Assembly: GCA_038889235.1 (NCBI GenBank)
Contig: JAWAHN010000002.1
Location: forward strand, 14,356 to 46,355
Length of the DNA stretch: 32,000 nt
Direction: 5' to 3'
From: Candidatus Jordarchaeales archaeon
Lineage (GTDB): Archaea > Asgardarchaeota > Jordiarchaeia > Jordiarchaeales > Freyrarchaeaceae
The notes under the pieces: model-generated
What the model saw: only the letters and a program-made list of their open reading frames with translations
The model's database searches: none
Told to the model about the DNA's origin: nothing
Translations under genes and position numbers: made by a program
In this document: positions 1 to 32,000 of the stretch, piece by piece
How the letters are laid out: every line of letters starts with the position of its first letter
How positions within the stretch are numbered: position 1 is the first letter of the stretch

Positions 1-401
1 CTCATCATCTGCTCGTGCTGAACTGTCATCTCCATTATGTCGTCCGAGCTTGCAAGCTTCATGGCGCTCTCCATGAGCCGGCCAGCTGCCTCCACGCTCT
101 CCTTAACCTGCACTATGTCGTGGGCCTGTTCTATGGCGAAGAGGCGCGCCTCAAGGTTCTCTATGAAGCCCGCATACCTGTTAAGGGCCCCAAGGTAGAA
201 GTAGTACCTTTTCAGGGCGAGCTCCGCGCCCTTCCTGTTCCCTGCCTTGAGGTAAGCTTTAGCGGTCTCCCTAGCCTTCAACGCCTGCTGCTCATACCTT
301 TTCGACTTAACTATCAGACTGTTAATCGTGGCCCTAATCTCACTAATCACTTGGTCCTTTGTTTTCGCCCTCTTGCCAAACAACTTTTCTCTGAAGCTCA
401 T
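1..401 (-). CDS. ESCRT-III (Snf7 domain) protein, Vps20/32/60-like (ESCRT-IIIB); 3' end runs off the window
   Basis: Not in the ORF track because it is open to the edge. Manual translation from ATG at 401: MSFREKLFGKRAKTKDQVISEIRATINSLIVKSKRYEQQALKARETAKAYLKAGNRKGAELALKRYYFYLGALNRYAGFIENLEARLFAIEQAHDIVQVKESVEAAGRLMESAMK... It has a short amphipathic N-terminus and the Snf7-type helix pattern (AK..LK.GN...A..ALKR; NLE....IE.A). GGAGG SD lies 7 nt upstream. Confidence 0.8.
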   Translation of the reverse strand, partial: MSFREKLFGKRAKTKDQVISEIRATINSLIVKSKRYEQQALKARETAKAYLKAGNRKGAELALKRYYFYLGALNRYAGFIENLEARLFAIEQAHDIVQVKESVEAAGRLMESAMKLASSDDIMEMTVQHEQMM

Positions 402-457
402 CTAAACGCCTCCCATCAAAACTAAACTTCGCCTCCCCCAGTTATTAAACCTCTCCC

Positions 458-3301
458 TCAAGGCATCCTACTGAGCATCTGCTCGAGCTCCCTGATCTTC
501 CTAAGCGCCTTCCTCATAAGGAAAGTGTACTCCTCCTCGCTCATCCTCCCGAGCGAATAGTACTCGTGCAGGCTCTGAAGGTACTTCCGAATCCGCTGTA
601 TCTTGGCGGCAACCTCCTCGCGCGAAGGAACCTCCTCGTCCCCCCCTCTACCAACACCGCCCTCAACCTCCTCAGCCTCTCTCTTCGCCGGCGGCGCCTC
701 AGCCGCGGTTTCAATTGGAGCCACCGGCGGAGCTACAACCCTCCTCCTCTCCCTCCTCGGTGGGGGCACCCACTCCCCCTTCACCTCTTTCAGCTCCTTC
801 TCCAAGGCACCTTTAAGCCTAGCCGCCTCCTCCCTACTGGGAGCGGTGACCTCAACGGCGACCAGCGTAGCGTCAACACTCAAACCCACTGCTGCAGCCA
901 GCCTCGCCGCACCTCTCCCCGCCAGGACCACTACCTCCTCCCCGGGTTGCTCGGAGACCTCCCATCCTTGGGACGCCAACACCTCCTTCAGCTTCCCGAC
1001 GACGAGCGACGGGTTAACTTTAACAGCCAACTGGAACCCCGACGACTCGGCCTTCTGCGACGGGTAGAGGTGTTCGTGAAACCTGTACTTAACCAGCCTG
1101 GAAAGGTAGTCGAGCGCCAAATCCTGCGGCACGTCGAGAACCCTGACGCCCACTGTTGGCTCAATCGTGGCTTCAGGCGGCCTAGCAGCCTCGCCCCCCT
1201 CCACGCCCCTAAATATATCCACCGCCTTTGTTTCGCTTACTTCAGACGGCTTAGCAGCTCCCTCAGCAGCCTCACCTCCTACCCCTTCAGCCGCTGTGCT
1301 GGGTGTGGCCTCCCTTCCGGCGTGTTTGCTCACACGCGGCCTAACCTTCACCACGAAGGCTCTCCCGGTCTCCGCCGACACGTCTGAGACCACTGCTACC
1401 CCGGTCGGAAGTCTGCGTATTAAGTCCTCAGCCAATTTTGGAACCACGTTAGGCGACCTCCTCCTGAAAGCCTCCACGTCCGCCTCGAAGACCAGTCTGT
1501 GTGCGATCACCACGTCTACTTGGGACAACACGCGGTCGTCTGTGGCTGAGGGCTGCTGTGTGGCGAGGACGAGGGCACACCCAGGCTTCCTCCCGAGAGT
1601 GGCGTACTCCACTAGAGGCTTTGAGGCAGCGGTCTCCCCCTTGGCTGGGATTAGCGTGTGCGCCTCGTCCACCATGAGCCACGTGACAGGTATACCCCCC
1701 GCCCCCTTACGCCCCGCCTCCTCAGCCCTCGCTTCCCTTTTCCTCCTCTCCAGTATCTTCCTCGCCAGCAGTCCTACCACGAGCCCCCGCAGCTCCCCGG
1801 TCAGCGTGCTGACATCTACCACCGACACGGTGTTCGGCTTAACTATTTCCTCCAAGGGTGTGCCTTCCTTCGAGAAAATCCCCCACCCCTTTGCCGCCAG
1901 CAGTCTCGAAACCACCGCCCTCCTCGTGTCCGGCTTAAACCCCCTCTCACGCGACAGTATCTCCTTTGACGTCTCAATGCACTCGATTAAGTCGTCGACG
2001 GAGTACTCGTCACCCTTACCCTCAACCTTCACCTCTCTCCCTTCTATGAAGGCGGCATACCCCTCCCTAACCTGTACCAGTGCCTTCTCGATCAGAAGTC
2101 CGGGTGGGCTGAACCTTTCAACACCGAAAGCGTAACACCAGTCGTCAACCGTCAAGTCCGACGGCTTCACGGAGAACGGCACATCCCTAGTTGTCTCCGG
2201 CAGCTCTCCATAAACCCCCAACGGGACGAAGACCCTGACATTGCTAAACCCCTTAGGCTCCAGCCCCCACTCCCTAACCCTCCTCAGCTCATCCGCCTCG
2301 CTGCTCGGCTGCTTCACGCTCCAGAACACACCAATCGGGTCAACTATGACGACCGCCACCCCAAGACCTGAACGCGCAATCTCCTCGGCTAGGACGCCCA
2401 GCGTGTAGGACTTCCCCGACCCCCGCTGGCCGCATATGAAGACAACGTGCGGCTTAAGCACGTCGAGAAGCACAGGGCGCCCCGCCAGCTCCCCCCTCTC
2501 CCATACGCGTCCAATATAGGCGAGCCCACGGCTCACCTCGCGCTCCTCCCTAGTCCTGCCGAGCACCACCCCCTCCCCCACCTCGTCCAACATCACCTCC
2601 AAGGGTGCCCCAACATCGAACACGTCTCCCGGAGCATCCCTCCTCCGCGCCCTCAACTCCCCTAAGAGAGCGGAGAGAGCCCTCCATACGTCTTCAGCAT
2701 TGTCCAAGCTCAGGGATTCAAACACCTTCTCCCGGTCACGCACCCCTTCCGGGTAAAAATTCGGGTCGAAGTTGCAGACCTCCCAGCATGCGAGCGCGGC
2801 ATCCTCTCCAAGCACGCCTGCTGCTTCATCGAAAAACCTTCTCTCTCCCGTCGCCCCGTAGAGCGCCAGAACCCCCCTGGCCCTCTCCACCCCGCTCAGC
2901 CTGTCCACAGCCTCCCTCATCTTCGACAATAACTCCCCACGCCCGGTAGCCCAGTAGACCTCCAGGAGTACTTGGAGGAGTGCCACGTCGACGTACGTTG
3001 TTCTGAAGGCGTAGTCGGCCAGTCTTCCAAGTGCCTCCTCAGTCCTCCCCCCGGGAGCCAGCCTTAGGGCGCGCGCTGCAGCGTTCAGCCTGCCCCCCGC
3101 ACTTCCTCCTTCAAGTATCATGCCGGCCAGCTTGTCCGCTTCGGCCACCGCTCTCTCCAAGAACTCTCTTCTACCGGTCAGCTGGTAGACTGCAGCGAGG
3201 GCGCAGGTTCCCTCCCCTCCCGAGAGGCTTAACACGTCAACCTTTCCCAGAATGGTGTGGAGTAGCTCGCAGACGGGTCTTCCTCTTTCAAGCATAGGCA
3301 A
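458..3301 (-). CDS. Multidomain HerA/FtsK-superfamily ATPase (DUF87/COG0433-like core) with N-terminal helical repeats and C-terminal alpha/beta plus SHOCT-like modules
   Basis: 947-aa ORF with PHVVFICGQRGSGKS (Walker A), IVDPIG, WLMVDEAH (Walker B), GRKPG and LATQQP motifs typical of HerA-like ATPases. Start is TTG 3301 or ATG 3295. Confidence 0.85.
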   Translation of the reverse strand: MPMLERGRPVCELLHTILGKVDVLSLSGGEGTCALAAVYQLTGRREFLERAVAEADKLAGMILEGGSAGGRLNAAARALRLAPGGRTEEALGRLADYAFRTTYVDVALLQVLLEVYWATGRGELLSKMREAVDRLSGVERARGVLALYGATGERRFFDEAAGVLGEDAALACWEVCNFDPNFYPEGVRDREKVFESLSLDNAEDVWRALSALLGELRARRRDAPGDVFDVGAPLEVMLDEVGEGVVLGRTREEREVSRGLAYIGRVWERGELAGRPVLLDVLKPHVVFICGQRGSGKSYTLGVLAEEIARSGLGVAVVIVDPIGVFWSVKQPSSEADELRRVREWGLEPKGFSNVRVFVPLGVYGELPETTRDVPFSVKPSDLTVDDWCYAFGVERFSPPGLLIEKALVQVREGYAAFIEGREVKVEGKGDEYSVDDLIECIETSKEILSRERGFKPDTRRAVVSRLLAAKGWGIFSKEGTPLEEIVKPNTVSVVDVSTLTGELRGLVVGLLARKILERRKREARAEEAGRKGAGGIPVTWLMVDEAHTLIPAKGETAASKPLVEYATLGRKPGCALVLATQQPSATDDRVLSQVDVVIAHRLVFEADVEAFRRRSPNVVPKLAEDLIRRLPTGVAVVSDVSAETGRAFVVKVRPRVSKHAGREATPSTAAEGVGGEAAEGAAKPSEVSETKAVDIFRGVEGGEAARPPEATIEPTVGVRVLDVPQDLALDYLSRLVKYRFHEHLYPSQKAESSGFQLAVKVNPSLVVGKLKEVLASQGWEVSEQPGEEVVVLAGRGAARLAAAVGLSVDATLVAVEVTAPSREEAARLKGALEKELKEVKGEWVPPPRRERRRVVAPPVAPIETAAEAPPAKREAEEVEGGVGRGGDEEVPSREEVAAKIQRIRKYLQSLHEYYSLGRMSEEEYTFLMRKALRKIRELEQMLSRMP

Positions 3302-3306
3302 CCCGG

Positions 3307-3927
3307 TTACAGCTCCTCTTTAAGCTTCTTGATGTCTTTCTCCAGCTCGGCTATCTTTCCAGCCGGCACGGAGGGCAGCTTAACCCCTGTCTCGACGCCT
3401 ATCTCCTGGTCTATCTCGGTCAGCACGTCCACTACTTCTTTCGTGGTGACGTCGGTGGACATGGCCATTTTCTCGAAGCCAGCTTCAGTCATGTCGTGAG
3501 CTATGTCGAACTCCCTCATCGAAGCATCTATCTCGTCCACAAGTTGAGCGACGTCTGGGAGGCTAACCGTGCTCTTCAACCCTTCAAGGGCCGCCTTTAT
3601 TCCGGAGAGCGTGCTGGCGACCTCGTAAACCGACTGGCTCTGCCTCAGCCTCACAACCATCCCTTGGATCCTCATTCTGTAAGCGTCTGTAGCCAGAGCC
3701 CACTTCTGGTACCTTAGGAAATGCTCGGCGTACATCTTCGCCGCGTCGTTGTTTCCAGCCATGCGGTAGCGCTTAGCCTCTTCCCTGCTCCTCTTAGCCT
3801 CCCTCTCGAGCTCCTTCTTGTGGTACTCGAGCTTCCTCGTGAAGACCTCCAGCTTGAATATAACGTCTTTGAGGTTTGGCCCCCCTTTGAGCCAGCTCAG
3901 AAACTTCTTGAATGACATGGAGACCAT
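3307..3927 (-). CDS. ESCRT-III protein, Vps2/24/46 (Did2/CHMP1)-like (ESCRT-IIIA)
   Basis: All-helical 206 aa. AKRYRMAGNNDAAKMYAEHFLRYQK...RIQGMVVRLRQ matches the CHMP1/Did2 pattern. It has an amphipathic N-terminus (MSFKKFLSWLKG), an acidic C-half and a terminal ELEKDIKKLKEEL helix. Alternative start ATG 3918. Confidence 0.85.
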   Translation of the reverse strand: MVSMSFKKFLSWLKGGPNLKDVIFKLEVFTRKLEYHKKELEREAKRSREEAKRYRMAGNNDAAKMYAEHFLRYQKWALATDAYRMRIQGMVVRLRQSQSVYEVASTLSGIKAALEGLKSTVSLPDVAQLVDEIDASMREFDIAHDMTEAGFEKMAMSTDVTTKEVVDVLTEIDQEIGVETGVKLPSVPAGKIAELEKDIKKLKEEL

Positions 3928-3958
3928 CCACCTAAGTGAAGTTTAGGGAAGCGGCGGG

Positions 3959-4534
3959 TTATAACGCTTTCCTAGAGTGCATCCTGCAGTCGATCTCGTG
4001 GTGAACCAGCGTCACACAGTGGCTGGCTAGGTATCTTCTCGGGCCAAGGGACACCCTTACAGCCCCAAGCCCTCCTAGGACATCTTCGTACTCCGGTGGG
4101 AGGTCCAGGTGGCTTCCCAGCACGAAAGCTGCATCAACAGGAAGGTCGACGCTCCACAAAGGAGCCCCCTCCTCGTGCAGGTAGAAGAGGGGCAACCCCC
4201 CGGCAACCATTCCTACGACTTCCCTGAACCCCGCGCGCTCCAACCTGAACCCGTCAACGCGCTCCCCGGCAAAAACCCTCCTGAGGACTCTGGCAACTCC
4301 GAGCTCTGAGCGCGGGACAGTCCCAACCTTCCAACCCTCGACAATGAGCGCGCTCGCTCCCTCATCGAGCACCGCGCAGAACAACGTGTCCCTCCTAACG
4401 CCGCCAGCCCCCGTCAGCGCCGCCACCAGGCATCTGCAGACGACGTCAAGCCTCCCCGAAGACCCAGGAAGGTTCTTCAAGCTGAACCCAGGCGAAGACC
4501 TCGCAGTTAAAGCCACGACGATGAACGCCCTCAA
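3959..4534 (-). CDS. trmY: tRNA (pseudouridine54-N1)-methyltransferase, SPOUT family
   Basis: FSLKNLPGSSGRLDVVCRC, YLHEEG, FVLGSHLD and VSLGPRRYLASHCVTLVHHEID motifs. Confidence 0.88.
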   Translation of the reverse strand: MRAFIVVALTARSSPGFSLKNLPGSSGRLDVVCRCLVAALTGAGGVRRDTLFCAVLDEGASALIVEGWKVGTVPRSELGVARVLRRVFAGERVDGFRLERAGFREVVGMVAGGLPLFYLHEEGAPLWSVDLPVDAAFVLGSHLDLPPEYEDVLGGLGAVRVSLGPRRYLASHCVTLVHHEIDCRMHSRKAL

Positions 4535-5326
4535 TCAACCCACCACCATGTGAACCCCTACGCAGCACAATAAAACGCCGAAAATCCTCCTCAGCCAAAC
4601 ACCGCTAATCTTGCCTGAAAGCGCGGAGCCAACTTGCCCCCCAATAGCCCCCCCAACACCCATAGCCAAGGCCAGCGCCAGGTTCACGTGGCCGAGGGAA
4701 ACGTGCACCAGCACCCCGGCAGCCGTCATAAAAATCATCGCGAGACACGATGTGCCGACAGCCACGTGAACCGGGACGCCGAGGCAGACGAGGAGAGGAA
4801 CCTGCACTACGCCCCCTCCAATACCCAGAAACCCTGAAGCCAAACCCGCTGAGAAGCCTCCAACCGTGACCAGCAAGAGGTTTAAGCCGCGACTCCTAAT
4901 CCGCCCCCCTCCCCCAAACCTACCGAAGCCCAAAATCATCGCCACCCCGACAGCCACGAGGCTTAAGGCGAACAACCAGCCAACCACCCTGCCGCTAACA
5001 ACACCGGTGAGCAGAGAGCCAAGCAGCGACCCGGGGATTGCCGACAACCCCAAGACCACCCCAAGAGGCCAGTCAAACCTCCCCCGCCAAATGTGGCCGA
5101 CAGCCGAGGACAAGGCGTTCATCCAAACGGCGACAAGACTGGACCCAACGCTGTCAACCACGCTCAAACCCCCCAAGTAATGCAGCAGCGGGACGTACAG
5201 GAAACCCCCACCGACACCGAGAAAGCCGCCAATCACTCCCACAAAGAAACCCAAAACAGACAGAAGAGCCAGCTCCAACGCCGACACCCCAGCCGCAGAC
5301 GACACACCAAAACACACCAAAAACAT
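4535..5326 (-). CDS. Sulfite exporter TauE/SafE family membrane protein
   Basis: Hydrophobic with duplicated G.GGG motifs (GGFLGVGGGFLYVP; SGFLGIGGGVVQVP) and AVGTS. True start may be GTG at 5287. Confidence 0.85.
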   Translation of the reverse strand: MFLVCFGVSSAAGVSALELALLSVLGFFVGVIGGFLGVGGGFLYVPLLHYLGGLSVVDSVGSSLVAVWMNALSSAVGHIWRGRFDWPLGVVLGLSAIPGSLLGSLLTGVVSGRVVGWLFALSLVAVGVAMILGFGRFGGGGRIRSRGLNLLLVTVGGFSAGLASGFLGIGGGVVQVPLLVCLGVPVHVAVGTSCLAMIFMTAAGVLVHVSLGHVNLALALAMGVGGAIGGQVGSALSGKISGVWLRRIFGVLLCCVGVHMVVG

Positions 5327-5380
5327 AAATATAACTTCTCACTACAAGGAACCAGACAAACGATACGAGGTAGGAAAAAT

Positions 5381-5662
5381 ATGCCCAAAAAGCGCAAAAG
5401 CAGAGGGAGATCTAAGGGCTCGTCTGGGAGAAAGGAGCTCGTAGCATGCGCCTTCTGCGGCAAACTAGTACCCAGAGACAAAGCCAAGAAAATAACAAAG
5501 TATGTCACACCAGTAGACCCAGCGCTCGCACGTGAACTCAGAAAGCAAGGAGCATACATACCGCGAGAAAAAGTAGTCCTACACTACTGCATAAGCTGCG
5601 GAATATACCGCTCACTCATAAAAATAAGGGCAGAAGAGGAGAGAAAGACATCACAACAGTAA
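5381..5662 (+). CDS. rps26e: 30S ribosomal protein S26e (eS26)
   Basis: MPKKRKSRGRSKG...CAFCGKLVPRDKAKK...YCISCGI. ATG at 5381 after AGGTAGG; the ORF-track upstream extension is spurious. Confidence 0.95.
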   Translation: MPKKRKSRGRSKGSSGRKELVACAFCGKLVPRDKAKKITKYVTPVDPALARELRKQGAYIPREKVVLHYCISCGIYRSLIKIRAEEERKTSQQ

Positions 5663-5678
5663 CCGAAAAAAATATATT
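5663..5678 (+). promoter_or_regulatory. Probable BRE-TATA promoter of the 16S rRNA transcript (TSS about 5701)
   Basis: CCGAAAAA followed by AATATATT (5671-5678), about 23 nt upstream of a GC-rich hairpin-forming leader. Confidence 0.5.
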
Positions 5679-5823
5679 CTCCTGCCAATCATCCACTTTA
5701 GTGGAAACCGCAGCCCCGGTCCAGCCCCGAAACACGCCGAAAAGGCAGCCCATGAGGGAGCTGAGTCCGGCTGCGGGTAAAACCTGCGGGTCCGAGCAAC
5801 CCGGGCAAACCGAGCGACTCGGG

Positions 5824-5862
5824 CCCAAGGAAAGCCCAAACCACGCAAAACAGCCCAAACCC
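5824..5862 (+). other. 5' arm of the pre-16S processing stem with bulge-helix-bulge
   Basis: CCCAAGGAAAGCCCAAACCA-CGCA-AAA-CAGCCCAAACCC pairs with 7406-7444. The geometry is a 3-nt bulge, a 4-bp helix CGCA/UGCG and a 3-nt bulge. Confidence 0.9.
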
Positions 5863-5903
5863 ATAAAAAGCCTTGCGGCAACTCGGGGAGCACCCCTCCC
5901 CCA

Positions 5904-7401
<1,498 letters not shown>

Positions 7402-7405
7402 CCGT

Positions 7406-7444
7406 GGGTTTGGGCTGTGCGGTTTGGTTTGGGCTTTCCTTGGG
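7406..7444 (+). other. 3' arm of the pre-16S processing stem (BHB)
   Basis: GGGTTTGGGCTG-TGCG-GTT-TGGTTTGGGCTTTCCTTGGG is the reverse complement of 5824-5862 apart from the two bulges. Confidence 0.9.
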
Positions 7445-7623
7445 TTCGGGTTTTCTGTTTGTTTTCGTTGTTGTTTTATGTGGAGTGTATTCTCTTTTTG
7501 CTTGTGTGTTTGGTGGGCTGTTTTAGTGGTTTGTGGGTGTTTTGCTGTGTTGTTTTGTGGGTTTTTGGTGGTTTGTGGTCGGTTTGTTTGGGTTGCTTCT
7601 CGTTTGAATTGTTTTGGGTGTTG
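7441..7623 (+). other. Low-complexity G/T-rich non-coding tract downstream of 16S
   Basis: Hand count gives 162 of 180 bases G or T over 7441-7620. Confidence 0.85.
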
Positions 7624-8793
7624 TTAGTGTGGTTTTAGTGGGGTTATGATGGCTGTTAGGGGTCCTTGTGGTGTGTGTGCTTTTTCTGAGACTATTTTTT
7701 GTATTCCTGCTGCTTTCGCTATTTGTTGGGTTATTTCGTCTAGGCTTATGTTGGTGTAGAGTGCTATGGTGTGGTTTTCTCTCATTCTTGGGAGGAATTG
7801 TAGTAGTAGTGGGTTTGCTTGTTTTCCGGTTTTGGGGTTGCATGGTGTTACCAGTATTCTTCTGCTTTCTGGTGTTGTTGCTGTTTTTTCGGTTGCGTAT
7901 TGGAGCTGGTTTACTGTTACTTTTTCTCCTAGGTCTGTTGTTCCTTCGTAGTTTTCGAGTTCTTCTACTAGTTCTTGGTCTGGTTGGAATGGTTCTGGTT
8001 TGTGGATTTTGAGCACGAGGTATAGTGGTTCGGGGTATTTTTCCGCGGCTTTTTTGGCCCTGCTGGCTGCATCTTTCACTGTTGCTGCCTCCACGATTAC
8101 GGGGCCTCCTGTGGTTTTCCTTTTTCCTCCGGTTGTCGGGGTTGTGGTTTGGCTTAGCGCGCTTTTCAGCTCTTCTTCGGCTGTCTTGTAAATGTGTGCT
8201 GACGCTGATATCGTGGTGGTTGTCCCAACGGATTCCACTCCTTTAATGTGTGAGGCTGCCTCTGTGAGGAAGGCCATGTTTATCCCTGCCACGTCTTCCG
8301 GCCATGCTCTCGCCATGTCGTTGCTTCTGATGTACGCGATGGCGTTGACCGTGTCTCCAAACCTGTGGAGAATTATCATGCTTATGCATGGCGGGTTAGG
8401 GTTGGAGGTGTCGGACGCCGGGTTCCAGAACTGTATCAGGGCGGTGTCGCTCCTCTTGAGCGCCTCTCCCGCTTTCACGACTTGGTTGACCCCGAACCTC
8501 TTTCTCGCGCACCACCCGTAGGTGTAGGTGTGCCCGCCTTTTTCAGCCGTCAGGTACTGGGGTATGTAGCTTTCCTTGAGCGTTTTCTCGTCCATTCCTA
8601 TGTAGCCGCGGGGGAGTATGGGTCCGCTCCTCCATGCTGTTAGGTGTATCACGCATCCTATTGTTTCGAGCGTCTCCTGCCTTTTGTCTTCCGTCGTCAC
8701 GGGTATGCCTTTCTCCAGTATCAGCCTGTTAGCCTGCCTCCAGGCTGCGTCCACGTGGCGCGCTCTTATAACGTATGGGCCGTAGGGTTTCAC
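7624..8793 (-). CDS. Thymidylate synthase-fold protein, tandem domains (catalytic N-domain plus degenerate C-domain)
   Basis: YTYG, NQV, FWNP, PPC(136), RSND(156-159) and SAHIY(198-202) are in the N-half. A second degenerate copy carries NQL..PESRR..NP..LLLQFLPR. GTG start overlaps the upstream stop (GTGA). Confidence 0.82.
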   Translation of the reverse strand: MKPYGPYVIRARHVDAAWRQANRLILEKGIPVTTEDKRQETLETIGCVIHLTAWRSGPILPRGYIGMDEKTLKESYIPQYLTAEKGGHTYTYGWCARKRFGVNQVVKAGEALKRSDTALIQFWNPASDTSNPNPPCISMIILHRFGDTVNAIAYIRSNDMARAWPEDVAGINMAFLTEAASHIKGVESVGTTTTISASAHIYKTAEEELKSALSQTTTPTTGGKRKTTGGPVIVEAATVKDAASRAKKAAEKYPEPLYLVLKIHKPEPFQPDQELVEELENYEGTTDLGEKVTVNQLQYATEKTATTPESRRILVTPCNPKTGKQANPLLLQFLPRMRENHTIALYTNISLDEITQQIAKAAGIQKIVSEKAHTPQGPLTAIITPLKPH

Positions 8794-10391
8794 TTTGCCT
8801 CCCTCACCTTATAGTATGGGTGGACTGGCCTAGGAAGTGTTCCGAGGACGTTGCGTGCCTCATCCGCCACGGCGGCTTCGGCTGCTGCCACTAGTGGGAA
8901 GACTTTCTCCGCGTTCCTGATGGGCCCGTAAAGATTGAGGTCCACTCCGTATAGTGACGGTAGAGCGTATATGAAGGAGAAGTCCATTTTCTGTCTGAGC
9001 TCGCGCGGCACCCCTGCAACCATGTTGTGTATGCCTATGGCTGTAGGGTAGCCGTAAAGCTCTTTAAACACCCACGCGGCGTGAAGTGCCTCTATGCCGC
9101 CCTCACCGAGTATCGGGACTCCTGGGTCCAGTATGGCTCCCTCAACAACCCCCCCAACCCCTGACAGCATAGTTTCAGCCTTCTTCAACCTTTCCTCTAG
9201 CGTGAAGCCGTAAGCCAGGATTATGGCGTACCTTACCGGCGCTATTCTGTGTAGGAGCTCAGTCTCCCTCCCACCGGACCCCGTAACCGAGTTGTACACG
9301 GTTCTGTGATCCAGCCCCACCTCCTTCGCCGTCTCCATCGCTTCGACGCGCGCCTCGAGACTTGTCGAGTCAATTATTATAGGCGCGTCTGTCACATCTG
9401 CTACGAAGAGCAGATACCTGGATAGTGCTTCACCCGTCTCGCCAACAACGTGGACCATTGATGGTATGCAGTACTCGTCTGAGAGCTCCGCCTGTCTGAC
9501 AACAAGCCCCTCGGCGGCCTCCTCGTCGAAGACCCCTCTAACTGGGTCCTTAACCACGGGATCCTTCCTGTAGAACAGCGTGCCAGCCAGAACAATGGAG
9601 TACTCACCCCTCTGCCCGCCGAGCTTAACCCCCGCCACGTCGTAAACCCTCAGCTCACTTCTCCTATAGAACAGTGCGCTCAAGGGCTCAGCCCCCCTCT
9701 CCCTCCACCATCCCCCCTCCATTAGGCGTGCAAGCGCCCCCCTCCAGTCGTACTTCTCCTCTTCGAGGGGCGGAATCAGGGGTGGCTCAGGGTACTCTTC
9801 AACATGCCTCTCGGCGAGCAGGCGCATTTGCGCCACTATCTTCTCCGGGCTCCTTTCCCCCCGCAAGTCCACCAGTTCGACCTGCCTCCTAAACCTCTCG
9901 ACGACCACGTGTGGCTCCCCCACCCTGAAGTACTTGGGGTGAAGGAATGGTATAGTCCCCTCGCTCCCGATAACCCTGTAATCCTGCCCTATGCCGTTTT
10001 TGTAGAGGGCCACGAGCGTCTGTCCCGGGGCGTGCCCCACAACCTCCTCACCACAGACGACTAGAAACCTTATTCTGTTGTTGGAAACTATGTTCTGAAT
10101 AACCCTGGCAACCCCGTCGTTCTCCGTCTCACACGGCCCAGCTATGGCTACGAGGTCGGCTGCCAGAGAAACAATTTTCTCCGGCAGGTCGTGCGAGCCA
10201 CACGTGACCACAGCGAAAGCCGCGTCATCCCTCCCAACCACGTAGTCCCCTGAAATGTACGGCCATTTCGCCACATCAACCACCGCGTTGAAAGGTGTTC
10301 GCCCAAACAACACGGCTACATCAAACTCAGAAAGAGCCGAGTTACATTTTTTACGCTCGGACTCAGCCCCTCCCGGGTTTAAGGAGCTCAC
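8790..10391 (-). CDS. MtrA-MtrH fusion (corrinoid-binding MtrA domain plus methyl-tetrahydromethanopterin:corrinoid methyltransferase MtrH domain)
   Basis: N-half: WPYISGDY..G, AVVTCGSH, GPCETEN.G..RVIQNIVSNNRIRFLVVCGEEVVGHAPGQ (corrinoid His kept), IGSEGTIPF. C-half: VYDVAGVKLGGQRGEY..VLAGTLFY, IIIDST, VYNS. Confidence 0.9.
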   Translation of the reverse strand: MSSLNPGGAESERKKCNSALSEFDVAVLFGRTPFNAVVDVAKWPYISGDYVVGRDDAAFAVVTCGSHDLPEKIVSLAADLVAIAGPCETENDGVARVIQNIVSNNRIRFLVVCGEEVVGHAPGQTLVALYKNGIGQDYRVIGSEGTIPFLHPKYFRVGEPHVVVERFRRQVELVDLRGERSPEKIVAQMRLLAERHVEEYPEPPLIPPLEEEKYDWRGALARLMEGGWWRERGAEPLSALFYRRSELRVYDVAGVKLGGQRGEYSIVLAGTLFYRKDPVVKDPVRGVFDEEAAEGLVVRQAELSDEYCIPSMVHVVGETGEALSRYLLFVADVTDAPIIIDSTSLEARVEAMETAKEVGLDHRTVYNSVTGSGGRETELLHRIAPVRYAIILAYGFTLEERLKKAETMLSGVGGVVEGAILDPGVPILGEGGIEALHAAWVFKELYGYPTAIGIHNMVAGVPRELRQKMDFSFIYALPSLYGVDLNLYGPIRNAEKVFPLVAAAEAAVADEARNVLGTLPRPVHPYYKVREAK

Positions 10392-10396
10392 AATCC

Positions 10397-11233
10397 CTAG
10401 CCGCGCTCGAAGTACACTCTCCTTATAACCTTGTACGACACGTAGAGCAGTGCTAGTATCGCCGCCGCTGTGGCAAAGAACAAGGTGTAGGGGTTGCTCA
10501 TAATAGGGTTGCCGAGCAGGTAGCTGTAGATGTAAAACTGGACTAACGGATTATCGGTGAAAAACAGCAGCCCCCTCAAAACCTGGGGCACAACCACGAA
10601 GGACTCGTAACTCCTCTTACCGATATAAGTGTACATGAGAGCCCTAGGAAACGCGCCGACGGCTGTCGCAGCGATGTAAGGCTTAAACCTTATCTTCGTA
10701 AGTCCCGACCCGTAGGACACCGCGTCGAACGGTATCGGGGGCGCCAGACGGGCTACGAGGACGGCGATAGCCCCCCACCTTTCAATCCAGTTGTCCGCTA
10801 TCAGCATTGCGTCACCCAGCGTCCTAACAACCACTTTTTCGAACCTTCCAAGTACCCCGGCTTCCGGGTCTCCGCGCCCCTCCTCCGCTGCCTTCTCCTC
10901 CAACCTAGCAACGATCGGCCTTCCCACGACCCTAGCTATGTAGAACCCGGCTACGGCTCCAGTCAGCTCGCCAACCCCGCCAACTAACGTGGCCACGAGC
11001 AGGGCGTAGTCGAACCCCATGACCAGGTTAACCGGCCAGTAAATGTACGTGAATGCGACGCCCCCAAACATCAAAATGAGCTCGCTCGGTATAATCGCTA
11101 TTATCGCCTGCACAATCATTGCAGCGTAGAACCCCAGGAAGCCATACTTAAGTATCCAAAAGATGACGCCGAAGAAGAGGCTCTGCATGACCTGCTCAAG
11201 GTCGACGAAAAGCGGAAGCAGCAATTCAACCAA
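10397..11233 (-). CDS. TVP38/TMEM64 (DedA/VTT domain) membrane protein
   Basis: QAIIAIIPSE, ARLAPPIPFDAVSYGSGLTKIRF..Y..ATAVG..PR motifs; hydrophobic. Confidence 0.88.
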   Translation of the reverse strand: MVELLLPLFVDLEQVMQSLFFGVIFWILKYGFLGFYAAMIVQAIIAIIPSELILMFGGVAFTYIYWPVNLVMGFDYALLVATLVGGVGELTGAVAGFYIARVVGRPIVARLEEKAAEEGRGDPEAGVLGRFEKVVVRTLGDAMLIADNWIERWGAIAVLVARLAPPIPFDAVSYGSGLTKIRFKPYIAATAVGAFPRALMYTYIGKRSYESFVVVPQVLRGLLFFTDNPLVQFYIYSYLLGNPIMSNPYTLFFATAAAILALLYVSYKVIRRVYFERG

Positions 11234-11305
11234 CCTCTCTATAAAGGCTTCGCATCCTCACGCCAGCCACTAAAATATATAGTTTTTGATAAAGGACACA
11301 TCCAT

Positions 11306-12460
11306 CTACACCACCAGCCCGGTGAGTGCTTTCAACACGAGCCGCGGGTTGGTGAGAAGCTTTTTGATCACTTCAGCCTCGAAGTCCATGTCTCCGTAAG
11401 TTTCAATTATTTCAACCCCACCGTACTCCCGCACCGCCCTGAAAACCCCGTCGAGCCCTTTATCCCCAACCACACCGAGCACCCTACGCGCAGCCTTCAT
11501 GAATAGGAACTCCCTTCCGAGAACCCTTCTCCACCCCTCCTCGTAAGCCTTCAGCGCCTTGTTAACATCCCCCTCAAGCAATACCGCTTCAGCCGCAACG
11601 CGTCCAGCTATCTTCGAACAAATTCCACCGGTCACCACCCCTCCCCCCGTCGTCGGCTTAACCTGCCCAGCAGCGTCTCCAACAACGAGCAACCGGCCGG
11701 AACACGTCCTCCCCACGGGGCCCCCAGTGATTATCACGCCAGCCATCCTGCGAACAACCCTCGCCCCCGAAAACCCCCTCCTCTTAATAAAGCGCCTTAG
11801 TCTCTCCCCTGGACGAGAGTAGGCTCCCAGGCCAACCCTCACCCCACCCTCAACCGGTATAACCCAGGCGAAGAACCCGGGGGCTAAATCGCTCCCAAAA
11901 TGGAGTTCGACAAGCTCCTCGTCCACACAAACACCGGACAGCTCGTACTGAACAGCGGGAATACGCCCCCTAGGCCTAGGGAGGCCCGCAGCTCTTGCTA
12001 TCCTACCCCTACATCCCTCAGCATCCACAACCACTTCACAGCACACCTCAAATCCTCCCCCAGCGCTCACGACAGCCCCCCTGCGCCCCACACTAACCGC
12101 CGTCACCCTTCTACCCAGCATTATCTGCACACCTACGTCCTGCGCGATGGACGCCAACCATTTGTCGAACGCCCTCCTGTCGAGAACCACGGCCTGCGGC
12201 TCCCTACGCCTTACAATAACCTCCTCCCCTGAAGGGGAAACGAAGCGGGCGCCGTACACTTCGTTGAGGACGCACTCTTCTGGGACCTTTAAGCCGAGAG
12301 CTTTGAGTCCGTTGACACTTACCAGTCCAGCGCAGTGGTCCGGCTCTCCGATTGTGCCATGCTCCTCCAAAACTAGGACTCTCACCCCTCTTCCCGCTGC
12401 CTCAAGCGAAGCCAAAGACCCCGCCGGTCCGCAGCCTACAACAACCACGTCGCAGCGCAA
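11306..12460 (-). CDS. Geranylgeranyl reductase family FAD oxidoreductase (archaeal lipid reductase-like)
   Basis: DVVVVGCGPAGS (FAD), VDAEG, APGFFAWVIP, LVVGDAAGQVKPTTGGG. Confidence 0.88.
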   Translation of the reverse strand: MRCDVVVVGCGPAGSLASLEAAGRGVRVLVLEEHGTIGEPDHCAGLVSVNGLKALGLKVPEECVLNEVYGARFVSPSGEEVIVRRREPQAVVLDRRAFDKWLASIAQDVGVQIMLGRRVTAVSVGRRGAVVSAGGGFEVCCEVVVDAEGCRGRIARAAGLPRPRGRIPAVQYELSGVCVDEELVELHFGSDLAPGFFAWVIPVEGGVRVGLGAYSRPGERLRRFIKRRGFSGARVVRRMAGVIITGGPVGRTCSGRLLVVGDAAGQVKPTTGGGVVTGGICSKIAGRVAAEAVLLEGDVNKALKAYEEGWRRVLGREFLFMKAARRVLGVVGDKGLDGVFRAVREYGGVEIIETYGDMDFEAEVIKKLLTNPRLVLKALTGLVV

Positions 12461-12745
12461 GGCTTCCCCCTATGGTCAATCAGGTGGCCTTTCACATAAA
12501 TACTAATTGCTGCGTGCACTTGCCACATTAGGTTGGAGCTGGGCTGAAGCCACGTGAATGCAAAAGAGCTGAAAGCAGAACTCGTGGTGGAAAGGTTTAA
12601 GGCACCCGCCCGCGGCCCCAAAATTTTTATGGAAAGCGAGAGTAATGTGTTGTCCGAAAGTTCAGAATCGCAGCTGCGTGTGATGTCGAGAGGCGCGTGG
12701 AAGCCGGTTTGTTTTATAGGGTGAACGAGTTGGCGAGATTTTGAG

Positions 12746-12973
12746 ATGAAGGGGGCTCTGAGAAAGGTGAAGGAGCTGCGTAAGGATGAGTGGGCTTACG
12801 GGGATTTCAGCAGTGTTAAGGAGAATGGGATAAGGTGGAATACGTTAGAGGGCTGTCCCTGCTTCACGTGTTCACAGATTTCGCGTTGCGGTGCGGGGCA
12901 ACAGATATCGCCGAACAATTGCTGGAAGCTAACCGAGTACATCGATCGCTGCGCGAGGAAGTCCTCTCGGTAA
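12746..12973 (+). CDS. Small Cys-cluster protein resembling the C-terminal Fe-S domain of RPC34/TFE-beta
   Basis: CPCFTC...RCG.G..ISP.NC..LTEY pattern in a 75-aa ORF preceded by a G-rich, SD-compatible region; no winged-helix domains. Confidence 0.55.
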   Translation: MKGALRKVKELRKDEWAYGDFSSVKENGIRWNTLEGCPCFTCSQISRCGAGQQISPNNCWKLTEYIDRCARKSSR

Positions 12974-13130
12974 CACTCAAAAAATACTTATCCTCTCATG
13001 TCTCGGTAGTCTTTAATAGCCGTCCACGAGCGTATTGAAGTGTGGAGGGGCATAAAGATGCAGAGGGATGTAGTTCGTCGTTAGCCCACACATAAAGCCC
13101 GCGTTAAAGTACGCCGCACTCCCCGAGCGA

Positions 13131-14675
13131 GTGTACATCTTCGACACCACGCTCCGCGACGGGGAACAGATGCCAGGGGTTGCTCTAACCACCGAGGACA
13201 AGAAGAAGATAGCGGAGCAGCTGGCAAAGCTGGGCGTCGACATCATAGAGGCTGGAATGCCCGTCGTCTCCAAGGGAGAAAAGGAGGCCGTTAAGGACAT
13301 AGCGAACATGAGACTGGGGCCAGAGATATGCGCCCTCGCCCGCACCACAAAGGGGGACATAGACACAGCGCTCGAATGTGACGTCGACAGGGTTCACGTG
13401 TTCATAGCGACATCCGAACTGCACATGAAGTACAAGCTGAAAATGAAGCCCGAAGAAGTCCTAGAGAAGGCGGTTGAAGCAGTAGAGTACGTGAAAAGCC
13501 ACGGCGTGAAGGTGGAGTTCTCCGCTGAGGACGCAACTAGAAGCGACCTCGAGTTCCTTAAGAAAGTGTACAGGAGCGTCGTCGAGGCAGGCGCCGACGT
13601 GATAAACATCCCGGACACTGTTGGAGCAACGATACCCACCGCATACGCATACATAGTCGAGGAGATCAAAAAAGCCGTCGGCCCGGGTGTTGTAATATCC
13701 GTGCACACTCACAACGACTTCGGACTTGCGACTGCAAACGCCCTAGCGGCTGTGGAGAAAGGAGCACAACAAGTTCACGTCACGGTGAACGGCATAGGGG
13801 AGAGGGCTGGAAACGCCTCACTCGAAGAAGTGGTGATGTCCCTCTTCGCACTCTACGGCGTGAAAACGAACATTAAAACGACACAGATATACGAGACCGC
13901 GAAGCTCGTTGAGCGGTTGACTGGAGTCAGACTTCAGCCGAACAAGCCGATAGTGGGCGCCAATGCGTTTAAGCATGAAAGCGGAATACACGCCCACGCT
14001 GTGCTAGAAAACCCGCTCACATATGAGCCGCTAACCCCTGAGCTCATAGGACGCAAGAGGGTAAGCATAGTCGACGAGGCAATAGTCATAGGGAAACACA
14101 CAGGAGGCCACTCGCTCAAAGCTAAACTGGAACAGATGGGGATACACGTTACGGAGGACCAGCTCAAAGAGATACTAGATAAGATAAAGGAAGTCGGCGA
14201 CAAAGGTAAGGCGGTTACAGACGCGGACATAATAGCAATAGTAGAGGACATAGTGGGAAGAGTGGCTGAAAGTGAGAGGGTATTGAAGCTCGAAGAGTTA
14301 ACCGTCGTGACAGGAAAGGGAATAACGCCGACGGCGACTGTGAGAATCAAAGTGGGCGGCAAGGAGAAAATAGCGTCAGCGATAGGAGTAGGACCCGTTG
14401 ACGCAGCATGCAACGCTCTTCAAATCGCTGTCAAGGAGTTCCAGGAAATGACGCTTGAAGAGTACAACTTGGAAGCGATAACCGGCGGAACCGACGCACT
14501 CGGCTTCGTCACGGTGAAGCTCAAGGACAAGGATGGGAAAATATACATCGCGAAAGCCGCCGACGGGGACATAGTTATGGCATCCGTGCAAGCGATAATA
14601 AACGCCGTGAACAAAGCTTTACTTATGAAAGGATATAGGACGGGTGCCGAGGCAGACAAGCAGCAGCAAAACTAG
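13131..14675 (+). CDS. 2-isopropylmalate synthase / (R)-citramalate synthase (LeuA/CimA family) with C-terminal regulatory domain
   Basis: FDTTLRDGEQ, HTHND.GLA.AN, GIGERAGN, HESGIH, GKHTG and G.GPVDA. LeuA versus CimA cannot be resolved by eye. Confidence 0.92.
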   Translation: MYIFDTTLRDGEQMPGVALTTEDKKKIAEQLAKLGVDIIEAGMPVVSKGEKEAVKDIANMRLGPEICALARTTKGDIDTALECDVDRVHVFIATSELHMKYKLKMKPEEVLEKAVEAVEYVKSHGVKVEFSAEDATRSDLEFLKKVYRSVVEAGADVINIPDTVGATIPTAYAYIVEEIKKAVGPGVVISVHTHNDFGLATANALAAVEKGAQQVHVTVNGIGERAGNASLEEVVMSLFALYGVKTNIKTTQIYETAKLVERLTGVRLQPNKPIVGANAFKHESGIHAHAVLENPLTYEPLTPELIGRKRVSIVDEAIVIGKHTGGHSLKAKLEQMGIHVTEDQLKEILDKIKEVGDKGKAVTDADIIAIVEDIVGRVAESERVLKLEELTVVTGKGITPTATVRIKVGGKEKIASAIGVGPVDAACNALQIAVKEFQEMTLEEYNLEAITGGTDALGFVTVKLKDKDGKIYIAKAADGDIVMASVQAIINAVNKALLMKGYRTGAEADKQQQN

Positions 14676-14722
14676 ACCTCGGCCCCCAATCGCTTGTTTT
14701 CATTTATATGCGAAAAAGAGGG

Positions 14723-15544
14723 TTACGCGCTCGTTATTATGACTCCTTCTCTCACAGGGAAAAGCTCGTTCAGCGATTTAAACGCGGACTCAGACCAGAT
14801 TGTTAACCTCCCGGGGTGTCCCCCCGGCGCGAGCAGCTCTGCGTTGAGGTTCCTAGCTAGGACAACGTCCACTCCAGGATAATTTCTGGCCGCCTTCACT
14901 ATACCTTCGTCTCTCTCAACGACTACGAGGACGCTGCGCGCCCTCTTTCTCCTTCGCCCCCTCATCTTCCCCTTGCCTGCGCGCACCTTACTCATACGTC
15001 TTTTCGCGCGTAAAACGTCGTCCCACAGTCCAAGCGCCACCAACACCTCCTTAAACTCCCTGGCGCTCCTCAGCCTCTGTATGTCATCGACTACCACCAG
15101 CGGTAGCTCGGGGACCTTGTCTATGCAGTGCCCCCTTCCCTTAACAATTTCTGAAACAGCCGTGGCAGCTATAGCTGAACAGGTGGCAAGCTTTTTCTCC
15201 TTCCTGTTTATCCTCTCAACTAAGATCCTATCCGGCCTAGGTGCATGCGCCCGCCTACCGCCAACAGCCATAGTGACCATTGCACCTCTCCCAGCCTCAG
15301 GGTAGCGGTGTCCTTTAACCCTGGGAACCCTAGCTACTCCAAAGCCAGTTCCCCAACTCTCGGCAGACGTCCTCTTACCAGCCATCGGGTCAACACCGTA
15401 GGGCTGCCGCCTAGCGCTTAGTATTGAGAGCACTGCCCGCCTTATAAGGTCCGGCCTAATCGGAGTGGAGAAAACCTTGGGCAATGGTACCTTTCCAACA
15501 GGTTTCCCCTTCAAGTCGTAAACGTTTACTTCGCTAACGCTCAT
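14723..15544 (-). CDS. rpl4p: 50S ribosomal protein L4 (uL4)
   Basis: FSTPIRPDLIRRAV, SAESWGTGFGVARVPR, LAPGGHPGRLTIWS. ATG at 15544 directly after the L3 stop. Confidence 0.97.
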   Translation of the reverse strand: MSVSEVNVYDLKGKPVGKVPLPKVFSTPIRPDLIRRAVLSILSARRQPYGVDPMAGKRTSAESWGTGFGVARVPRVKGHRYPEAGRGAMVTMAVGGRRAHAPRPDRILVERINRKEKKLATCSAIAATAVSEIVKGRGHCIDKVPELPLVVVDDIQRLRSAREFKEVLVALGLWDDVLRAKRRMSKVRAGKGKMRGRRRKRARSVLVVVERDEGIVKAARNYPGVDVVLARNLNAELLAPGGHPGRLTIWSESAFKSLNELFPVREGVIITSA

Positions 15545-15545
15545 G

Positions 15546-16664
15546 TTATACACCCTGCTTGGACGATGTGCTTATGTAGGAGATCATCGGTACCTCCTCA
15601 AAACTCTTCGACGGAGGAGGCCTTATCGGGTAACGCATGAAGACTAACCTCTTAGCTGGCCCCGGAACGCTTCCGAGGAGCAGCACGTAATCGCCTTTCA
15701 CGAGACCATACCTCAGGAAGCCGCCCTCTGGGTTTATGTTCTCGCCCTCATTGTTAACGTTACCTATCTTCAAAATGTACTTGTTATACTCCGTCCTCTG
15801 ATGGTACCCCATCTGCCCGGCACGCGGCGTCGTGTAAGGAACCCTGTTGGGGTGCCAGGCGCCCAAAGATCCTACACCCCTCTTAGTCTTCCTGGACTTG
15901 TGCTGCAGTATGCGGACACCCCAACGCTTAACCGGCCCCTGGAAGCCCTTCCCCTTAGTCACAGCTAAAACGTCGACGTAGAGCCCCTCGCTGAGCACAT
16001 CCCTCACGCTAACACTTTTCACAGCTTGGCCGAGCTCGGAAACGTCTCCTCCAAGCCTCTCCACAGTGTAGCTGTAAAGCTCTTCTCCTAAGAAGCGGGA
16101 GGCATAGAGGATCAAGTCTTTAGTCCCGTCTCCTCCCGCGACTTTTATCTCCAATACCTCCGGCTTCTTTTTCGGGACAGACGCCAACCTGGGTTGGGTG
16201 TGAGCCAGAACACGCACCTCGCTAATTCTATCCAAGTGTTCTATTACATAGTCGAGGTTCTTCTTGAACTTCTCCAGCCTCTCCTCAAAGCTGTACTCGA
16301 AGAGTTTCCTACACGAGATCTTTCTGGATAGATCGCTGGACAGGTCGGGGGACCAAACCTCGCTCAGCGTCCTTAAACCGTAAGGTGTGGACTCATAAAC
16401 CCTCATGGCAAAAACAACTATGGGCGGCGTGTCTAGAACAGTTACGGGGAAAGTGAGCTCTTTCCCATAATACGGGCTGCTCTTCCTATTGTCAACTATC
16501 ACAACGTGGGTCATCCCCGCCTTGTACCCCGGCATGCCGAGCAAAGTTGGGGGTCCCGAATACGACGGCCAGCTTCTAACACGCGGGACTGGTCTGCGCG
16601 CCCTACCCCTCGGCAGGTAAGCCAAGCTTCCTCTTTTTGGAGCATGATATTTCCTATGCGCCAT
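15546..16664 (-). CDS. rpl3p: 50S ribosomal protein L3 (uL3)
   Basis: HAPKRGSLAYLPR, GYKAGMTH, TKGKGFQGPVKRWG, GQMGYHQRTEYNK, GSVPGPAKR. Confidence 0.98.
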   Translation of the reverse strand: MAHRKYHAPKRGSLAYLPRGRARRPVPRVRSWPSYSGPPTLLGMPGYKAGMTHVVIVDNRKSSPYYGKELTFPVTVLDTPPIVVFAMRVYESTPYGLRTLSEVWSPDLSSDLSRKISCRKLFEYSFEERLEKFKKNLDYVIEHLDRISEVRVLAHTQPRLASVPKKKPEVLEIKVAGGDGTKDLILYASRFLGEELYSYTVERLGGDVSELGQAVKSVSVRDVLSEGLYVDVLAVTKGKGFQGPVKRWGVRILQHKSRKTKRGVGSLGAWHPNRVPYTTPRAGQMGYHQRTEYNKYILKIGNVNNEGENINPEGGFLRYGLVKGDYVLLLGSVPGPAKRLVFMRYPIRPPPSKSFEEVPMISYISTSSKQGV

Positions 16665-16710
16665 GGTTTATCCCTCAAACACTTCATAAAGCAGTAAAGG
16701 TTATCGTGAA

Positions 16711-16733
16711 AAGAGGATCGTAACACTCCTCTT
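16711..16733 (-). terminator. Hairpin plus U-run between rpl2 and rpl3 (possible terminator or regulatory stem)
   Basis: AAGAGGA-9 nt-TCCTCTT perfect 7-bp inverted repeat, ending in TTTT on the minus strand. Confidence 0.3.
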
Positions 16734-16765
16734 AACTATACGTCTTGGACGACTTCCCTCCTTTA

Positions 16766-17494
16766 CTACTTTTTCTTCCCTTTCTTTCGTCCAGAGCTGC
16801 GCGCGGCTATTAAGCCGACTTTTGCGCCTGGAGGCGCATTCTTGGACACCGTGGTAGGCTTCCCTGGGTGCTGGTGGCTTCCTCCACCGTGTGGGTGGGA
16901 AACGGGGTTCATAGCGACTCCTCTAACCCTAGGCCACACTCGTCCCCTCGCCTTTGTCCAGTAGTACTTCTTACCAGCCTTCACAAACGGCTTTTCTATG
17001 CGTCCTCCACCTGCAACCACACCTATAGTCGCCCTGCAGTTCGGATCGAAGGCTCTAACTTTCTTAGACGGGAGGAGAACTATCGTCTTGTCAGGTGTGT
17101 GGGAGAGTATCGTAGCGTATGTCCCGGACGCGCGAACAAACTTTCCTCCATCCCCGGGTCTTGCCTCTATGTTGAAAATAGGTGTTCCTTCAGGGATATT
17201 CTTAAGTGGAAGCGTGTTTCCAACATTTATAGACGCGCCCGGGCCAACTTCAATCTCCTGTCCTACAGCGATGCCTTCAGGAGGAAGCATCAACTGCTCC
17301 AATCCGTCCTCAAACTTTACTCTCGCGACAGGGGCTCCCCGCCCCGTTTCGTGCAGCAACTCAACTACCTTACCACGAACAACTACGTCATCGCTCAGTG
17401 CCCTATGCTTGACTTCACCCAGCCGTCTATGGGTCGGTGCCCTAAACGTCGGGGAACCCCTTCCTCTTCTCTGAACTAGTATCCTTTTACCCAT
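16766..17494 (-). CDS. rpl2p: 50S ribosomal protein L2 (uL2)
   Basis: [46 protein letters not shown]. Confidence 0.98.
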
Positions 17495-17633
17495 CGGTAG
17501 CCACCACTCGTTCTTAAAAGGGTGAAGTTGTTGTGAATTGCTAACACATCACCATTTTAAAAAGTTTTTCTTATCCCTCGATAACTTAGGCTCGCTTGAC
17601 AGGTCGTTAAGCTGGAGAGGGGTGCTGACACAC

Positions 17634-18560
17634 ATGAATGCAGTCGAAAAGGAGTTGGTTATAGTTGGCGGGGGCCCAGCGGGCCTTTCAGCCGCCATCT
17701 ACGCTTCGAGACTTGGGCTAAATGTCGTGCTCTTTGAAGCTAAGATGGTTGGTGGGCAAGCTGCCGAAGCTGCTGTGGTCGAAAACTACCCTGGCTTCGA
17801 CTCTATAAGGGGAATGGAGCTAGTTGAAAGAATGCGGCAGCAAGCCGAGAAATATGGATGCGAGATAAGGGAAATGGAAGCTGTGAAGAGGATAACGAGG
17901 GAGGGAGAAAAGTTCAGAGTGGTTACTAGTCTGGGAGAGTACCTTGCCAAGGCGGTGATAATCGCCACGGGTAGAGAGAAGAGGAAGCTCGGGGTTCCGG
18001 GAGAGGAGGAGTTCAAGGGGCGCGGGGTCAGCTACTGCGCCACGTGCGACGCCCCCCTTTACCGTGGTAAGAGGGTCCTCGTGGTTGGTGGGGGGAACAC
18101 CGCTGCAAGCGAGGCCCTCTACCTCTCGGAGAACGCTAAGGAAGTCCACCTAGTTCACAGGAGAAGTGACCTTAGAGCTGAAAAAGTGCTAAAAGAGAGG
18201 CTTAAGGAAAGGAACGTGGTATTCCACTGGAACAGCGTGGTGAAGAGAATAGAAGGCGACAAGCTCGTTAGGCGCGTGGTGATCCAAAACTTGGAGAGCG
18301 GGGAAGAAAGGGTGCTGGAAGTAGACGGCGTTTTCATAGCCGTTGGTGAGACACCGTCGAGCAGCATAGCATTGGAGCTGGGAGTGAAGCTCGACGAAGA
18401 AGGCTACATCATCGTTGACAGGAATCAGAGGACGAACGTTGAAGGGGTTTTCGCTGCGGGAGACGTAACAGGAGGAGTAATGCAGATAGTTAAAGCGGCA
18501 GGGGAAGGCGCTGTAGCAGCGGTCAACGCATACCTCTACATACGTAAGGGGTGGTACTGA
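17634..18560 (+). CDS. trxB: Thioredoxin-disulfide reductase
   Basis: IVGGGPAG, GVSYCATCD (CxxC), VVGGGNTA, VHRR, VFAAGD. ATG at 17634 follows AGGGGTG; the ORF-track extension from 17538 is unlikely. Confidence 0.93.
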   Translation: MNAVEKELVIVGGGPAGLSAAIYASRLGLNVVLFEAKMVGGQAAEAAVVENYPGFDSIRGMELVERMRQQAEKYGCEIREMEAVKRITREGEKFRVVTSLGEYLAKAVIIATGREKRKLGVPGEEEFKGRGVSYCATCDAPLYRGKRVLVVGGGNTAASEALYLSENAKEVHLVHRRSDLRAEKVLKERLKERNVVFHWNSVVKRIEGDKLVRRVVIQNLESGEERVLEVDGVFIAVGETPSSSIALELGVKLDEEGYIIVDRNQRTNVEGVFAAGDVTGGVMQIVKAAGEGAVAAVNAYLYIRKGWY

Positions 18561-18657
18561 GAAGCTAACACAACCACCAGCTCGTAAACGAAAATGGTAG
18601 CGAAAGCACCTCAAGGGCATTGTCCAGTCGCCGTAAAATCTGCCTTAAACCGCTAAT

Positions 18658-19266
18658 CTACCTTTTATCGCTTCCTAGGATGAAATCTATGAACTTACGA
18701 GTGCTCGGAGCTAGGGAGCCTGACCTCACTAGGTCGTTCCACTCTTCCACAATAGACCTGTAAGACTCCCACTCTTTTTCAAGCAGCAGCATGTCTTCAA
18801 CCAGTTTGTCGAACTCGAACTTTTTACCCCTACCCACCCCGTCACAAATTAAGAGAGCATCCGGATTAAGTTTAAACCTGCGTCCGCCAAGCCAGAGGAA
18901 CGGGAAAGCCCTACAATTCATCGGTCTAACAGGGTATACCTCACACTCACCTCTGTTAAAAATACACCTTCCACTCTTCTCTTTCAAAGCTAAGACCAGC
19001 TCTTTCCCACGGTCCCCTATAAACCTCGGTATACCTCTGTAGGTGTGAGCCACGCTGCTGGGGACATGTACCCCCTCCAGAAAACTGTGAGGGGAAAAAC
19101 CATAGAAGTTGATGATCCTCTTGACGTCTGCATCCGTCACACAAACCGTGTACTTAGAGCAACAGGCTCCACACTTCTGGCACTCAAAGCTACCTGGCTT
19201 GAAAACGAGCCTCAGCGCCCTGAAAGCAGCCTTAGGGAGGAGTTTGACGTCCAACCAACCGGTCAC
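18658..19266 (-). CDS. YkgJ/UPF0153 family Cys-cluster (Zn/Fe-chelating) protein
   Basis: FECQKCGACC, GRCIF...CEVYPVRP.NCRAFPF, C.G.G.G motifs. Confidence 0.85.
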   Translation of the reverse strand: MTGWLDVKLLPKAAFRALRLVFKPGSFECQKCGACCSKYTVCVTDADVKRIINFYGFSPHSFLEGVHVPSSVAHTYRGIPRFIGDRGKELVLALKEKSGRCIFNRGECEVYPVRPMNCRAFPFLWLGGRRFKLNPDALLICDGVGRGKKFEFDKLVEDMLLLEKEWESYRSIVEEWNDLVRSGSLAPSTRKFIDFILGSDKR

Positions 19267-19337
19267 CTTTAAAGCCGGAGGGCTCGAAATAACAGTTTTT
19301 AGCTCCTTCGTTTATAAGTTAATGGGGGTTTACGCTT

Positions 19338-20849
19338 TTGAAGATTATGACAAGTGGAGAGGTGCGGATAGCGGACTTAAACGCCGAGTTTCTAGGAGTC
19401 CCCCGCCTTCTCCTAATGGAGAACGCTGGGAGAAGCGTTGCAGACGCAATCTGTAATAGGGTTAAAGTTGAAGGGAAAAAGATTGCAGTTTTCTGTGGGC
19501 AGGGGGACAATGGAGGCGACGGCTTCGTCGCCGCGAGACACCTCGCCTTCCGCGGAGCTAAGGTAACAGTGATACTTGTAGGCGACGAGGAAGGCATCAG
19601 AACAAGCGAGGCAAAACGTAACTGGAACGCCATTAAGGCTATGTTTACCGTCGAAAAAATCTTGGTGAGAGATTCTAGGGAGGTAGTAGCACTTGAGGAA
19701 AAACTCGGCAACATAGACATCGTTGTTGACGCGCTGCTCGGAACCGGAGTAAGGGGAGAAGTAAGGGAACCCATCGCGTCGGCAATAGACTTGATTAACA
19801 GGATTAAGGGGTTTAAGGTCTCCGTAGACGTTCCTTCAGGGCTAAACCCGGACACCGGAGAGGTGTGCGGAAGGGCTGTTAAAGCAGACCTAACTGTTTG
19901 CCTCCACGCGGCCAAGCCCGCGCTTCCAAGCTCGCCCTTCACCGGTGAGCTCGAAGTTTATCCGATAGGCATCCCGCCTGAAGCCGAGCTCATAGCAGGT
20001 CCCGGAGACCTGGAAGCAGTGAAGATAAGACGCTTGCCTGAGTCACATAAAGGAGACCATGGGCGTGTGCTCGTCATAGGAGGAGGAAGGGACTATTCTG
20101 GGGCTCCAGCCCTAACCGCGCTCGCAGCTCTAGTTACAGGAGTGGACATAGTAGTCGTAGCAGCCCCATCTAGCGTAGCAGACACTATTCGTGCATACTC
20201 ACCAAACCTCATAGTGCGTCCTCTTCCAGGCGAGGTATACTCTCCCAAAGCACTTGAAAAAGTAAAGCGCCTCATAGACGGCGCGTCCGCACTAGCGATA
20301 GGACCCGGACTTGGGCTAGAGGAAGAAACCGTAGAAGCTGTGGTGGAAACGTTGAAGCTTGCTAGAGAGAAAGGCATGCCTACCGTCATCGACGCTGACG
20401 CGCTAAAAGCCATATCCGGGAAAGCGGAGAAGCTTATAAGCAGAAAAATGGTCTTGACACCACACCAAGGCGAGTTCTTCAGCCTTACGGGGGAAAAACT
20501 CCTCGGCAGGACTTTGGAGGAAAAGATAGAGGCTGTTAAAAGGTGGAGCAGGAATCTCGGAGCAACAATACTGCTCAAGGCGCACTGGGACATAATATCA
20601 GACGGCGAGAAAGTCAAGATTAACATCACGGGAAACCCGGGGATGACTGTTGGAGGGACAGGTGACGTACTCACAGGATGCTGCGCGGCGATACTCTCGT
20701 GGGGGAGAGACGCTTTTACAGCGGCAGTGGCAGCGGCATTCATAAACGGCAGAGCAGGAGACATCGCTGTCCAGCGAAAGGGATACCACATAACCGCAAC
20801 AGACGTGATCTCATACATTCCGCACGCAATGGGCGACGCTAACGAGTAA
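19338..20849 (+). CDS. nnr: Bifunctional NAD(P)H-hydrate epimerase/dehydratase (YjeF)
   Basis: LMENAG, GDNGGDG, VDALLGTG, SVDVPSG, HKGDHG, AIGPGLG, VIDADA, LTPHQGEF, GGTGDVL. Start TTG 19338 or ATG 19347. Confidence 0.95.
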   Translation: MKIMTSGEVRIADLNAEFLGVPRLLLMENAGRSVADAICNRVKVEGKKIAVFCGQGDNGGDGFVAARHLAFRGAKVTVILVGDEEGIRTSEAKRNWNAIKAMFTVEKILVRDSREVVALEEKLGNIDIVVDALLGTGVRGEVREPIASAIDLINRIKGFKVSVDVPSGLNPDTGEVCGRAVKADLTVCLHAAKPALPSSPFTGELEVYPIGIPPEAELIAGPGDLEAVKIRRLPESHKGDHGRVLVIGGGRDYSGAPALTALAALVTGVDIVVVAAPSSVADTIRAYSPNLIVRPLPGEVYSPKALEKVKRLIDGASALAIGPGLGLEEETVEAVVETLKLAREKGMPTVIDADALKAISGKAEKLISRKMVLTPHQGEFFSLTGEKLLGRTLEEKIEAVKRWSRNLGATILLKAHWDIISDGEKVKINITGNPGMTVGGTGDVLTGCCAAILSWGRDAFTAAVAAAFINGRAGDIAVQRKGYHITATDVISYIPHAMGDANE

Positions 20850-20985
20850 GCAAGCCGCCGGCAACACCCAGTGCCACCAGATAACTAGAAAAGGGTCGGT
20901 GATGTGCCTCCCATCAAAGGAGGAGTTGTAGGAAAAGTTTTTAATAGCGTCCCTTAATGATGGAGATGAAAAGGAGGAAGAAAAT

Positions 20986-21204
20986 ATGAGCGCACAGCAG
21001 GACACCGCGACCCCAGCGGAGGTAATAGCTATAGTTGACCGCACGGGAATTTACGGGGAGATAATCCAGGTTAGAGTTAGAGTATTAGAGGGGCCCGACC
21101 GAGGACGCATACTAACGCGCAACGTGAGGGGCCCTGTTAGGATAGGTGACATAGTGATGCTTAGAGAAACCGAGCGGGAAGCAAGAAAGATCAAACCACG
21201 CTAG
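20986..21204 (+). CDS. rps28e: 30S ribosomal protein S28e (eS28)
   Basis: [39 protein letters not shown]...LRETEREAR; GGAGG SD. Confidence 0.97.
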
Positions 21205-21558
21205 CCCCTTTCTGTCCTAGTTCGCCTCTCAATTAGCTGGGATCTCGCCCACACGAGTTTACATGCTTCATGCTATTTCTCCAGTAATGTTAATTAATAG
21301 ATTTGTGCGCGCTTTTACAGCCTTCTCACCTTTATAAATAACATCGCACAATAACTGGAAGACGAGTGAGAGTTGCACGGCACATCATTTCAGGAAAGTT
21401 TCACTTCCACATATCCCATAGAAAAAAATCGAGTAAGCCCTAGTCCCAGTTCGAGCGCTTAACCACCGCATGAAGCGCAGCTGTGAATCATCCAATGGTG
21501 GTGCCTTACAATCCCCTTGCAGCCTCACTAGTAGTCTAATAGAAGTGGAGGGGGAGAA

Positions 21559-22455
21559 ATGAAAAACCATGAAGCCCGCAGCGGCTACAAAGGTCTCTAT
21601 GTCACAGCTAGGGAGCCATTTCTCGGGTGTTCCAAAACCTATAATGAAGCACTAATAGTGATCATCGGTGTGCCATTTGACGCTACAAGCACATACAAGC
21701 CTGGCGCTAGGTTCGCTCCCGCAGCCATAAGGGAAGCATCGTGGAACATGGAGAGTTTCAGCATTGAACGTTCGCTCGACGCGTGTTCAATACCCTTCTG
21801 CGATCTAGGAGACTTAGACGTGGTTCCAGGGGATGTAAACGAAACCCTCCGGCGCCTAAAACTAGTAATCTCTGAAATGCTTGAGGATCGCAAGAAGCCT
21901 TTAATCCTAGGAGGCGAACACACTCTAACGCTTGGAGCGGTCGAATGCCTAGGAGACGTAGGTGTGATACAGTTTGACGCACACATGGACCTGAGAGACG
22001 ACTATGCTTGTCAAAAAATTTGCCACGCAACTATTGCTAGAAGGATCACGGAGAAGGGTATCCCCTTAATCCAAGTCGGGGTTAGAGCATGCTCAAAGGA
22101 AGAGTACGAGTATGCCAAGGAAAGCGGTCTCACCCTAATACCAGCGCACGAAGTTCACTACTCTCTAGAAAAAGCCACACGCCAAGTAAGGAAGTTTCAA
22201 GAGCAACATGAAAAAGTGTACGTAACCGTTGATCTAGACGTTTTAGACCCCGCATTCGCACCTGAGGTTGGAAATCCCGAGCCGGGCGGCTTGACAGTTA
22301 TCGAACTACTCACCCTACTAAAAGAGTGCCAGAACATTACCGGAAGTGATATCGTAGAAGTAACCCCATCAGGCGGATTTACCGCCTTTACTGCAGCTAA
22401 AATAACCATCGAACTAATGTTCCAAATGCTAATAAAATATAAAAGGTTAAGGTAA
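21559..22455 (+). CDS. speB: Agmatinase (ureohydrolase family)
   Basis: GVPFDATSTYKPGARFAPAAIR, GGEH, DAHMDL, DLDVLDP.FAP.VGNPEPGG, DIVEV. Confidence 0.9.
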   Translation: MKNHEARSGYKGLYVTAREPFLGCSKTYNEALIVIIGVPFDATSTYKPGARFAPAAIREASWNMESFSIERSLDACSIPFCDLGDLDVVPGDVNETLRRLKLVISEMLEDRKKPLILGGEHTLTLGAVECLGDVGVIQFDAHMDLRDDYACQKICHATIARRITEKGIPLIQVGVRACSKEEYEYAKESGLTLIPAHEVHYSLEKATRQVRKFQEQHEKVYVTVDLDVLDPAFAPEVGNPEPGGLTVIELLTLLKECQNITGSDIVEVTPSGGFTAFTAAKITIELMFQMLIKYKRLR

Positions 22456-22469
22456 GGTTATAATTATAT

Positions 22470-23252
22470 TTACTTCATTTTTAGTTCTTCAAGTCTTACC
22501 ATGAAACCTACGTCTCTTTTTCTAATGTAGACATTAGGTAGTCCAACGGCTTCACCTGCTTTGATCATTTCCTCGAGTGTGGGTCTTCTCATTTTCCTCA
22601 TTTCATCGCTTCTCGCTAAACTTGGCTCGAATTCTTGCAGGGTGTAGCTCGCCTGCCCCTTTAGGGCTTTTTCCACATATCCCAATTTCCTAAGGGTTTC
22701 GCCGATGTTTCTCATGTGTTCTTCACTGTCGTTGACTGTAGGGATGAGGGTGGTTCTAACATCCACGTATGCGTCGCTTAGGAAGAGTGTTCTTAGGGTT
22801 TCCTTTAACCTGTTTATGGCTTCCGCTCCTTTCTCGACCCCTATAATTCTACTGTAAAGGTCGGGGTCGTTGAAGGCAGCCTTAACGTCAACCGAGACTA
22901 GGTTAGTGTGCCCTACGAGGCTCTTAACCACGTCTGGAAAGTACCCGTTTGTGTCGAATCCGAAGAGCAGTCCTCGCCTCTTACAGAACTCCGAAAGCTT
23001 AAGCAGGAACTCTGGGTAAAGTGTAGGTTCGCCCCCTGACATCTTCACGGCATCCACGATGTCGAGTGCCCCCTTGATGCTTGAGACGAACGCGTCGAAG
23101 GTTTTTTCGTGTTCAGGTCTGGCTTCTAGTATAGGCCAGTTTTGACACATTGGGCATTTGAAGGAGCATCCTGGAACAAAGACTACGAGAGCAGGCCTGC
23201 CCGGGTAATCTACGAAGCTCAGCTCAACGACTCCCGCCACAAGAACCTTCAT
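22470..23252 (-). CDS. Radical SAM protein, anaerobic ribonucleotide reductase activating / PFL-activase family
   Basis: SFVDYPG, GCSFKCPMCQN (CxxxCxxC), SGGEPT, DTNG, DVKA, RTT. Confidence 0.88.
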   Translation of the reverse strand: MKVLVAGVVELSFVDYPGRPALVVFVPGCSFKCPMCQNWPILEARPEHEKTFDAFVSSIKGALDIVDAVKMSGGEPTLYPEFLLKLSEFCKRRGLLFGFDTNGYFPDVVKSLVGHTNLVSVDVKAAFNDPDLYSRIIGVEKGAEAINRLKETLRTLFLSDAYVDVRTTLIPTVNDSEEHMRNIGETLRKLGYVEKALKGQASYTLQEFEPSLARSDEMRKMRRPTLEEMIKAGEAVGLPNVYIRKRDVGFMVRLEELKMK

Positions 23253-23369
23253 GCCGGAGACACCGAAACGCTTTTTAAAAACAGTTTTGTAAGCACTTTA
23301 TAAATACCTCTGTATGCCTTCTCTTGAAGGCATGCAACTTGTTTTATTTTTGAAAAAGCTGGGAGGAGA

Positions 23370-23798
23370 GTGGCCTTGTCCGTCCTTAAAAAACCGTTTA
23401 TAGCCGAATTCGTCACAGTTGGAGAGAATAACTCCATCATTCTCCCCTCTAGCATCGCTTCTTCTCTCAACATTAAGAAAGGGGTGCGCGTCTTAATAGT
23501 GGCAGACGTCGGCAAGATGAACTTCGTAGCCTACCCCATAGTTAGAGGAGAGAGAATGCTTGCAGAGATAAAGGTGAAGATGCTTGATAAGCCAGGAACA
23601 CTAGGCATGATCGCAACTGAGCTAGGGAAGATGAACATCAACATACAGACTACAATCATCCCGCCTGGGTCCGGAGGCGTAGCCGACGCATACTTCATAG
23701 CAGACTGCACGGAGAGCAAAGTCCCCCTTTCCGAAGTTGAGGAAAGGCTAAAAAAGCTTGAAAACACAATCGACGTTGAAGTTAATCCCCTAGAGTGA
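23370..23798 (+). CDS. AbrB/SpoVT-like N-terminus plus ACT domain protein (probable ligand-responsive regulator)
   Basis: N-terminal ..IILPSSIASSLNIKKG.RV (swapped-hairpin pattern); ACT signature DKPGTLGMIATELGKMNINI. Confidence 0.7.
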   Translation: MALSVLKKPFIAEFVTVGENNSIILPSSIASSLNIKKGVRVLIVADVGKMNFVAYPIVRGERMLAEIKVKMLDKPGTLGMIATELGKMNINIQTTIIPPGSGGVADAYFIADCTESKVPLSEVEERLKKLENTIDVEVNPLE

Positions 23799-23804
23799 CC
23801 GAGG

Positions 23805-24446
23805 ATGGAAGCCACTTTGGTGATACTGAAACCTGACGCTACCGTAAGAAGTTTTGTTGGAGCCTACACTATCAGGGCAATATTGGACCGAGGGTACAAG
23901 GTGACTGCCTTCAAGTGGGTTGAAGTTACAGGTGAGCTTGCGGAGAAGCATTACGAAGAGCATGCAGGGAAGCCATTCTTCAGCTGGCTCACCTTCTACA
24001 TTAGGGCAGCCCCAGTTGTGGCGATGAAAGTGGAAGGAGAAGGCGTAATACAGGGAATACGGAGCATGCTAGGTGCGACAATGGCTCAAAAAGCGGATCC
24101 AGAAACGATCAGAGGAAAGTACGGAATATGGGGTGGTGTGAATGTGGCGCACGCCTCTGATTCTCCTCAGACTGCGAGAAGAGAGCTAGAGCTCTGGATA
24201 ACTAAGGCGGGGTTAAAGGAGGGCGGAGAAGGGGAAGCGGAGGAGTACGCCAAATCATGTAATACCATAAGAGACTACACTAAGAAGCTTAGGGAGACAT
24301 GTAGAACCCTCTCTGAAAGAAAAATAGACGTCAACAGCGCGCGGGAGACCATAAAAAAGCTCCTCGTAGAAGAGAATCCTACGGCAAAGCTTCACCATGT
24401 ACTCAACTTAACAGAAGCAATAGTTCAAAGCTGCCTTTCCCCTTAG
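23805..24446 (+). CDS. ndk: Nucleoside diphosphate kinase with about 75-aa C-terminal extension
   Basis: TLVILKPDA, HYEEHAGKPFF, GAT...A.PETIRGKYG, NVAHASDS (catalytic His). Confidence 0.93.
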   Translation: MEATLVILKPDATVRSFVGAYTIRAILDRGYKVTAFKWVEVTGELAEKHYEEHAGKPFFSWLTFYIRAAPVVAMKVEGEGVIQGIRSMLGATMAQKADPETIRGKYGIWGGVNVAHASDSPQTARRELELWITKAGLKEGGEGEAEEYAKSCNTIRDYTKKLRETCRTLSERKIDVNSARETIKKLLVEENPTAKLHHVLNLTEAIVQSCLSP

Positions 24447-24468
24447 ACTCGATCTCACATAATTCTGG

Positions 24469-24672
24469 CTACTGACCGCTCTTCCCTTTCTCGTAGAAGT
24501 TTGTCCACTTGATTTTCCTCGGCTTCCTGCCCAAGTCCAGCATATTCTTTCTGCACTTGCTTGAGCAAAAGTGCAGCACCACTCCGTCACGTCTCACAAA
24601 GTTGATACCGGTTCCCGGCTCTATGTCCCTACCACAGAAGGAGCAAGTGTACTTCTTCAATCCAACCACCAC
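24469..24672 (-). CDS. rpl24e: 50S ribosomal protein L24e (eL24)
   Basis: [19 protein letters not shown]....FCSSKCRKN...RKPRKIKWT. Confidence 0.97.
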
Positions 24673-24694
24673 TCCAACGGAAAAACACTACAAC

Positions 24695-25249
24695 TTAAAT
24701 TTTTCCCTCCTGCGAGCCCTGACTACTCTTCTTAAATATAATCATCCTAGCTAAGTCGGCGAAAGCCTCGTTTATGTTCAAGCCCGTTTTAGCGCTAGTT
24801 TCGAAGTACAGCATATTATTCTTTATGGCGAACTCGAGCGCGTCTTCTAGGGGGACAGCTCGGGGCATATCACGCTTGTTCCCGATAAGGATTAACGGCA
24901 CACTACCACAATGAGTTCTAACCTCTTTGATCCATAAAGGCAGTCTCTCAAAACTCTCTACTTTGGTCAAATCGTAGACGCAGAAGCCGCCAACCGCACC
25001 CCTGTAATACAGCTGCCTGATGTGGCTGAACCTGTCCTGCCCGCTTTGGTCCCAGATCTGAAATTTAACCACTTTCCTCCCGAGGTGAGTGTCCACCTCG
25101 ATACTCTTCACGGCGAAGTCGACACCAACCGTCATCTTGTAACTTTCCTGGAATACACCCTCACTAAACCGCCTCGTTATAGAAGTTTTTCCAACGCCAC
25201 CGTCGCCAACTATCACAACCTTAAACAAGTACGCGTAATCCGCCGCCAT
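24695..25249 (-). CDS. Rab-like small GTPase
   Basis: G1 GDGGVGKTS, G2 YKMTVGVDF, G3 WDQSGQ, G4 NKRD, G5 ETSAK, plus YYRGA. ATG at 25249 (alternative 25267). Confidence 0.93.
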   Translation of the reverse strand: MAADYAYLFKVVIVGDGGVGKTSITRRFSEGVFQESYKMTVGVDFAVKSIEVDTHLGRKVVKFQIWDQSGQDRFSHIRQLYYRGAVGGFCVYDLTKVESFERLPLWIKEVRTHCGSVPLILIGNKRDMPRAVPLEDALEFAIKNNMLYFETSAKTGLNINEAFADLARMIIFKKSSQGSQEGKI

Positions 25250-25358
25250 AGTCCCTCCTCTCTCCACCGGTACATTCTGTAATACCCCTCTAGCAAAAGC
25301 CTAAACGACCAAAGCACCAAGTAAATTGGTCTTCGCCTTAATTATTAAGATTTTTTAT

Positions 25359-26054
25359 CTATGTTTTACCGTTCCTCTTCAAAGTTTTGTCTCGCCCTAA
25401 GTAAGCCAACTTCGCGATTTCAACGAAAAGCCCGTTCTCGACTACGCCCGGTATATTGTTTATCTTCTCCTCCAACTCCCCGGGGTCGTCTATTCTGGGA
25501 AACTTCGCGTCAAGAATGAAGTTCCCGTTGTCCGTCACCGTCGGCCCAACTTTTCCGCTCCCATGGCGTAACTCTACTCTCGCCCCAAGCTTTGCCAGCT
25601 TCGCAGCGACAGTCTTCCAAGCCACTGGTATGACTTCCACAGGTACTGGCGTTTTAACGCCAAGTTTCTCTACCAGCTTCGAACTATCAGCTATGACTAT
25701 CATCTCTTCGGAAGAAGAAGCCACTATTTTTTCCAAAGTGAGCGCTCCCCCTCTACCCTTAATCAGGTTAAGGTTAGGGTCTATTTCGTCTGCTCCATCC
25801 ACAGTCAAATCGAGTGTCGGGTGCTCGATCAGTGACGTTAAAGGTATCCCGTGCTCCGCTAACAGTATCGCCGATTGGTAGGACGTGGGGACGCATAAAA
25901 TCTCCAACTTCTCCTTCTTCACAGCGGACGCCAAAACCTCTATGAAAAAGGCCACAGTAGACCCGGAACCAACACCCAAAATCATACCATCCCTAACGTG
26001 TCTGACAGCTGCAAGCGCAGCAGCCTTCTTCTCTTCCTCAACTTCCACGCTCAC
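25359..26054 (-). CDS. rpiA: Ribose-5-phosphate isomerase A
   Basis: GVGSGSTV, DGADE, IKGRGGALTLEKIV, VPVEV, TDNGNFILD, PGVVENGLF. Confidence 0.96.
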   Translation of the reverse strand: MSVEVEEEKKAAALAAVRHVRDGMILGVGSGSTVAFFIEVLASAVKKEKLEILCVPTSYQSAILLAEHGIPLTSLIEHPTLDLTVDGADEIDPNLNLIKGRGGALTLEKIVASSSEEMIVIADSSKLVEKLGVKTPVPVEVIPVAWKTVAAKLAKLGARVELRHGSGKVGPTVTDNGNFILDAKFPRIDDPGELEEKINNIPGVVENGLFVEIAKLAYLGRDKTLKRNGKT

Positions 26055-26195
26055 ACCTCCTCCCAGAACCCCCCGCTGTTCTACTAATAAAAAATTTTGG
26101 AGTGTATACCGCGCTGCTGAGAAAAAAGGCTACCAACTAGCCTGGATTTACGCTTACTAGCAAGTGTAACCTTTAACGAGAGAAGTAGAAAGTTA

Positions 26196-26318
26196 AGCCC
26201 CGGCCGGGCTTTGAACCCGGGACCTTCTCATTTCTGGCATACCACCACTATAACGGGTACCAGTGAGACGCTCTAACCAGGCTGAGCTTTCCCGCTATAG
26301 ATGAAGGGGTACCGGGGC
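26196..26318 (-). tRNA. tRNA-Thr(GGU) with two introns: 22 nt at 8/9 (26289-26310) and 26 nt at 37/38 (26232-26257); CCA not encoded
   Basis: Removing both inserts gives a full cloverleaf: acceptor GCCCCGG/CCGGGGC with U73, D-stem GCUC/GAGC, anticodon stem UCUCA/UGAGA with loop CUGGUAA, and T-stem CCGGG/CCCGG with loop UUCAAAG. Both inserts form 4-bp helices with 3-nt bulges. Confidence 0.9.
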
Positions 26319-26354
26319 GCTCTCCGGGGCACTAGTTTCCTAAGAAGACTACTG

Positions 26355-26370
26355 GATATAAAAACCTTTT
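26355..26370 (-). promoter_or_regulatory. BRE-TATA promoter of tRNA-Thr
   Basis: Minus strand reads AAAAGG-TTTTTATATC, predicting a TSS near 26330-26333. Confidence 0.6.
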
Positions 26371-26438
26371 CTGGAACACAAAATGCGTTAATATTATATC
26401 TGCTTGCAAGCAGTTCTATTCATGGCGTTCGCATAGCG

Positions 26439-26550
26439 GCGGGGGTTGCCGAGCTGGTCAAAAAGTTGTTTGGGGTCAGAGACTAAAGGCGCCGGACTTA
26501 AGATCCGGTCCCGTAGGGGTTCGTGGGTTCGAATCCCACCCCCCGCACCA
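26439..26550 (+). tRNA. tRNA-Leu(UAA) with a 25-nt intron at 21/22 (26462-26486); CCA encoded
   Basis: Acceptor GCGGGGG/CCCCCGC-A-CCA, anticodon stem CCGGA/UCCGG with loop CUUAAGA, long variable arm, GGTTCGAATCCC. The insert forms a GGUC/GACU helix flanked by two AAA bulges. Confidence 0.95.
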
Positions 26551-26796
26551 CTTAGAATATCACTTCTTAGCATCCTAACGAAAAATTAAACGTTCCCGTC
26601 ACTCTCCTGTAAATTGTATCTTTGCGTCACCTTTTTCACAGCCTTTGGGCTCGAAAAGTTTTCCCGCTAACCTAAGGGTGATGCTTTAAGAGACGTGAAT
26701 GGCTTATCATCGGCTTATATCTCAAGCTGTGTGTGGAGGAACTTTAAAAAGGAGTTGCTGTTTGTCGTTTTTCATACACATTTACTGGGTGTTATC

Positions 26797-27978
26797 ATGG
26801 TTCGCAAGGTTGCTGTTGTAGGCTACGGGTGCCTAAAGATCGGCAAATATGGAGCCGAGCTTTCAGAGAACGAAATGGCGATTAAGGCGATAAAGTTGGC
26901 TTTGGAAGACGCTGGGATCTCAAAGGAGGACGTTGACGGTTTCGTCACAACTCCAAACTACCTTTTGACACTGGGCCTTCAGCTGTCTGTAGTCTCGGAG
27001 TACCTTAGGGTTTCGCCTAAGGTTGCGGCTGAGATCGCATGCGGCGGCATAGCTGCTGGTCTAGCGTTAAAACACGCGGTGAACGAAATAATGCTCGGCT
27101 ACGCTGACATCGTGGTTTGTTACGGCTCAGTTAAGGAGTCCATACGCTTCAAGAACATAGCGTTAATTGAACCAGGGATGGGCATTGAAATATACGACCC
27201 CGTTGTCCAACCCTACGCTGTGGCGGGCGTCATATGGGCTTATGCGTGCTCGGCTAGAAGGTACATGCACGAGTATGGCGCAACCGAAGAACACTTCGCT
27301 GCAGCCTGCGTGAGGGATAGGAATAACGCTAGATATAATCCCTGGGCGGCGTTCACCACTCCAATCACCGTTGAAGACGTATTAAAGTCCCCTGTCTTGT
27401 GTTCACCGTTAAAGCTCCTAGACTGCTCAGCTGCAAGAGATGGGGCTGCTGCAGTGATACTAGCGTCGGAAGAAAAAGCCCGAAAGATAACCGATACTCC
27501 AATATACATTGCTGGCATCGGGGAACATCACGACAATTCGAGCTTCATACCGACTGACAGCTGCGATAAACCTATAACATCATTCGTAGCTACTCGTGAA
27601 GCAGCCAGGCGAGCGTTAGACATGGCGAAGGTGGACGTTAACAACGTCGACGTAGCCGAACTTTACGCCCCCTTTAGCCCTCAAGAGCTCATGCTCCCAG
27701 AGGACATTGGATGGTTTAAGAAAGGAGAGATGGTTAAGGCGATAATGGACGGTTCCACAGAAATAGGTGGAAAAATTCCGATAAACACCGATGGCGGGCT
27801 CCTTTCTAGGGGGCATCCAGCCATGGTCACCCCCCTATACGAGGTAGTGAACATTGTGAGGCAGCTTAGGGGAGAAGCTGGGAAGCTTCAGGTGAGTGGC
27901 GCCGAGGTAGGTTTGATGCACTGTGAGGGAGGTATGCTCAACAACTGCATGGTTTTCATTTTCAGGAGAGGTGATTAA
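26797..27978 (+). CDS. Thiolase-family protein (SCP2-type / acetyl-CoA acyltransferase-like)
   Basis: VAVVGYG, IACGG, ARRYMHEYG, NARYNPWA, DCS...DGAAAVIL, INTDGGLLSRGHP. ATG 26797. Confidence 0.9.
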   Translation: MVRKVAVVGYGCLKIGKYGAELSENEMAIKAIKLALEDAGISKEDVDGFVTTPNYLLTLGLQLSVVSEYLRVSPKVAAEIACGGIAAGLALKHAVNEIMLGYADIVVCYGSVKESIRFKNIALIEPGMGIEIYDPVVQPYAVAGVIWAYACSARRYMHEYGATEEHFAAACVRDRNNARYNPWAAFTTPITVEDVLKSPVLCSPLKLLDCSAARDGAAAVILASEEKARKITDTPIYIAGIGEHHDNSSFIPTDSCDKPITSFVATREAARRALDMAKVDVNNVDVAELYAPFSPQELMLPEDIGWFKKGEMVKAIMDGSTEIGGKIPINTDGGLLSRGHPAMVTPLYEVVNIVRQLRGEAGKLQVSGAEVGLMHCEGGMLNNCMVFIFRRGD

Positions 27979-27979
27979 T

Positions 27980-28426
27980 GTGGCATATCACCCGGAAATA
28001 CTGTATCTTCAACCAAAGATCACAAGCGCGACGGCAAAATTCTGGGAGGGCCTGAAGAGCAGGAAGCTTCTAGCACCAGTGTGCAACGACTGCGGTGAAG
28101 TATTCTTCCCGCCAAGAGCGTTCTGTCCAAGATGCCTTTCAGAGAACTTAGGGTGGAGGGAACTCAGCGGCAAAGGGAAGCTTCACAGCTGGACAGAAGT
28201 CCACTATTTAGCCCCAAAACCTTACATACTCGGAGTCATAGACTTAGCGGAAGGCATAGGTAGAATGATCTCCAGAATTGAAGCGAAAAGTGATGAGCTA
28301 GAGATAGATATGCCAATGAAAATAGATTTCGTCGACGTTTCAGATAAACTCACCCTCTTCGTGTGGAAACCAGACAGGAGCAAAAGCAAAAACACCGAAA
28401 CAAAAAGCAGCCCTCAGCCACCTTGA
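27980..28426 (+). CDS. DUF35 Zn-ribbon/OB-fold protein (thiolase partner)
   Basis: FWEGLK, CNDCG..FFPPRAFCPRC, LSGKGKLHSWTEV, G..DLAEG. GTG 1 nt after the thiolase stop. Confidence 0.9.
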   Translation: MAYHPEILYLQPKITSATAKFWEGLKSRKLLAPVCNDCGEVFFPPRAFCPRCLSENLGWRELSGKGKLHSWTEVHYLAPKPYILGVIDLAEGIGRMISRIEAKSDELEIDMPMKIDFVDVSDKLTLFVWKPDRSKSKNTETKSSPQPP

Positions 28427-28879
28427 GTAAACCAAAACCCTTGCACGCTCAAAACAATTACCCCCAACCCCTGCCATCAGACTACTAAAACTTCCAAGTG
28501 CGTCGGCCTTACCCAAAAAAAAAGATTGCATGTGCTCGAAAAACAAGCGATAACTCCAAAAACTTCCTCAGTTGCTACAAACCCGATAAAAAGTTACCTA
28601 AACGCGCCAAAATGACGCCCACCTCAAATGACCACTAAGCGCTCCATAGAGCTCGAAGCCCTCAAGGCGGAAGTGCAGGCCGCTTAGAACGAGTTACACG
28701 TCATCCTTGTTCCGGCTCAGCGAAATCCCTGCTAACATAGTCCCCCGCGAGAAGTGAACTCGGCGACTGATGAAGGTCCTCAAACACTAAGCTTATAGGA
28801 ACAGAAGTTACGGGGGGCGCATCTAATGTCCCTAGGCAGGTTTTAGTGGAAGCAACCATTGTGCCTCAAATACTTGAAA

Positions 28880-30607
28880 TTATTTTCCTTGCGAAAGCAT
28901 GTCCACTATGGTTAACGCGAGCACTTTGGCTGCCTCTAGCACTTCCTTAATTGACACCCTTTCGTTCGGTTGGTGTTTTTGGCTCTCTTCGCCTGGCCCG
29001 AAGGAAACCGCAGGAATCCCGCTTAGCATGCACGCTTTCACCATCATGACTTCCCTATCGCTCGTCACTTGTGCCTCCTCTCCCGTTACCTCCTTAATGT
29101 TCTTCTTCAAGACCTGCACTAAAGGATGCTCCTGCTGCACTTCTGTCGGAGGCTCCAAGATGAGTGTTTCAACCGTTACCTCAATGCCCTTGTCTTCCCC
29201 CTCTGTGACCCTTATGGCGTCCATTAAGCGATTGAACACTTCCTCCTCTTTCACCGTTGGGGGATACCTTATATCTATTGTTGCCTCAGCCTTGTTTGGA
29301 TCAGCGCCAGCCACAAGCCCTCCCTGCACGTTGCATATCTCTACGCTCACGCCTCCCATGAGAGGGTGTGGTGTCACGTCGAATTTGATTTCCGATATCC
29401 TCGATAGGAGCTTTACTAACGCCTGTAGAGCATTTGCCCCCTTGTAAGACATGGACGCGTAAGTCGATCGGTTTTTACAAGTAACTTTAACCCGCAGCAC
29501 CCCTCTTTCCGCAACGCATATACACTTGCTTCTCGTGCTTCCTCCAACTATCGCGTAATCCGCCCTTAATTTCTCCTCTCTTAGAAGATACCTTATTCCG
29601 AGCTCCCCTGTCCTTTCTTCATCCGCCGTAGCTGCAAGCAACACGGTGCCATTAAGTTGAATGTTTAGCTTCTTGATTGCGCGGAGGGCTAGGAGCATGG
29701 AAGTTAGGGGGCCTTTAGCGTCCACGCACCCTCTCCCTATAACATAATCGTCCTTCACAGTAGCCCTGAAAGGCGGATATATCCAGCCGTTCCCTGGTAC
29801 TACAACGTCGAGGTGGGCGGCCAGCAAGATCCTGGGCTCTCCTTCCCCCATCTTACCTATAACGTTCGTTCTTCCCTCAACTTTCTCGTACACTTCTGTT
29901 TGCGCTCCGATCTTGTACAGCTCACTTAACACTATTTCCGCAGCGCTTCTTTCATTACCAGGAGGGTTAACCGACTGTGCGGACACGAGGTCTCTTAGTA
30001 GGTCAATGGCGTAGTCCTTATCTTCGTCCACGGCGTTGAGGAGCTGTTTTCTGACTTCCTCCGTTATAACCAATGGAGCTGCCTTCTTCGCTTCCTCCTT
30101 AATTCCTAGGACGAGCCTGGCGATGGCCGTGAATGCTTGGTCAACCATGTACCTCGTCTTCGCACTCGTTTCGAAGTACAATGCTCCAATCTTTCTTGCT
30201 ACGCGCTCTGCTTCATATCTTGGAACACGCCTTTCGTTAACTAGGTCGTGTTTGTTTCCCACAAGTATTACTGGAACCTTGCCACACACGCTCGTGAGCT
30301 CATCATACCACTTTTCAACGTTCTCGAAACTTTTCACATTGGTTAGGTCAAAAACTATTACTCCGCCCTTCGCCTCAGTGTAAAAAAACGAGCGAAGGTG
30401 AGCGAAGCTTGGCTGGCCACCCAAATCCCAAAGTTGCAACGTGACTATCTTGTTATCTAGTTCTATCTTGTAAGAGGCAAAGTCTGCTCCCAGCGTTGGG
30501 CGGTAACTGGTCGGAAAAACATTCCTTGTGAGCCTCAGAATAAGGCTTGTTTTCCCTACACCTCCATCGCCTATAACAACTATCTTGAAGACGTATTCTT
30601 CTTGCAT
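28880..30607 (-). CDS. Rab-like small GTPase fused to an M20 (ArgE/DapE-like) metallopeptidase domain
   Basis: N-terminus: GDGGVGKTS, TLGADF, WDLGGQ, NKHD, ETSAK. C-terminus: LVSAQSVNPPGNE, AHLDVV, GRGCVDAKG, ADEE, FGPG...H..NE. One continuous frame; ATG 30607. Confidence 0.9.
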   Translation of the reverse strand: MQEEYVFKIVVIGDGGVGKTSLILRLTRNVFPTSYRPTLGADFASYKIELDNKIVTLQLWDLGGQPSFAHLRSFFYTEAKGGVIVFDLTNVKSFENVEKWYDELTSVCGKVPVILVGNKHDLVNERRVPRYEAERVARKIGALYFETSAKTRYMVDQAFTAIARLVLGIKEEAKKAAPLVITEEVRKQLLNAVDEDKDYAIDLLRDLVSAQSVNPPGNERSAAEIVLSELYKIGAQTEVYEKVEGRTNVIGKMGEGEPRILLAAHLDVVVPGNGWIYPPFRATVKDDYVIGRGCVDAKGPLTSMLLALRAIKKLNIQLNGTVLLAATADEERTGELGIRYLLREEKLRADYAIVGGSTRSKCICVAERGVLRVKVTCKNRSTYASMSYKGANALQALVKLLSRISEIKFDVTPHPLMGGVSVEICNVQGGLVAGADPNKAEATIDIRYPPTVKEEEVFNRLMDAIRVTEGEDKGIEVTVETLILEPPTEVQQEHPLVQVLKKNIKEVTGEEAQVTSDREVMMVKACMLSGIPAVSFGPGEESQKHQPNERVSIKEVLEAAKVLALTIVDMLSQGK

Positions 30608-30737
30608 TATTTTTCCTCTCAACATTTGTGGAAAAAATATCAATTAGAATTAAGACTTCTCCTGCAATAGATTATAAACACCTTATTTGTTATAAAGTTT
30701 AGGTGTACTGCGTCAAACATGCTGCCTGCCGAAACGA

Positions 30738-31139
30738 CTAGAGGTACACAGTGAAACCACCACTCTTTCTGATATCTTTCACTCTGAATTTGGAAGCTCT
30801 AACGAGTTCCAGTGTTTCAGGATACCCTGCCTTTTCGCCGACTTCCTCCTCGGTGAACCATCCAAACTTCAGTCTTCCCTCGCCGCTCCTTCCCTCAACT
30901 TCACCTTTGAAAGCGAATATCACTGGAGATGACGGGTGGCAGACTTGTTGATAAATGCTCACAGTCCCCTCTATCCGCACATCGTACCCGGTCTCCTCCC
31001 TAACCTCGCGCCTTGCCGCCTCTGTGATTTCCTCTCCCTCTTCAACTCTTCCTCCGGGGAGAGCCCAGAATCCTTCCTTCTCCTCCACGAGAAGATATTT
31101 ACCCGAATGCTCAACAACGACGACAACCACCAGGCTCAA
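30738..31139 (-). CDS. NUDIX hydrolase
   Basis: Nudix box WALPGGRVEEGEEITEAARREVREETG. Confidence 0.9.
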   Translation of the reverse strand: MSLVVVVVVEHSGKYLLVEEKEGFWALPGGRVEEGEEITEAARREVREETGYDVRIEGTVSIYQQVCHPSSPVIFAFKGEVEGRSGEGRLKFGWFTEEEVGEKAGYPETLELVRASKFRVKDIRKSGGFTVYL

Positions 31140-31256
31140 CGCGCCTCACGCCCACTTGCCAACTTCTGGGCACAACATATTTATGTGCCCTTTTCATGTC
31201 ATCGCTAGATAGTTGTCGGAAGGCTCGTCTGCTGAAAAATTGGCGGAGGACGAGCA

Positions 31257-32000
31257 GTGCTCGACGTTATAATCGTTGGGGCAGGACCTGCTGGGCTTGC
31301 AGCTGCGGCATTCACTGCAAGAAAAAAACTTAAAACTCTTGTGCTTGAAGCTGCCTCAACGGCAGGGGGTAAACCTGTCCTTCTCTATGCAAACAAAAAG
31401 GTCGATGACTTCATAGGTTTCCCTGACGGAGTCACAGGGCTCGAAATAGGGCAAGCCCTTGAACGCCACGCCAGGAGGTTCGGAGCCGAAATTAAGTGCA
31501 ATTCAAGGGTCGTAGACATATGTAGGACTGAAAATGGTTTCGTGGTAAAGGATGAAAACGGCGCAGAGTATTATGCTAAAGCTGTTATAATTGCTTTCGG
31601 TGTCCAGCCGCTTACCCACGCCGGTGTCAAGGGGGAAGACCTGTTTAAAGGTAGAGGGGTAAGGTACATTCTAGATGACGTTTCAGAGGTTAAGGGGAAG
31701 CGTGTCATAGTTGTTGGGGGCGGAGAAACTGCGGTCGAGACTGCGCTAAGAGCCAGCGGAGTTGCAGCTTCGGTCACACTAGTCCATAGGCGTAACATGC
31801 TGAGGGCTGATGAGTCCACAGTGGAACAATTAGTTGGTAGGGTCAAAGTTCTCTATGACACCATAGTTGAGGAATTAAGGGGGAATGGGTGGGTAAGAGA
31901 AGTCGTGACACTAAATTTGGAGACCGGGGAGAGACAAACGGTGGCCGCTGACGAAGTTATTTTTTGCGTAGGTCACAGCCCAGAAACGAACCTTTTATCT
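31257..32000 (+). CDS. TrxB-like flavoprotein lacking CxxC (probable ferredoxin/flavodoxin-NADP+ reductase); 3' end runs off the window
   Basis: Not in the ORF track. From GTG 31257 (GGAGG SD): VLDVIIVGAGPAGLAAA...GGKPVLLYANKKVDDFIGFP...GRGVRYILDD...VVGGGETA...VHRR. Confidence 0.8.
   Translation, partial: MLDVIIVGAGPAGLAAAAFTARKKLKTLVLEAASTAGGKPVLLYANKKVDDFIGFPDGVTGLEIGQALERHARRFGAEIKCNSRVVDICRTENGFVVKDENGAEYYAKAVIIAFGVQPLTHAGVKGEDLFKGRGVRYILDDVSEVKGKRVIVVGGGETAVETALRASGVAASVTLVHRRNMLRADESTVEQLVGRVKVLYDTIVEELRGNGWVREVVTLNLETGERQTVAADEVIFCVGHSPETNLLS

Follow-up and report, generated by a model that had tools for sequence, protein, structure and literature searches.

What is a HerA-type ATPase doing between two ESCRT-III genes of an Asgard archaeon? 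ESCRT-III and Vps4 are treated as the complete, conserved scission core common to archaea and eukaryotes, with Vps4/CdvC serving as the MIT-AAA+ ATPase that disassembles ESCRT-III. The locus described here lies in a window of 32,000 nucleotides (the whole stretch of DNA that was analyzed) and is an ESCRT-III operon of a Jordarchaeales (Asgard) archaeon, in which three co-oriented genes on the minus strand encode ESCRT-IIIA, a HerA/DUF87-family P-loop ATPase and ESCRT-IIIB. The first-pass annotation had recognized this triad and read it as a candidate Vps4-independent ESCRT system. The three genes exist as it described, and Pfam and PDB profile matches agree with the identities that it gave them; the proposed independence from Vps4 did not survive the analysis.

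ESCRT-IIIA (Vps2/24/46- or CHMP1/2/3-like; 3307..3927, minus strand) is 206 aa long as an open reading frame and matches Pfam Snf7 (PF03357) at 69.9 bits against a cut-off of 27.3 (E 2.7e-19). The second ATG, at 3918, is probably the true start and gives 203 aa; both a Shine-Dalgarno-like GGTGG and the start positions of orthologues favor it. The ATPase gene (458..3301, minus strand) encodes 947 aa and leaves a spacer of 5 nt to ESCRT-IIIA if translation begins at a TTG, as first annotated. A start at the ATG at 3295 is likelier (945 aa, spacer 11 nt), since the database protein of identical sequence is 945 aa. ESCRT-IIIB (Vps20/32/60- or Snf7-like; 3..401, minus strand) starts at 401, a measured 56 nt past the ATPase stop as previously noted, with a GGGAGG motif 7 nt upstream of its start. 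The window holds the first 133 of ~213 aa, which match Snf7 at 41.2 bits (cut-off 27.3; E 1.8e-10). Immediately left of the window, a run of ~100 N with exactly duplicated flanks is read as an assembly join, and ESCRT-IIIB continues past this scaffold gap to a stop (remainder at G000:C2:13888-14256). The first-pass annotation had named a Vps4 gene immediately off the window as grounds for rejecting its proposal; none is there. To the left lie genes for proteasome alpha, SUI1, S17e and Cdc48, together with an ORF of 493 aa that has no Pfam match. Upstream of the triad, a TrmY-like tRNA methyltransferase (3959..4534, minus strand, 31 nt from its downstream neighbor) and a TauE/SafE permease (4535..5326, minus strand, 0 nt from its downstream neighbor) were assigned by Pfam/NCBIfam. 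This order recurs at two other loci (L074 and L070), and its confinement to Jord- and Frey-type genomes suggests that both genes probably stand outside the ESCRT module.

Profile matches support the assignment of the two ESCRT-III proteins to different paralogous groups, ESCRT-IIIA as Vps2/24/46-like and ESCRT-IIIB as Vps20/32/60-like. The best PDB matches of ESCRT-IIIA are CHMP1B, CHMP1A, CHMP3 and CHMP2A (E 2e-11), and those of a full-length ESCRT-IIIB orthologue (82% identical) are the Heimdall ESCRT-IIIB, a 'Vps20/32/60-like' protein and yeast Snf7 (E 2e-12). ESCRT-IIIA carries a KFxxWLKGG motif at the N-terminus and, at the C-terminus, LPSVP followed by ELEKDIKKLKEEL, conserved in an alignment of 11 orthologues. 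Judged by eye against the MIM1 and MIM2 consensus, we take LPSVP to be MIM2-like and ELEKDIKKLKEEL to be MIM1-like; by the same comparison, the EPEVPSEPP that precedes an acidic/basic helix in the off-window C-terminus of ESCRT-IIIB is presumably MIM2-like. The triad's ESCRT-IIIA and ESCRT-IIIB are the sole Snf7-family genes above the cut-off in six genomes (this one and 5 genomes from 5 other families); in family f32 the second of the two lies ~18 kb away.

The ATPase belongs to the HerA family by several measures. It matches Pfam DUF87 (PF01935) at 41.1 bits (cut-off 23.2) and HerA_C (PF05872) at 26.3 bits (cut-off 22), and a PDB profile search returned HerA helicases at E 2e-13 to 5e-9. Walker A (GQRGSGKS, 291-298), Walker B (LMVDEAH, 542-548) and the TQQP motif (581-584) are all intact, and G291, R293, G294, S295, G296, K297, S298, D545, E546, A547, H548, T581, Q582, Q583 and P584 are invariant in 10 orthologues; judged from these motifs, the motor is catalytically intact. 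The ATPase shares this RecA-like P-loop core with the HerA of HerA-NurA(-Mre11-Rad50) end resection and with anti-phage HerA (PDB 4d2i, 8xau, 9x1l), down to the Walker A/B and TQQP motifs, and has predicted beta strands at the place of the HerA HAS barrel. Conversely, it is about twice as long as HerA, bears a unique toroid N-domain and a C-terminal alpha+beta domain and hairpin, and falls far below the NCBIfam equivalog cut-offs for canonical HerA (58.9 versus 800 bits for NF040937; 43.2 versus 970 for NF040819).

Domain folds were taken from AlphaFold models (pLDDT 89.0 and 84.8) combined with fold searches. Residues 1-225 form an acidic, alpha/alpha-toroid-like N-domain, for which all of the top 50 fold matches are alpha/alpha toroids (Z 8-12). 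Beta strands at ~226-282 occupy the place of the HerA HAS barrel, where the model has three short strands at 245-280 (pLDDT 61-84) and where profile positions ~245-314 also match many proteins of varied length and architecture in a protein library search. The ATPase core (283-670) is followed by an alpha+beta, TBP/KA1-like C-domain (721-839), a disordered linker (840-893) and a C-terminal helical hairpin (894-946). Fold matches of the C-domain are TBP/KA1/adaptin-appendage-like at Z 8-9.6, near the noise level of the tool. A full-length N-domain occurs in only ~14 of 1.84 billion representative proteins, and those that look complete all share one architecture of 870-1017 aa. In a tree of the ATPase core the long-form Asgard proteins cluster together (SH-aLRT 89), with a non-Asgard clade devoid of Snf7 neighbors as their sister.

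The gene order is what ties this motor to ESCRT-III. The triad, or ESCRT-IIIA and the ATPase alone, recurs in seven Asgard families, with ESCRT-IIIA directly upstream and ESCRT-IIIB downstream of the ATPase in f1, f2, f24, f25, f4 and f18, and with only ESCRT-IIIA adjoining it in f32. The same arrangement is found in 20 of the 28 metagenome contigs carrying the long form of the ATPase, as well as in NCBI contigs under the names Jordarchaeales and Helarchaeota; at one locus (L072) genes overlap by 4 nt. Adjacency is absent from the f23 genome loci and from f6, f7 and f33, and at E≤1e-60 the ATPase itself is missing from about three quarters of the Asgard genomes searched, including all 135 of the largest family (f9). 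ESCRT function therefore does not require the ATPase. The Snf7-HerA adjacency remarked on in the first-pass annotation is thus kept across divergent Asgard families and metagenome contigs, which supports a real functional link between the ATPase and ESCRT-III.

Canonical Vps4 is present alongside this motor. The same genome encodes a Vps4 with MIT, AAA and Vps4_C domains (G000:C1:976.7-977.9 kb), beside Vps25 and on a different contig from the triad, as well as a Vps28-EAP30 gene pair, so that Vps4, ESCRT-II (Vps25, EAP30) and ESCRT-I (Vps28) accompany ESCRT-III, with the components spread over three loci. In families f25, f32, f18 and f4, the triad's ESCRT-IIIA has as its neighbor a MIT-domain gene on the opposite strand; it is Vps4, at ~390-400 aa where complete (a contig end cuts the f4 copy). 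Vps4 is distant from the triad in f1 and f2, and a Helarchaeota contig (L064) places the ATPase within a full ubiquitin/ESCRT-I/II/Vps4/ESCRT-III cluster. The genome also encodes two FtsZ genes, and ESCRT-III may for this reason not be the cell-division machinery in this archaeon.

The explanation that best accommodates these results, held tentatively, is that the ATPase serves the ESCRT-III machinery of Asgard archaea as a conserved accessory motor, working beside canonical Vps4 and not replacing it. The observations behind it are what the three genes encode, motifs that are intact, an order that is conserved, a Vps4 in the same genome and accessory domains found in this clade alone; ring formation, physical recruitment and the substrate are the parts that we infer.

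The alternative that survives best keeps the link to ESCRT-III and changes the substrate: the motor would act on protein. It could remodel, extract or nucleate the ESCRT-III polymers, making it a second ATPase for their disassembly or turnover, or it could translocate a cargo protein in the manner of EccC, the FtsK-like ATPase in type VII secretion. We consider this possible, if on the unlikely side. The ATPase gene sits between two filament-subunit genes at near-zero spacing, and certain lineages encode, 3' of it, an all-helical partner of ~350 aa. The clade-specific domains, the acidic toroid and the TBP/KA1/adaptin-appendage-like domain, resemble protein- or membrane-binding modules, and no accessory domain looks like any known module for binding DNA. 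The N-domain, with a net charge of -3 to -22 across the orthologues and acidic in all of them, fits the binding of protein better than that of DNA. Further, no nuclease or DNA-binding partner adjoins the ATPase, which lacks the NurA, Sir2 or other nuclease neighbor of canonical HerA systems; the four NurA genes of the genome are all away from the triad, two of them (C1:219203 and C2:153424) each ~1 kb from another HerA paralogue. Against a protein substrate, the MIT-bearing Vps4 is retained in every genome checked and both ESCRT-III tails carry what we read as MIM-like motifs, so a second disassemblase has no obvious need. No characterized HerA-clade enzyme is known to unfold proteins, and the fold matches of the C-domain lie near the noise level, as given above.

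Improbably, the ATPase may have no part in ESCRT function at all, being a HerA paralogue for DNA repair or housekeeping that an inherited accident of gene order has placed here. Such a reading would suit the long-form ATPases that lie away from ESCRT-III in the f23 genome loci and f6, and the related core-only ATPases of DPANN, Hadarchaeota and MSBL1 archaea, which have no Snf7 neighbors. However, the IIIA-ATPase-IIIB order is kept in at least six families, between which the ATPase has drifted to ~35% identity and the more distant genes differ completely, the triad genes are tightly packed or overlapping, and the extra N- and C-domains are confined to this clade.

The original proposal, a Vps4-independent system with the ATPase sitting where Vps4 would be expected, finds no Vps4 gene near the triad in this genome or the sister family f2, but is very improbable given the canonical Vps4 beside Vps25, the Vps4 genes directly adjoining the triad in four other families and present in the Helarchaeota cluster, the MIM1-/MIM2-like tail conserved in ESCRT-IIIA and the MIM-like motif present in ESCRT-IIIB, and an ATPase in which neither Pfam nor fold searches detect a MIT domain.

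For the accessory motor beside Vps4, a mechanism can be proposed. ESCRT-IIIA and ESCRT-IIIB would polymerize at a membrane neck, and Vps4 would recycle both through their candidate MIM motifs. HerA-family ATPases form rings, and a HerA-like ring could be recruited to the ESCRT-III assembly by the clade-specific acidic toroid N-domain and TBP/KA1-like C-domain, joined in Jord and Frey lineages by the tethered C-terminal helical hairpin. The ring would then spend ATP threading a polymer through its pore. Family precedent weakly favors DNA as that polymer: the solved relatives that the PDB search matched are all DNA helicases or HerA. In two of six annotated contexts of the non-Asgard sister clade, an anecdotal count, a DNA helicase gene adjoins the ATPase (one UvrD/RQC/HRDC helicase and one Hel308, with overlapping genes); the recurrent neighbors at 52 core-only metagenome loci are unrelated housekeeping genes. 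The DNA may be cleared from the closing neck in the manner of FtsK or, alternatively, loaded into an ESCRT-made bud or vesicle. The clearing model follows from the analogy with FtsK/SpoIIIE, the septum-associated DNA translocase of bacteria, a fellow member of the FtsK-HerA superfamily of ring translocases; as with FtsK, genes of a membrane-constriction machinery accompany that of the ATPase, and their products presumably act together. Unlike FtsK, of which it is not an orthologue, it has no transmembrane anchor or FtsK-gamma and is linked to ESCRT-III, not FtsZ. Its likeness to Vps4/CdvC is that it is encoded beside ESCRT-III genes, whereas it is of a different P-loop class, has no above-cut-off Pfam match to MIT, AAA (PF00004) or Vps4_C, and coexists with a true Vps4. 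The full version of this model, in which several Asgard lineages have a two-motor ESCRT-III machine with Vps4 and a HerA/FtsK-type ring that docks on ESCRT-III and drives DNA through the closing neck, or out of it, is a speculative one and somewhat doubtful as a whole.

The components found here (ESCRT-IIIA, ESCRT-IIIB, Vps4, Vps25, EAP30 and Vps28) are those of the Asgard ubiquitin-ESCRT cluster (ESCRT-I/II, Vps4, ESCRT-IIIA and IIIB) catalogued by Hatano et al. 2022 (PMC9192718) and Makarova et al. 2024 (PMC10936438). The difference is the HerA-family ATPase (~900-1000 aa in its lineages) between the ESCRT-III genes. The words HerA, FtsK, DUF87 and P-loop are absent from the searched text of PMC9192718 and PMC10936438, and no description of a HerA-type ATPase within an ESCRT-III operon was found in the searchable literature; the ATPase seems to be a second ESCRT motor that has not been described before. 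The survey of Makarova et al. (PMC10936438) was anchored on Vps4 and only genes with diagnostic ESCRT domains were colored by Hatano et al. (PMC9192718). Surveys anchored in either way can miss conserved partners such as this one.

A second motor, from an ATPase class that typically pumps DNA, in the ESCRT-III operons of several Asgard lineages suggests a function that the eukaryotic model does not predict, for example scission coupled to the clearance or packaging of DNA, or an additional route for handling ESCRT-III polymers. The ATPase is a concrete candidate for work on the Asgard ESCRT proteins being reconstituted in vitro. Should the DNA-pumping model be true, it would mean that a prokaryote couples the handling of its chromosome or of DNA to ESCRT scission, as abscission-type clearance or vesicle DNA export, and such coupling would sit in the archaeal relatives of eukaryotes.

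Linkage of the HerA/DUF87 ATPase to ESCRT-III genes is more than chance. A relative of the ATPase is present in 106 of 400 Asgard genomes (E<=1e-60), and Snf7 genes lie on either side of it in the family of the window (f1), the sister family within the Jord/Frey order (f2) and families f24, f25, f4 and f18, while in f32 ESCRT-IIIA alone adjoins the ATPase and ESCRT-IIIB is ~18 kb off. The order ESCRT-IIIA, ATPase, ESCRT-IIIB is kept though ATPase identity drops to ~35% between lineages, the outer neighbours of the three genes are completely different between lineages, and in one fetched contig (L072) the genes overlap by 4 nt; a gene-pattern scan of genome contigs gave at least four loci. From metagenomes, 80 contigs were fetched by ATPase profile and 28 were classed as long-form (carrying more than the ATPase core) or Snf7-adjacent. 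A Snf7 gene occurs no more than three genes from the ATPase in 20 of these 28, several of the others having too little flank for a judgement; the remaining 52 loci, which share the ATPase core only and by definition have no Snf7 ORF, served as the comparison group. Snf7 adjacency is absent from the f23 genome loci and from f6, f7 and f33. In f9, which is the largest Asgard family sampled, none of 135 genomes was found to have the ATPase, and the module, though conserved, is thus optional.

The three genes named in the first-pass annotation are present in the window, all on the minus strand, and its assignment of the two ESCRT-III proteins to IIIA and IIIB holds because of their best matches among solved structures: CHMP1B, CHMP1A, CHMP3 and CHMP2A for ESCRT-IIIA, and the Heimdall ESCRT-IIIB and yeast Snf7 for a full-length orthologue of ESCRT-IIIB. 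ESCRT-IIIA (3927..3307; Pfam Snf7, 69.9 bits, cut-off 27.3) is probably 203 aa long, from its second ATG at 3918, since both a GGTGG motif and the orthologue starts point there. For the ATPase (3301..458; DUF87, 41.1 against 23.2 bits; HerA_C, 26.3 against 22 bits) the ATG at 3295 is the probable start, because an identical database protein has 945 aa, and with that start the spacer before it would be 11 nt and not the 5 nt given at first. ESCRT-IIIB starts at 401 and continues past the window edge, where a run of ~100 N (G000:C2:14258-14355, on the contig of the window) lies immediately left of base 1 and splits the gene. The flanks of this run are exact repeats of each other, such that ESCRT-IIIB residues 92–133 are encoded on both sides, and the run apparently marks a place where overlapping contig ends were joined in assembly; beyond it the gene reaches its stop codon, which brings the full protein to ~213 aa. 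Two elements ahead of the ESCRT-IIIB start were read by eye, TTTAATAA at 440–447 (minus strand), ~40 nt before it, and GGGAGG, 7 nt before it; from these the gene may have its own promoter within the string.

The arrangement had been proposed as a Vps4-independent ESCRT system with the ATPase in the place of Vps4, a proposal that is not borne out, as Vps4 occurs in the same genome and other Asgards have both the ATPase and Vps4. The genome (2.14 Mb, 8 contigs, 95% complete) encodes a canonical Vps4 of 389 aa (MIT, AAA, AAA_lid_3 and Vps4_C) on contig C1, followed directly by an ESCRT-II/Vps25 gene, with mutually adjacent Vps28 and EAP30 genes ~57 kb further along. With Vps4, Vps25, Vps28 and EAP30 present, the genome has a complete eukaryote-like ESCRT set, though split across three loci. 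The only Snf7-family genes in the genome are the two beside the ATPase; there are two FtsZ genes and no CdvA above cut-off. Exactly two Snf7 genes above cut-off also occur in each of five genomes from five other families with the ATPase beside ESCRT-IIIA, and in four of those families (f25, f32, f18 and f4) an MIT-domain gene, ~390–400 aa where complete and cut by the contig end in f4, adjoins ESCRT-IIIA on the opposite strand. One Helarchaeota contig carries, in order, ubiquitin, RING, UEV/Vps23, Vps28, EAP30, Vps25, Vps4, Snf7, ATPase (919 aa) and Snf7. Comparison with other Asgards thus shows the ATPase to be an addition to Vps4, and it is only in the Jord/Frey order (f1 and f2) that Vps4 has moved away from the three genes. 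The ESCRT-IIIA tail (LPSVP then ELEKDIKKLKEEL, conserved in 11 orthologues) and the ESCRT-IIIB tail (EPEVPSEPP) carry putative MIT-interacting motifs, as read by eye against the MIM1/MIM2 consensus.

Left of the window, the flank holds a 493-aa ORF and genes for proteasome alpha, SUI1, S17e, Cdc48 and a CBS protein, and no Vps4. The 493-aa ORF (G000:C2:12293-13774, +) has no Pfam match and is convergent with ESCRT-IIIB; a 484-aa gene, also without a Pfam family, occupies the equivalent place in a related Jordarchaeales contig (L074). Elsewhere in the window, a complete archaeal 16S rRNA gene lies at 5904–7400 (+; Rfam SSU_rRNA_archaea, 1507 bits) and no 23S match occurs anywhere in the 32 kb, and so the rRNA genes seem unlinked. 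An Rfam tRNA match at 26204–26288 (-), scoring 29.1 against a gathering score of 29 bits and covering model positions 9–63 only, may be an intron-bearing or split tRNA; ARAGORN found no tRNA in the window. Additionally, a single ORF of 533 aa at 8790–10391 (-) fuses MtrA (41–213) and MtrH (247–515) methyltransferase domains; the genome is not obviously that of a methanogen.

By its motifs the ATPase is an intact motor, with Walker A (GQRGSGKS), Walker B (LMVDEAH) and TQQP invariant across ten orthologues. A profile search of the PDB returned HerA-type helicases only (E 2e-13 to 5e-9), plus weak noise. The protein belongs to a family in which the solved structures are rings. The ATPase is distinct from the repair HerA: its scores against the NCBIfam equivalogs are far under their cut-offs (58.9 bits against 800), and the four NurA genes are all elsewhere in the genome, two of them beside other HerA paralogues. 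The closest named relative, from “Candidatus Jordarchaeales archaeon”, is 63% identical, which makes the host of the window an Asgard archaeon. In a phylogeny of the ATPase core, long-form Asgard proteins cluster (SH-aLRT 89); the sister clade (SH-aLRT 96) comes from DPANN, MSBL1, Hadarchaeota and other archaea, and the shorter f7 and f33 forms branch below both.

What is exclusive to the clade of long-form proteins is a set of accessory domains, delimited here from two AlphaFold models on 25-sequence alignments. The N-domain (residues 1–225; 11 helices, pLDDT 89) has only alpha/alpha-toroids among its top 50 structural neighbours (Z 8–12 over ~200 aligned residues), including GH88, GH76, GH105, cellobiose 2-epimerase, LanC and the alpha-2-macroglobulin thioester domain; an MIT-like receptor was considered and rejected, as the Foldseek and VIA-align lists give alpha/alpha-toroid enzymes only and MIT is absent from them. 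Residues 1–235 have no Pfam match and no usable match in an ESM Atlas feature search. Every orthologue has an acidic N-domain (net charge -3 to -22), and at full length this domain was found in only ~14 representative clusters among 1.84 billion proteins, where all proteins that look complete have the same 870–1017-aa architecture; it is therefore a signature of the clade. Short beta strands (226–282) follow at the position of the HerA HAS barrel. Beyond the core, an alpha+beta C-domain (721–839) resembles TBP-like folds (phosphoglucomutase C-domain), KA1 and the adaptin appendage platform, at Z 8–9.6, which is near the tool's background, such that these matches are used as description only. 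A disordered segment (840–893) leads to a confidently modelled helical hairpin (894–946), which the Jord/Frey lineages and one other possess but Hel-type proteins lack. SHOCT identity for this hairpin was rejected on sub-threshold matches only (GvpG, E 0.004; DUF1707 SHOCT-like, E 0.097), as was likeness to the ESCRT-I core and CdvA hairpins, where Z of about 9 is in the noise range for helical hairpins. Complex prediction for ESCRT-IIIA with the N-domain and C-region, each entered as an alignment, gave 0.23 against a mark of 0.32, a value that counts neither for nor against binding.

In f2, f32 and f23 an all-helical protein of ~350 aa without a Pfam family is encoded by the next gene after the ATPase, often with overlap between the two (contigs L070:7182-8249 (-), L071:6196-7251 (-), L065:6975-7955 (-) and L066:10212-11303 (+)). 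Searches with this protein did not find it in the genome or family of the window, nor in one f4 and one f25 genome, and it is unrelated to the ATPase C-region (hhalign probability 0.15%). In the f32 genome, ~700 nt past the 351-aa partner gene, L071:4744-5475 (-) encodes a 243-aa fusion of a RING finger (34–77) and an Arf/Ras-like small GTPase domain (83–217).

The ESCRT survey of Makarova et al. 2024 (PMC10936438) is anchored on Vps4, and that of Hatano et al. 2022 (PMC9192718) colours no genes but those carrying diagnostic ESCRT domains; the searched text of the two makes no mention of HerA, FtsK, DUF87 or P-loop. In full-text searches of the literature for ESCRT with DUF87, HerA or FtsK, nothing among the papers listed was relevant, judging from titles and abstracts, and the FtsK mentioned along with Asgard and ESCRT was the bacterial protein only.

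The ATPase is inherited together with the only two ESCRT-III genes of the cell, with Vps4 present as well. Its accessory domains would recruit the ring to ESCRT-III assembled at a membrane neck, and the ring would there thread a polymer through its pore. DNA is weakly preferred as that polymer because every matched solved relative acts on DNA and because, of six contexts with annotation in the non-Asgard sister clade, two have a DNA helicase beside the ATPase (one UvrD/RQC/HRDC and one Hel308, with overlapping genes). The main rival is that the ATPase acts on ESCRT-III polymers or protein cargo, for which the acidic extra domains, protein-binding in look, and the lack of a nuclease or DNA-binding partner both speak. 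The helicase contexts, besides, are only anecdotal, and the recurrent neighbours of the 52 core-only loci (TGT, an HMG-CoA-synthase-like protein, Cdc48, an EF-Tu-type (GTP_EFTU) GTPase and a PRC-barrel protein) are unrelated housekeeping genes with no common theme. The system is classed as Asgard ESCRT machinery supplemented by a conserved HerA-family motor, and with DNA as the threaded polymer this motor would perform an FtsK-like task, in which DNA is cleared or loaded where ESCRT-mediated scission occurs.

Follow-up and report, generated by a model that had tools for sequence, protein, structure and literature searches.

Thymidylate synthase (TS, ThyA) is the textbook example of an obligate homodimer with shared active sites, and its half-the-sites reactivity is debated. 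The C1 donor of the short TS of archaea is a long-standing question. According to a review on the enzyme (PMC5981203), the dUMP bound by one protomer of E. coli TS is contacted by R126' and R127' of its partner. The same review describes a heterodimer of wild type and R126E-R127E subunits with exactly one functional site (Maley et al. 1995, Falk et al. 2016, reviewed in PMC5981203). In the literature searched, we found no description of a tandem, pseudo-dimeric or single-chain TS, or of a link between TS and an MtrA-MtrH fusion (MtrAH).

Here, we analysed a stretch of 32,000 nucleotides (the window) from a Candidatus Jordarchaeales archaeon, and found a TS gene on the minus strand whose 389-aa product holds two homologous domains with one shared fold in a single chain, as judged by sequence profiles, Foldseek and VIA. 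Full-length homologues of 390-430 aa were found in Asgard archaea. We consider it likely that this gene encodes a natural single-chain, asymmetric TS pseudo-dimer, in which the N-domain is catalytic and the C-domain donates arginines. The gene and its parts lie at the following window positions:

7624..8793, minus strand: TS gene, whole open reading frame of 389 codons plus a TGA stop, with a GTG start (ORF list and translation).
8149..8793, minus strand: N-domain (residues 1-215), a whole catalytic domain of the short archaeal TS type (PF00303, TIGR03283, VIA-align).
8107..8148, minus strand: inter-domain linker, residues 216-229, weakly conserved and with the lowest pLDDT of the model.
7627..8106, minus strand: C-domain (residues 230-389), a minimal core of the TS fold, catalytically dead (profiles, AF2, Foldseek, VIA).

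The N-domain was recognised by standard profiles. PF00303 matched residues 87-219 with 42.6 bits against a cut-off of 24.3, and positions 1-197 of the 201 in TIGR03283 aligned to residues 7-205 with 97.9 bits, a score that does not reach the equivalog cut-off of 174.55. Comparison of residues 4-222 with TS-fold structures by VIA-align gave Z scores of 19-22. In the phylogenetic tree, the N-domains formed one clade (SH-aLRT 97, or 96 with outliers included) that branches within the radiation of short archaeal TS. This single clade fits one origin. The residues of the putative active site are located as follows:

8386..8388, minus strand: Cys136, predicted catalytic nucleophile in a PPC motif, equivalent to E. 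coli C146 (25/25 sequences; aligned to the PC of canonical and short TS).
8317..8328, minus strand: R156-S157-N158-D159, equivalent to E. coli R166-S167-x-D169, for phosphate and ribose binding (invariant; alignments).
8188..8196, minus strand: H200-I201-Y202, matching H207 and Y209 of E. coli (H200 and Y202 invariant; alignment).
8446..8454, minus strand: R114-S115-D116, the expected (S/T)RR site, with the Arg-Arg pair lost (alignment with canonical and short TS).

The nucleophile lies in PPC136IS (residues 134-138). The segment LKRSDTALIQFWNP (residues 112-125) occupies the place in the alignment where canonical and short archaeal TS carry (S/T)RR. Judged by these alignments, the N-domain holds the full predicted catalytic set, comprising Cys136, R156/S157/D159, Y92 and H200/Y202.

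The C-domain was not recognised as TS when scanned alone against Pfam and NCBIfam, and the scans returned only chance-level matches (DUF7636 with E 0.0098, Secretin and RM44). A profile built from C-domains alone (A2, 15 sequences) matched 109 PDB sequences, and the 60 listed among these were all of the TS fold (59 thymidylate synthases and one designed hydrolase on that scaffold). These matches follow the register DQI..SRRI..NP..P(C)..QF, with a best E of 4.6e-4. Among 1.84 billion representatives, the same profile found only family members and PF00303-carrying proteins, and it matched short TS at a library-wide E of 1e-5. In a local search, it matched short single-domain Asgard TS over ~95 positions with E 1e-10 to 5e-7. 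The stand-alone AF2 model of the C-domain, made without templates, had a pLDDT of 91.8. Foldseek matched this model to TS only (E 4e-7), and VIA aligned 146-150 of its 161 residues to TS-family structures with Z 13-16 and an rmsd of 2.3-2.5 A. By two independent routes, the sequence profile and the comparison of the predicted structure, the C-half is a TS-fold domain. The sequence-only reading, which had taken the gene for a single-chain TS pseudo-dimer, had set the fold of the C-half beforehand as one of its refuting tests, and the TS fold was confirmed.

The C-domain is a TS core trimmed to the central beta-sheet, the flanking helices and the Arg-Arg loop. Two of its sites are important for the comparison with the N-domain:

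7858..7866, minus strand: S310-R311-R312, the Arg-Arg motif kept in this domain (S125-R126-R127 in E. coli; invariant in 25 sequences and 15 genome loci).
7807..7815, minus strand: N327-P328-L329, the former Pro-Cys site, with Leu replacing the nucleophile (alignment).

The first belongs to PESRR (residues 308-312) and the second to ANPLLLQF (residues 326-333), with Leu329 aligned to the catalytic Cys. In the family alignment and the genome loci, N327 and P328 show little or no variation. Aligning the C-domain with the N-domain profile in hhalign gave the correct register with a marginal E of 0.038. This value is too weak, so the duplication and fusion proposed by the sequence-only reading cannot be claimed as a duplication of this very N-domain. 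The second domain may stem from a tandem duplication or from a paralogue that was fused on. A search with the C-domain profile for proteins of 88-336 aa found none. The short pieces P0032-P0034 and P0036 that match the profile look like truncated gene calls, and the C-domain profile searches gave no sign of a natural split, two-gene form.

We compared the two domains in a family alignment of 25 relatives from five Asgard classes. Residues C136, R156, S157, N158, D159, H200 and Y202 of the N-domain and S310, R311 and R312 of the C-domain are invariant in the 25 sequences. The Cys, RSxD and HxY are kept in the N-domain and absent from the C-domain. Conversely, the Arg-Arg pair is found in the C-domain only, and the (S/T)RR site of the N-domain, which reads R-S-D here, is variable across the family. 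This reciprocal pattern recurs in two outliers with 24% identity (P0037 and P0038), where the Arg motif is [ST]RR; neither was found in the metagenome and viral contig scans. In every single-domain TS examined, (S/T)RR and the Cys occur together. All residue-level claims of the sequence-only reading (Cys136, RSND, HIY, the lost SRR of domain 1, ANPLLLQF and PESRR with R311/R312) are read from the sequence, and its description of a domain 2 that lacks the Cys and RSxD and keeps the Arg pair agrees with the 25 relatives and the two distant ones.

The C-domain evolves faster than the N-domain (mean pairwise identity 40% versus 59.5%; invariant columns 11/160 versus 47/215), yet its SRR is never lost. 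S310, R311 and R312 make up three of only 11 invariant C-domain columns.

The full-chain AF2 model had a pLDDT of 90 and a pTM of 0.92, the latter indicating that the relative placement of both domains is confidently fixed in the model. AF2 may, however, arrange TS-like domains in dimer fashion from having learned solved dimers. The sole segment with pLDDT below 50 is residues 220-227 in the linker, which is poorly conserved and varies in length in the 25-sequence alignment. The blocks of the Arg loop reached a pLDDT of 95-97 in the full chain, versus 83-89 in the isolated C-domain. Complex prediction with two full-length copies gave an ipSAE of 0.00, which is below the mark and speaks neither for nor against dimerisation. 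A search of the ESM Atlas gave generic viral TS clusters only (< 0.9), and the atlas has no structure of the two-domain TS.

From the pTM of 0.92 and the conservation logic, we infer that R311/R312 lie beside Cys136 within the same chain. A catalytic copy, joined to a dead copy that keeps only the Arg pair normally lent by the partner, suggests that the single chain probably replaces the two-subunit enzyme and does its work with one active site. The two sheets would pack back to back inside the chain like the subunits of ThyA, and the phosphate site in the N-domain would be filled out by R311 and R312, so that each chain has a single active site. The dead C-domain would also shield the hydrophobic face of the sheet, which could not be left exposed in a lone TS monomer. 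Taken together, the earlier reading is partly supported.

The genomic surroundings of the TS gene were also characterised. Two features precede it:

8790..10391, minus strand: upstream gene encoding a 533-aa fusion of an MtrA-like domain and MtrH (Pfam MtrA E 4e-42, MtrH E 9e-58).
8798..8802, minus strand: GGAGG, a putative Shine-Dalgarno-like element read from the sequence, 4 nt upstream of the GTG start and within the end of the MtrAH gene.

The TGA stop of MtrAH and the GTG start of the TS gene share 4 nt (GTGA), and MtrAH lies directly upstream of the TS gene on the same strand in 17/17 related loci. The MtrA domain retains the corrinoid ligands His84 and Glu54 (compared with 5L8X). The methyl acceptor of such a corrinoid methyltransferase is stated to be unknown (PMC11291895). 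We predict that this translationally coupled MtrA-MtrH corrinoid/pterin methyltransferase is the partner of the TS, the two probably working together. A strain with ~97% identity is present in RNA run X4, a metatranscriptome from another study, with contigs over 7429-8422 and 8478-9151. The second contig spans the MtrAH/TS junction. This is no more than a hint, since contigs of an RNA library are proof neither of transcription nor of one shared transcript. RNA run X7 gave no cover. The sequence-only reading had missed the overlap and linkage with MtrAH, together with Asp167 and the position of the TS gene as the sole ThyA-type gene of the genome, both described below.

The conserved SRR could also have a different phosphate-bearing ligand, or a partner protein, as its target, which argues against the pseudo-dimer. 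For example, the C-domain might mainly be there for docking or regulation, with the MtrA corrinoid domain or MtrH as possible partners, and SRR might bind something besides the substrate phosphate, such as the pterin phosphate or the phosphate in the corrinoid nucleotide loop, while the N-domain would bind the nucleotide with R156 and K37 alone. The invariable position of MtrAH directly upstream and a dead active-site cleft open to a new ligand fit such a role. MtrA-like domains are moreover fused to TS domains in other lineages, making physical contact between both systems plausible. However, the single TS domain of these fusions has an (S/T)R(R/Q) motif itself, so a second TS domain is not needed for association with MtrA, and SRR stands in the exact register of the TS phosphate-binding loop. 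We consider a mainly docking role rather improbable. Docking and arginine donation are mutually compatible.

The pairing of an N-domain with a C-domain could also be achieved between chains, in a domain-swapped dimer of two chains with two composite active sites. The residue logic demands N-C pairing and is silent on whether it occurs within or between chains, and a flexible linker of variable length would permit the swap. The single-chain model already provides this pairing, however, and no observation needs a second chain, which makes the swapped form unlikely. A canonical N-N' homodimer with the C-domains as peripheral appendages would follow the established rule that characterised ThyA-fold enzymes all form homodimers by way of their central sheet (PMC5981203). 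Since the N-domain has no Arg pair, the trans arginines would be missing from both active sites, and the invariant SRR would be unexplained in a domain able to pair only with a dead C-domain. We regard this arrangement as very unlikely.

The loss of all catalytic residues from the second domain might recall a mis-assembled or frame-fused thyA tandem with a pseudogene remnant, but this is effectively refuted by the conservation data: the ORF is uninterrupted, the same architecture in 17 independent genomes (including three closed chromosomes) rules out an assembly artefact, the C-domain model has a pLDDT of 92, 11 C-domain columns are invariant across five Asgard classes, and the ~97%-identical strain differs by 14 synonymous and 8 conservative changes with the frame intact.

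We also examined the thymidylate genes of the 95%-complete genome. The TS gene is its only PF00303 match. No ThyX or thymidine kinase was found in this genome, nor was there a match to PF00383 (the dCMP/cytidine deaminase family), and two homologues of dCTP deaminase (DCD) are present. A search of five relatives, including three with closed genomes, likewise found no ThyX. The TS gene is the candidate, and the only one, for C5-methylation of a pyrimidine deoxynucleotide in this organism. As the sole TS-type gene in a genome with no ThyX, thymidine kinase or PF00383 match detected, it points to a role in housekeeping dTMP supply. Formation of dTMP from dUMP would be the most likely reaction, and dUMP could be supplied by the dCTP-deaminase homologues.

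One residue of the N-domain bears on the substrate:

8293..8295, minus strand: Asp167, aligned with E. coli Asn177, a determinant of pyrimidine specificity (HMMER alignment to solved TS, opposite the Asn of PFNIAG).

Position 167 is Asp in 26/26 members of the two-domain family, and all short, Loki-type and MtrA-fused TS examined have Asn at the E. coli 177 position. Changing Asn to Asp at this position turns canonical TS towards dCMP (PMC8670742). Asp167 thus makes the label of a plain dUMP-specific thymidylate synthase unsafe. The closest structural neighbours of the N-domain are enzymes of cytosine nucleotides (AfhB, Z 22.4; MilA, Z 20.3), with ThyA at Z 19.3. Together with Asp167, these neighbours indicate that the product may not be dTMP. 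A path from dCMP through 5-methyl-dCMP to dTMP by way of dCMP deaminase is unsupported in a genome without a PF00383 match.

We tentatively propose, as a possibility we ourselves hold to be doubtful, that C5-methylated pyrimidine deoxynucleotides are made by a third route, linked to corrinoids, in which the two-domain TS and MtrA-MtrH act together. In such a route, MtrH would transfer the methyl group of methyl-H4MPT to the cob(I)amide of MtrA, and the N-domain, after addition of Cys136 to C6, would take it from methyl-Co(III). The C-domain would give the phosphate arginines and perhaps a docking face, and Asp167 may mean that dCMP is the substrate. Because the methyl group would be taken directly from methyl-Co(III), the pterin would not be oxidised. 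We know of no TS-fold enzyme that uses a corrinoid donor.

The two-domain TS is the only recognisable thymidylate-forming enzyme in these Asgard lineages. If the pseudo-dimer is real, a hard-wired asymmetric TS with one working site and an arginine-donor pseudo-subunit would bear directly on the half-the-sites debate, and would offer a ready-made, stable one-site TS for mechanistic work. Its cytosine-type specificity residue and its operon with a corrinoid methyltransferase bear on the question of the C1 donor of archaeal short TS, and this pairing makes a possible B12-dependent thymidylate route testable.

Compared with the homodimeric ThyA of E. coli, L. casei and human (PF00303), both domains described here have the same fold, and the N-domain shares the Cys of the Pro-Cys motif, R-S-x-D, H..Y and the Tyr of the YG motif. 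In ThyA, the Arg-Arg loop comes from the partner TS unit, and we propose the same here, with the C-domain as its source. However, ThyA consists of two identical chains, whereas two unlike TS units are joined here in one chain. Each ThyA subunit carries the Arg-Arg pair; here the pair is absent from the catalytic unit, and the donor unit lacks everything else, which would leave one site instead of two. In addition, Asn177 of ThyA is replaced by Asp, and the two-domain TS has neither the folate-binding insertions nor the C-terminal tail seen in ThyA of bacteria and eukaryotes.

The short archaeal 'methanogen-type' TS (TIGR03283, about 200-220 aa) is closer, since the N-domain matches nearly the whole 201-position profile and the best sequence matches of the C-domain are short archaeal TS too. 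These enzymes are single-domain, lack the extra domain of 160 residues present here, and keep both SRR and Asn177. No MtrAH gene was found in the fetched flanks of the short archaeal TS examined. T4 dCMP hydroxymethylase, MilA CMP hydroxymethylase and AfhB dCMP hydroxylase share the Asp at the Asn177 position (Asp179 in T4; PMC8670742), but these cytosine-nucleotide enzymes are homodimers with only 18-20% identity to the N-domain.

A parallel to the MtrAH-TS operon is seen in the MtrA-TS-DUF4346 fusions of CPR bacteria, DPANN and some Asgard archaea (P0028-P0030, P0041, L036, L037), where a TS of the short archaeal type is tied to an MtrA-like domain. Unlike the two-domain TS, they contain one TS domain only, which has an Arg motif itself as well as Asn177; they are linked by fusion instead of an operon, and carry an extra pterin-binding domain, DUF4346. 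For the core methionine synthase MesA, MtrA is the predicted methyl donor (Price et al. 2021, PMC7857596). MesA is a predicted precedent for a biosynthetic methyltransferase fed by the MtrA corrinoid protein, and differs from the TS described here in its fold and its acceptor, homocysteine.

The engineered one-site ThyA heterodimers (wild type plus R126E/R127E) take the Arg pair from one protomer and the pocket from the other, as we infer for the two domains here. They are laboratory mixtures of separate full-size chains that re-assort (PMC5981203). In the two-domain TS, by contrast, the asymmetry is natural and made permanent by a gene fusion, and only a core of 160 residues is left of the donor unit.

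The gene studied here encodes a two-domain thymidylate synthase (TS), with an N-domain (residues 1-215) and a C-domain (residues 230-389).

7624-8793, minus strand: two-domain TS gene, one open reading frame of 389 codons, start codon GTG

The following motifs were read from the translation.

Residues 112-125: LKRSDTALIQFWNP
Cys136 motif: PPC136IS
R156-S-N-D159
H200-I-Y202
Residues 308-312: PESRR
Residues 326-333: ANPLLLQF

The sequence-only reading had proposed a single-chain TS pseudo-dimer with domain 2 as arginine donor, and all the motifs it quoted were found at the residue numbers it assigned. The window has an archaeal 16S rRNA gene and the nearest homologues are annotated as Jordarchaeia or Freyarchaeota, which makes the organism an Asgard archaeon. 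The DNA runs in which the locus is present are hot-spring metagenomes.

To compare motifs, we aligned N- and C-domains with short archaeal TS and one canonical ThyA. The N-domain retains Lys/Arg at the position of R21, together with the YG tyrosine, Pro-Cys136, R-S-N-D and H.Y, and has R-S-D or variable residues at the (S/T)RR site. In the C-domain, (S)RR and the strand scaffold (NP..NP..QF) are still present; its Cys is replaced by Leu, and RSxD, the Asn177 position and H.Y are gone. In a family alignment of 25 sequences, C136, R156, S157, N158, D159, H200 and Y202 are invariant, as are S310, R311 and R312. Overall evolution is faster in the C-domain (40% mean pairwise identity vs 59.5% for the N-domain; 11/160 vs 47/215 invariant columns), and SRR makes up three of its 11 invariant columns. 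Two distant outliers, P0037 and P0038 (24% identity, not recognised by Pfam), show the same split, and the Arg motif and Cys occur together in every single-domain TS examined. The reciprocal loss proposed earlier, with the catalytic set only in the N-domain and SRR only in the C-domain, thus holds in the 25 sequences and both outliers. In a quick tree, the N-domains form one clade (SH-aLRT 97; 96 with P0037 and P0038 included) that is nested in the radiation of short archaeal TS, consistent with a single origin of the two-domain architecture.

Three independent lines show that the C-domain is a degenerate TS domain. A profile built from the C-domains alone (A2; 15 sequences from 15 genomes) gave 109 matches against PDB sequences, with a best E of 4.6e-4. 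All 60 listed of these 109 have the TS fold (59 thymidylate synthases and one designed hydrolase on a TS scaffold), and the listed matches always follow the register DQI...SRRI..NP...P(C)..QF. Run on a library of 1.84 billion representatives, A2 found 28 proteins: the two-domain family, and others that each carry PF00303. Short TS of 207-252 aa were among these others at a library-wide E of ~1e-5. A local search matched short single-domain Asgard TS over ~95 positions (E 1e-10 to 5e-7). The isolated C-domain, folded without templates, reached a pLDDT of 91.8, and Foldseek matched this model to TS-family chains only (396 at E <= 1e-3, best 4e-7). VIA-align superposed 146-150 of 161 residues, spread over the whole TS core, at Z 13-16 and rmsd 2.3-2.5 A. 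The order of secondary structures repeats that of the N-domain. The C-half was therefore found to have the TS fold that the sequence-only reading assigned to it, by profile and structure matches alike. The large-library search also returned P0035, a 216-aa protein with four tandem copies of a ~55-residue TS fragment covering the Arg-loop region only.

The Pfam match to TS is confined to residues 87-219 (E 5e-11). TIGR03283, the NCBIfam model of short methanogen-type TS, has 201 positions and aligns from one end to the other with residues 7-205, so that residues 1-215 are, judged by this profile, a complete short TS and no fragment. The score of 97.9 bits is below the equivalog cut-off of 174.55. 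Residues 4-222 of the full AF2 model superpose on TS-fold structures at VIA Z 19-22 and rmsd 1.9-2.8 A.

In ThyA, R126 and R127 of one protomer touch the dUMP phosphate in the other. The conservation pattern would make sense only with an N-domain paired to a C-domain, since trans arginines would be lacking in an N-N' pair and of no use in a C-C' pair. The full-chain AF2 model has a pLDDT of 90 and a pTM of 0.92, with low confidence only in linker residues 220-227; because a pTM that high requires it, the two domains are predicted to hold a fixed relative arrangement. The Arg loop is modelled with higher confidence when the C-domain is part of the full chain than when it is folded alone. Conservation and full-chain confidence together point to a pseudo-heterodimer within one chain, with a single composite active site, as the probable form of the protein. 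Such a pairing could instead be domain-swapped between chains, which we regard as improbable.

Asn177 is the dUMP-specifying residue of E. coli TS. Here, both a HMMER alignment to a solved TS and a multi-TS alignment place an aspartate at this position.

8293-8295, minus strand: codon of Asp167, aligned with E. coli Asn177

Asp occupies the position in 26/26 members of the two-domain family, and Asn in all short or single-domain archaeal, Loki-type and MtrA-fused TS examined; of the outliers, P0037 has Asn and P0038 Asp. Changing Asn177 to Asp turns a canonical TS from dUMP to dCMP (PMC8670742). In structure the N-domain comes closest to cytosine-nucleotide enzymes (AfhB, Z 22.4; MilA, Z 20.3), ahead of ThyA (Z 19.3), and the compactness of AfhB may contribute to its higher Z. 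In its own genome (95% complete), the gene is the sole PF00303 match; searches there for ThyX, thymidine kinase and PF00383 (dCMP/cytidine deaminase family) found none, and ThyX was not found in five relatives (three closed genomes). The genome encodes two dCTP-deaminase homologues. With a sole TS-type gene, ThyX not found and these homologues present, it is most likely the two-domain TS that supplies the cell's thymidylate, dUMP being available to it, even though its Asp is of the cytosine type.

Directly upstream lies a corrinoid methyltransferase fusion, and other fusions with an MtrA-like domain carry TS itself.

8790-10391, minus strand: MtrA-like and MtrH fusion (MtrAH; Pfam), 533 aa, TGA stop overlapping the TS GTG start (GTGA)
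L036 (Asgard locus) 2848-4185, plus strand: MtrA-TS fusion, MtrA-like and one TS domain
L037 (Asgard locus) 3449-4882, minus strand: MtrA-TS fusion, MtrA-like and one TS domain

Through the GTGA overlap, translation of the TS gene is coupled to that of the MtrAH gene, which stands immediately upstream, in the same orientation, in 17/17 related loci (Jord-, Frey-, Atabey-, Borr- and Sifarchaeia). In its MtrA part, His84 and Glu54, the corrinoid ligands, are retained. A published description of the Asgard MtrAH fusion gives the methyl acceptor as unknown and does not mention thymidylate (PMC11291895). In CPR and DPANN genomes and in two Asgard genomes, an MtrA-like domain is joined directly to one TS domain; L036, L037, P0028-P0030 and P0041 are examples, and a C-terminal pterin-binding DUF4346 is often added. 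A more radical reading, corrinoid-dependent pyrimidine methylation, appears doubtful to us.

The window also holds the following features.

458-3301, minus strand: HerA/DUF87-type ATPase, 947 aa, adjoining the next gene (pair, 458-3927)
3307-3927, minus strand: ESCRT-III/Snf7 homologue, an Asgard-typical cell-biology gene
5904-7400, plus strand: archaeal 16S rRNA gene, complete, in convergent orientation to the TS gene
26204-26288, minus strand: tRNA match, Rfam 29.1 bits (gathering 29), model positions 9-63 of 71

No 23S rRNA gene is found across the 32-kb window, so the 16S and 23S genes appear unlinked. The stretch 7417-7623, which separates the 16S gene from the TS stop codon, is strongly G/T-rich on the plus strand, and in the related strain of metatranscriptome run X4 seven nucleotides (GGTTTTT) are inserted after position 7559. 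The tRNA match may represent an atypical tRNA or one with an intron.

TS-type reading frames from a sample of 301 Asgard genomes were sorted into four groups: a short form (~210-220 aa), a Loki-type with an insertion inside (~335-350 aa), MtrA-TS fusions, and the two-domain form (~390-460 aa), which is confined to a few families. Loki-type TS of 333-337 aa (loci L031-L034 and L040; genomes G206, G146, G266, G103, G227) match the short TS profile over the first ~36 residues and from residue ~203 on; as only the ends match, the internal insertion is at least 100 residues. They retain the (S/T)RR Arg motif, the PPC Cys motif and Asn177.

A sediment metatranscriptome from another study contains a ~97%-identical strain, with one contig spanning the MtrAH/TS junction. 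The strain shows 14 synonymous and eight conservative changes, and the frame is intact. These contigs are a weak hint of expression.

Searching the literature for tandem or single-chain TS, or for MtrAH-TS pairing, we found no description. The likely novelty, as sequence and model suggest, is a naturally occurring TS pseudo-dimer, fused and asymmetric. The N-domain pocket would be completed by trans arginines of the C-domain in one chain, as it is between the protomers of ThyA.

Follow-up and report, generated by a model that had tools for sequence, protein, structure and literature searches.

The sole enzyme of the thymidylate synthase (TS) type in a Candidatus Jordarchaeales archaeon, a two-domain protein encoded on contig JAWAHN010000002.1 (GCA_038889235.1), carries an aspartate (Asp167) at the position of Escherichia coli Asn177. 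The residue is invariant in, and specific to, one clade of proteins; the protein has the TS fold, its gene is paired with a gene for an MtrA-MtrH fusion protein (MtrAH), and the genome retains the enzymes that supply dUMP. In our estimate there is about an even chance that the protein is the TS of the cell acting on dUMP by an altered chemistry that is tied to MtrAH, with the aspartate as a mechanistic adaptation. The conversion of dUMP to dTMP is accordingly described below as putative, and so are the source of the one-carbon unit and the function of Asp167. Coordinates refer to the window, i.e., the whole stretch of 32,000 nt that was analyzed.

The gene and the Asp167 codon

The gene (7624..8793, minus strand) is an open reading frame of 389 aa, for which an AF2 model of high confidence was obtained (pLDDT 92.4, pTM 0.93). 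Residues 87-219 match the Pfam family PF00303 (E=5e-11; 42.6 bits, with the cut-off at 24.3), and the TS fold was recovered by Foldseek (E=5e-12) and by VIA (Z 19-23 over ~200 residues); the protein belongs to the ThyA superfamily, with homology far above chance. Its translation includes R156-S-N-D159-M-A-R-A-W-P-E-D167, in which R156-S157-N158-D159 (codons AGA AGC AAC GAC, 8317..8328, minus strand) match the E. coli motif R166-S-C-D169 and Asp167 (codon GAC, 8293..8295, minus strand) aligns with E. coli Asn177, Lactobacillus casei Asn229 and Asp179 of T4 dCMP hydroxymethylase (dCH). The codon TGC of the catalytic nucleophile, Cys136 (E. coli Cys146), lies at 8386..8388 (minus strand), and the residue is invariant in the alignment. 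The ThyA catalytic features C136, R156, S157, D159, H200 and Y202 correspond to C146, R166, S167, D169, H207 and Y209 of E. coli; the Cys stands in the usual Pro-Cys motif, and the His and Tyr are the residues that contact the 3′-OH. The canonical Asn at position 177 is replaced.

The original prediction, made from the DNA letters, had placed an aspartate at the Asn177 position and numbered the E. coli residues accordingly; both points were borne out by direct reading of the codons and by several alignments in agreement. A phmmer comparison with solved TS chains set RSNDMARAWPED of the query opposite RSGDMGLGVPFN of the viral and human enzymes, and in hhalign the family profile paired the query motif with YQRSCDVFLGLPFN of E. 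coli and with RSNDVVFGFRND of T4 gp42. In a single HMM alignment, the query shares D with T4 gp42 in the position-177 column, where E. coli ThyA has N.

Two features of the window stand apart from the TS gene. Opposite its 3′ half, the plus strand at 7417-8012 contains long open frames in which Leu, Phe, Val, Gly and Cys abound; such frames fit the strong G/T versus A/C strand skew and in our view are not genes. At 458-3927, a gene for a HerA-type ATPase of 947 aa adjoins a Snf7/ESCRT-III gene, a typical Asgard context that is unrelated to the TS.

Precedents for aspartate at position 177

Position 177 is the determinant of dUMP versus dCMP specificity, and both T4 dCH and MilA carry Asp there (PMC8670742, PMC13326640, PMC6400193). 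Exchange of the canonical residue for Asp turns TS into a dCMP methylase, as in E. coli N177D and L. casei N229D (PMC8670742, PMC13326640); Asp also marks TS homologs on phage contigs with modified cytosine (PMC8670742). In T4 dCH, Asp179 protonates N3 of the base, and D179N lowers kcat ~3600-fold (PMC6400193). Asp at 177 is common to T4 dCH, MilA and the flavin 5-hydroxy-dCMP synthases, among which position 143 and the substitution D169N serve as further codes (PMC13326640). The precedent that the original prediction drew from N177D, N229D and T4 dCH therefore holds in the literature (PMC8670742, PMC13326640, PMC6400193). By analogy, an Asp that makes a canonical TS into a dCMP methylase and marks natural cytosine-acting homologs would speak against dUMP as the substrate of the archaeal protein.

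Aspartate and asparagine among the archaeal relatives

A word-indexed search returned 25 full-length homologs of 36-85% identity, with the source names Freyarchaeota, Jordarchaeia and Lokiarchaeia, and across their alignment D167, C136, R156, S157, N158, D159, H200 and Y202 are invariant. A HMMER search with the N-terminal domain returned 381 relatives (E ≤ 0.001), the best 150 of which were aligned to one HMM; the short methanogen-type forms came from this full search, a word-indexed search for shorter homologs having given one fragment of the same clade. In the HMM alignment, position 177 is D in all 27 sequences of the Asp clade, which come from five Asgard families, and N in every short single-domain form of the methanogen type (36/36) and every long DUF4346-TS-MtrA fusion (94/94). 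The methanogen-type TS of Methanobacterium virus PhiF1, the nearest named comparator, likewise has Asn. Among the aligned relatives, D was found outside the clade in two unrelated exceptions only (P0073 and P0135). The Asp clade is monophyletic with a support of 0.997 and has N-bearing sister groups (FastTree, 138 sequences).

Asp at position 177 is thus a feature of one clade and not of archaea in general. As Asn occupies the position throughout both groups of relatives, the Asp is a real, ancient, clade-specific and selected change, which by the tree arose once at the base of the clade. Two of the checks attached to the original prediction are answered by these counts: the Asp is conserved in the homologs of the clade, and the archaeal synthases in which its presence would have spoken against a cytosine substrate have Asn in all 130 of the nearest relatives compared. 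A single change from Asn to Asp, after which both states stayed invariant, is the pattern of a functional switch, and on the sequences this apparent signature weighs against a reaction with dUMP.

A further 14 residues are invariant and specific to the clade (D15, K37, W54, Y80, G86, H88, W94, R99, Q121, N124, I137, A161, T177 and T204). One of them, Trp94, is shared with T4 gp42 and occurs in ~1-3% of the Asn-type relatives, a distribution that may also be counted against dUMP. Position 133 corresponds to E. coli position 143, where an acidic residue admits water in the dCMP/CMP hydroxymethylases. It is Asn (n=19) or Asp (n=8) in the clade and is similarly polar or acidic in the Asn-type relatives, so neither it nor the rule based on exclusion of water by L143 discriminates within the family.

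The Asp might simply relax the specificity, so that both dUMP and dCMP are methylated and the dCMP product is tolerated or recycled. In work of Liu and Santi from 1993, Asn229 is said mainly to exclude dCMP, and many substitutions there reportedly keep activity on dUMP, which together with a genome context that demands synthesis of dTMP would favor such a dual specificity. On the other hand, the Asp stays strictly invariant in sequences of 36-85% identity, as would be expected of a residue that is needed and not just tolerated, and 5-methyl-dCTP would enter the DNA; we regard dual specificity as very improbable.

A single-chain pseudo-dimer

The catalytic N-domain (residues 1-225; 8119..8793, minus strand) keeps Cys136, R156-S-N-D159, Tyr92, Glu43, His200 and Tyr202, and is followed by a degenerate second TS-fold domain (residues 226-389; 7627..8118, minus strand) that lacks both the Cys and the RSxD motif. 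The two domains are barely linked by sequence (hhalign E=0.043, probability 1.2%), and the C-domain has a weak match to PF00303. Its assignment to the TS fold comes from the fold search, the sequence link alone being too weak: when it was modeled alone (pLDDT 90.2), the seven top matches of an unbiased VIA search all belonged to the TS superfamily (Z 10.7-14.3), and the next unrelated chain scored 5.2. The structural neighbors of the N-domain in VIA are 9iqu (Z 22.7), MilA (Z 20.7) and L. casei TS (Z 19.6). As the best two of these act on cytosine nucleotides, the modeled structure, too, would count against dUMP.

What the C-domain has kept is the Arg-Arg pair R311-R312 (codons at 7858..7863, minus strand; hhalign register), which lies within an invariant S310 R311 R312. 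At the equivalent site the N-domain reads D116-T117; the pair is lost there and the site varies across the clade. A canonical homodimer, in which Arg126′ and Arg127′ are donated mutually, does not match this arrangement, since the pair is kept solely in the fused C-domain. We infer that R311 and R312 are the phosphate clamp given to the N-domain site, in the manner of E. coli R126′/R127′. According to the models, then, the protein is a single-chain pseudo-dimer composed of a catalytic N-domain and a dead C-domain that has kept only the Arg-Arg clamp. It would contain one active site, to which the N-domain would supply Cys136, Tyr92, Glu43, R156, S157, D159, His200 and Tyr202, and the dead C-domain R311 and R312.

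The exceptional P0073, a metagenome representative of 244 aa that is 29% identical to the N-domain of the query, is a single-domain protein with Asp at the same position and the Arg-Arg pair kept (NSRRAV), and is possibly a homodimeric form of the Asp type. A scan of genome contigs seeded with P0073 gave no relative of it; the best match was an Asn-type fusion of 462 aa from an uncultured archaeon (CAZGBT010000006.1; L045:5293-6681), which combines an N-terminal extension, a TS domain with Asn at 177 and a C-terminal PterinBD-DUF4346 region. This fusion indicates that the link of TS to such partner domains is wider than the Asp clade.

Thymidylate and dUMP supply in the carrier genomes

In the genome of the Jordarchaeales archaeon (95% complete), the matches to PF00303 come from this gene only, and no ThyX was found and no thymidine kinase over the cut-off, which answers another check set by the original prediction, a search for a second ThyA or ThyX. 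Dihydrofolate reductase (DHFR), the usual companion of canonical TS, was likewise not found there by PF00186. A sole full TS and no ThyX were found in each of 16 carrier genomes, a set that includes three closed ones. Among 10 other Jordarchaeia genomes, which include the closed genome CP147778, ThyX is absent from all and the two-domain gene is present in nine, the remaining one (G002, 83% complete) being without a TS match; in two closed Atabeyarchaeia genomes (G021 and G031) and two of Borrarchaeum (G047 and G062), no ThyX and no other TS were found.

In two Freyarchaeia genomes (G009 and G010), a second, short and divergent TS-fold gene occurs alongside (L065, G009:C536; L066, G010:C121). 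The motifs PC, RSLD and SAHxYE are present, but the Asn177 loop is missing owing to a deletion of five residues, and one of the copies contains two in-frame TAG codons. This may be a gene of a mobile element or a contaminant.

With respect to the supply of substrate, the genome of the Jordarchaeales archaeon encodes a dCTP deaminase (Dcd; 142 bits, cut-off 92.8) and a dUTPase (184 bits, cut-off 130). A match to the dCTP deaminase family is present in five of five carrier families, clear in four and borderline at the cut-off in Borrarchaeum. A dCMP deaminase of the CDA type, also named by the original prediction as something to look for, was not found in the same genome, either with PF00383 (0 matches) or in a six-frame scan for the zinc motif (0). 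PF00383 matches occur in one of five other Jordarchaeia, in neither of the two closed Atabeyarchaeia and in both Borrarchaeum genomes; the latter combine the CDA-type deaminase with a borderline dCTP deaminase match of 166 aa, and the other lineages show the reverse pattern. The dCTP deaminase matches in every lineage indicate that the classical supply of dUMP has been kept, and most lineages are without the deaminase that a route through 5-methyl-dCMP would use.

These data bear directly on the possibility that dTMP is made from a cytosine nucleotide. In such a route Cys136 would add to C6 of dCMP, Asp167 would protonate N3 as in T4 dCH and C5 would take the one-carbon unit; the resulting 5-methyl-dCMP would become dTMP through an unrecognized deaminase, or the 5,6-dihydro adduct would be hydrolytically deaminated in the same site. 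The route is attractive because the Asp is invariant at an experimentally validated specificity position (PMC8670742, PMC13326640, PMC6400193), because T4 dCH and MilA have the same residue code (D177, D169 and a polar 143; PMC13326640), and because the closest structures are enzymes acting on dCMP and CMP. Moreover, the product of a sole TS must end as dTMP, and Borrarchaeum does carry a CDA-type deaminase. Against this, no CDA-type deaminase was found in the Jordarchaeales genome itself, in four of the five other Jordarchaeia or in the two closed Atabeyarchaeia, and retention of dCTP deaminase and dUTPase makes sense only if dUMP is consumed. In addition, the polar residue at 143 is family-wide, Asn-type relatives included, and the margin in the structural ranking is small and may reflect the short core common to those enzymes. 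We therefore consider this route possible but rather unlikely. Of the original suggestion that a deamination-coupled path leads to dTMP, the deaminase is missing in the genome concerned, and the path survives at that reduced probability; the broader proposal of a cytosine substrate finds no support in a genome with a sole TS, no ThyX, and both dCTP deaminase and dUTPase kept.

The MtrA-MtrH partner and a possible one-carbon route

The gene for the MtrA-MtrH fusion (8790..10391, minus strand) lies directly upstream of the TS gene, its TGA stop overlapping the GTG start of the latter by 4 nt (GTGA at 8793-8790). His120 of the fusion, of the corrinoid-ligand type, is invariant. The two-domain Asp form was found in 18 of 301 sampled Asgard genomes, representing five GTDB families (carriers among Jordarchaeia/Freyarchaeota, Atabeyarchaeia, Borrarchaeum and Sifarchaeum), and in all 18 the MtrAH gene is located directly upstream on the same strand; it is the only conserved neighbor of the TS gene. 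The Asgard MtrAH fusion has been described with its methyl acceptor left open (PMC11291895), and the TS is offered here as a candidate for that acceptor.

Structure prediction suggests that MtrAH binds the TS. The predicted complex has an ipSAE of 0.88, against 0.45 for the best control; of 80 solved complexes 58 came up to that mark, as did 2 of 110 mismatched pairs. At least 69% of the contacts recur between runs, and the partner pLDDT is at least 90. In the predicted complex the MtrH part touches TS residues 7-24, 50-53, 213-234 and 249-253, so that the clade-specific D15 lies inside the interface and W54 adjoins it. Residue 167 is outside the predicted interface, and a role of Asp167 in contacting MtrAH was rejected.

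If the protein is a dUMP-using synthase, it would work while bound to the co-translated MtrAH as its one-carbon source, and the likeliest path would lead from a methyl-pterin through the corrinoid of MtrA to the nucleotide. Such a path would avoid oxidation of the pterin; no DHFR match was found. The dUMP would be made by the dCTP deaminase and dUTPase of the genome, and Asp167 would have been kept because a carboxyl group is needed at N3-H/O4 of uracil, as a protonated mimic of Asn or for acid/base chemistry, and not because the base is cytosine. It counts against this reading that an MtrA partner alone does not demand the Asp, as is shown by Asn-type relatives with fused MtrA-like domains. 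It is also tempting to speculate, at a lower probability that leaves the idea doubtful, that thymidylate does not come from dUMP at all: a cytosine nucleotide would be methylated at C5 from methyl-pterin via the MtrAH corrinoid and then deaminated, in the same site or by an unrecognized enzyme. If true, cells would have a third way of making the T of DNA, one that is linked to B12 and marked by the Asp.

Comparison with known members of the superfamily

The nearest sequence family is the methanogen-type TS (TIGR03283), to which the query matches with 97.9 bits over residues 7-205, below the membership cut-off of 174.55 bits. Both share a short TS core, the catalytic Cys, RSxD, the His/Tyr pair, the Glu, the Tyr and a polar residue at the L143 position. 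The methanogen-type enzymes are single-domain proteins, mostly with Arg-Arg in the same chain and with Asn177 in 36 of 36, whereas the query has Asp, has lost the Arg pair of the catalytic domain, carries an additional dead domain and is coupled to MtrAH.

T4 gp42 (1B5E, 6A9A) and MilA (5JNH) resemble the query in combining Asp at 177 with a kept Asp169 (D167 and D159 in the query) and in having no leucine at 143; T4 gp42 also has the Trp after the catalytic Tyr-Gly, and MilA, the CMP hydroxymethylase of Streptomyces, is a top structural neighbor of the N-domain. These enzymes are homodimers that use methylene-tetrahydrofolate, and they belong to modification or antibiotic clusters, with a normal TS elsewhere. 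By contrast, the query is the sole TS of its cell, a pseudo-dimer with a corrinoid/pterin methyltransferase as partner, nested among Asn-type archaeal TS, and it is found in no such cluster with a separate TS.

L. casei TS N229D (1NJC) and E. coli TS N177D differ from their wild types by just this substitution at the corresponding position. They are laboratory mutants of a folate-dependent homodimer, whereas the Asp of the query is natural, ancient and invariant and is accompanied by 14 clade-specific residues. Against the clade profile, 1NJC scores 37.6 bits and wild-type L. casei TS 34.5, in a ranking over solved sequences that does not tell enzymes acting on cytosine apart from those acting on uracil.

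For either domain, the top match by structure is HY126 AfhB (9IQU/9IQC; N-domain Z 22.7, C-domain Z 14.3). AfhB and RB69 gp48, the flavin 5-hydroxy-dCMP synthases, share the short TS core and Asp at 177 with the query, but they are oxygen-dependent phage enzymes. The hosts of the Asp clade are anaerobes as far as is known. The diagnostic D169N of the flavin enzymes (PMC13326640) is absent from the query, where D159 is invariant; the query is thus not of the hydroxylase type.

The last comparison also concerns the proposal that the product of the protein is 5-methyl-, 5-hydroxymethyl- or 5-hydroxy-(d)CMP, a modified cytosine nucleotide that would be used in DNA, in RNA or in a small molecule, with thymidylate coming from another enzyme or from uptake. 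The likeness of Asp167 to T4 dCH and MilA and the lack of a leucine at the water-excluding position 143 are in its favor. It is, however, at odds with the absence of another source of thymidylate (no ThyX, no second TS and no thymidine kinase over the cut-off), with the annotated neighbors in the window, which include no glycosyltransferase, dNMP kinase or dCTPase, with the kept D159 in place of the D169N signature (PMC13326640) and with the vertical conservation of the gene, which forms a core operon across five Asgard families. Such a function is improbable, and base modification, one of the two roles first proposed for the enzyme, is unlikely to be the main role of a protein that is the sole full TS in 16 ThyX-free genomes.

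Implications for Asgard thymidylate synthesis

Nothing was found in print on the features of the Asp-type TS: no paper was found that connects TS to a corrinoid protein or to MtrH, or that names both MJ0757 and thymidylate synthase. A study of the history of ThyA and ThyX in Asgard archaea does not mention the Asp or the MtrAH fusion (PMC9931769), and the present finding bears on the ThyA history given there. Asn177 has been treated as universal in cellular TS, and Asp at this position has been used to predict cytosine-modifying phage enzymes; here entire Asgard lineages, namely, Jordarchaeia/Freyarchaeia, Atabeyarchaeia, Borrarchaeum and Sifarchaeum, have the Asp fixed in their sole TS. If the residue rule fails in this natural enzyme, the prediction of modified DNA from metagenomes would be affected; otherwise, the T of these relatives of eukaryotes may come from a route that has not been described.

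Follow-up and report, generated by a model that had tools for sequence, protein, structure and literature searches.

To our knowledge only two chemistries of thymidylate synthesis exist, those of ThyA and ThyX. Ordinary thymidylate synthases (TS) are dimers in which Arg126'/Arg127' come from the partner subunit. A Glu58/Glu60 motif is critical for the activation of methylene-THF in all members of the TS/CH/dCH group (PMC6400193), and little characterization exists of the archaeal-type ThyA (PMC9931769). The other system of concern here is the transfer of methyl groups by MtrH and MtrA, in which MtrA moves back and forth to carry the group from MtrH to an acceptor. A fusion of the two proteins has been published as an Asgard clade from Atabeyarchaeia and Freyarchaeia, with coenzyme M suggested as the acceptor; the main text of that account is silent on thymidylate (PMC11291895). 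In the window analysed here (the whole 32 000-nucleotide stretch) the constant partner of such a fusion is a TS-fold gene. The fusion is already catalogued, as the original prediction had allowed; our literature search found no paper joining MtrA or MtrH with thymidylate synthase. A TS gene behind a gene for a B12-type methyl carrier suggests, at the level of sequence, B12-dependent methylation of a DNA precursor. The features of the fusion gene and of its junction with the TS gene are as follows.

8790..10391, minus strand: MtrA-MtrH fusion, longest ORF 533 aa (Pfam domains and orthologue alignment)
9753..10271, minus strand: MtrA cobamide-binding domain, residues 41-213 (Pfam, and site alignment to solved MtrA; PMC4915002)
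10032..10034, minus strand: His120, putative cobalt ligand at the position of MtrA His84, unchanged across 27 orthologues
8847..9653, minus strand: MtrH methyl-pterin:corrinoid methyltransferase barrel, residues 247-515 (Pfam and alignment)
8790..8793, minus strand: stop/start overlap GTGA, 4 bases, with AGGGAGG upstream

The soluble fusion read from the sequence at the outset is borne out by the domain searches. In the ORF at 10391-8790 Pfam MtrA matches residues 41-213 (E 4e-42) and Pfam MtrH matches residues 247-515 (E 9e-58; 196 bits against a cut-off of 22.8); there is no membrane anchor, and the TIGR01111 and TIGR01114 scores are below cut-off. The true start is probably the GTG at 10274 (Val40), giving 494 aa, because the orthologues can be aligned only from Val40 on and a GGTGGTTGAT site lies upstream of this GTG. 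The EVVGHAPGQ motif is kept, with His120 encoded at 10034-10032. Residues T89-E90-N91-x-G93, V97, N100, H120 and G145-T-I147-P148 correspond to T53-E54-N55-x-G57, V61, N64, H84 and G109-A-I111-P of solved MtrA. H120, E90, I147, N91, G93 and N100 are invariant across the 27 fusion rows, and T89 was noted in the query. The fusion thus carries the histidine ligand, the Glu54/Ile111 relay and the nucleotide-tail residues (T53, N55, G57, N64) by which a cobamide-binding MtrA is recognized. Asp341 and Asn456 of its MtrH part, also invariant, align with the MtgA residues changed in the PDB variants 6SJO and 6SJP; this pterin-site pair and the Pfam score identify an MtrH/MtgA-type methyltransferase.

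Comparison with the MtrA and MtrH structures (PDB entries 5L8X, 5LAA, 8Q3V and 9QTP) indicates a common cobamide signature with its His-Glu-Ile relay and a common methyl-pterin TIM barrel. Unlike methyl-H4MPT:coenzyme M methyltransferase, however, the fusion has A and H in one chain and no anchor. As had been noted originally, no other mtr subunits lie nearby, and MtrE, the one of the membrane subunits MtrCDE that the search covered, was found in none of five genomes (this genome, G000, and four more; three are closed). A membrane Mtr complex (MtrA-H) is therefore not what these genes encode, and the usual methyl acceptor of MtrA is missing. The core methionine synthase, the other acceptor proposed for MtrA, was not found in three of the five. 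Three further MtrH genes elsewhere in this genome come with corrinoid proteins and activators of their own. DUF2114 (marker 14) was considered as a dedicated activator and rejected, being present in one of the 18 genomes that carry the gene pair.

The second gene follows on the same strand, with the features listed here.

7624..8793, minus strand: single-chain TS-fold protein, predicted pseudo-dimer, 389 aa (Pfam, fold and alignment)
8149..8793, minus strand: catalytic TS domain, residues 1-215 (alignment)
8386..8388, minus strand: Cys136, nucleophile position (E. coli Cys146, T4 Cys148; alignment)
8293..8295, minus strand: Asp167, uracil/cytosine discriminator position, invariant in 25 orthologues
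7627..8118, minus strand: second TS-fold domain, degenerate, residues 226-389, without catalytic residues (profile alignment)
7858..7863, minus strand: Arg311-Arg312, invariant, equivalent to the trans Arg126'/Arg127' pair

The ORF at 8793-7624 matches Pfam Thymidylat_synt above cut-off. Its first domain keeps Y92, C136, R156, S157, D159, H200 and Y202 but has lost the trans arginine pair, which is located in the second domain as Arg311-Arg312. The protein therefore has the fold, the nucleophile, the equivalents of Arg166, Ser167, His207 and Tyr209 and the arginine pair of the ThyA superfamily, and the alignment predicts a pseudo-dimer with one active site. For the second domain, an HHalign comparison of the two halves was weak (E 0.044) with shallow profiles and was superseded by a deeper-profile alignment. 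Folded alone without an alignment this domain gave a pLDDT of 37; fold searches with the whole model matched TS through the first domain alone, and an ESM Atlas feature search with the second domain returned no usable match. A short-protein homologue search returned fragments only.

Classical ThyA (E. coli, EC 2.1.1.45) shares the fold (Z 16-19) and all of the nucleotide-binding and nucleophile residues with this protein, which nevertheless lacks Glu58, the insert bearing Trp80/Trp83, Gly173, Phe176, Asn177 and the C-terminal lid, has no FolA alongside and is not a homodimer. Leu72 occupies the column of the Glu58/60 motif (E-L-x-W), in a register set by sequence alignment only; a glutamate at 73/74 is not invariant. 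The archaeal-type TS (TIGR03283, PF00303) has a similarly short catalytic domain, the YTYG, PC, RSND and HxY motifs, Ala at Gly173 and the same absence of the Glu58 motif and Trp insert. Methanogen-type members are single domains of about 200-230 aa, whereas the protein described here is a tandem of 389 aa with one active site, an Asp at position 177 and an MtrAH partner, and scores below the TIGR03283 cut-off (97.9 against 174.55 bits). A quick tree places it within the archaeal-type TS with weak backbone support, and we therefore claim no origin or order of events.

The closest solved fold in a search with the structure model is 9IQC (Z 22.4, rmsd 2.0, 198 aligned), and MilA gives Z 20.5. 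Together with T4 dCMP hydroxymethylase these are TS homologues that act on cytosine nucleotides, and they share the aspartate discriminator: Asp167 aligns with E. coli Asn177, T4 Asp179 and MilA Asp186. Ser157 and Arg311 fit the deoxyribose-preferring set among these homologues. T4 dCMP hydroxymethylase and MilA use methylene-THF and keep the catalytic glutamate (Glu60/68), a motif absent from the protein described here. 9IQC is a flavin-dependent dCMP monooxygenase with Asn in place of Asp169 (RSQN), whereas the query and all of its orthologues have RSND and so retain the pterin-contacting residue as Asp159. All three lack a corrinoid partner and the tandem arrangement.

The two genes share GTGA (8793-8790), which holds the TGA stop of the fusion and the GTG start of the TS gene, with the ribosome-binding-like AGGGAGG 5 bases upstream of this start. 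The overlap noted originally is thus present, but it is confined to four Jordarchaeales loci; the spacing is 1-3 nt in Freyarchaeia/Jordarchaeum and Borrarchaeum and 15-51 nt in Atabeyarchaeia and Sifarchaeum. The adjacency itself, whose lack of conservation had been named beforehand as a ground for rejecting the idea, is kept in the same order and strand in all 18 carrier genomes, from five Asgard families, among the 301 searched; none of the 301 has MtrAH without the TS partner or the reverse. All ten further metagenome loci with upstream DNA also keep the pair. Flanking genes vary by lineage, and the pair is retained through reshuffling on both sides and where TS identity is about 38-40%. 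The 18 carriers are kin and so amount to some five observations rather than 18. We consider a functional link between MtrAH and the TS protein likely. Contigs of one metatranscriptome span both genes and the junction, and are uninformative on strand or co-transcription; three raw-read RNA runs gave no reads, and a scan for sigma-70 promoters and terminators stayed at chance level. A complex prediction for TS and the MtrA domain scored 0.00 (mark 0.32) and is counted neither way.

Sixteen of the 18 carriers have no ThyA-fold gene besides this TS gene. ThyX was found in none of the 18, FolA in none of 32 genomes searched and thymidine kinase in none of five, three of them closed. Judged from these inventories, the TS-fold protein appears to be the sole recognizable thymine-making enzyme in carriers (16/18) of the five families.

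Fusions of MtrA-like and ThyA-like domains, for which a search had been proposed, proved numerous: of the 144 proteins that come next in relatedness to the TS protein, 100 carry a fused MtrA-like domain. MtrA-like::TS::DUF4346 proteins occur in CPR bacteria, DPANN archaea and two Asgard genomes. They combine the same two domain types and come closest in sequence to the catalytic domain, but they form one chain with DUF4346 in place of MtrH and Asn at 177, and their MtrA-like domains have lost the His loop (His at the column in 2 of 100). Two Asgard genomes have direct MtrA-TS fusions, the MtrA part of which branches away from the main fusion group.

In our view, the reading to be preferred is that MtrAH and the TS protein form a dedicated module for C5-methylation of a deoxypyrimidine monophosphate, a de novo thymidylate route with a cobamide as methyl carrier, although we hold this somewhat short of an even chance; the same tentative standing applies to direct relay from methyl-H4MPT through methyl-cobamide to C5 as its mechanism. 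Judging by its conserved sites and by what is known of Mtr chemistry, the MtrH barrel would take the methyl group from methyl-H4MPT and hand it to the cob(I)amide that the tethered MtrA domain carries. Cys136 would attack C6 of the nucleotide, with R156/S157 and the second-domain pair R311/R312 gripping the nucleotide's phosphate. The MtrA domain would then swing to the single open TS site, free of the folate-binding insert, where the C5 carbanion would accept CH3+ from methyl-Co(III), a step with no known enzyme precedent on a pyrimidine. Loss of H5 and of the cysteine would free the product and cob(I)amide and leave the pterin unoxidised. Given Asp167, dCMP, deaminated afterwards, is on the sequence a slightly better than even candidate for the substrate; dUMP, to which the lack of any deaminase as a conserved partner of the pair points, is a reasonable but lesser one. 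That this would be a third thymidylate chemistry, in which a ThyA-fold enzyme takes an intact methyl group from an MtrH-charged methyl-cobamide protein, possibly on dCMP first, is a proposition we make with a little more reserve. Much of the archaeal-type TS family may share this chemistry, with a corrinoid donor that varies by lineage.

MesA/B/C offers a precedent in which a folate enzyme that has lost the folate domain takes the methyl group from a corrinoid protein; MesA uses methylcobalamin, and use of MtrA was predicted (PMC7857596). For TsrM, polar attack on methylcob(III)alamin has been proposed for C-methylation (PMC8992657). Both differ from the present pair in fold and in their sulfur or indole acceptors; TsrM is moreover SAM-fed and His-off, whereas MtrA is His-on, which counts against the relay. 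If the relay operates, the soluble MtrAH fusion acquires a function, a methanogenesis module is tied to DNA-precursor synthesis in Asgard archaea, and there is a hint at the thymine route of FolA-less microbes with MtrA-TS fusions. The pair offers a two-protein system with an intact predicted cobamide site for asking whether B12 donates the methyl group, and even a negative answer would reveal which cofactor and substrate this unusual single-site, Asp-type enzyme uses.

For the relay we count the conserved adjacency, the invariant cobamide signature, the absence of MtrE, the MtrA-TS fusions and the missing Glu motif and insert; the original proposal is supported in part, with the cobamide and methyl-pterin sites intact. 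Against it are the retained Asp169 equivalent, CobS in only nine of the 18 carriers, the His-less fused domains and the archaeal-type TS genes without MtrA. These last are common in Lokiarchaeia: in family f9 such a TS, likewise without the Glu motif and insert, is present in 62 of 68 genomes and MtrA in none of the 68. ThyX is absent from 13 of 18 sampled f9 genomes, and no corrinoid gene was recognized beside the TS at four loci. In family f4 a short TS without MtrA adjoins a DmrX-like gene, and around P0076, a tandem Asp-type sister of the TS protein, no MtrA occurs within 5 kb. Methanosarcina extracts make dTMP from formaldehyde and pterin by an enzyme not identified (PMC9931769). The retained Asp169 equivalent, the TS genes without MtrA in Lokiarchaeia and f4 and the extract data favour classical chemistry with a helper, in which methylene-H4MPT is both C1 donor and reductant, DmrX re-reduces the pterin and MtrAH feeds or drains the methyl/methylene-pterin pool. 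Every nucleotide-activating residue is retained, Mer, the maker of methyl-H4MPT, is present, and DmrX, also a biosynthetic enzyme, is above cut-off in G000, G005 and G031. With DmrX and SHMT the classical cycle could close in G000, and the earlier contention that no reductase is needed is left unsupported. DmrX is not above cut-off, however, in the closed genome G021 or in G047, the three dedicated MtrH/corrinoid clusters already serve to channel methyl groups, the Glu motif and Trp insert are missing from the TS protein, MtrAH would be left without an evident methyl donor or acceptor, and the domain fusions suggest direct contact over pool control. We regard this explanation as rather unlikely.

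The cobamide protein might instead work with TS other than as a CH3+ donor, supplying electrons for reduction of an exocyclic methylene intermediate, taking part in a radical step or regenerating the pterin. This would account for both the tight linkage and the His-less domains of the MtrH-free fusions, and the flavin-for-folate swap of 9IQC indicates that cofactor exchange occurs in the TS fold; it leaves the intact MtrH barrel, a methyl-transfer device, unexplained and no precedent was found, so we think it improbable. Slightly less probable again is a module whose purpose is a modified cytosine nucleotide, 5-methyl- or 5-hydroxymethyl-dCMP, while some other enzyme not yet recognised as a TS, for instance DUF166, supplies dTMP. 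Invariant Asp167, the cytosine-nucleotide enzymes as best structural matches and the want of a deaminase partner suit it, DUF166 is present in all five genomes, and a published table has a KEGG 'thymidylate synthase EC 2.1.1.-' match in Atabeya-1. It sits poorly with a single-copy chromosomal gene across five families in which no other TS or salvage kinase was found, and with a sister protein (P0070) that has Asn at the discriminator position. The TS assignment of DUF166 has, we presume, been withdrawn by Pfam. Least probable of all is that the adjacency is inherited synteny without functional meaning: the carriers are all related Asgard lineages, and P0076 is without the MtrA neighbour, but the pair outlasts sequence divergence and reshuffling, presence matches across the 301 genomes and MtrA-TS fusions occur elsewhere.

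A Lokiarchaeia TS of 335 aa was considered as a bacterial ThyA and rejected, as its alignment is archaeal-type; the argument that MtrA tracks the archaeal-type TS was consequently abandoned. In Thorarchaeia some 20 kb of unrelated genes separate an MtrA gene from the TS gene, and this we take as synteny.

The soluble MtrA-MtrH fusion and the thymidylate-synthase (TS)-fold protein are encoded by neighbouring genes, and the stop/start overlap originally claimed for them was borne out: the end of one ORF and the start of the next have four bases, GTGA, in common on the minus strand. Orthologues align only from codon 40 of this 533-aa fusion ORF onward, and the start is therefore probably the GTG at 10274. 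The features of this region are listed here in window numbering.

10391-8790, minus strand, MtrA-MtrH fusion ORF, 533 aa
Fusion residues 41-213, minus strand, MtrA domain (Pfam)
Fusion residues 247-515, minus strand, MtrH domain (Pfam)
8793-7624, minus strand, TS-fold ORF, 389 aa, family match thymidylate synthase
10397-11233, minus strand, VTT/DedA membrane gene, upstream of the fusion in the same direction
11306-12460, minus strand, geranylgeranyl-reductase-like gene, upstream of the fusion in the same direction
5904-7400, plus strand, 16S rRNA gene, downstream and convergent with the TS gene

The VTT/DedA and geranylgeranyl-reductase-family genes are retained beside the pair only in close Jordarchaeales relatives (loci L098 and L099). 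The plus strand of the 220-nt gap between the 16S rRNA and TS genes is very rich in T and G. A 947-aa HerA/DUF87-type ATPase (458-3301, minus strand) has a TauE/SafE gene (4535-5326) upstream of it.

Conservation of the adjacency had been set beforehand as a test. The tandem TS occurs in 18 of 301 Asgard genomes; in all 18 its immediate upstream neighbour, in the same orientation, is the fusion, and in 10/10 metagenome loci with upstream DNA the pair is kept. Every MtrA-MtrH fusion seen among the 301 genomes belongs to such a pair. The carriers fall into five lineages (Jordarchaeales, Freyarchaeia/Jordarchaeum, Atabeyarchaeia, Borrarchaeum and Sifarchaeum), and across all GTDB species this particular TS turned up in no other. 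Flanking genes on both sides vary by lineage. As regards the coupling of the two genes, the adjacency holds in all five lineages, but the four-base overlap is restricted to Jordarchaeales, with gaps of 1-51 nt elsewhere. In Borrarchaeum (L113:8932-9588; G062:C52) the pair has a thymidylate kinase gene 3-6 kb away and RimK-like and CofE-like genes upstream.

Compared with the solved MtrA (PMC4915002), the fusion keeps the whole His84-Glu54-Ile111 relay and every tail-binding residue; H120, E90, I147, N91, G93 and N100 show no variation across 27 orthologues of 45-78% identity. In the MtrH part, which aligns with structures of MtgA and MtrH (E 1e-41 to 1e-29), D341 and N456 fall on the positions that distinguish the MtgA variant entries. 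A search of five genomes, three of them closed, found no MtrE. G000, the genome of the window, belongs by its homologues to the Jordarchaeales (Asgard); its ORF sequences include three other MtrH genes, each clustered with its own corrinoid protein and two also with an activator-like gene. The suspicion that such fusions were already catalogued proved correct: PMC11291895 describes one in Atabeyarchaeia and Freyarchaeia and guesses coenzyme M as the acceptor, and thymidylate is absent from its main text. The G028 fusion (L022:2779-4002) is shortened to 408 aa; about 100 internal residues are missing, which may be an assembly error or decay. In G033, a ThyX genome, a 542-aa protein (L069:1573-3198) carries an MtrA domain, His kept, after an apparent TusA/SirA-type domain.

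The AlphaFold model of the TS (pLDDT 92.4, pTM 0.93) has two domains with the same order of secondary structure. The first matches the flavin-dependent dCMP monooxygenase 9IQC (Z 22.4), MilA (Z 20.5), ThyA (Z 17-19) and T4 dCMP hydroxymethylase (Z 16.2). When E. coli ThyA and T4 gp42 are aligned to it, Y92, C136, R156, S157, D159, H200 and Y202 correspond to Y94, C146, R166, S167, D169, H207 and Y209. This domain lacks the Arg126/127 pair, which is invariant in the second as R311/R312. The second domain has no catalytic residues and shows homology to archaeal TS (HHalign 97%, E 3e-11, score 73 versus at most 15.6 for shuffles). We therefore infer a single-chain pseudo-dimer with one site. Position 177 (E. 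coli ThyA numbering) is Asp in every orthologue, as it is in T4 dCH and MilA, which act on cytosine nucleotides; Ser157 and Arg311 fit a deoxyribose preference. The E-L-x-W motif, which holds Glu58/60, and the Trp insert after it are present in 7/7 folate-type references aligned but absent from the query TS. A hydrophobic residue fills the Glu58/60 column in 40/40 archaeal-type sequences, in a register set by sequence alignment only; on this alignment the loss characterises the archaeal type as a whole, not just the query. Metagenome contigs hold a second clade of tandem TS pseudo-dimers, comprising P0076, a sister with Asp located among ribosomal genes, and P0070, with Asn at position 177.

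ThyX was not found in any of the 18 carrier genomes, FolA in any of 32 genomes tested or thymidine kinase in any of five carriers. Thymidylate kinase was above cut-off in 15/18 carriers, Mer in 4/5 and core methionine synthase in 2/5; DUF166 occurs in 5/5 and CobS in 9/18. Deaminases occur unevenly: 4/5 carriers have a dCTP-deaminase homologue above cut-off, atypical in G000 and in G005 (Freyarchaeia-1), and G047 has a dCMP-deaminase-like gene. A second TS, short and Asn-type, is found only in G009 and G010 among the 18. Judged from this gene content, the best candidate in the carriers for making thymidylate de novo is the MtrAH-TS module. In G000 (assembly 95% complete) the sole above-cut-off dCTP deaminase lies directly behind a 370-aa orphan ORF (C1:854340-856075, L085), as in G005 (L086). 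DmrX, the dihydropterin reductase candidate, is clustered there (C1:1090700-1096011; L002, L080) with other apparent methanopterin biosynthesis genes and a 525-aa protein that holds the genome's only DUF4346.

The domain fusions that had been asked for were found. In a search of 1.8 billion proteins, an MtrA-like domain stands at the N-terminus of 100 of the 144 next TS relatives. The members examined with Pfam have the architecture MtrA-TS-DUF4346 and come from CPR bacteria and DPANN archaea. In the 100 as a group the His loop is deleted, and Asn177 occurs in 97/97 readable ones. Two Asgard genomes encode direct MtrA-TS fusions with a DUF4346-like tail (L067:3952-5385, minus strand; L068:3348-4682, plus strand), with Trp or Tyr in place of the His ligand. 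The branch separating their MtrA part from the main fusion group is well supported (100/99) but long, and the MtrA domain of MtrAH forms its own clade, so that the MtrA-TS association is either ancient or had more than one origin.

MtrAH and TS are very probably functionally linked, and adjacency by chance is very improbable. The 18 carriers amount to about five independent observations. SAM-dependent RNA and DNA methyltransferases are known to methylate a Cys-activated C5 with a CH3+ donor. In the direct relay the methyl group would pass from methyl-H4MPT to the cobamide on MtrA and thence to C5 of the Cys-activated nucleotide in TS. Soluble MtrAH needs an acceptor, and no gene other than TS adjoins it constantly. 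Passing the methyl group of methyl-H4MPT to cob(I)alamin is favourable, at about -15 kJ/mol (PMC4915002), and MtrA moves between MtrH and acceptor. MesA indicates that a folate enzyme can drop its folate domain and use a methyl-corrinoid (PMC7857596); TsrM is a precedent for polar C-methylation by methylcobalamin, although its cobalamin is His-off (PMC8992657). The relay is our preferred mechanism, which we hold tentatively at a little less than even.

Classical chemistry with MtrAH as a helper seems somewhat unlikely. DmrX is above cut-off in 3/5 carriers, G000 included, and SHMT is present in G000, making a classical cycle possible; in Asgard family f4 a DmrX-like gene adjoins TS. The MtrA-TS association has genuine exceptions, with f4, P0070 and P0076 among them; Lokiarchaeia family f9 has archaeal-type TS in 62/68 genomes and MtrA in 0/68; ThyX is often missing, and four loci read there had no recognisable corrinoid gene beside TS. 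We infer that the Methanosarcina extract result, in which formaldehyde plus pterin yielded dTMP (PMC9931769), does not decide between the relay and the classical route, because the extract would also contain Mer and Mtr. Some other direct role of the cobamide with TS is unlikely. A product other than thymidylate is distinctly improbable.

The component families are already known and the fusion is in print; the MtrAH-TS pairing, the TS pseudo-dimer and Asp at 177 were not found in the literature searched. If the direct relay holds, the chemistry would be new.

Minor observations concern other Asgard TS loci. The 335-aa Lokiarchaeia TS (f9 and f23; L143-L150, L157-L160) belongs to the archaeal type and carries a large insertion following the YSY motif; genomes without MtrA often have no other TS candidate. 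In the second TS of G009 and G010 (L070:363-2869, L071:3023-6296) Lys-Ser replaces the Arg pair; beside it are a barrel-like gene and one whose product has an SGGMD PP-loop motif, and the group may be a mobile nucleotide-modification cassette. In Thorarchaeia-like f7 (L138, L139) about 20 kb separate a short TS, which adjoins an NrdD-like gene, from an MtrH-MtrA-MtrH-DUF2114 cluster that in one genome includes a MetF-like gene.

Follow-up and report, generated by a model that had tools for sequence, protein, structure and literature searches.

A tRNA-Thr(GGU) gene of a Jordarchaeales archaeon with an intron after position 8 and a leader copy of its acceptor strand proposed as a placeholder

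The gene, its surroundings and its two introns

The window (the whole stretch of DNA analysed, 32,000 nucleotides) stems from a Jordarchaeales (Asgard) genome and carries on its minus strand a threonine tRNA gene, tRNA-Thr(GGU), which reads ACC and ACU and is interrupted by two introns (Table 1). The doubly spliced sequence of 75 nt is called tRNA-Thr(GGU) by ARAGORN and possesses a 7/7 acceptor stem, U8 and A9. Together, ACC and ACU make up 47% of the Thr codons in the long frames of this genome. The sequencing runs containing this stretch are hot-spring metagenomes, and a second sample yielded an identical 157-nt contig spanning 26153-26309, which makes it unlikely that the insert stems from faulty assembly. 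The tRNA contigs of one RNA library, in which the share of the organism is small, were only pieces from other organisms, with no contig of its own across the junction.

Two minus-strand genes flank this locus, encoding a Ras-family small GTPase (24695-25267) and ribose-5-phosphate isomerase A (rpiA, 25359-26054), as does a thiolase and ChsH2-type gene pair (26695-28426, +). The second tRNA between them is a divergent tRNA-Leu(UAA) (26439-26550, +) with a 25-nt D-loop insert at about 26462-26486, for which a 4-bp bulge-helix-bulge (BHB) helix can be seen by eye; this gene was missed by ARAGORN and lies below the Rfam cut-off. An archaeal 16S rRNA gene is situated at 5904-7400 (+); no other part of the window matches 23S, indicating that the rRNA genes are unlinked.

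Table 1. Features of the tRNA-Thr(GGU) locus in window coordinates (H, h and h′: central, outer and intron-side helix of the BHB).
Feature	Position	Strand	Remarks
BRE (purine-rich) and TATA box	26357-26370; TATA TTTTTATA at 26364-26357	-	Read from sequence; putative promoter
Leader copy (GCCCCGG) repeating the acceptor 5′ strand; proposed as placeholder	26324-26330	-	Exact 7/7 copy
Variable spacer from leader copy to G1	26319-26323	-	5 nt here, 3-9 nt elsewhere
Exon 1, G1-U8 (G1 = 26318, U8 = 26311)	26311-26318	-	7/7 pairing with 66-72 after splicing; supplies BHB central and outer helix
22-nt intron at 8/9	26289-26310	-	Strict BHB: H 4 bp, h 2 bp, h′ 1 bp
Exon 2, A9-A37 (A9 = 26288), anticodon GGU = 26261-26259	26258-26288	-	
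26-nt canonical intron at 37/38	26232-26257	-	Strict BHB: H 4/4, h 5 bp
Exon 3, A38-U73; G60 = 26209; acceptor 3′ strand = 26203-26197	26196-26231	-	CCA not encoded

An earlier note on this DNA had described a 22-nt insert after U8, and both its place and its sequence were borne out. In register 8/9, exon C3-C4-C5-G6 pairs with intron CGGG in a complete central helix (4/4 Watson-Crick), the outer helix consists of G1-C11 and C2-G10, and the bulges are those that had been described. Register 9/10, which had been considered mismatched, indeed yields a central helix of only 1/4. The intron-side helix is minimal in this gene and comprises 1-8 bp in homologues. A strict BHB is obtained at 8/9 only. 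The claim that splicing requires the acceptor 5′ strand to be out of the acceptor stem is supported.

The register is mirrored in homologues, the closest of which reside in Jordarchaeales/Jordarchaeia genomes, with the complete Freyarchaeia genome representing a sister family. The central helix is 4/4 in 17 of the 18 homologous genes, with inserts of 14-26 nt; locus L004 belongs to this 18-gene analysis and stands outside the register tests and the folding of eight precursors described below. In the four other genomes of the same family (f1), the insert measures 14-16 nt and its last six positions are identical, while the Thr(GGU) genes of six Freyarchaeia genomes have no such insert. An 8/9 insert is found in the Thr(CGU) genes of six Freyarchaeia and nine Bathyarchaeia genomes. 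In two homologues the insert begins with G, and therefore only register 8/9 restores the mature sequence. In the six Freyarchaeia genes, exon U4 stands opposite an intron A, replacing C4-G; this was counted as one event and is read as a compensatory pair change.

It is extremely improbable that the gene is a pseudogene in which the insert is retained, with ACC and ACU being read by another tRNA. The assembly is 95% complete and a second gene could thus be missing; however, no other Thr(GGU) gene was found in this genome when the question of a sole gene, raised in the earlier note, was checked, and there is one match per genome across the order. Moreover, the exons are nearly invariant among homologues while the inserts have diverged, and the BHB is conserved with compensatory change. 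We are highly confident that the 8/9 intron is real and would be spliced at that site, and the insert is predicted to be a member of the known archaeal BHB intron class at a rare site. In line with the notion that a non-canonical intron needs a broad-specificity EndA, the genome contains two EndA paralogues (G000:C1:1056164-1056754 and C3:444282-444869). The alpha subunit is closest to the catalytic subunit of Aeropyrum pernix, aligns without gaps over the specificity loop and keeps the lysine; this loop and lysine are known to give EndA its broad specificity (PMC3241643). The second paralogue, by its sequence, looks like a structural (beta-like) subunit, and the genome is predicted to encode a pair of the (alpha-beta)2 type that has the broad-specificity loop. 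The genome also contains RtcB and RNase P RNA.

The G60 that the earlier note had called unusual is real but is common to the three congeneric genes and to most Thr(CGU) genes of Bathyarchaeia, and thus represents a lineage trait rather than decay. In the Bathyarchaeia Thr(CGU) genes L168-L186, the T-loop reads A54-U55-C56-R57-A58-A59-G60, combining an initiator-like A54 with G60. The 37/38 intron is predicted to be a recent gain, the four closest homologues being devoid of it. The three congeneric homologues encode UCCA and have no 37/38 intron, the opposite of this gene in both respects (26196-26190, -).

Two expectations about detection and novelty held in part. Scanners were expected to miss the gene, and default ARAGORN did so, as it did most other tRNA genes of this genome, while the Rfam tRNA match (26204-26288, -; 29.1 bits) kept model positions 9-63 only. 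At a lowered threshold ARAGORN gave thousands of false calls, and a tRNA catalogue of 39 genes was built for this genome; it is incomplete in that about five further tRNA genes are unscored, none of which has an insert after U8 as judged by eye. On the other hand, tRNAscan-SE can call such introns, as follows from its coordinates in Supplementary Data 4 of PMC11291895, where the intron of Freyarchaeia Thr(CGT) begins at gene begin + 8. We confirmed this intron as 8/9, and the complete-genome coordinates match the published table. Hence, the site is rare, as supposed, but position 8/9 is not new, having been recorded in the 2024 supplement as bare coordinates and left unremarked.

A leader copy that accompanies early introns

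Acceptor positions 1-7 are copied exactly in the leader, starting 12 bases before G1. Neither this copy nor the 37/38 intron nor the shortness of the intron-side helix is mentioned in the earlier note. The copy is located 26 nt downstream of the TATA box and should therefore be part of the transcript. The purine-rich BRE/TATA motif is read as a putative promoter, and the same motif lies 26-27 nt 5′ of the leader copy in four homologues. At genome frequency, the expected number of occurrences of a given 7-mer in 30 nt of leader is about 0.001.

The association between copy and intron was recovered by searches blind to the leader. A GTDB scan gave 19 matches, including six bacterial chance matches, and the copy was present in 13/13 archaeal ones. 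Of 80 loci retrieved in a metagenome search, 76 proved not to be such tRNA genes, and the copy was present in 4/4 real tRNA matches. An anticodon-arm-only search of 121 Bathyarchaeia genomes provided 12 Thr(CGU) genes, with a copy in 6/6 genes that have the insert and in 0/6 genes that do not. Among intron-less orthologues, no copy was found in six Thr(GGU) genes of Freyarchaeia and four Thr(CGU) genes of family f1. Every 8/9 intron found by the leader-blind searches in Jordarchaeales, Freyarchaeia and Bathyarchaeia was accompanied by a copy; related genomes are not independent, and these cases represent about four or five independent lineages. When a loose pattern was applied to 201 Asgard genomes, nearly all matches were due to chance.

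Within the 39-gene catalogue, an insert after U8 is confined to Thr(GGU) and Arg(UCG), and these two have the strongest leader pairing with positions 66-76 (−19.1 kcal/mol for Arg(UCG) and −17.2 kcal/mol for Thr(GGU), followed by −12.3 kcal/mol for the next gene). Each copy matches its own acceptor, and the two acceptors differ. Similarly, the single 8/9 gene of the complete Freyarchaeum genome ranks 1/38 for leader pairing.

The tRNA-Arg(UCG) gene (G000:C1:1074149-1074283, +; L031/L032) contains a 19-nt insert at the 8/9-9/10 junction, for which the best fit is 9/10 with a 4-nt 5′ bulge, a relaxed motif; its leader copy also pairs with G73-C74-C75. Copy and insert occur together in four genomes (this one and G001-G003) and are both missing in G004, and the Arg(CCG) paralogue, which has the same acceptor, shows neither. 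A tRNA-Glu(CUC) gene (L023; G060:C17, ~1430-1530) has a 34-nt intron at 10/11 with a 4/4 helix formed from positions 5-8. Its leader contains the copy GCTCCGG, which is missing in six intron-less relatives with the same acceptor.

A second, intron-less gene for tRNA-Arg(CCG), besides that at C1:487347, occupies 391-468 of the 5.7-kb contig G000:C6, with a partial copy of the 3′ end of tRNA-Arg(CCG) 4.2 kb away (~4590-4625); this resembles an integration site, or else the contig may be foreign. For the Thr(GGU) gene, an attachment site of an integrated element was considered and rejected: the repeat is only 7 nt long and 5 nt from the gene, and the neighbours are rpiA, tRNA-Leu, the thiolase gene and the ChsH2-type gene.

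The isoacceptor carrying the arrangement differs among groups. Intron and copy are found on Thr(CGU) in Freyarchaeia (L216, G006:C1:1545409-1545248; L228-L232) and in some Bathyarchaeia (L168-L186, L194-L199), and the introns of these two groups start and end alike. In family f1, they are located on Thr(GGU), with Thr(CGU) free of both. This differing host suggests either a swap between isoacceptors or repeated gain.

The variation among the 18 genes shows signs of selection on pairing. Copy positions 1-7 are kept, the spacer varies in length, and position 8 is U in only 7/18 genes, as would be expected if this strand has to pair with 66-72 but does not become exon. Where the copy changes, pairing with 66-72 is retained, either by a U.G wobble (L181 and Arg) or with bulges of 1-2 nt (L004 and Freyarchaeia).

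We rejected the reading in which the upstream copy is the true exon 1, either with one long intron up to A9 or with the 12-nt repeat unit as a second intron inside the acceptor strand. Such a gene would have the usual promoter-to-G1 distance (26 nt versus a median near 28), and in the 7/18 genes where U follows the copy, one long intron gives the correct mature sequence. However, the product would be devoid of U8 in the other 11/18 genes, this one included, the copies of L004 and Freyarchaeia contain extra bases, the Arg copy is cut short at 5 nt, and in Bathyarchaeia the intron-side helix starts right after the downstream U8. As to an acceptor-internal intron, splitting at 4/5 produces a 4/4 helix in this gene alone, with a best value of 3/4 in the other homologues tested. 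Correspondingly, an acceptor-stem (3/4-type) intron was rejected for the 12-nt repeat, as no n/n+1 register is 4/4 in more than one of four homologues. We regard this reading as very unlikely, though not to the degree of the pseudogene.

The copy could alternatively be the relic of a small tandem duplication that took place when the intron was gained, the intron being real and spliced either during transcription, when 66-72 has yet to be made, or through capture of a rare open conformation by EndA. In several ordinary tRNA genes of this genome, the leader terminates with UGGN, which is complementary to N73-C74-C75-A76. This UGGN context is kept by the upstream copies of Thr and Arg and places the copy at the ancestral position of G1; it occupies the G1 place of intron-less orthologues at the ancestral distance from the promoter, which fits an origin as a duplication by-product. 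In addition, the repeat reaches U8 in 7/18 genes, and transcription completes the BHB about 33 nt after G1, long before it reaches 66-72. A relic, however, should decay evenly, whereas copy positions 1-7 have been retained in different genera and in two phyla, with turnover of spacer, position 8 and intron loop, and the observed copy changes keep the pairing with 66-72. This explanation seems improbable, although it carries more weight than any of the other alternatives discussed here.

Folding of the precursor and a proposed order of processing

Eight precursors were folded in silico. In each of them, 66-72 is occupied by the copy with a probability of 0.72-1.0 and the true acceptor stem is then empty; when the leader is removed, the true stem forms with a probability of 0.85-1.0. 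For this gene, the BHB helix has a probability of 0.90 with the leader versus 0.02 without it. In unconstrained folding, the BHB is the main fold in this gene only, the other seven precursors misfolding elsewhere. With the helices enforced at 37 °C, the splice-ready fold of the 18 genes costs −5 to +4 kcal/mol with the copy, compared with +9 to +16 kcal/mol with a short leader and +3 to +12 kcal/mol with shuffled leaders. Thus, the copy reduces the computed splice-ready cost by about 8-18 kcal/mol.

In several genes the pairing extends beyond the acceptor stem over N73-C74-C75-A76, with four extra base pairs in L004, L005, L079 and Freyarchaeia and GGC in Arg. This extension could point to a copy selected mainly as an ordering or quality-control gate, which by occupying 66-76 prevents an unspliced precursor from being matured by RNase P, RNase Z or the CCA enzyme and ending up as a useless tRNA whose acceptor stem is locked, the speed of splicing being independent of the copy. 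The leaderless true acceptor stem, given its computed probability, would be a substrate of RNase P. Against it, the extension is missing in this gene and in many Bathyarchaeia (0-1 bp), and the copy-closed stem could itself be a substrate of RNase P. We consider this explanation unlikely, slightly more so than the relic; it overlaps with the placeholder reading, and the two are not exclusive.

The leader copy is, in our assessment, likely to be a selected placeholder for 8/9 splicing. With marginally less assurance, but still as a probable reading, we propose a functional two-intron tRNA-Thr(GGU) in which the placeholder leader strand would free exon 1 for EndA. In this model, transcription from the TATA box would yield a leader ending in the 7-nt copy of positions 1-7 and a 5-nt spacer. 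In the precursor, the copy is computed to pair with 66-72 and would leave the true G1-U8 free, which, again as computed, would form the BHB with the intron's 3′ end and G10-C11. The (alpha-beta)2 EndA would then cut after U8 and before A9, RtcB would presumably join the exons, and the 37/38 intron would be removed in the usual way.

After splicing, the copy is still more favourable than the true strand in nearest-neighbour energy, by 0.5-5.6 kcal/mol overall and by 0.5-1.2 kcal/mol in this gene, so that the hand-back needs tertiary contacts or cleavage by RNase P. We propose that the true strand exchanges back by branch migration, possibly helped by the U8-A14 tertiary core, and that RNase P may cut at the true G1, which would remove the copy and make the exchange irreversible; these are the weakest steps of the model. 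Finally, the 3′ end would be trimmed and CCA would be added.

Relation to known systems and implications

Intron-crowded tRNA genes are established for Jordarchaeales (PMC11291895, Valentin-Alvarado et al. 2024; bioRxiv 10.64898/2026.10.13.758758, Goswami et al.). The non-canonical BHB introns reported for Asgard archaea in these two papers share with the present one the lineage, the motif, the size range and an (alpha-beta)2 EndA. The leader copy is unmentioned in them; the preprint pools a few acceptor and junction introns as 'other' and never uses the word leader. A review lists intron sites from 20/21 to 59/60 with 3/4 as an extreme and does not include 8/9 (PMC4090602). The acceptor-stem intron at 3/4 in tRNAs of Thermoproteales (Sugahara et al. 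2008, as summarised in PMC4090602) resembles the 8/9 intron in that its BHB is incompatible with a closed acceptor stem, and differs in position.

The split and permuted tRNAs of Nanoarchaeum, Caldivirga, Staphylothermus and Thermofilum (PMC3218864, PMC4090602) also make use of a leader or trailer that base-pairs to set up a BHB for EndA and is later removed. There, however, the BHB includes the extensions, which are paired to one another, whereas the leader of the Thr(GGU) gene lies outside the BHB, mimics a tRNA strand, pairs with the mature 66-72 and should be removed by RNase P. A split or permuted tRNA was rejected: the gene is colinear under one promoter and would be spliced in cis, and the leader copy forms no BHB. 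No paper describing a leader copy was found in the searchable literature, the key older papers and the tRNA-intron databases being outside its reach. The combination of an intron with a putative placeholder leader is well supported by comparison between genomes in two phyla.

A broader rule may be stated only tentatively, at somewhat less than an even chance: introns so near the 5′ end that their BHB has to borrow acceptor-strand bases would be viable only with a leader copy encoded in cis. According to this rule, the copy would be strictly required for splicing, would have had separate origins in several tRNAs, in Asgardarchaeota and Bathyarchaeia and thus in two phyla or more, and would have been gained together with the intron, or moved between isoacceptors, as one module (Thr-GGU in f1; Thr-CGU in Freyarchaeia and some Bathyarchaeia).

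The copy-plus-intron arrangement spans two archaeal phyla, Asgardarchaeota and Bathyarchaeia. ARAGORN and Rfam overlook genes of this type or cut them short, and the repeat can misplace the annotated 5′ end. Since the intron and the 5′-end duplication appear together, they offer a testable clue to how such introns arrive. A placeholder strand would explain the persistence of an intron where splice signal and acceptor stem compete for the same bases. The leader, discarded later, would serve as an RNA chaperone encoded in the transcript itself that puts splicing first and RNase P second, which would give tRNA leaders a structural job.

Follow-up and report, generated by a model that had tools for sequence, protein, structure and literature searches.

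A protein of the Asgard order Jordarchaeales joins, on one chain, a Ras/Rab-like GTPase domain with all its motifs and an M20 body of the ArgE/DapE type whose active site is incomplete. We consider it somewhat better than even (probability of about 0.55) that this protein is a GTP switch carrying the M20 module as a non-catalytic binding or regulatory surface. The gene lies in the window analyzed here, a stretch of 32,000 nucleotides from Candidatus Jordarchaeales archaeon (contig JAWAHN010000002.1), and its fused relatives range from a complete metal site to none, so that the enzyme half seems to have turned into a non-catalytic partner of the switch. In the mechanism that we propose, an ancestral ArgE/DapE-type amidohydrolase would have joined a RasL GTPase in what was probably a single fusion event, and catalysis would have been lost separately in family f1 (that of the present protein) and in Odinarchaeia. 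Selection would mainly retain the catalytic-lobe body beside the linker, and the M20 surface would most likely serve as an effector or regulator in cis, making contacts that depend on the bound nucleotide with either the attached G domain or another protein. The features of the gene, all in window positions, are:

28880..30607, minus strand: whole gene, 575 aa, Ras/Rab-like G domain plus M20 (ArgE/DapE-type) body (translation, Pfam, NCBIfam)
30104..30607, minus strand: G domain, residues 1-168 (Pfam, PDB sequence match, motif alignment)
30056..30103, minus strand: linker, residues 169-184, 16 aa (pLDDT <50 at 171-178)
29504..30055, minus strand: first part of the M20 catalytic lobe, residues 185-368, with His265, Asp267, Asp296, Glu330 and Glu331 kept
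29888..29926, minus strand: patch 228-240, a candidate binding surface suggested by conservation contrast
29540..29542, minus strand: Gly356 at the Zn1-ligand position, equivalent to Haemophilus influenzae DapE E163 and Escherichia coli ArgE E169
29153..29503, minus strand: M20 dimerisation lobe, residues 369-485, with accelerated change in this genome
29459..29461, minus strand: Tyr383, replacing the His equivalent to DapE H194 (site table)
29306..29308, minus strand: Gly434, where the NxVP motif has its conserved Asn (DapE N245 region)
28883..29152, minus strand: second part of the M20 catalytic lobe, residues 486-575, with metal ligand His545 kept
29051-29053, minus strand: Glu519, replacing the loop V glycine

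Translation gives a single frame without internal stop, starting at an ATG (30607) that is preceded by GAGG 8 nt upstream; the homologues start at the same MQEEY. Pfam finds Ras at residues 8-166 (E 5.6e-52), Peptidase_M20 at 261-567 (7e-33) and M20_dimer at 365-469, and the NCBIfam ArgE/DapE model TIGR01910 passes its cut-off of 217.6 with 241 bits. The initial annotation, made from the sequence of this window, had described a Rab-like GTPase and an M20 domain in one uninterrupted frame, and both this layout and the linker sequence that it gave are borne out. The chance that an assembly or frame artefact joined two genes is negligible. The identical single-frame layout is unbroken in 11 of 11 Jordarchaeales genomes, ten of them other than the present one, and any TAA flagged in these frames is the terminal stop; in no relative do the two halves form separate genes divided by a stop close to the linker. 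In addition, the entire gene lies in one piece on a 97-kb contig of a different study; this contig is near-identical to ours and may represent the same population, and its sole listed difference in the open reading frame is a silent TTA to CTA change at codon 496. As to RNA, run X4 gave contigs of a strain that is 90-99% alike, which need not be transcripts, and raw-read run X6 gave 0 reads in the 3% of the run that was covered.

The G domain contains G1 (residues 13-20), the G2 Thr38, G3 (Asp61-Gln65), G4 (118-121) and G5 (148-150), which agree with GxxxxGK[ST], Thr, DxxGQ, NKxD and SAK, respectively. The claim of an intact G1-G5 set holds well beyond this genome, as an alignment of 21 fused proteins shows no variation at the key residues, Thr38 and Gln65 among them, and dN/dS of the domain is mostly 0.03-0.11 in all four groups. 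Judged by its motifs, the domain would be a complete GTP switch, predicted to bind and hydrolyze GTP. Its best PDB sequence match is the Thorarchaeota Rab 7EZB (E 1.9e-39); the Roc model PF08477 also matches (E 1e-30), with the Ras score far better. ‘RasL’ or ‘Rab-like’ is a fair name for it, yet it is not a Rab proper: eukaryote-type Rabs have a C-terminal hypervariable tail with geranylgeranylation cysteines, whereas here the last 40 residues contain no cysteine and the G domain continues into M20. The Asgard RasL/Rab-like GTPases (7EZB; PMC10933270) likewise have all G motifs and no prenylation cysteines, and the present protein additionally bears the 390-residue M20 body. A published phylogeny places no Asgard sequence as sister to Rabs (bioRxiv 2024.02.28.582541); our own G-domain tree took in Asgard sequences only.

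The M20 half has the expected catalytic lobe with an inserted dimerisation lobe according to Pfam, the predicted fold and Foldseek (5VO3: E 1e-27, target TM 0.82), and its closest solved M20s are DapE and ArgE. This two-lobed fold is common to the ArgE/DapE M20 metallo-deacylases (TIGR01910; 7UOI, 5VO3, 7RSF). The domain is thus full length, as had been annotated, but its active site is incomplete, a point that the initial annotation omitted. In ArgE, H80, E169 and D112 hold Zn1, which is the zinc that both structures contain, and DapE binds its substrate through E134, H194, R258, T325, G324 and N245 (PMC11270798); loop V is required for catalysis (PMC4012986). The present protein keeps His265, Asp296, the general base Glu330, Glu331, His545 and Arg447. 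Out of the five metal ligands (His, Asp, Glu, Glu/Asp, His) four are kept and the fourth in order, the Zn1 glutamate, is Gly356. Among the equivalents of H194, N245, R258 and the loop V glycine only Arg447 is retained, the others being Tyr383, Gly434 and Glu519. The His and Asn lost in this way normally reach the substrate from the partner subunit, and the glycine belongs to the GG substrate loop that covers the site. All six f1 proteins have Gly356 and Glu519; the first of these positions is Glu/Asp and the second Gly in the eight proteins of f2 and in 28 stand-alone relatives. Tyr383 and Gly434 are confined to the present genome among f1 proteins, and the f1 member P0005 has additionally lost the general base (Glu330Gly). 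With these replacements, the M20 half of the present protein probably does not work as a normal enzyme. It may have residual or altered hydrolysis, because four ligands, Glu330 and Arg447 are kept. Glu519 might stand in for the lost metal ligand, and a mono-metal pocket could bind a small ligand here, which would not extend to Odinarchaeum, where the whole site is gone. The NCBI label of the relatives, ‘ArgE/DapE family deacylase’, leaves the GTPase unmentioned.

Across the fused relatives the loss is graded. The sister family f2 has a complete M20 site in 8 of 8 proteins. The Odinarchaeia family f32 (607-612 aa) has a recognizable M20 domain with a dead site, from which four of the five ligands (Asp296, Glu331, Glu356 and His545) and the general base have been lost. 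In the 557-aa proteins of Odinarchaeum, no ligand is left and the entire site is gone together with about 23 residues around it. The C-terminal 360 residues of these proteins have no Pfam match, and Pfam alone misses the M20 relic. It does align to an M20 profile (hhalign 91%, E 9e-7), its language-model features (Atlas) match M20 clusters, and it is predicted to fold in an M20-like manner (pLDDT 77), with 50 of the 50 best Foldseek matches in the M20 family at high RMSDs and with two recognizable M20 rows in the alignment used for folding. Families f1 and f2 group together (98), which implies that catalysis was lost at least twice if f2 represents the ancestral state. With a complete site in f2, one ligand missing in f1, four in f32 and none left in Odinarchaeum, the fusion is a natural series in which the passage from enzyme to pseudoenzyme beside a GTPase can be studied.

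A GTP-switched amidohydrolase or peptidase, working in the present protein with a mono-metal site on a new substrate, is unlikely. The passing TIGR01910 score, the retained His265, Asp296, Glu330, Glu331, His545 and Arg447, and the complete site of the f2 proteins would all suit such an enzyme. However, the Zn1 ligand, loop V and both residues acting in trans are lost, P0005 has no general base, and Odinarchaeia retain the fusion without a usable site. The nucleotide-switched amidohydrolase that had been put forward for this gene is plausible for the sister family f2, given its complete site in 8 of 8 proteins, and fits only there.

Selection on the dead domains was assessed with dN/dS by the Nei-Gojobori method, and the ratios are rough because many dS values are near saturation. 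For the catalytic lobe, f32 has ratios of 0.04-0.06, Odinarchaeum 0.11-0.19 and f1 0.06-0.19. By these values, purifying selection persists on M20 domains that have lost their site, and they are not drifting. Orthologues free of a metal site and under purifying selection support the use of the M20 fold as a non-catalytic partner, a role for which the initial annotation had named a dimeriser or metabolite sensor. They also bear on the idea that the fusion is incidental, with two independent functions and the M20 half a decaying passenger. This is quite improbable: gene neighbors do vary between the families, and Asgard GTPases shuffle domains freely (bioRxiv 2020.10.19.343400), but the fusion occurs in 18 of 18 genomes of both groups, never split or truncated, and dN/dS on a dead domain is far below 1.

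The dimerisation lobe behaves differently from the catalytic lobe. In the dead lineages its dN/dS is looser (f32 0.07-0.11, Odinarchaeum 0.17-0.30), whereas in f2 the two lobes are about equally tight. In the present genome the lobe has 36 private changes versus 6 in a congener (p 3e-6), and over three congeners the counts are 29-36 versus 4-7 (p 3e-6 to 4e-5) with an in-family outgroup; the excess is weaker with distant outgroups (p 0.006-0.4) and is absent from the G domain and catalytic lobe of the same genome. Conserved dimerisation-lobe positions have been lost at 8 of 18 sites in the present protein, 0-1 in five f1 members and 9 in f32. These patterns bear on a second non-catalytic role, in which the M20 half would be kept solely to dimerise G domains and GTP hydrolysis would be triggered by G-G contact. 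In Roco proteins, COR dimerises the G domains. The present protein resembles Roc-COR in combining a small G domain with a dimerisation-capable domain on one chain; it differs in having M20 after the G domain and no COR, LRR or kinase (Pfam, Foldseek). ArgE/DapE enzymes dimerise through this very lobe (PMC4012986), which is present with the expected predicted fold in every fused version, and Asn392, Ala393 and Leu397 of the lobe helix show little or no variation. Since several of the lost lobe positions are substrate residues, the ability to dimerise may itself survive. Even so, no folded part is less constrained than this lobe in the degenerate lineages, and the dimeriser proposal is weakened because the lobe is the fastest-changing folded part in both the present genome and Odinarchaeum. 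We regard a dimeriser as doubtful, and the genome-specific loss together with the lobe-by-lobe pattern of selection speaks against its simple form.

In favor of a binding or regulatory surface, fusion-specific conserved residues, defined as those that the fused Jordarchaeales proteins have in common and stand-alone M20s seldom have, make up 36 of 138 in the catalytic lobe versus 5 of 62 in the dimerisation lobe (Fisher p 0.004). Within patch 228-240, 8 of 13 positions are fusion-specific (clustering permutation p 0.005), and the patch is variable in stand-alone M20s. This pattern is a lead, as kin share residues, and common ancestry instead of function may account for it. When the G domain and the M20 body were modeled as a complex with GTP and Mg, the score was 0.00, which gives no answer in either direction. 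More tentatively, the fusions may be a class of one-chain signaling proteins specific to Asgard archaea, in which a metabolic M20 enzyme has been given over to regulating a Rab-like GTPase or to sensing a ligand for it. N-acyl amino acids or peptides would then govern exchange or hydrolysis, and living lineages would preserve the stages from active enzyme to dead module.

Enzyme-derived non-catalytic modules have precedents in the HisRS-like domain of GCN2 and the M20-like domain of yeast Dug2. As in the present protein, a metabolic fold has been kept there without its chemistry, and to our knowledge none of these modules is joined to a small GTPase. The GTPase-M20 fusion differs from them in offering intact, half-lost and fully lost states for comparison.

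The fusion is also found in 7 of 7 Odinarchaeia genomes, so that a survey of taxonomic spread, which the initial annotation had recommended, gives the architecture in 18 of 18 genomes of Jordarchaeales and Odinarchaeia. The linker is 16 aa in the Jordarchaeales protein studied here and about 40-55 aa in Odinarchaeia. One of the Odinarchaeia proteins (P0133) has the NCBI label ‘Hodarchaeota’, which we rejected, as the same sequence occurs in a genome of Odinarchaeum's GTDB class (G309) with matching gene order. In 382 other Asgard genomes the fusion was not found with two profiles and 3-5 candidates scored per genome, which falls short of proof of absence since few candidates were scored in each and the assemblies are often incomplete. 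A search of 1.84 billion protein representatives gave only four full-length matches, all from Jordarchaeales or Odinarchaeia. About 100 other long Asgard Rab-like proteins gave no M20 signal. They include a large Loki-type family of 540-600 aa (P0139, P0171, P0190, P0209, P0225), with a Rab-like domain, a long Pro/Glu/Lys-rich low-complexity tail and a terminal zinc ribbon. A 339-aa protein of the f2 genomes (L039 3148-4167, minus strand; L040 3187-4206, minus strand) has a C-terminal Rab-like domain and, by eye, a longin-like N-terminal half.

A single origin of the fusion is likely, judging from profile scores, constrained-tree likelihoods and proximity of nnr. The Odinarchaeia C-terminal profile matches fused Jordarchaeales M20s at E 1e-28 to 1e-39, one stand-alone relative at 2e-28 and other Asgard M20s at 1e-15 or worse. 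In free trees the fused sequences are not one clade (2 changes each). Constraining them to one clade is not rejected for either the M20 domain (p-AU 0.88) or the G domain (p-AU 0.58), and each constrained tree has a likelihood above that of the free search; the Odinarchaeum relics were too divergent for the M20 tree and were omitted. The nnr gene directly follows the fusion in Odinarchaeia and lies 5-8 kb off in f1. The closest stand-alone relative of the fused M20s (L063 326-1549, minus strand, genome G304) groups with P0010. It is flanked by two genes that resemble, by eye, DUF917 hydantoin-pathway proteins, and these neighbors may hint at the ancestral substrate.

Asgard Rab-like GTPases are numerous, and their effectors and regulators are almost unknown. 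Because a candidate partner is covalently attached in the fusion, a single protein suffices to measure how that partner affects the switch. Asgard archaea are among the microbes closely related to eukaryotes. The fusion, seen only in Jordarchaeales and Odinarchaeia, does not lie on the line that leads directly to them. Each of the two domains is known; neither their combination nor its stepwise loss of catalysis turned up in the accessible literature. The initial annotation knew of no characterized example, and in agreement with it we found no description of a GTPase-M20 fusion in the accessible literature and one supplement set, a scope that leaves out most subscription papers. The accessible parts of this literature name longin, roadblock and other domains as Asgard GTPase fusion partners, and the word ‘peptidase’ is absent from both main texts consulted on such fusions.

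Gene neighbors differ between the fused families, and they suggest a signaling role. In Odinarchaeia, the fusion opens a same-strand run that continues with nnr and the genes of a gelsolin-domain protein and a roadblock protein (whole run, L043 6001-10688), an order repeated in L036-L038, L042, L044 and L080. The gelsolin protein (290 aa) has one N-terminal gelsolin domain (E 8e-8 to Asgard 2DGel3), the roadblock protein has 130 aa, and these neighbors could supply a GTPase regulator. In the window, the fusion heads a run with rpiA and, behind it, a second, stand-alone Rab-like GTPase of 190 aa (24695-25267, minus strand), and the fusion-rpiA-GTPase order is kept in same-genus genomes. The run is interrupted between fusion and rpiA by a thiolase and ChsH2-type zinc-ribbon/OB-fold pair (26695-28426, plus strand). 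Since this pair lies upstream of the fusion in the relative L073, the region has been rearranged; nnr (19338-20849) is inverted relative to L073. Two thioredoxin-reductase-like flavoproteins are encoded at 17538-18560 and 31257-32000, both on the plus strand, and one or two such genes are near the fusion in both Jordarchaeales families.

Elsewhere in the window, a 533-aa reading frame (8790-10391, minus strand) unites MtrA (residues 41-213) and MtrH (247-515) and adjoins a thymidylate-synthase-like gene (7624-8793). An Snf7 (ESCRT-III) gene is directly upstream of a gene for a 947-aa protein with a HerA/DUF87 ATPase domain (458-3927, minus strand). A sigma-70 promoter scan, a model unsuited to archaea, performed at about chance level, and a borderline tRNA match was found at 26204-26288. 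The GC content is about 0.58 over the first 13 kb and drops to about 0.48 beyond 21 kb. The window has no 23S rRNA gene and contains a complete archaeal 16S rRNA gene at 5904-7400 on the plus strand.
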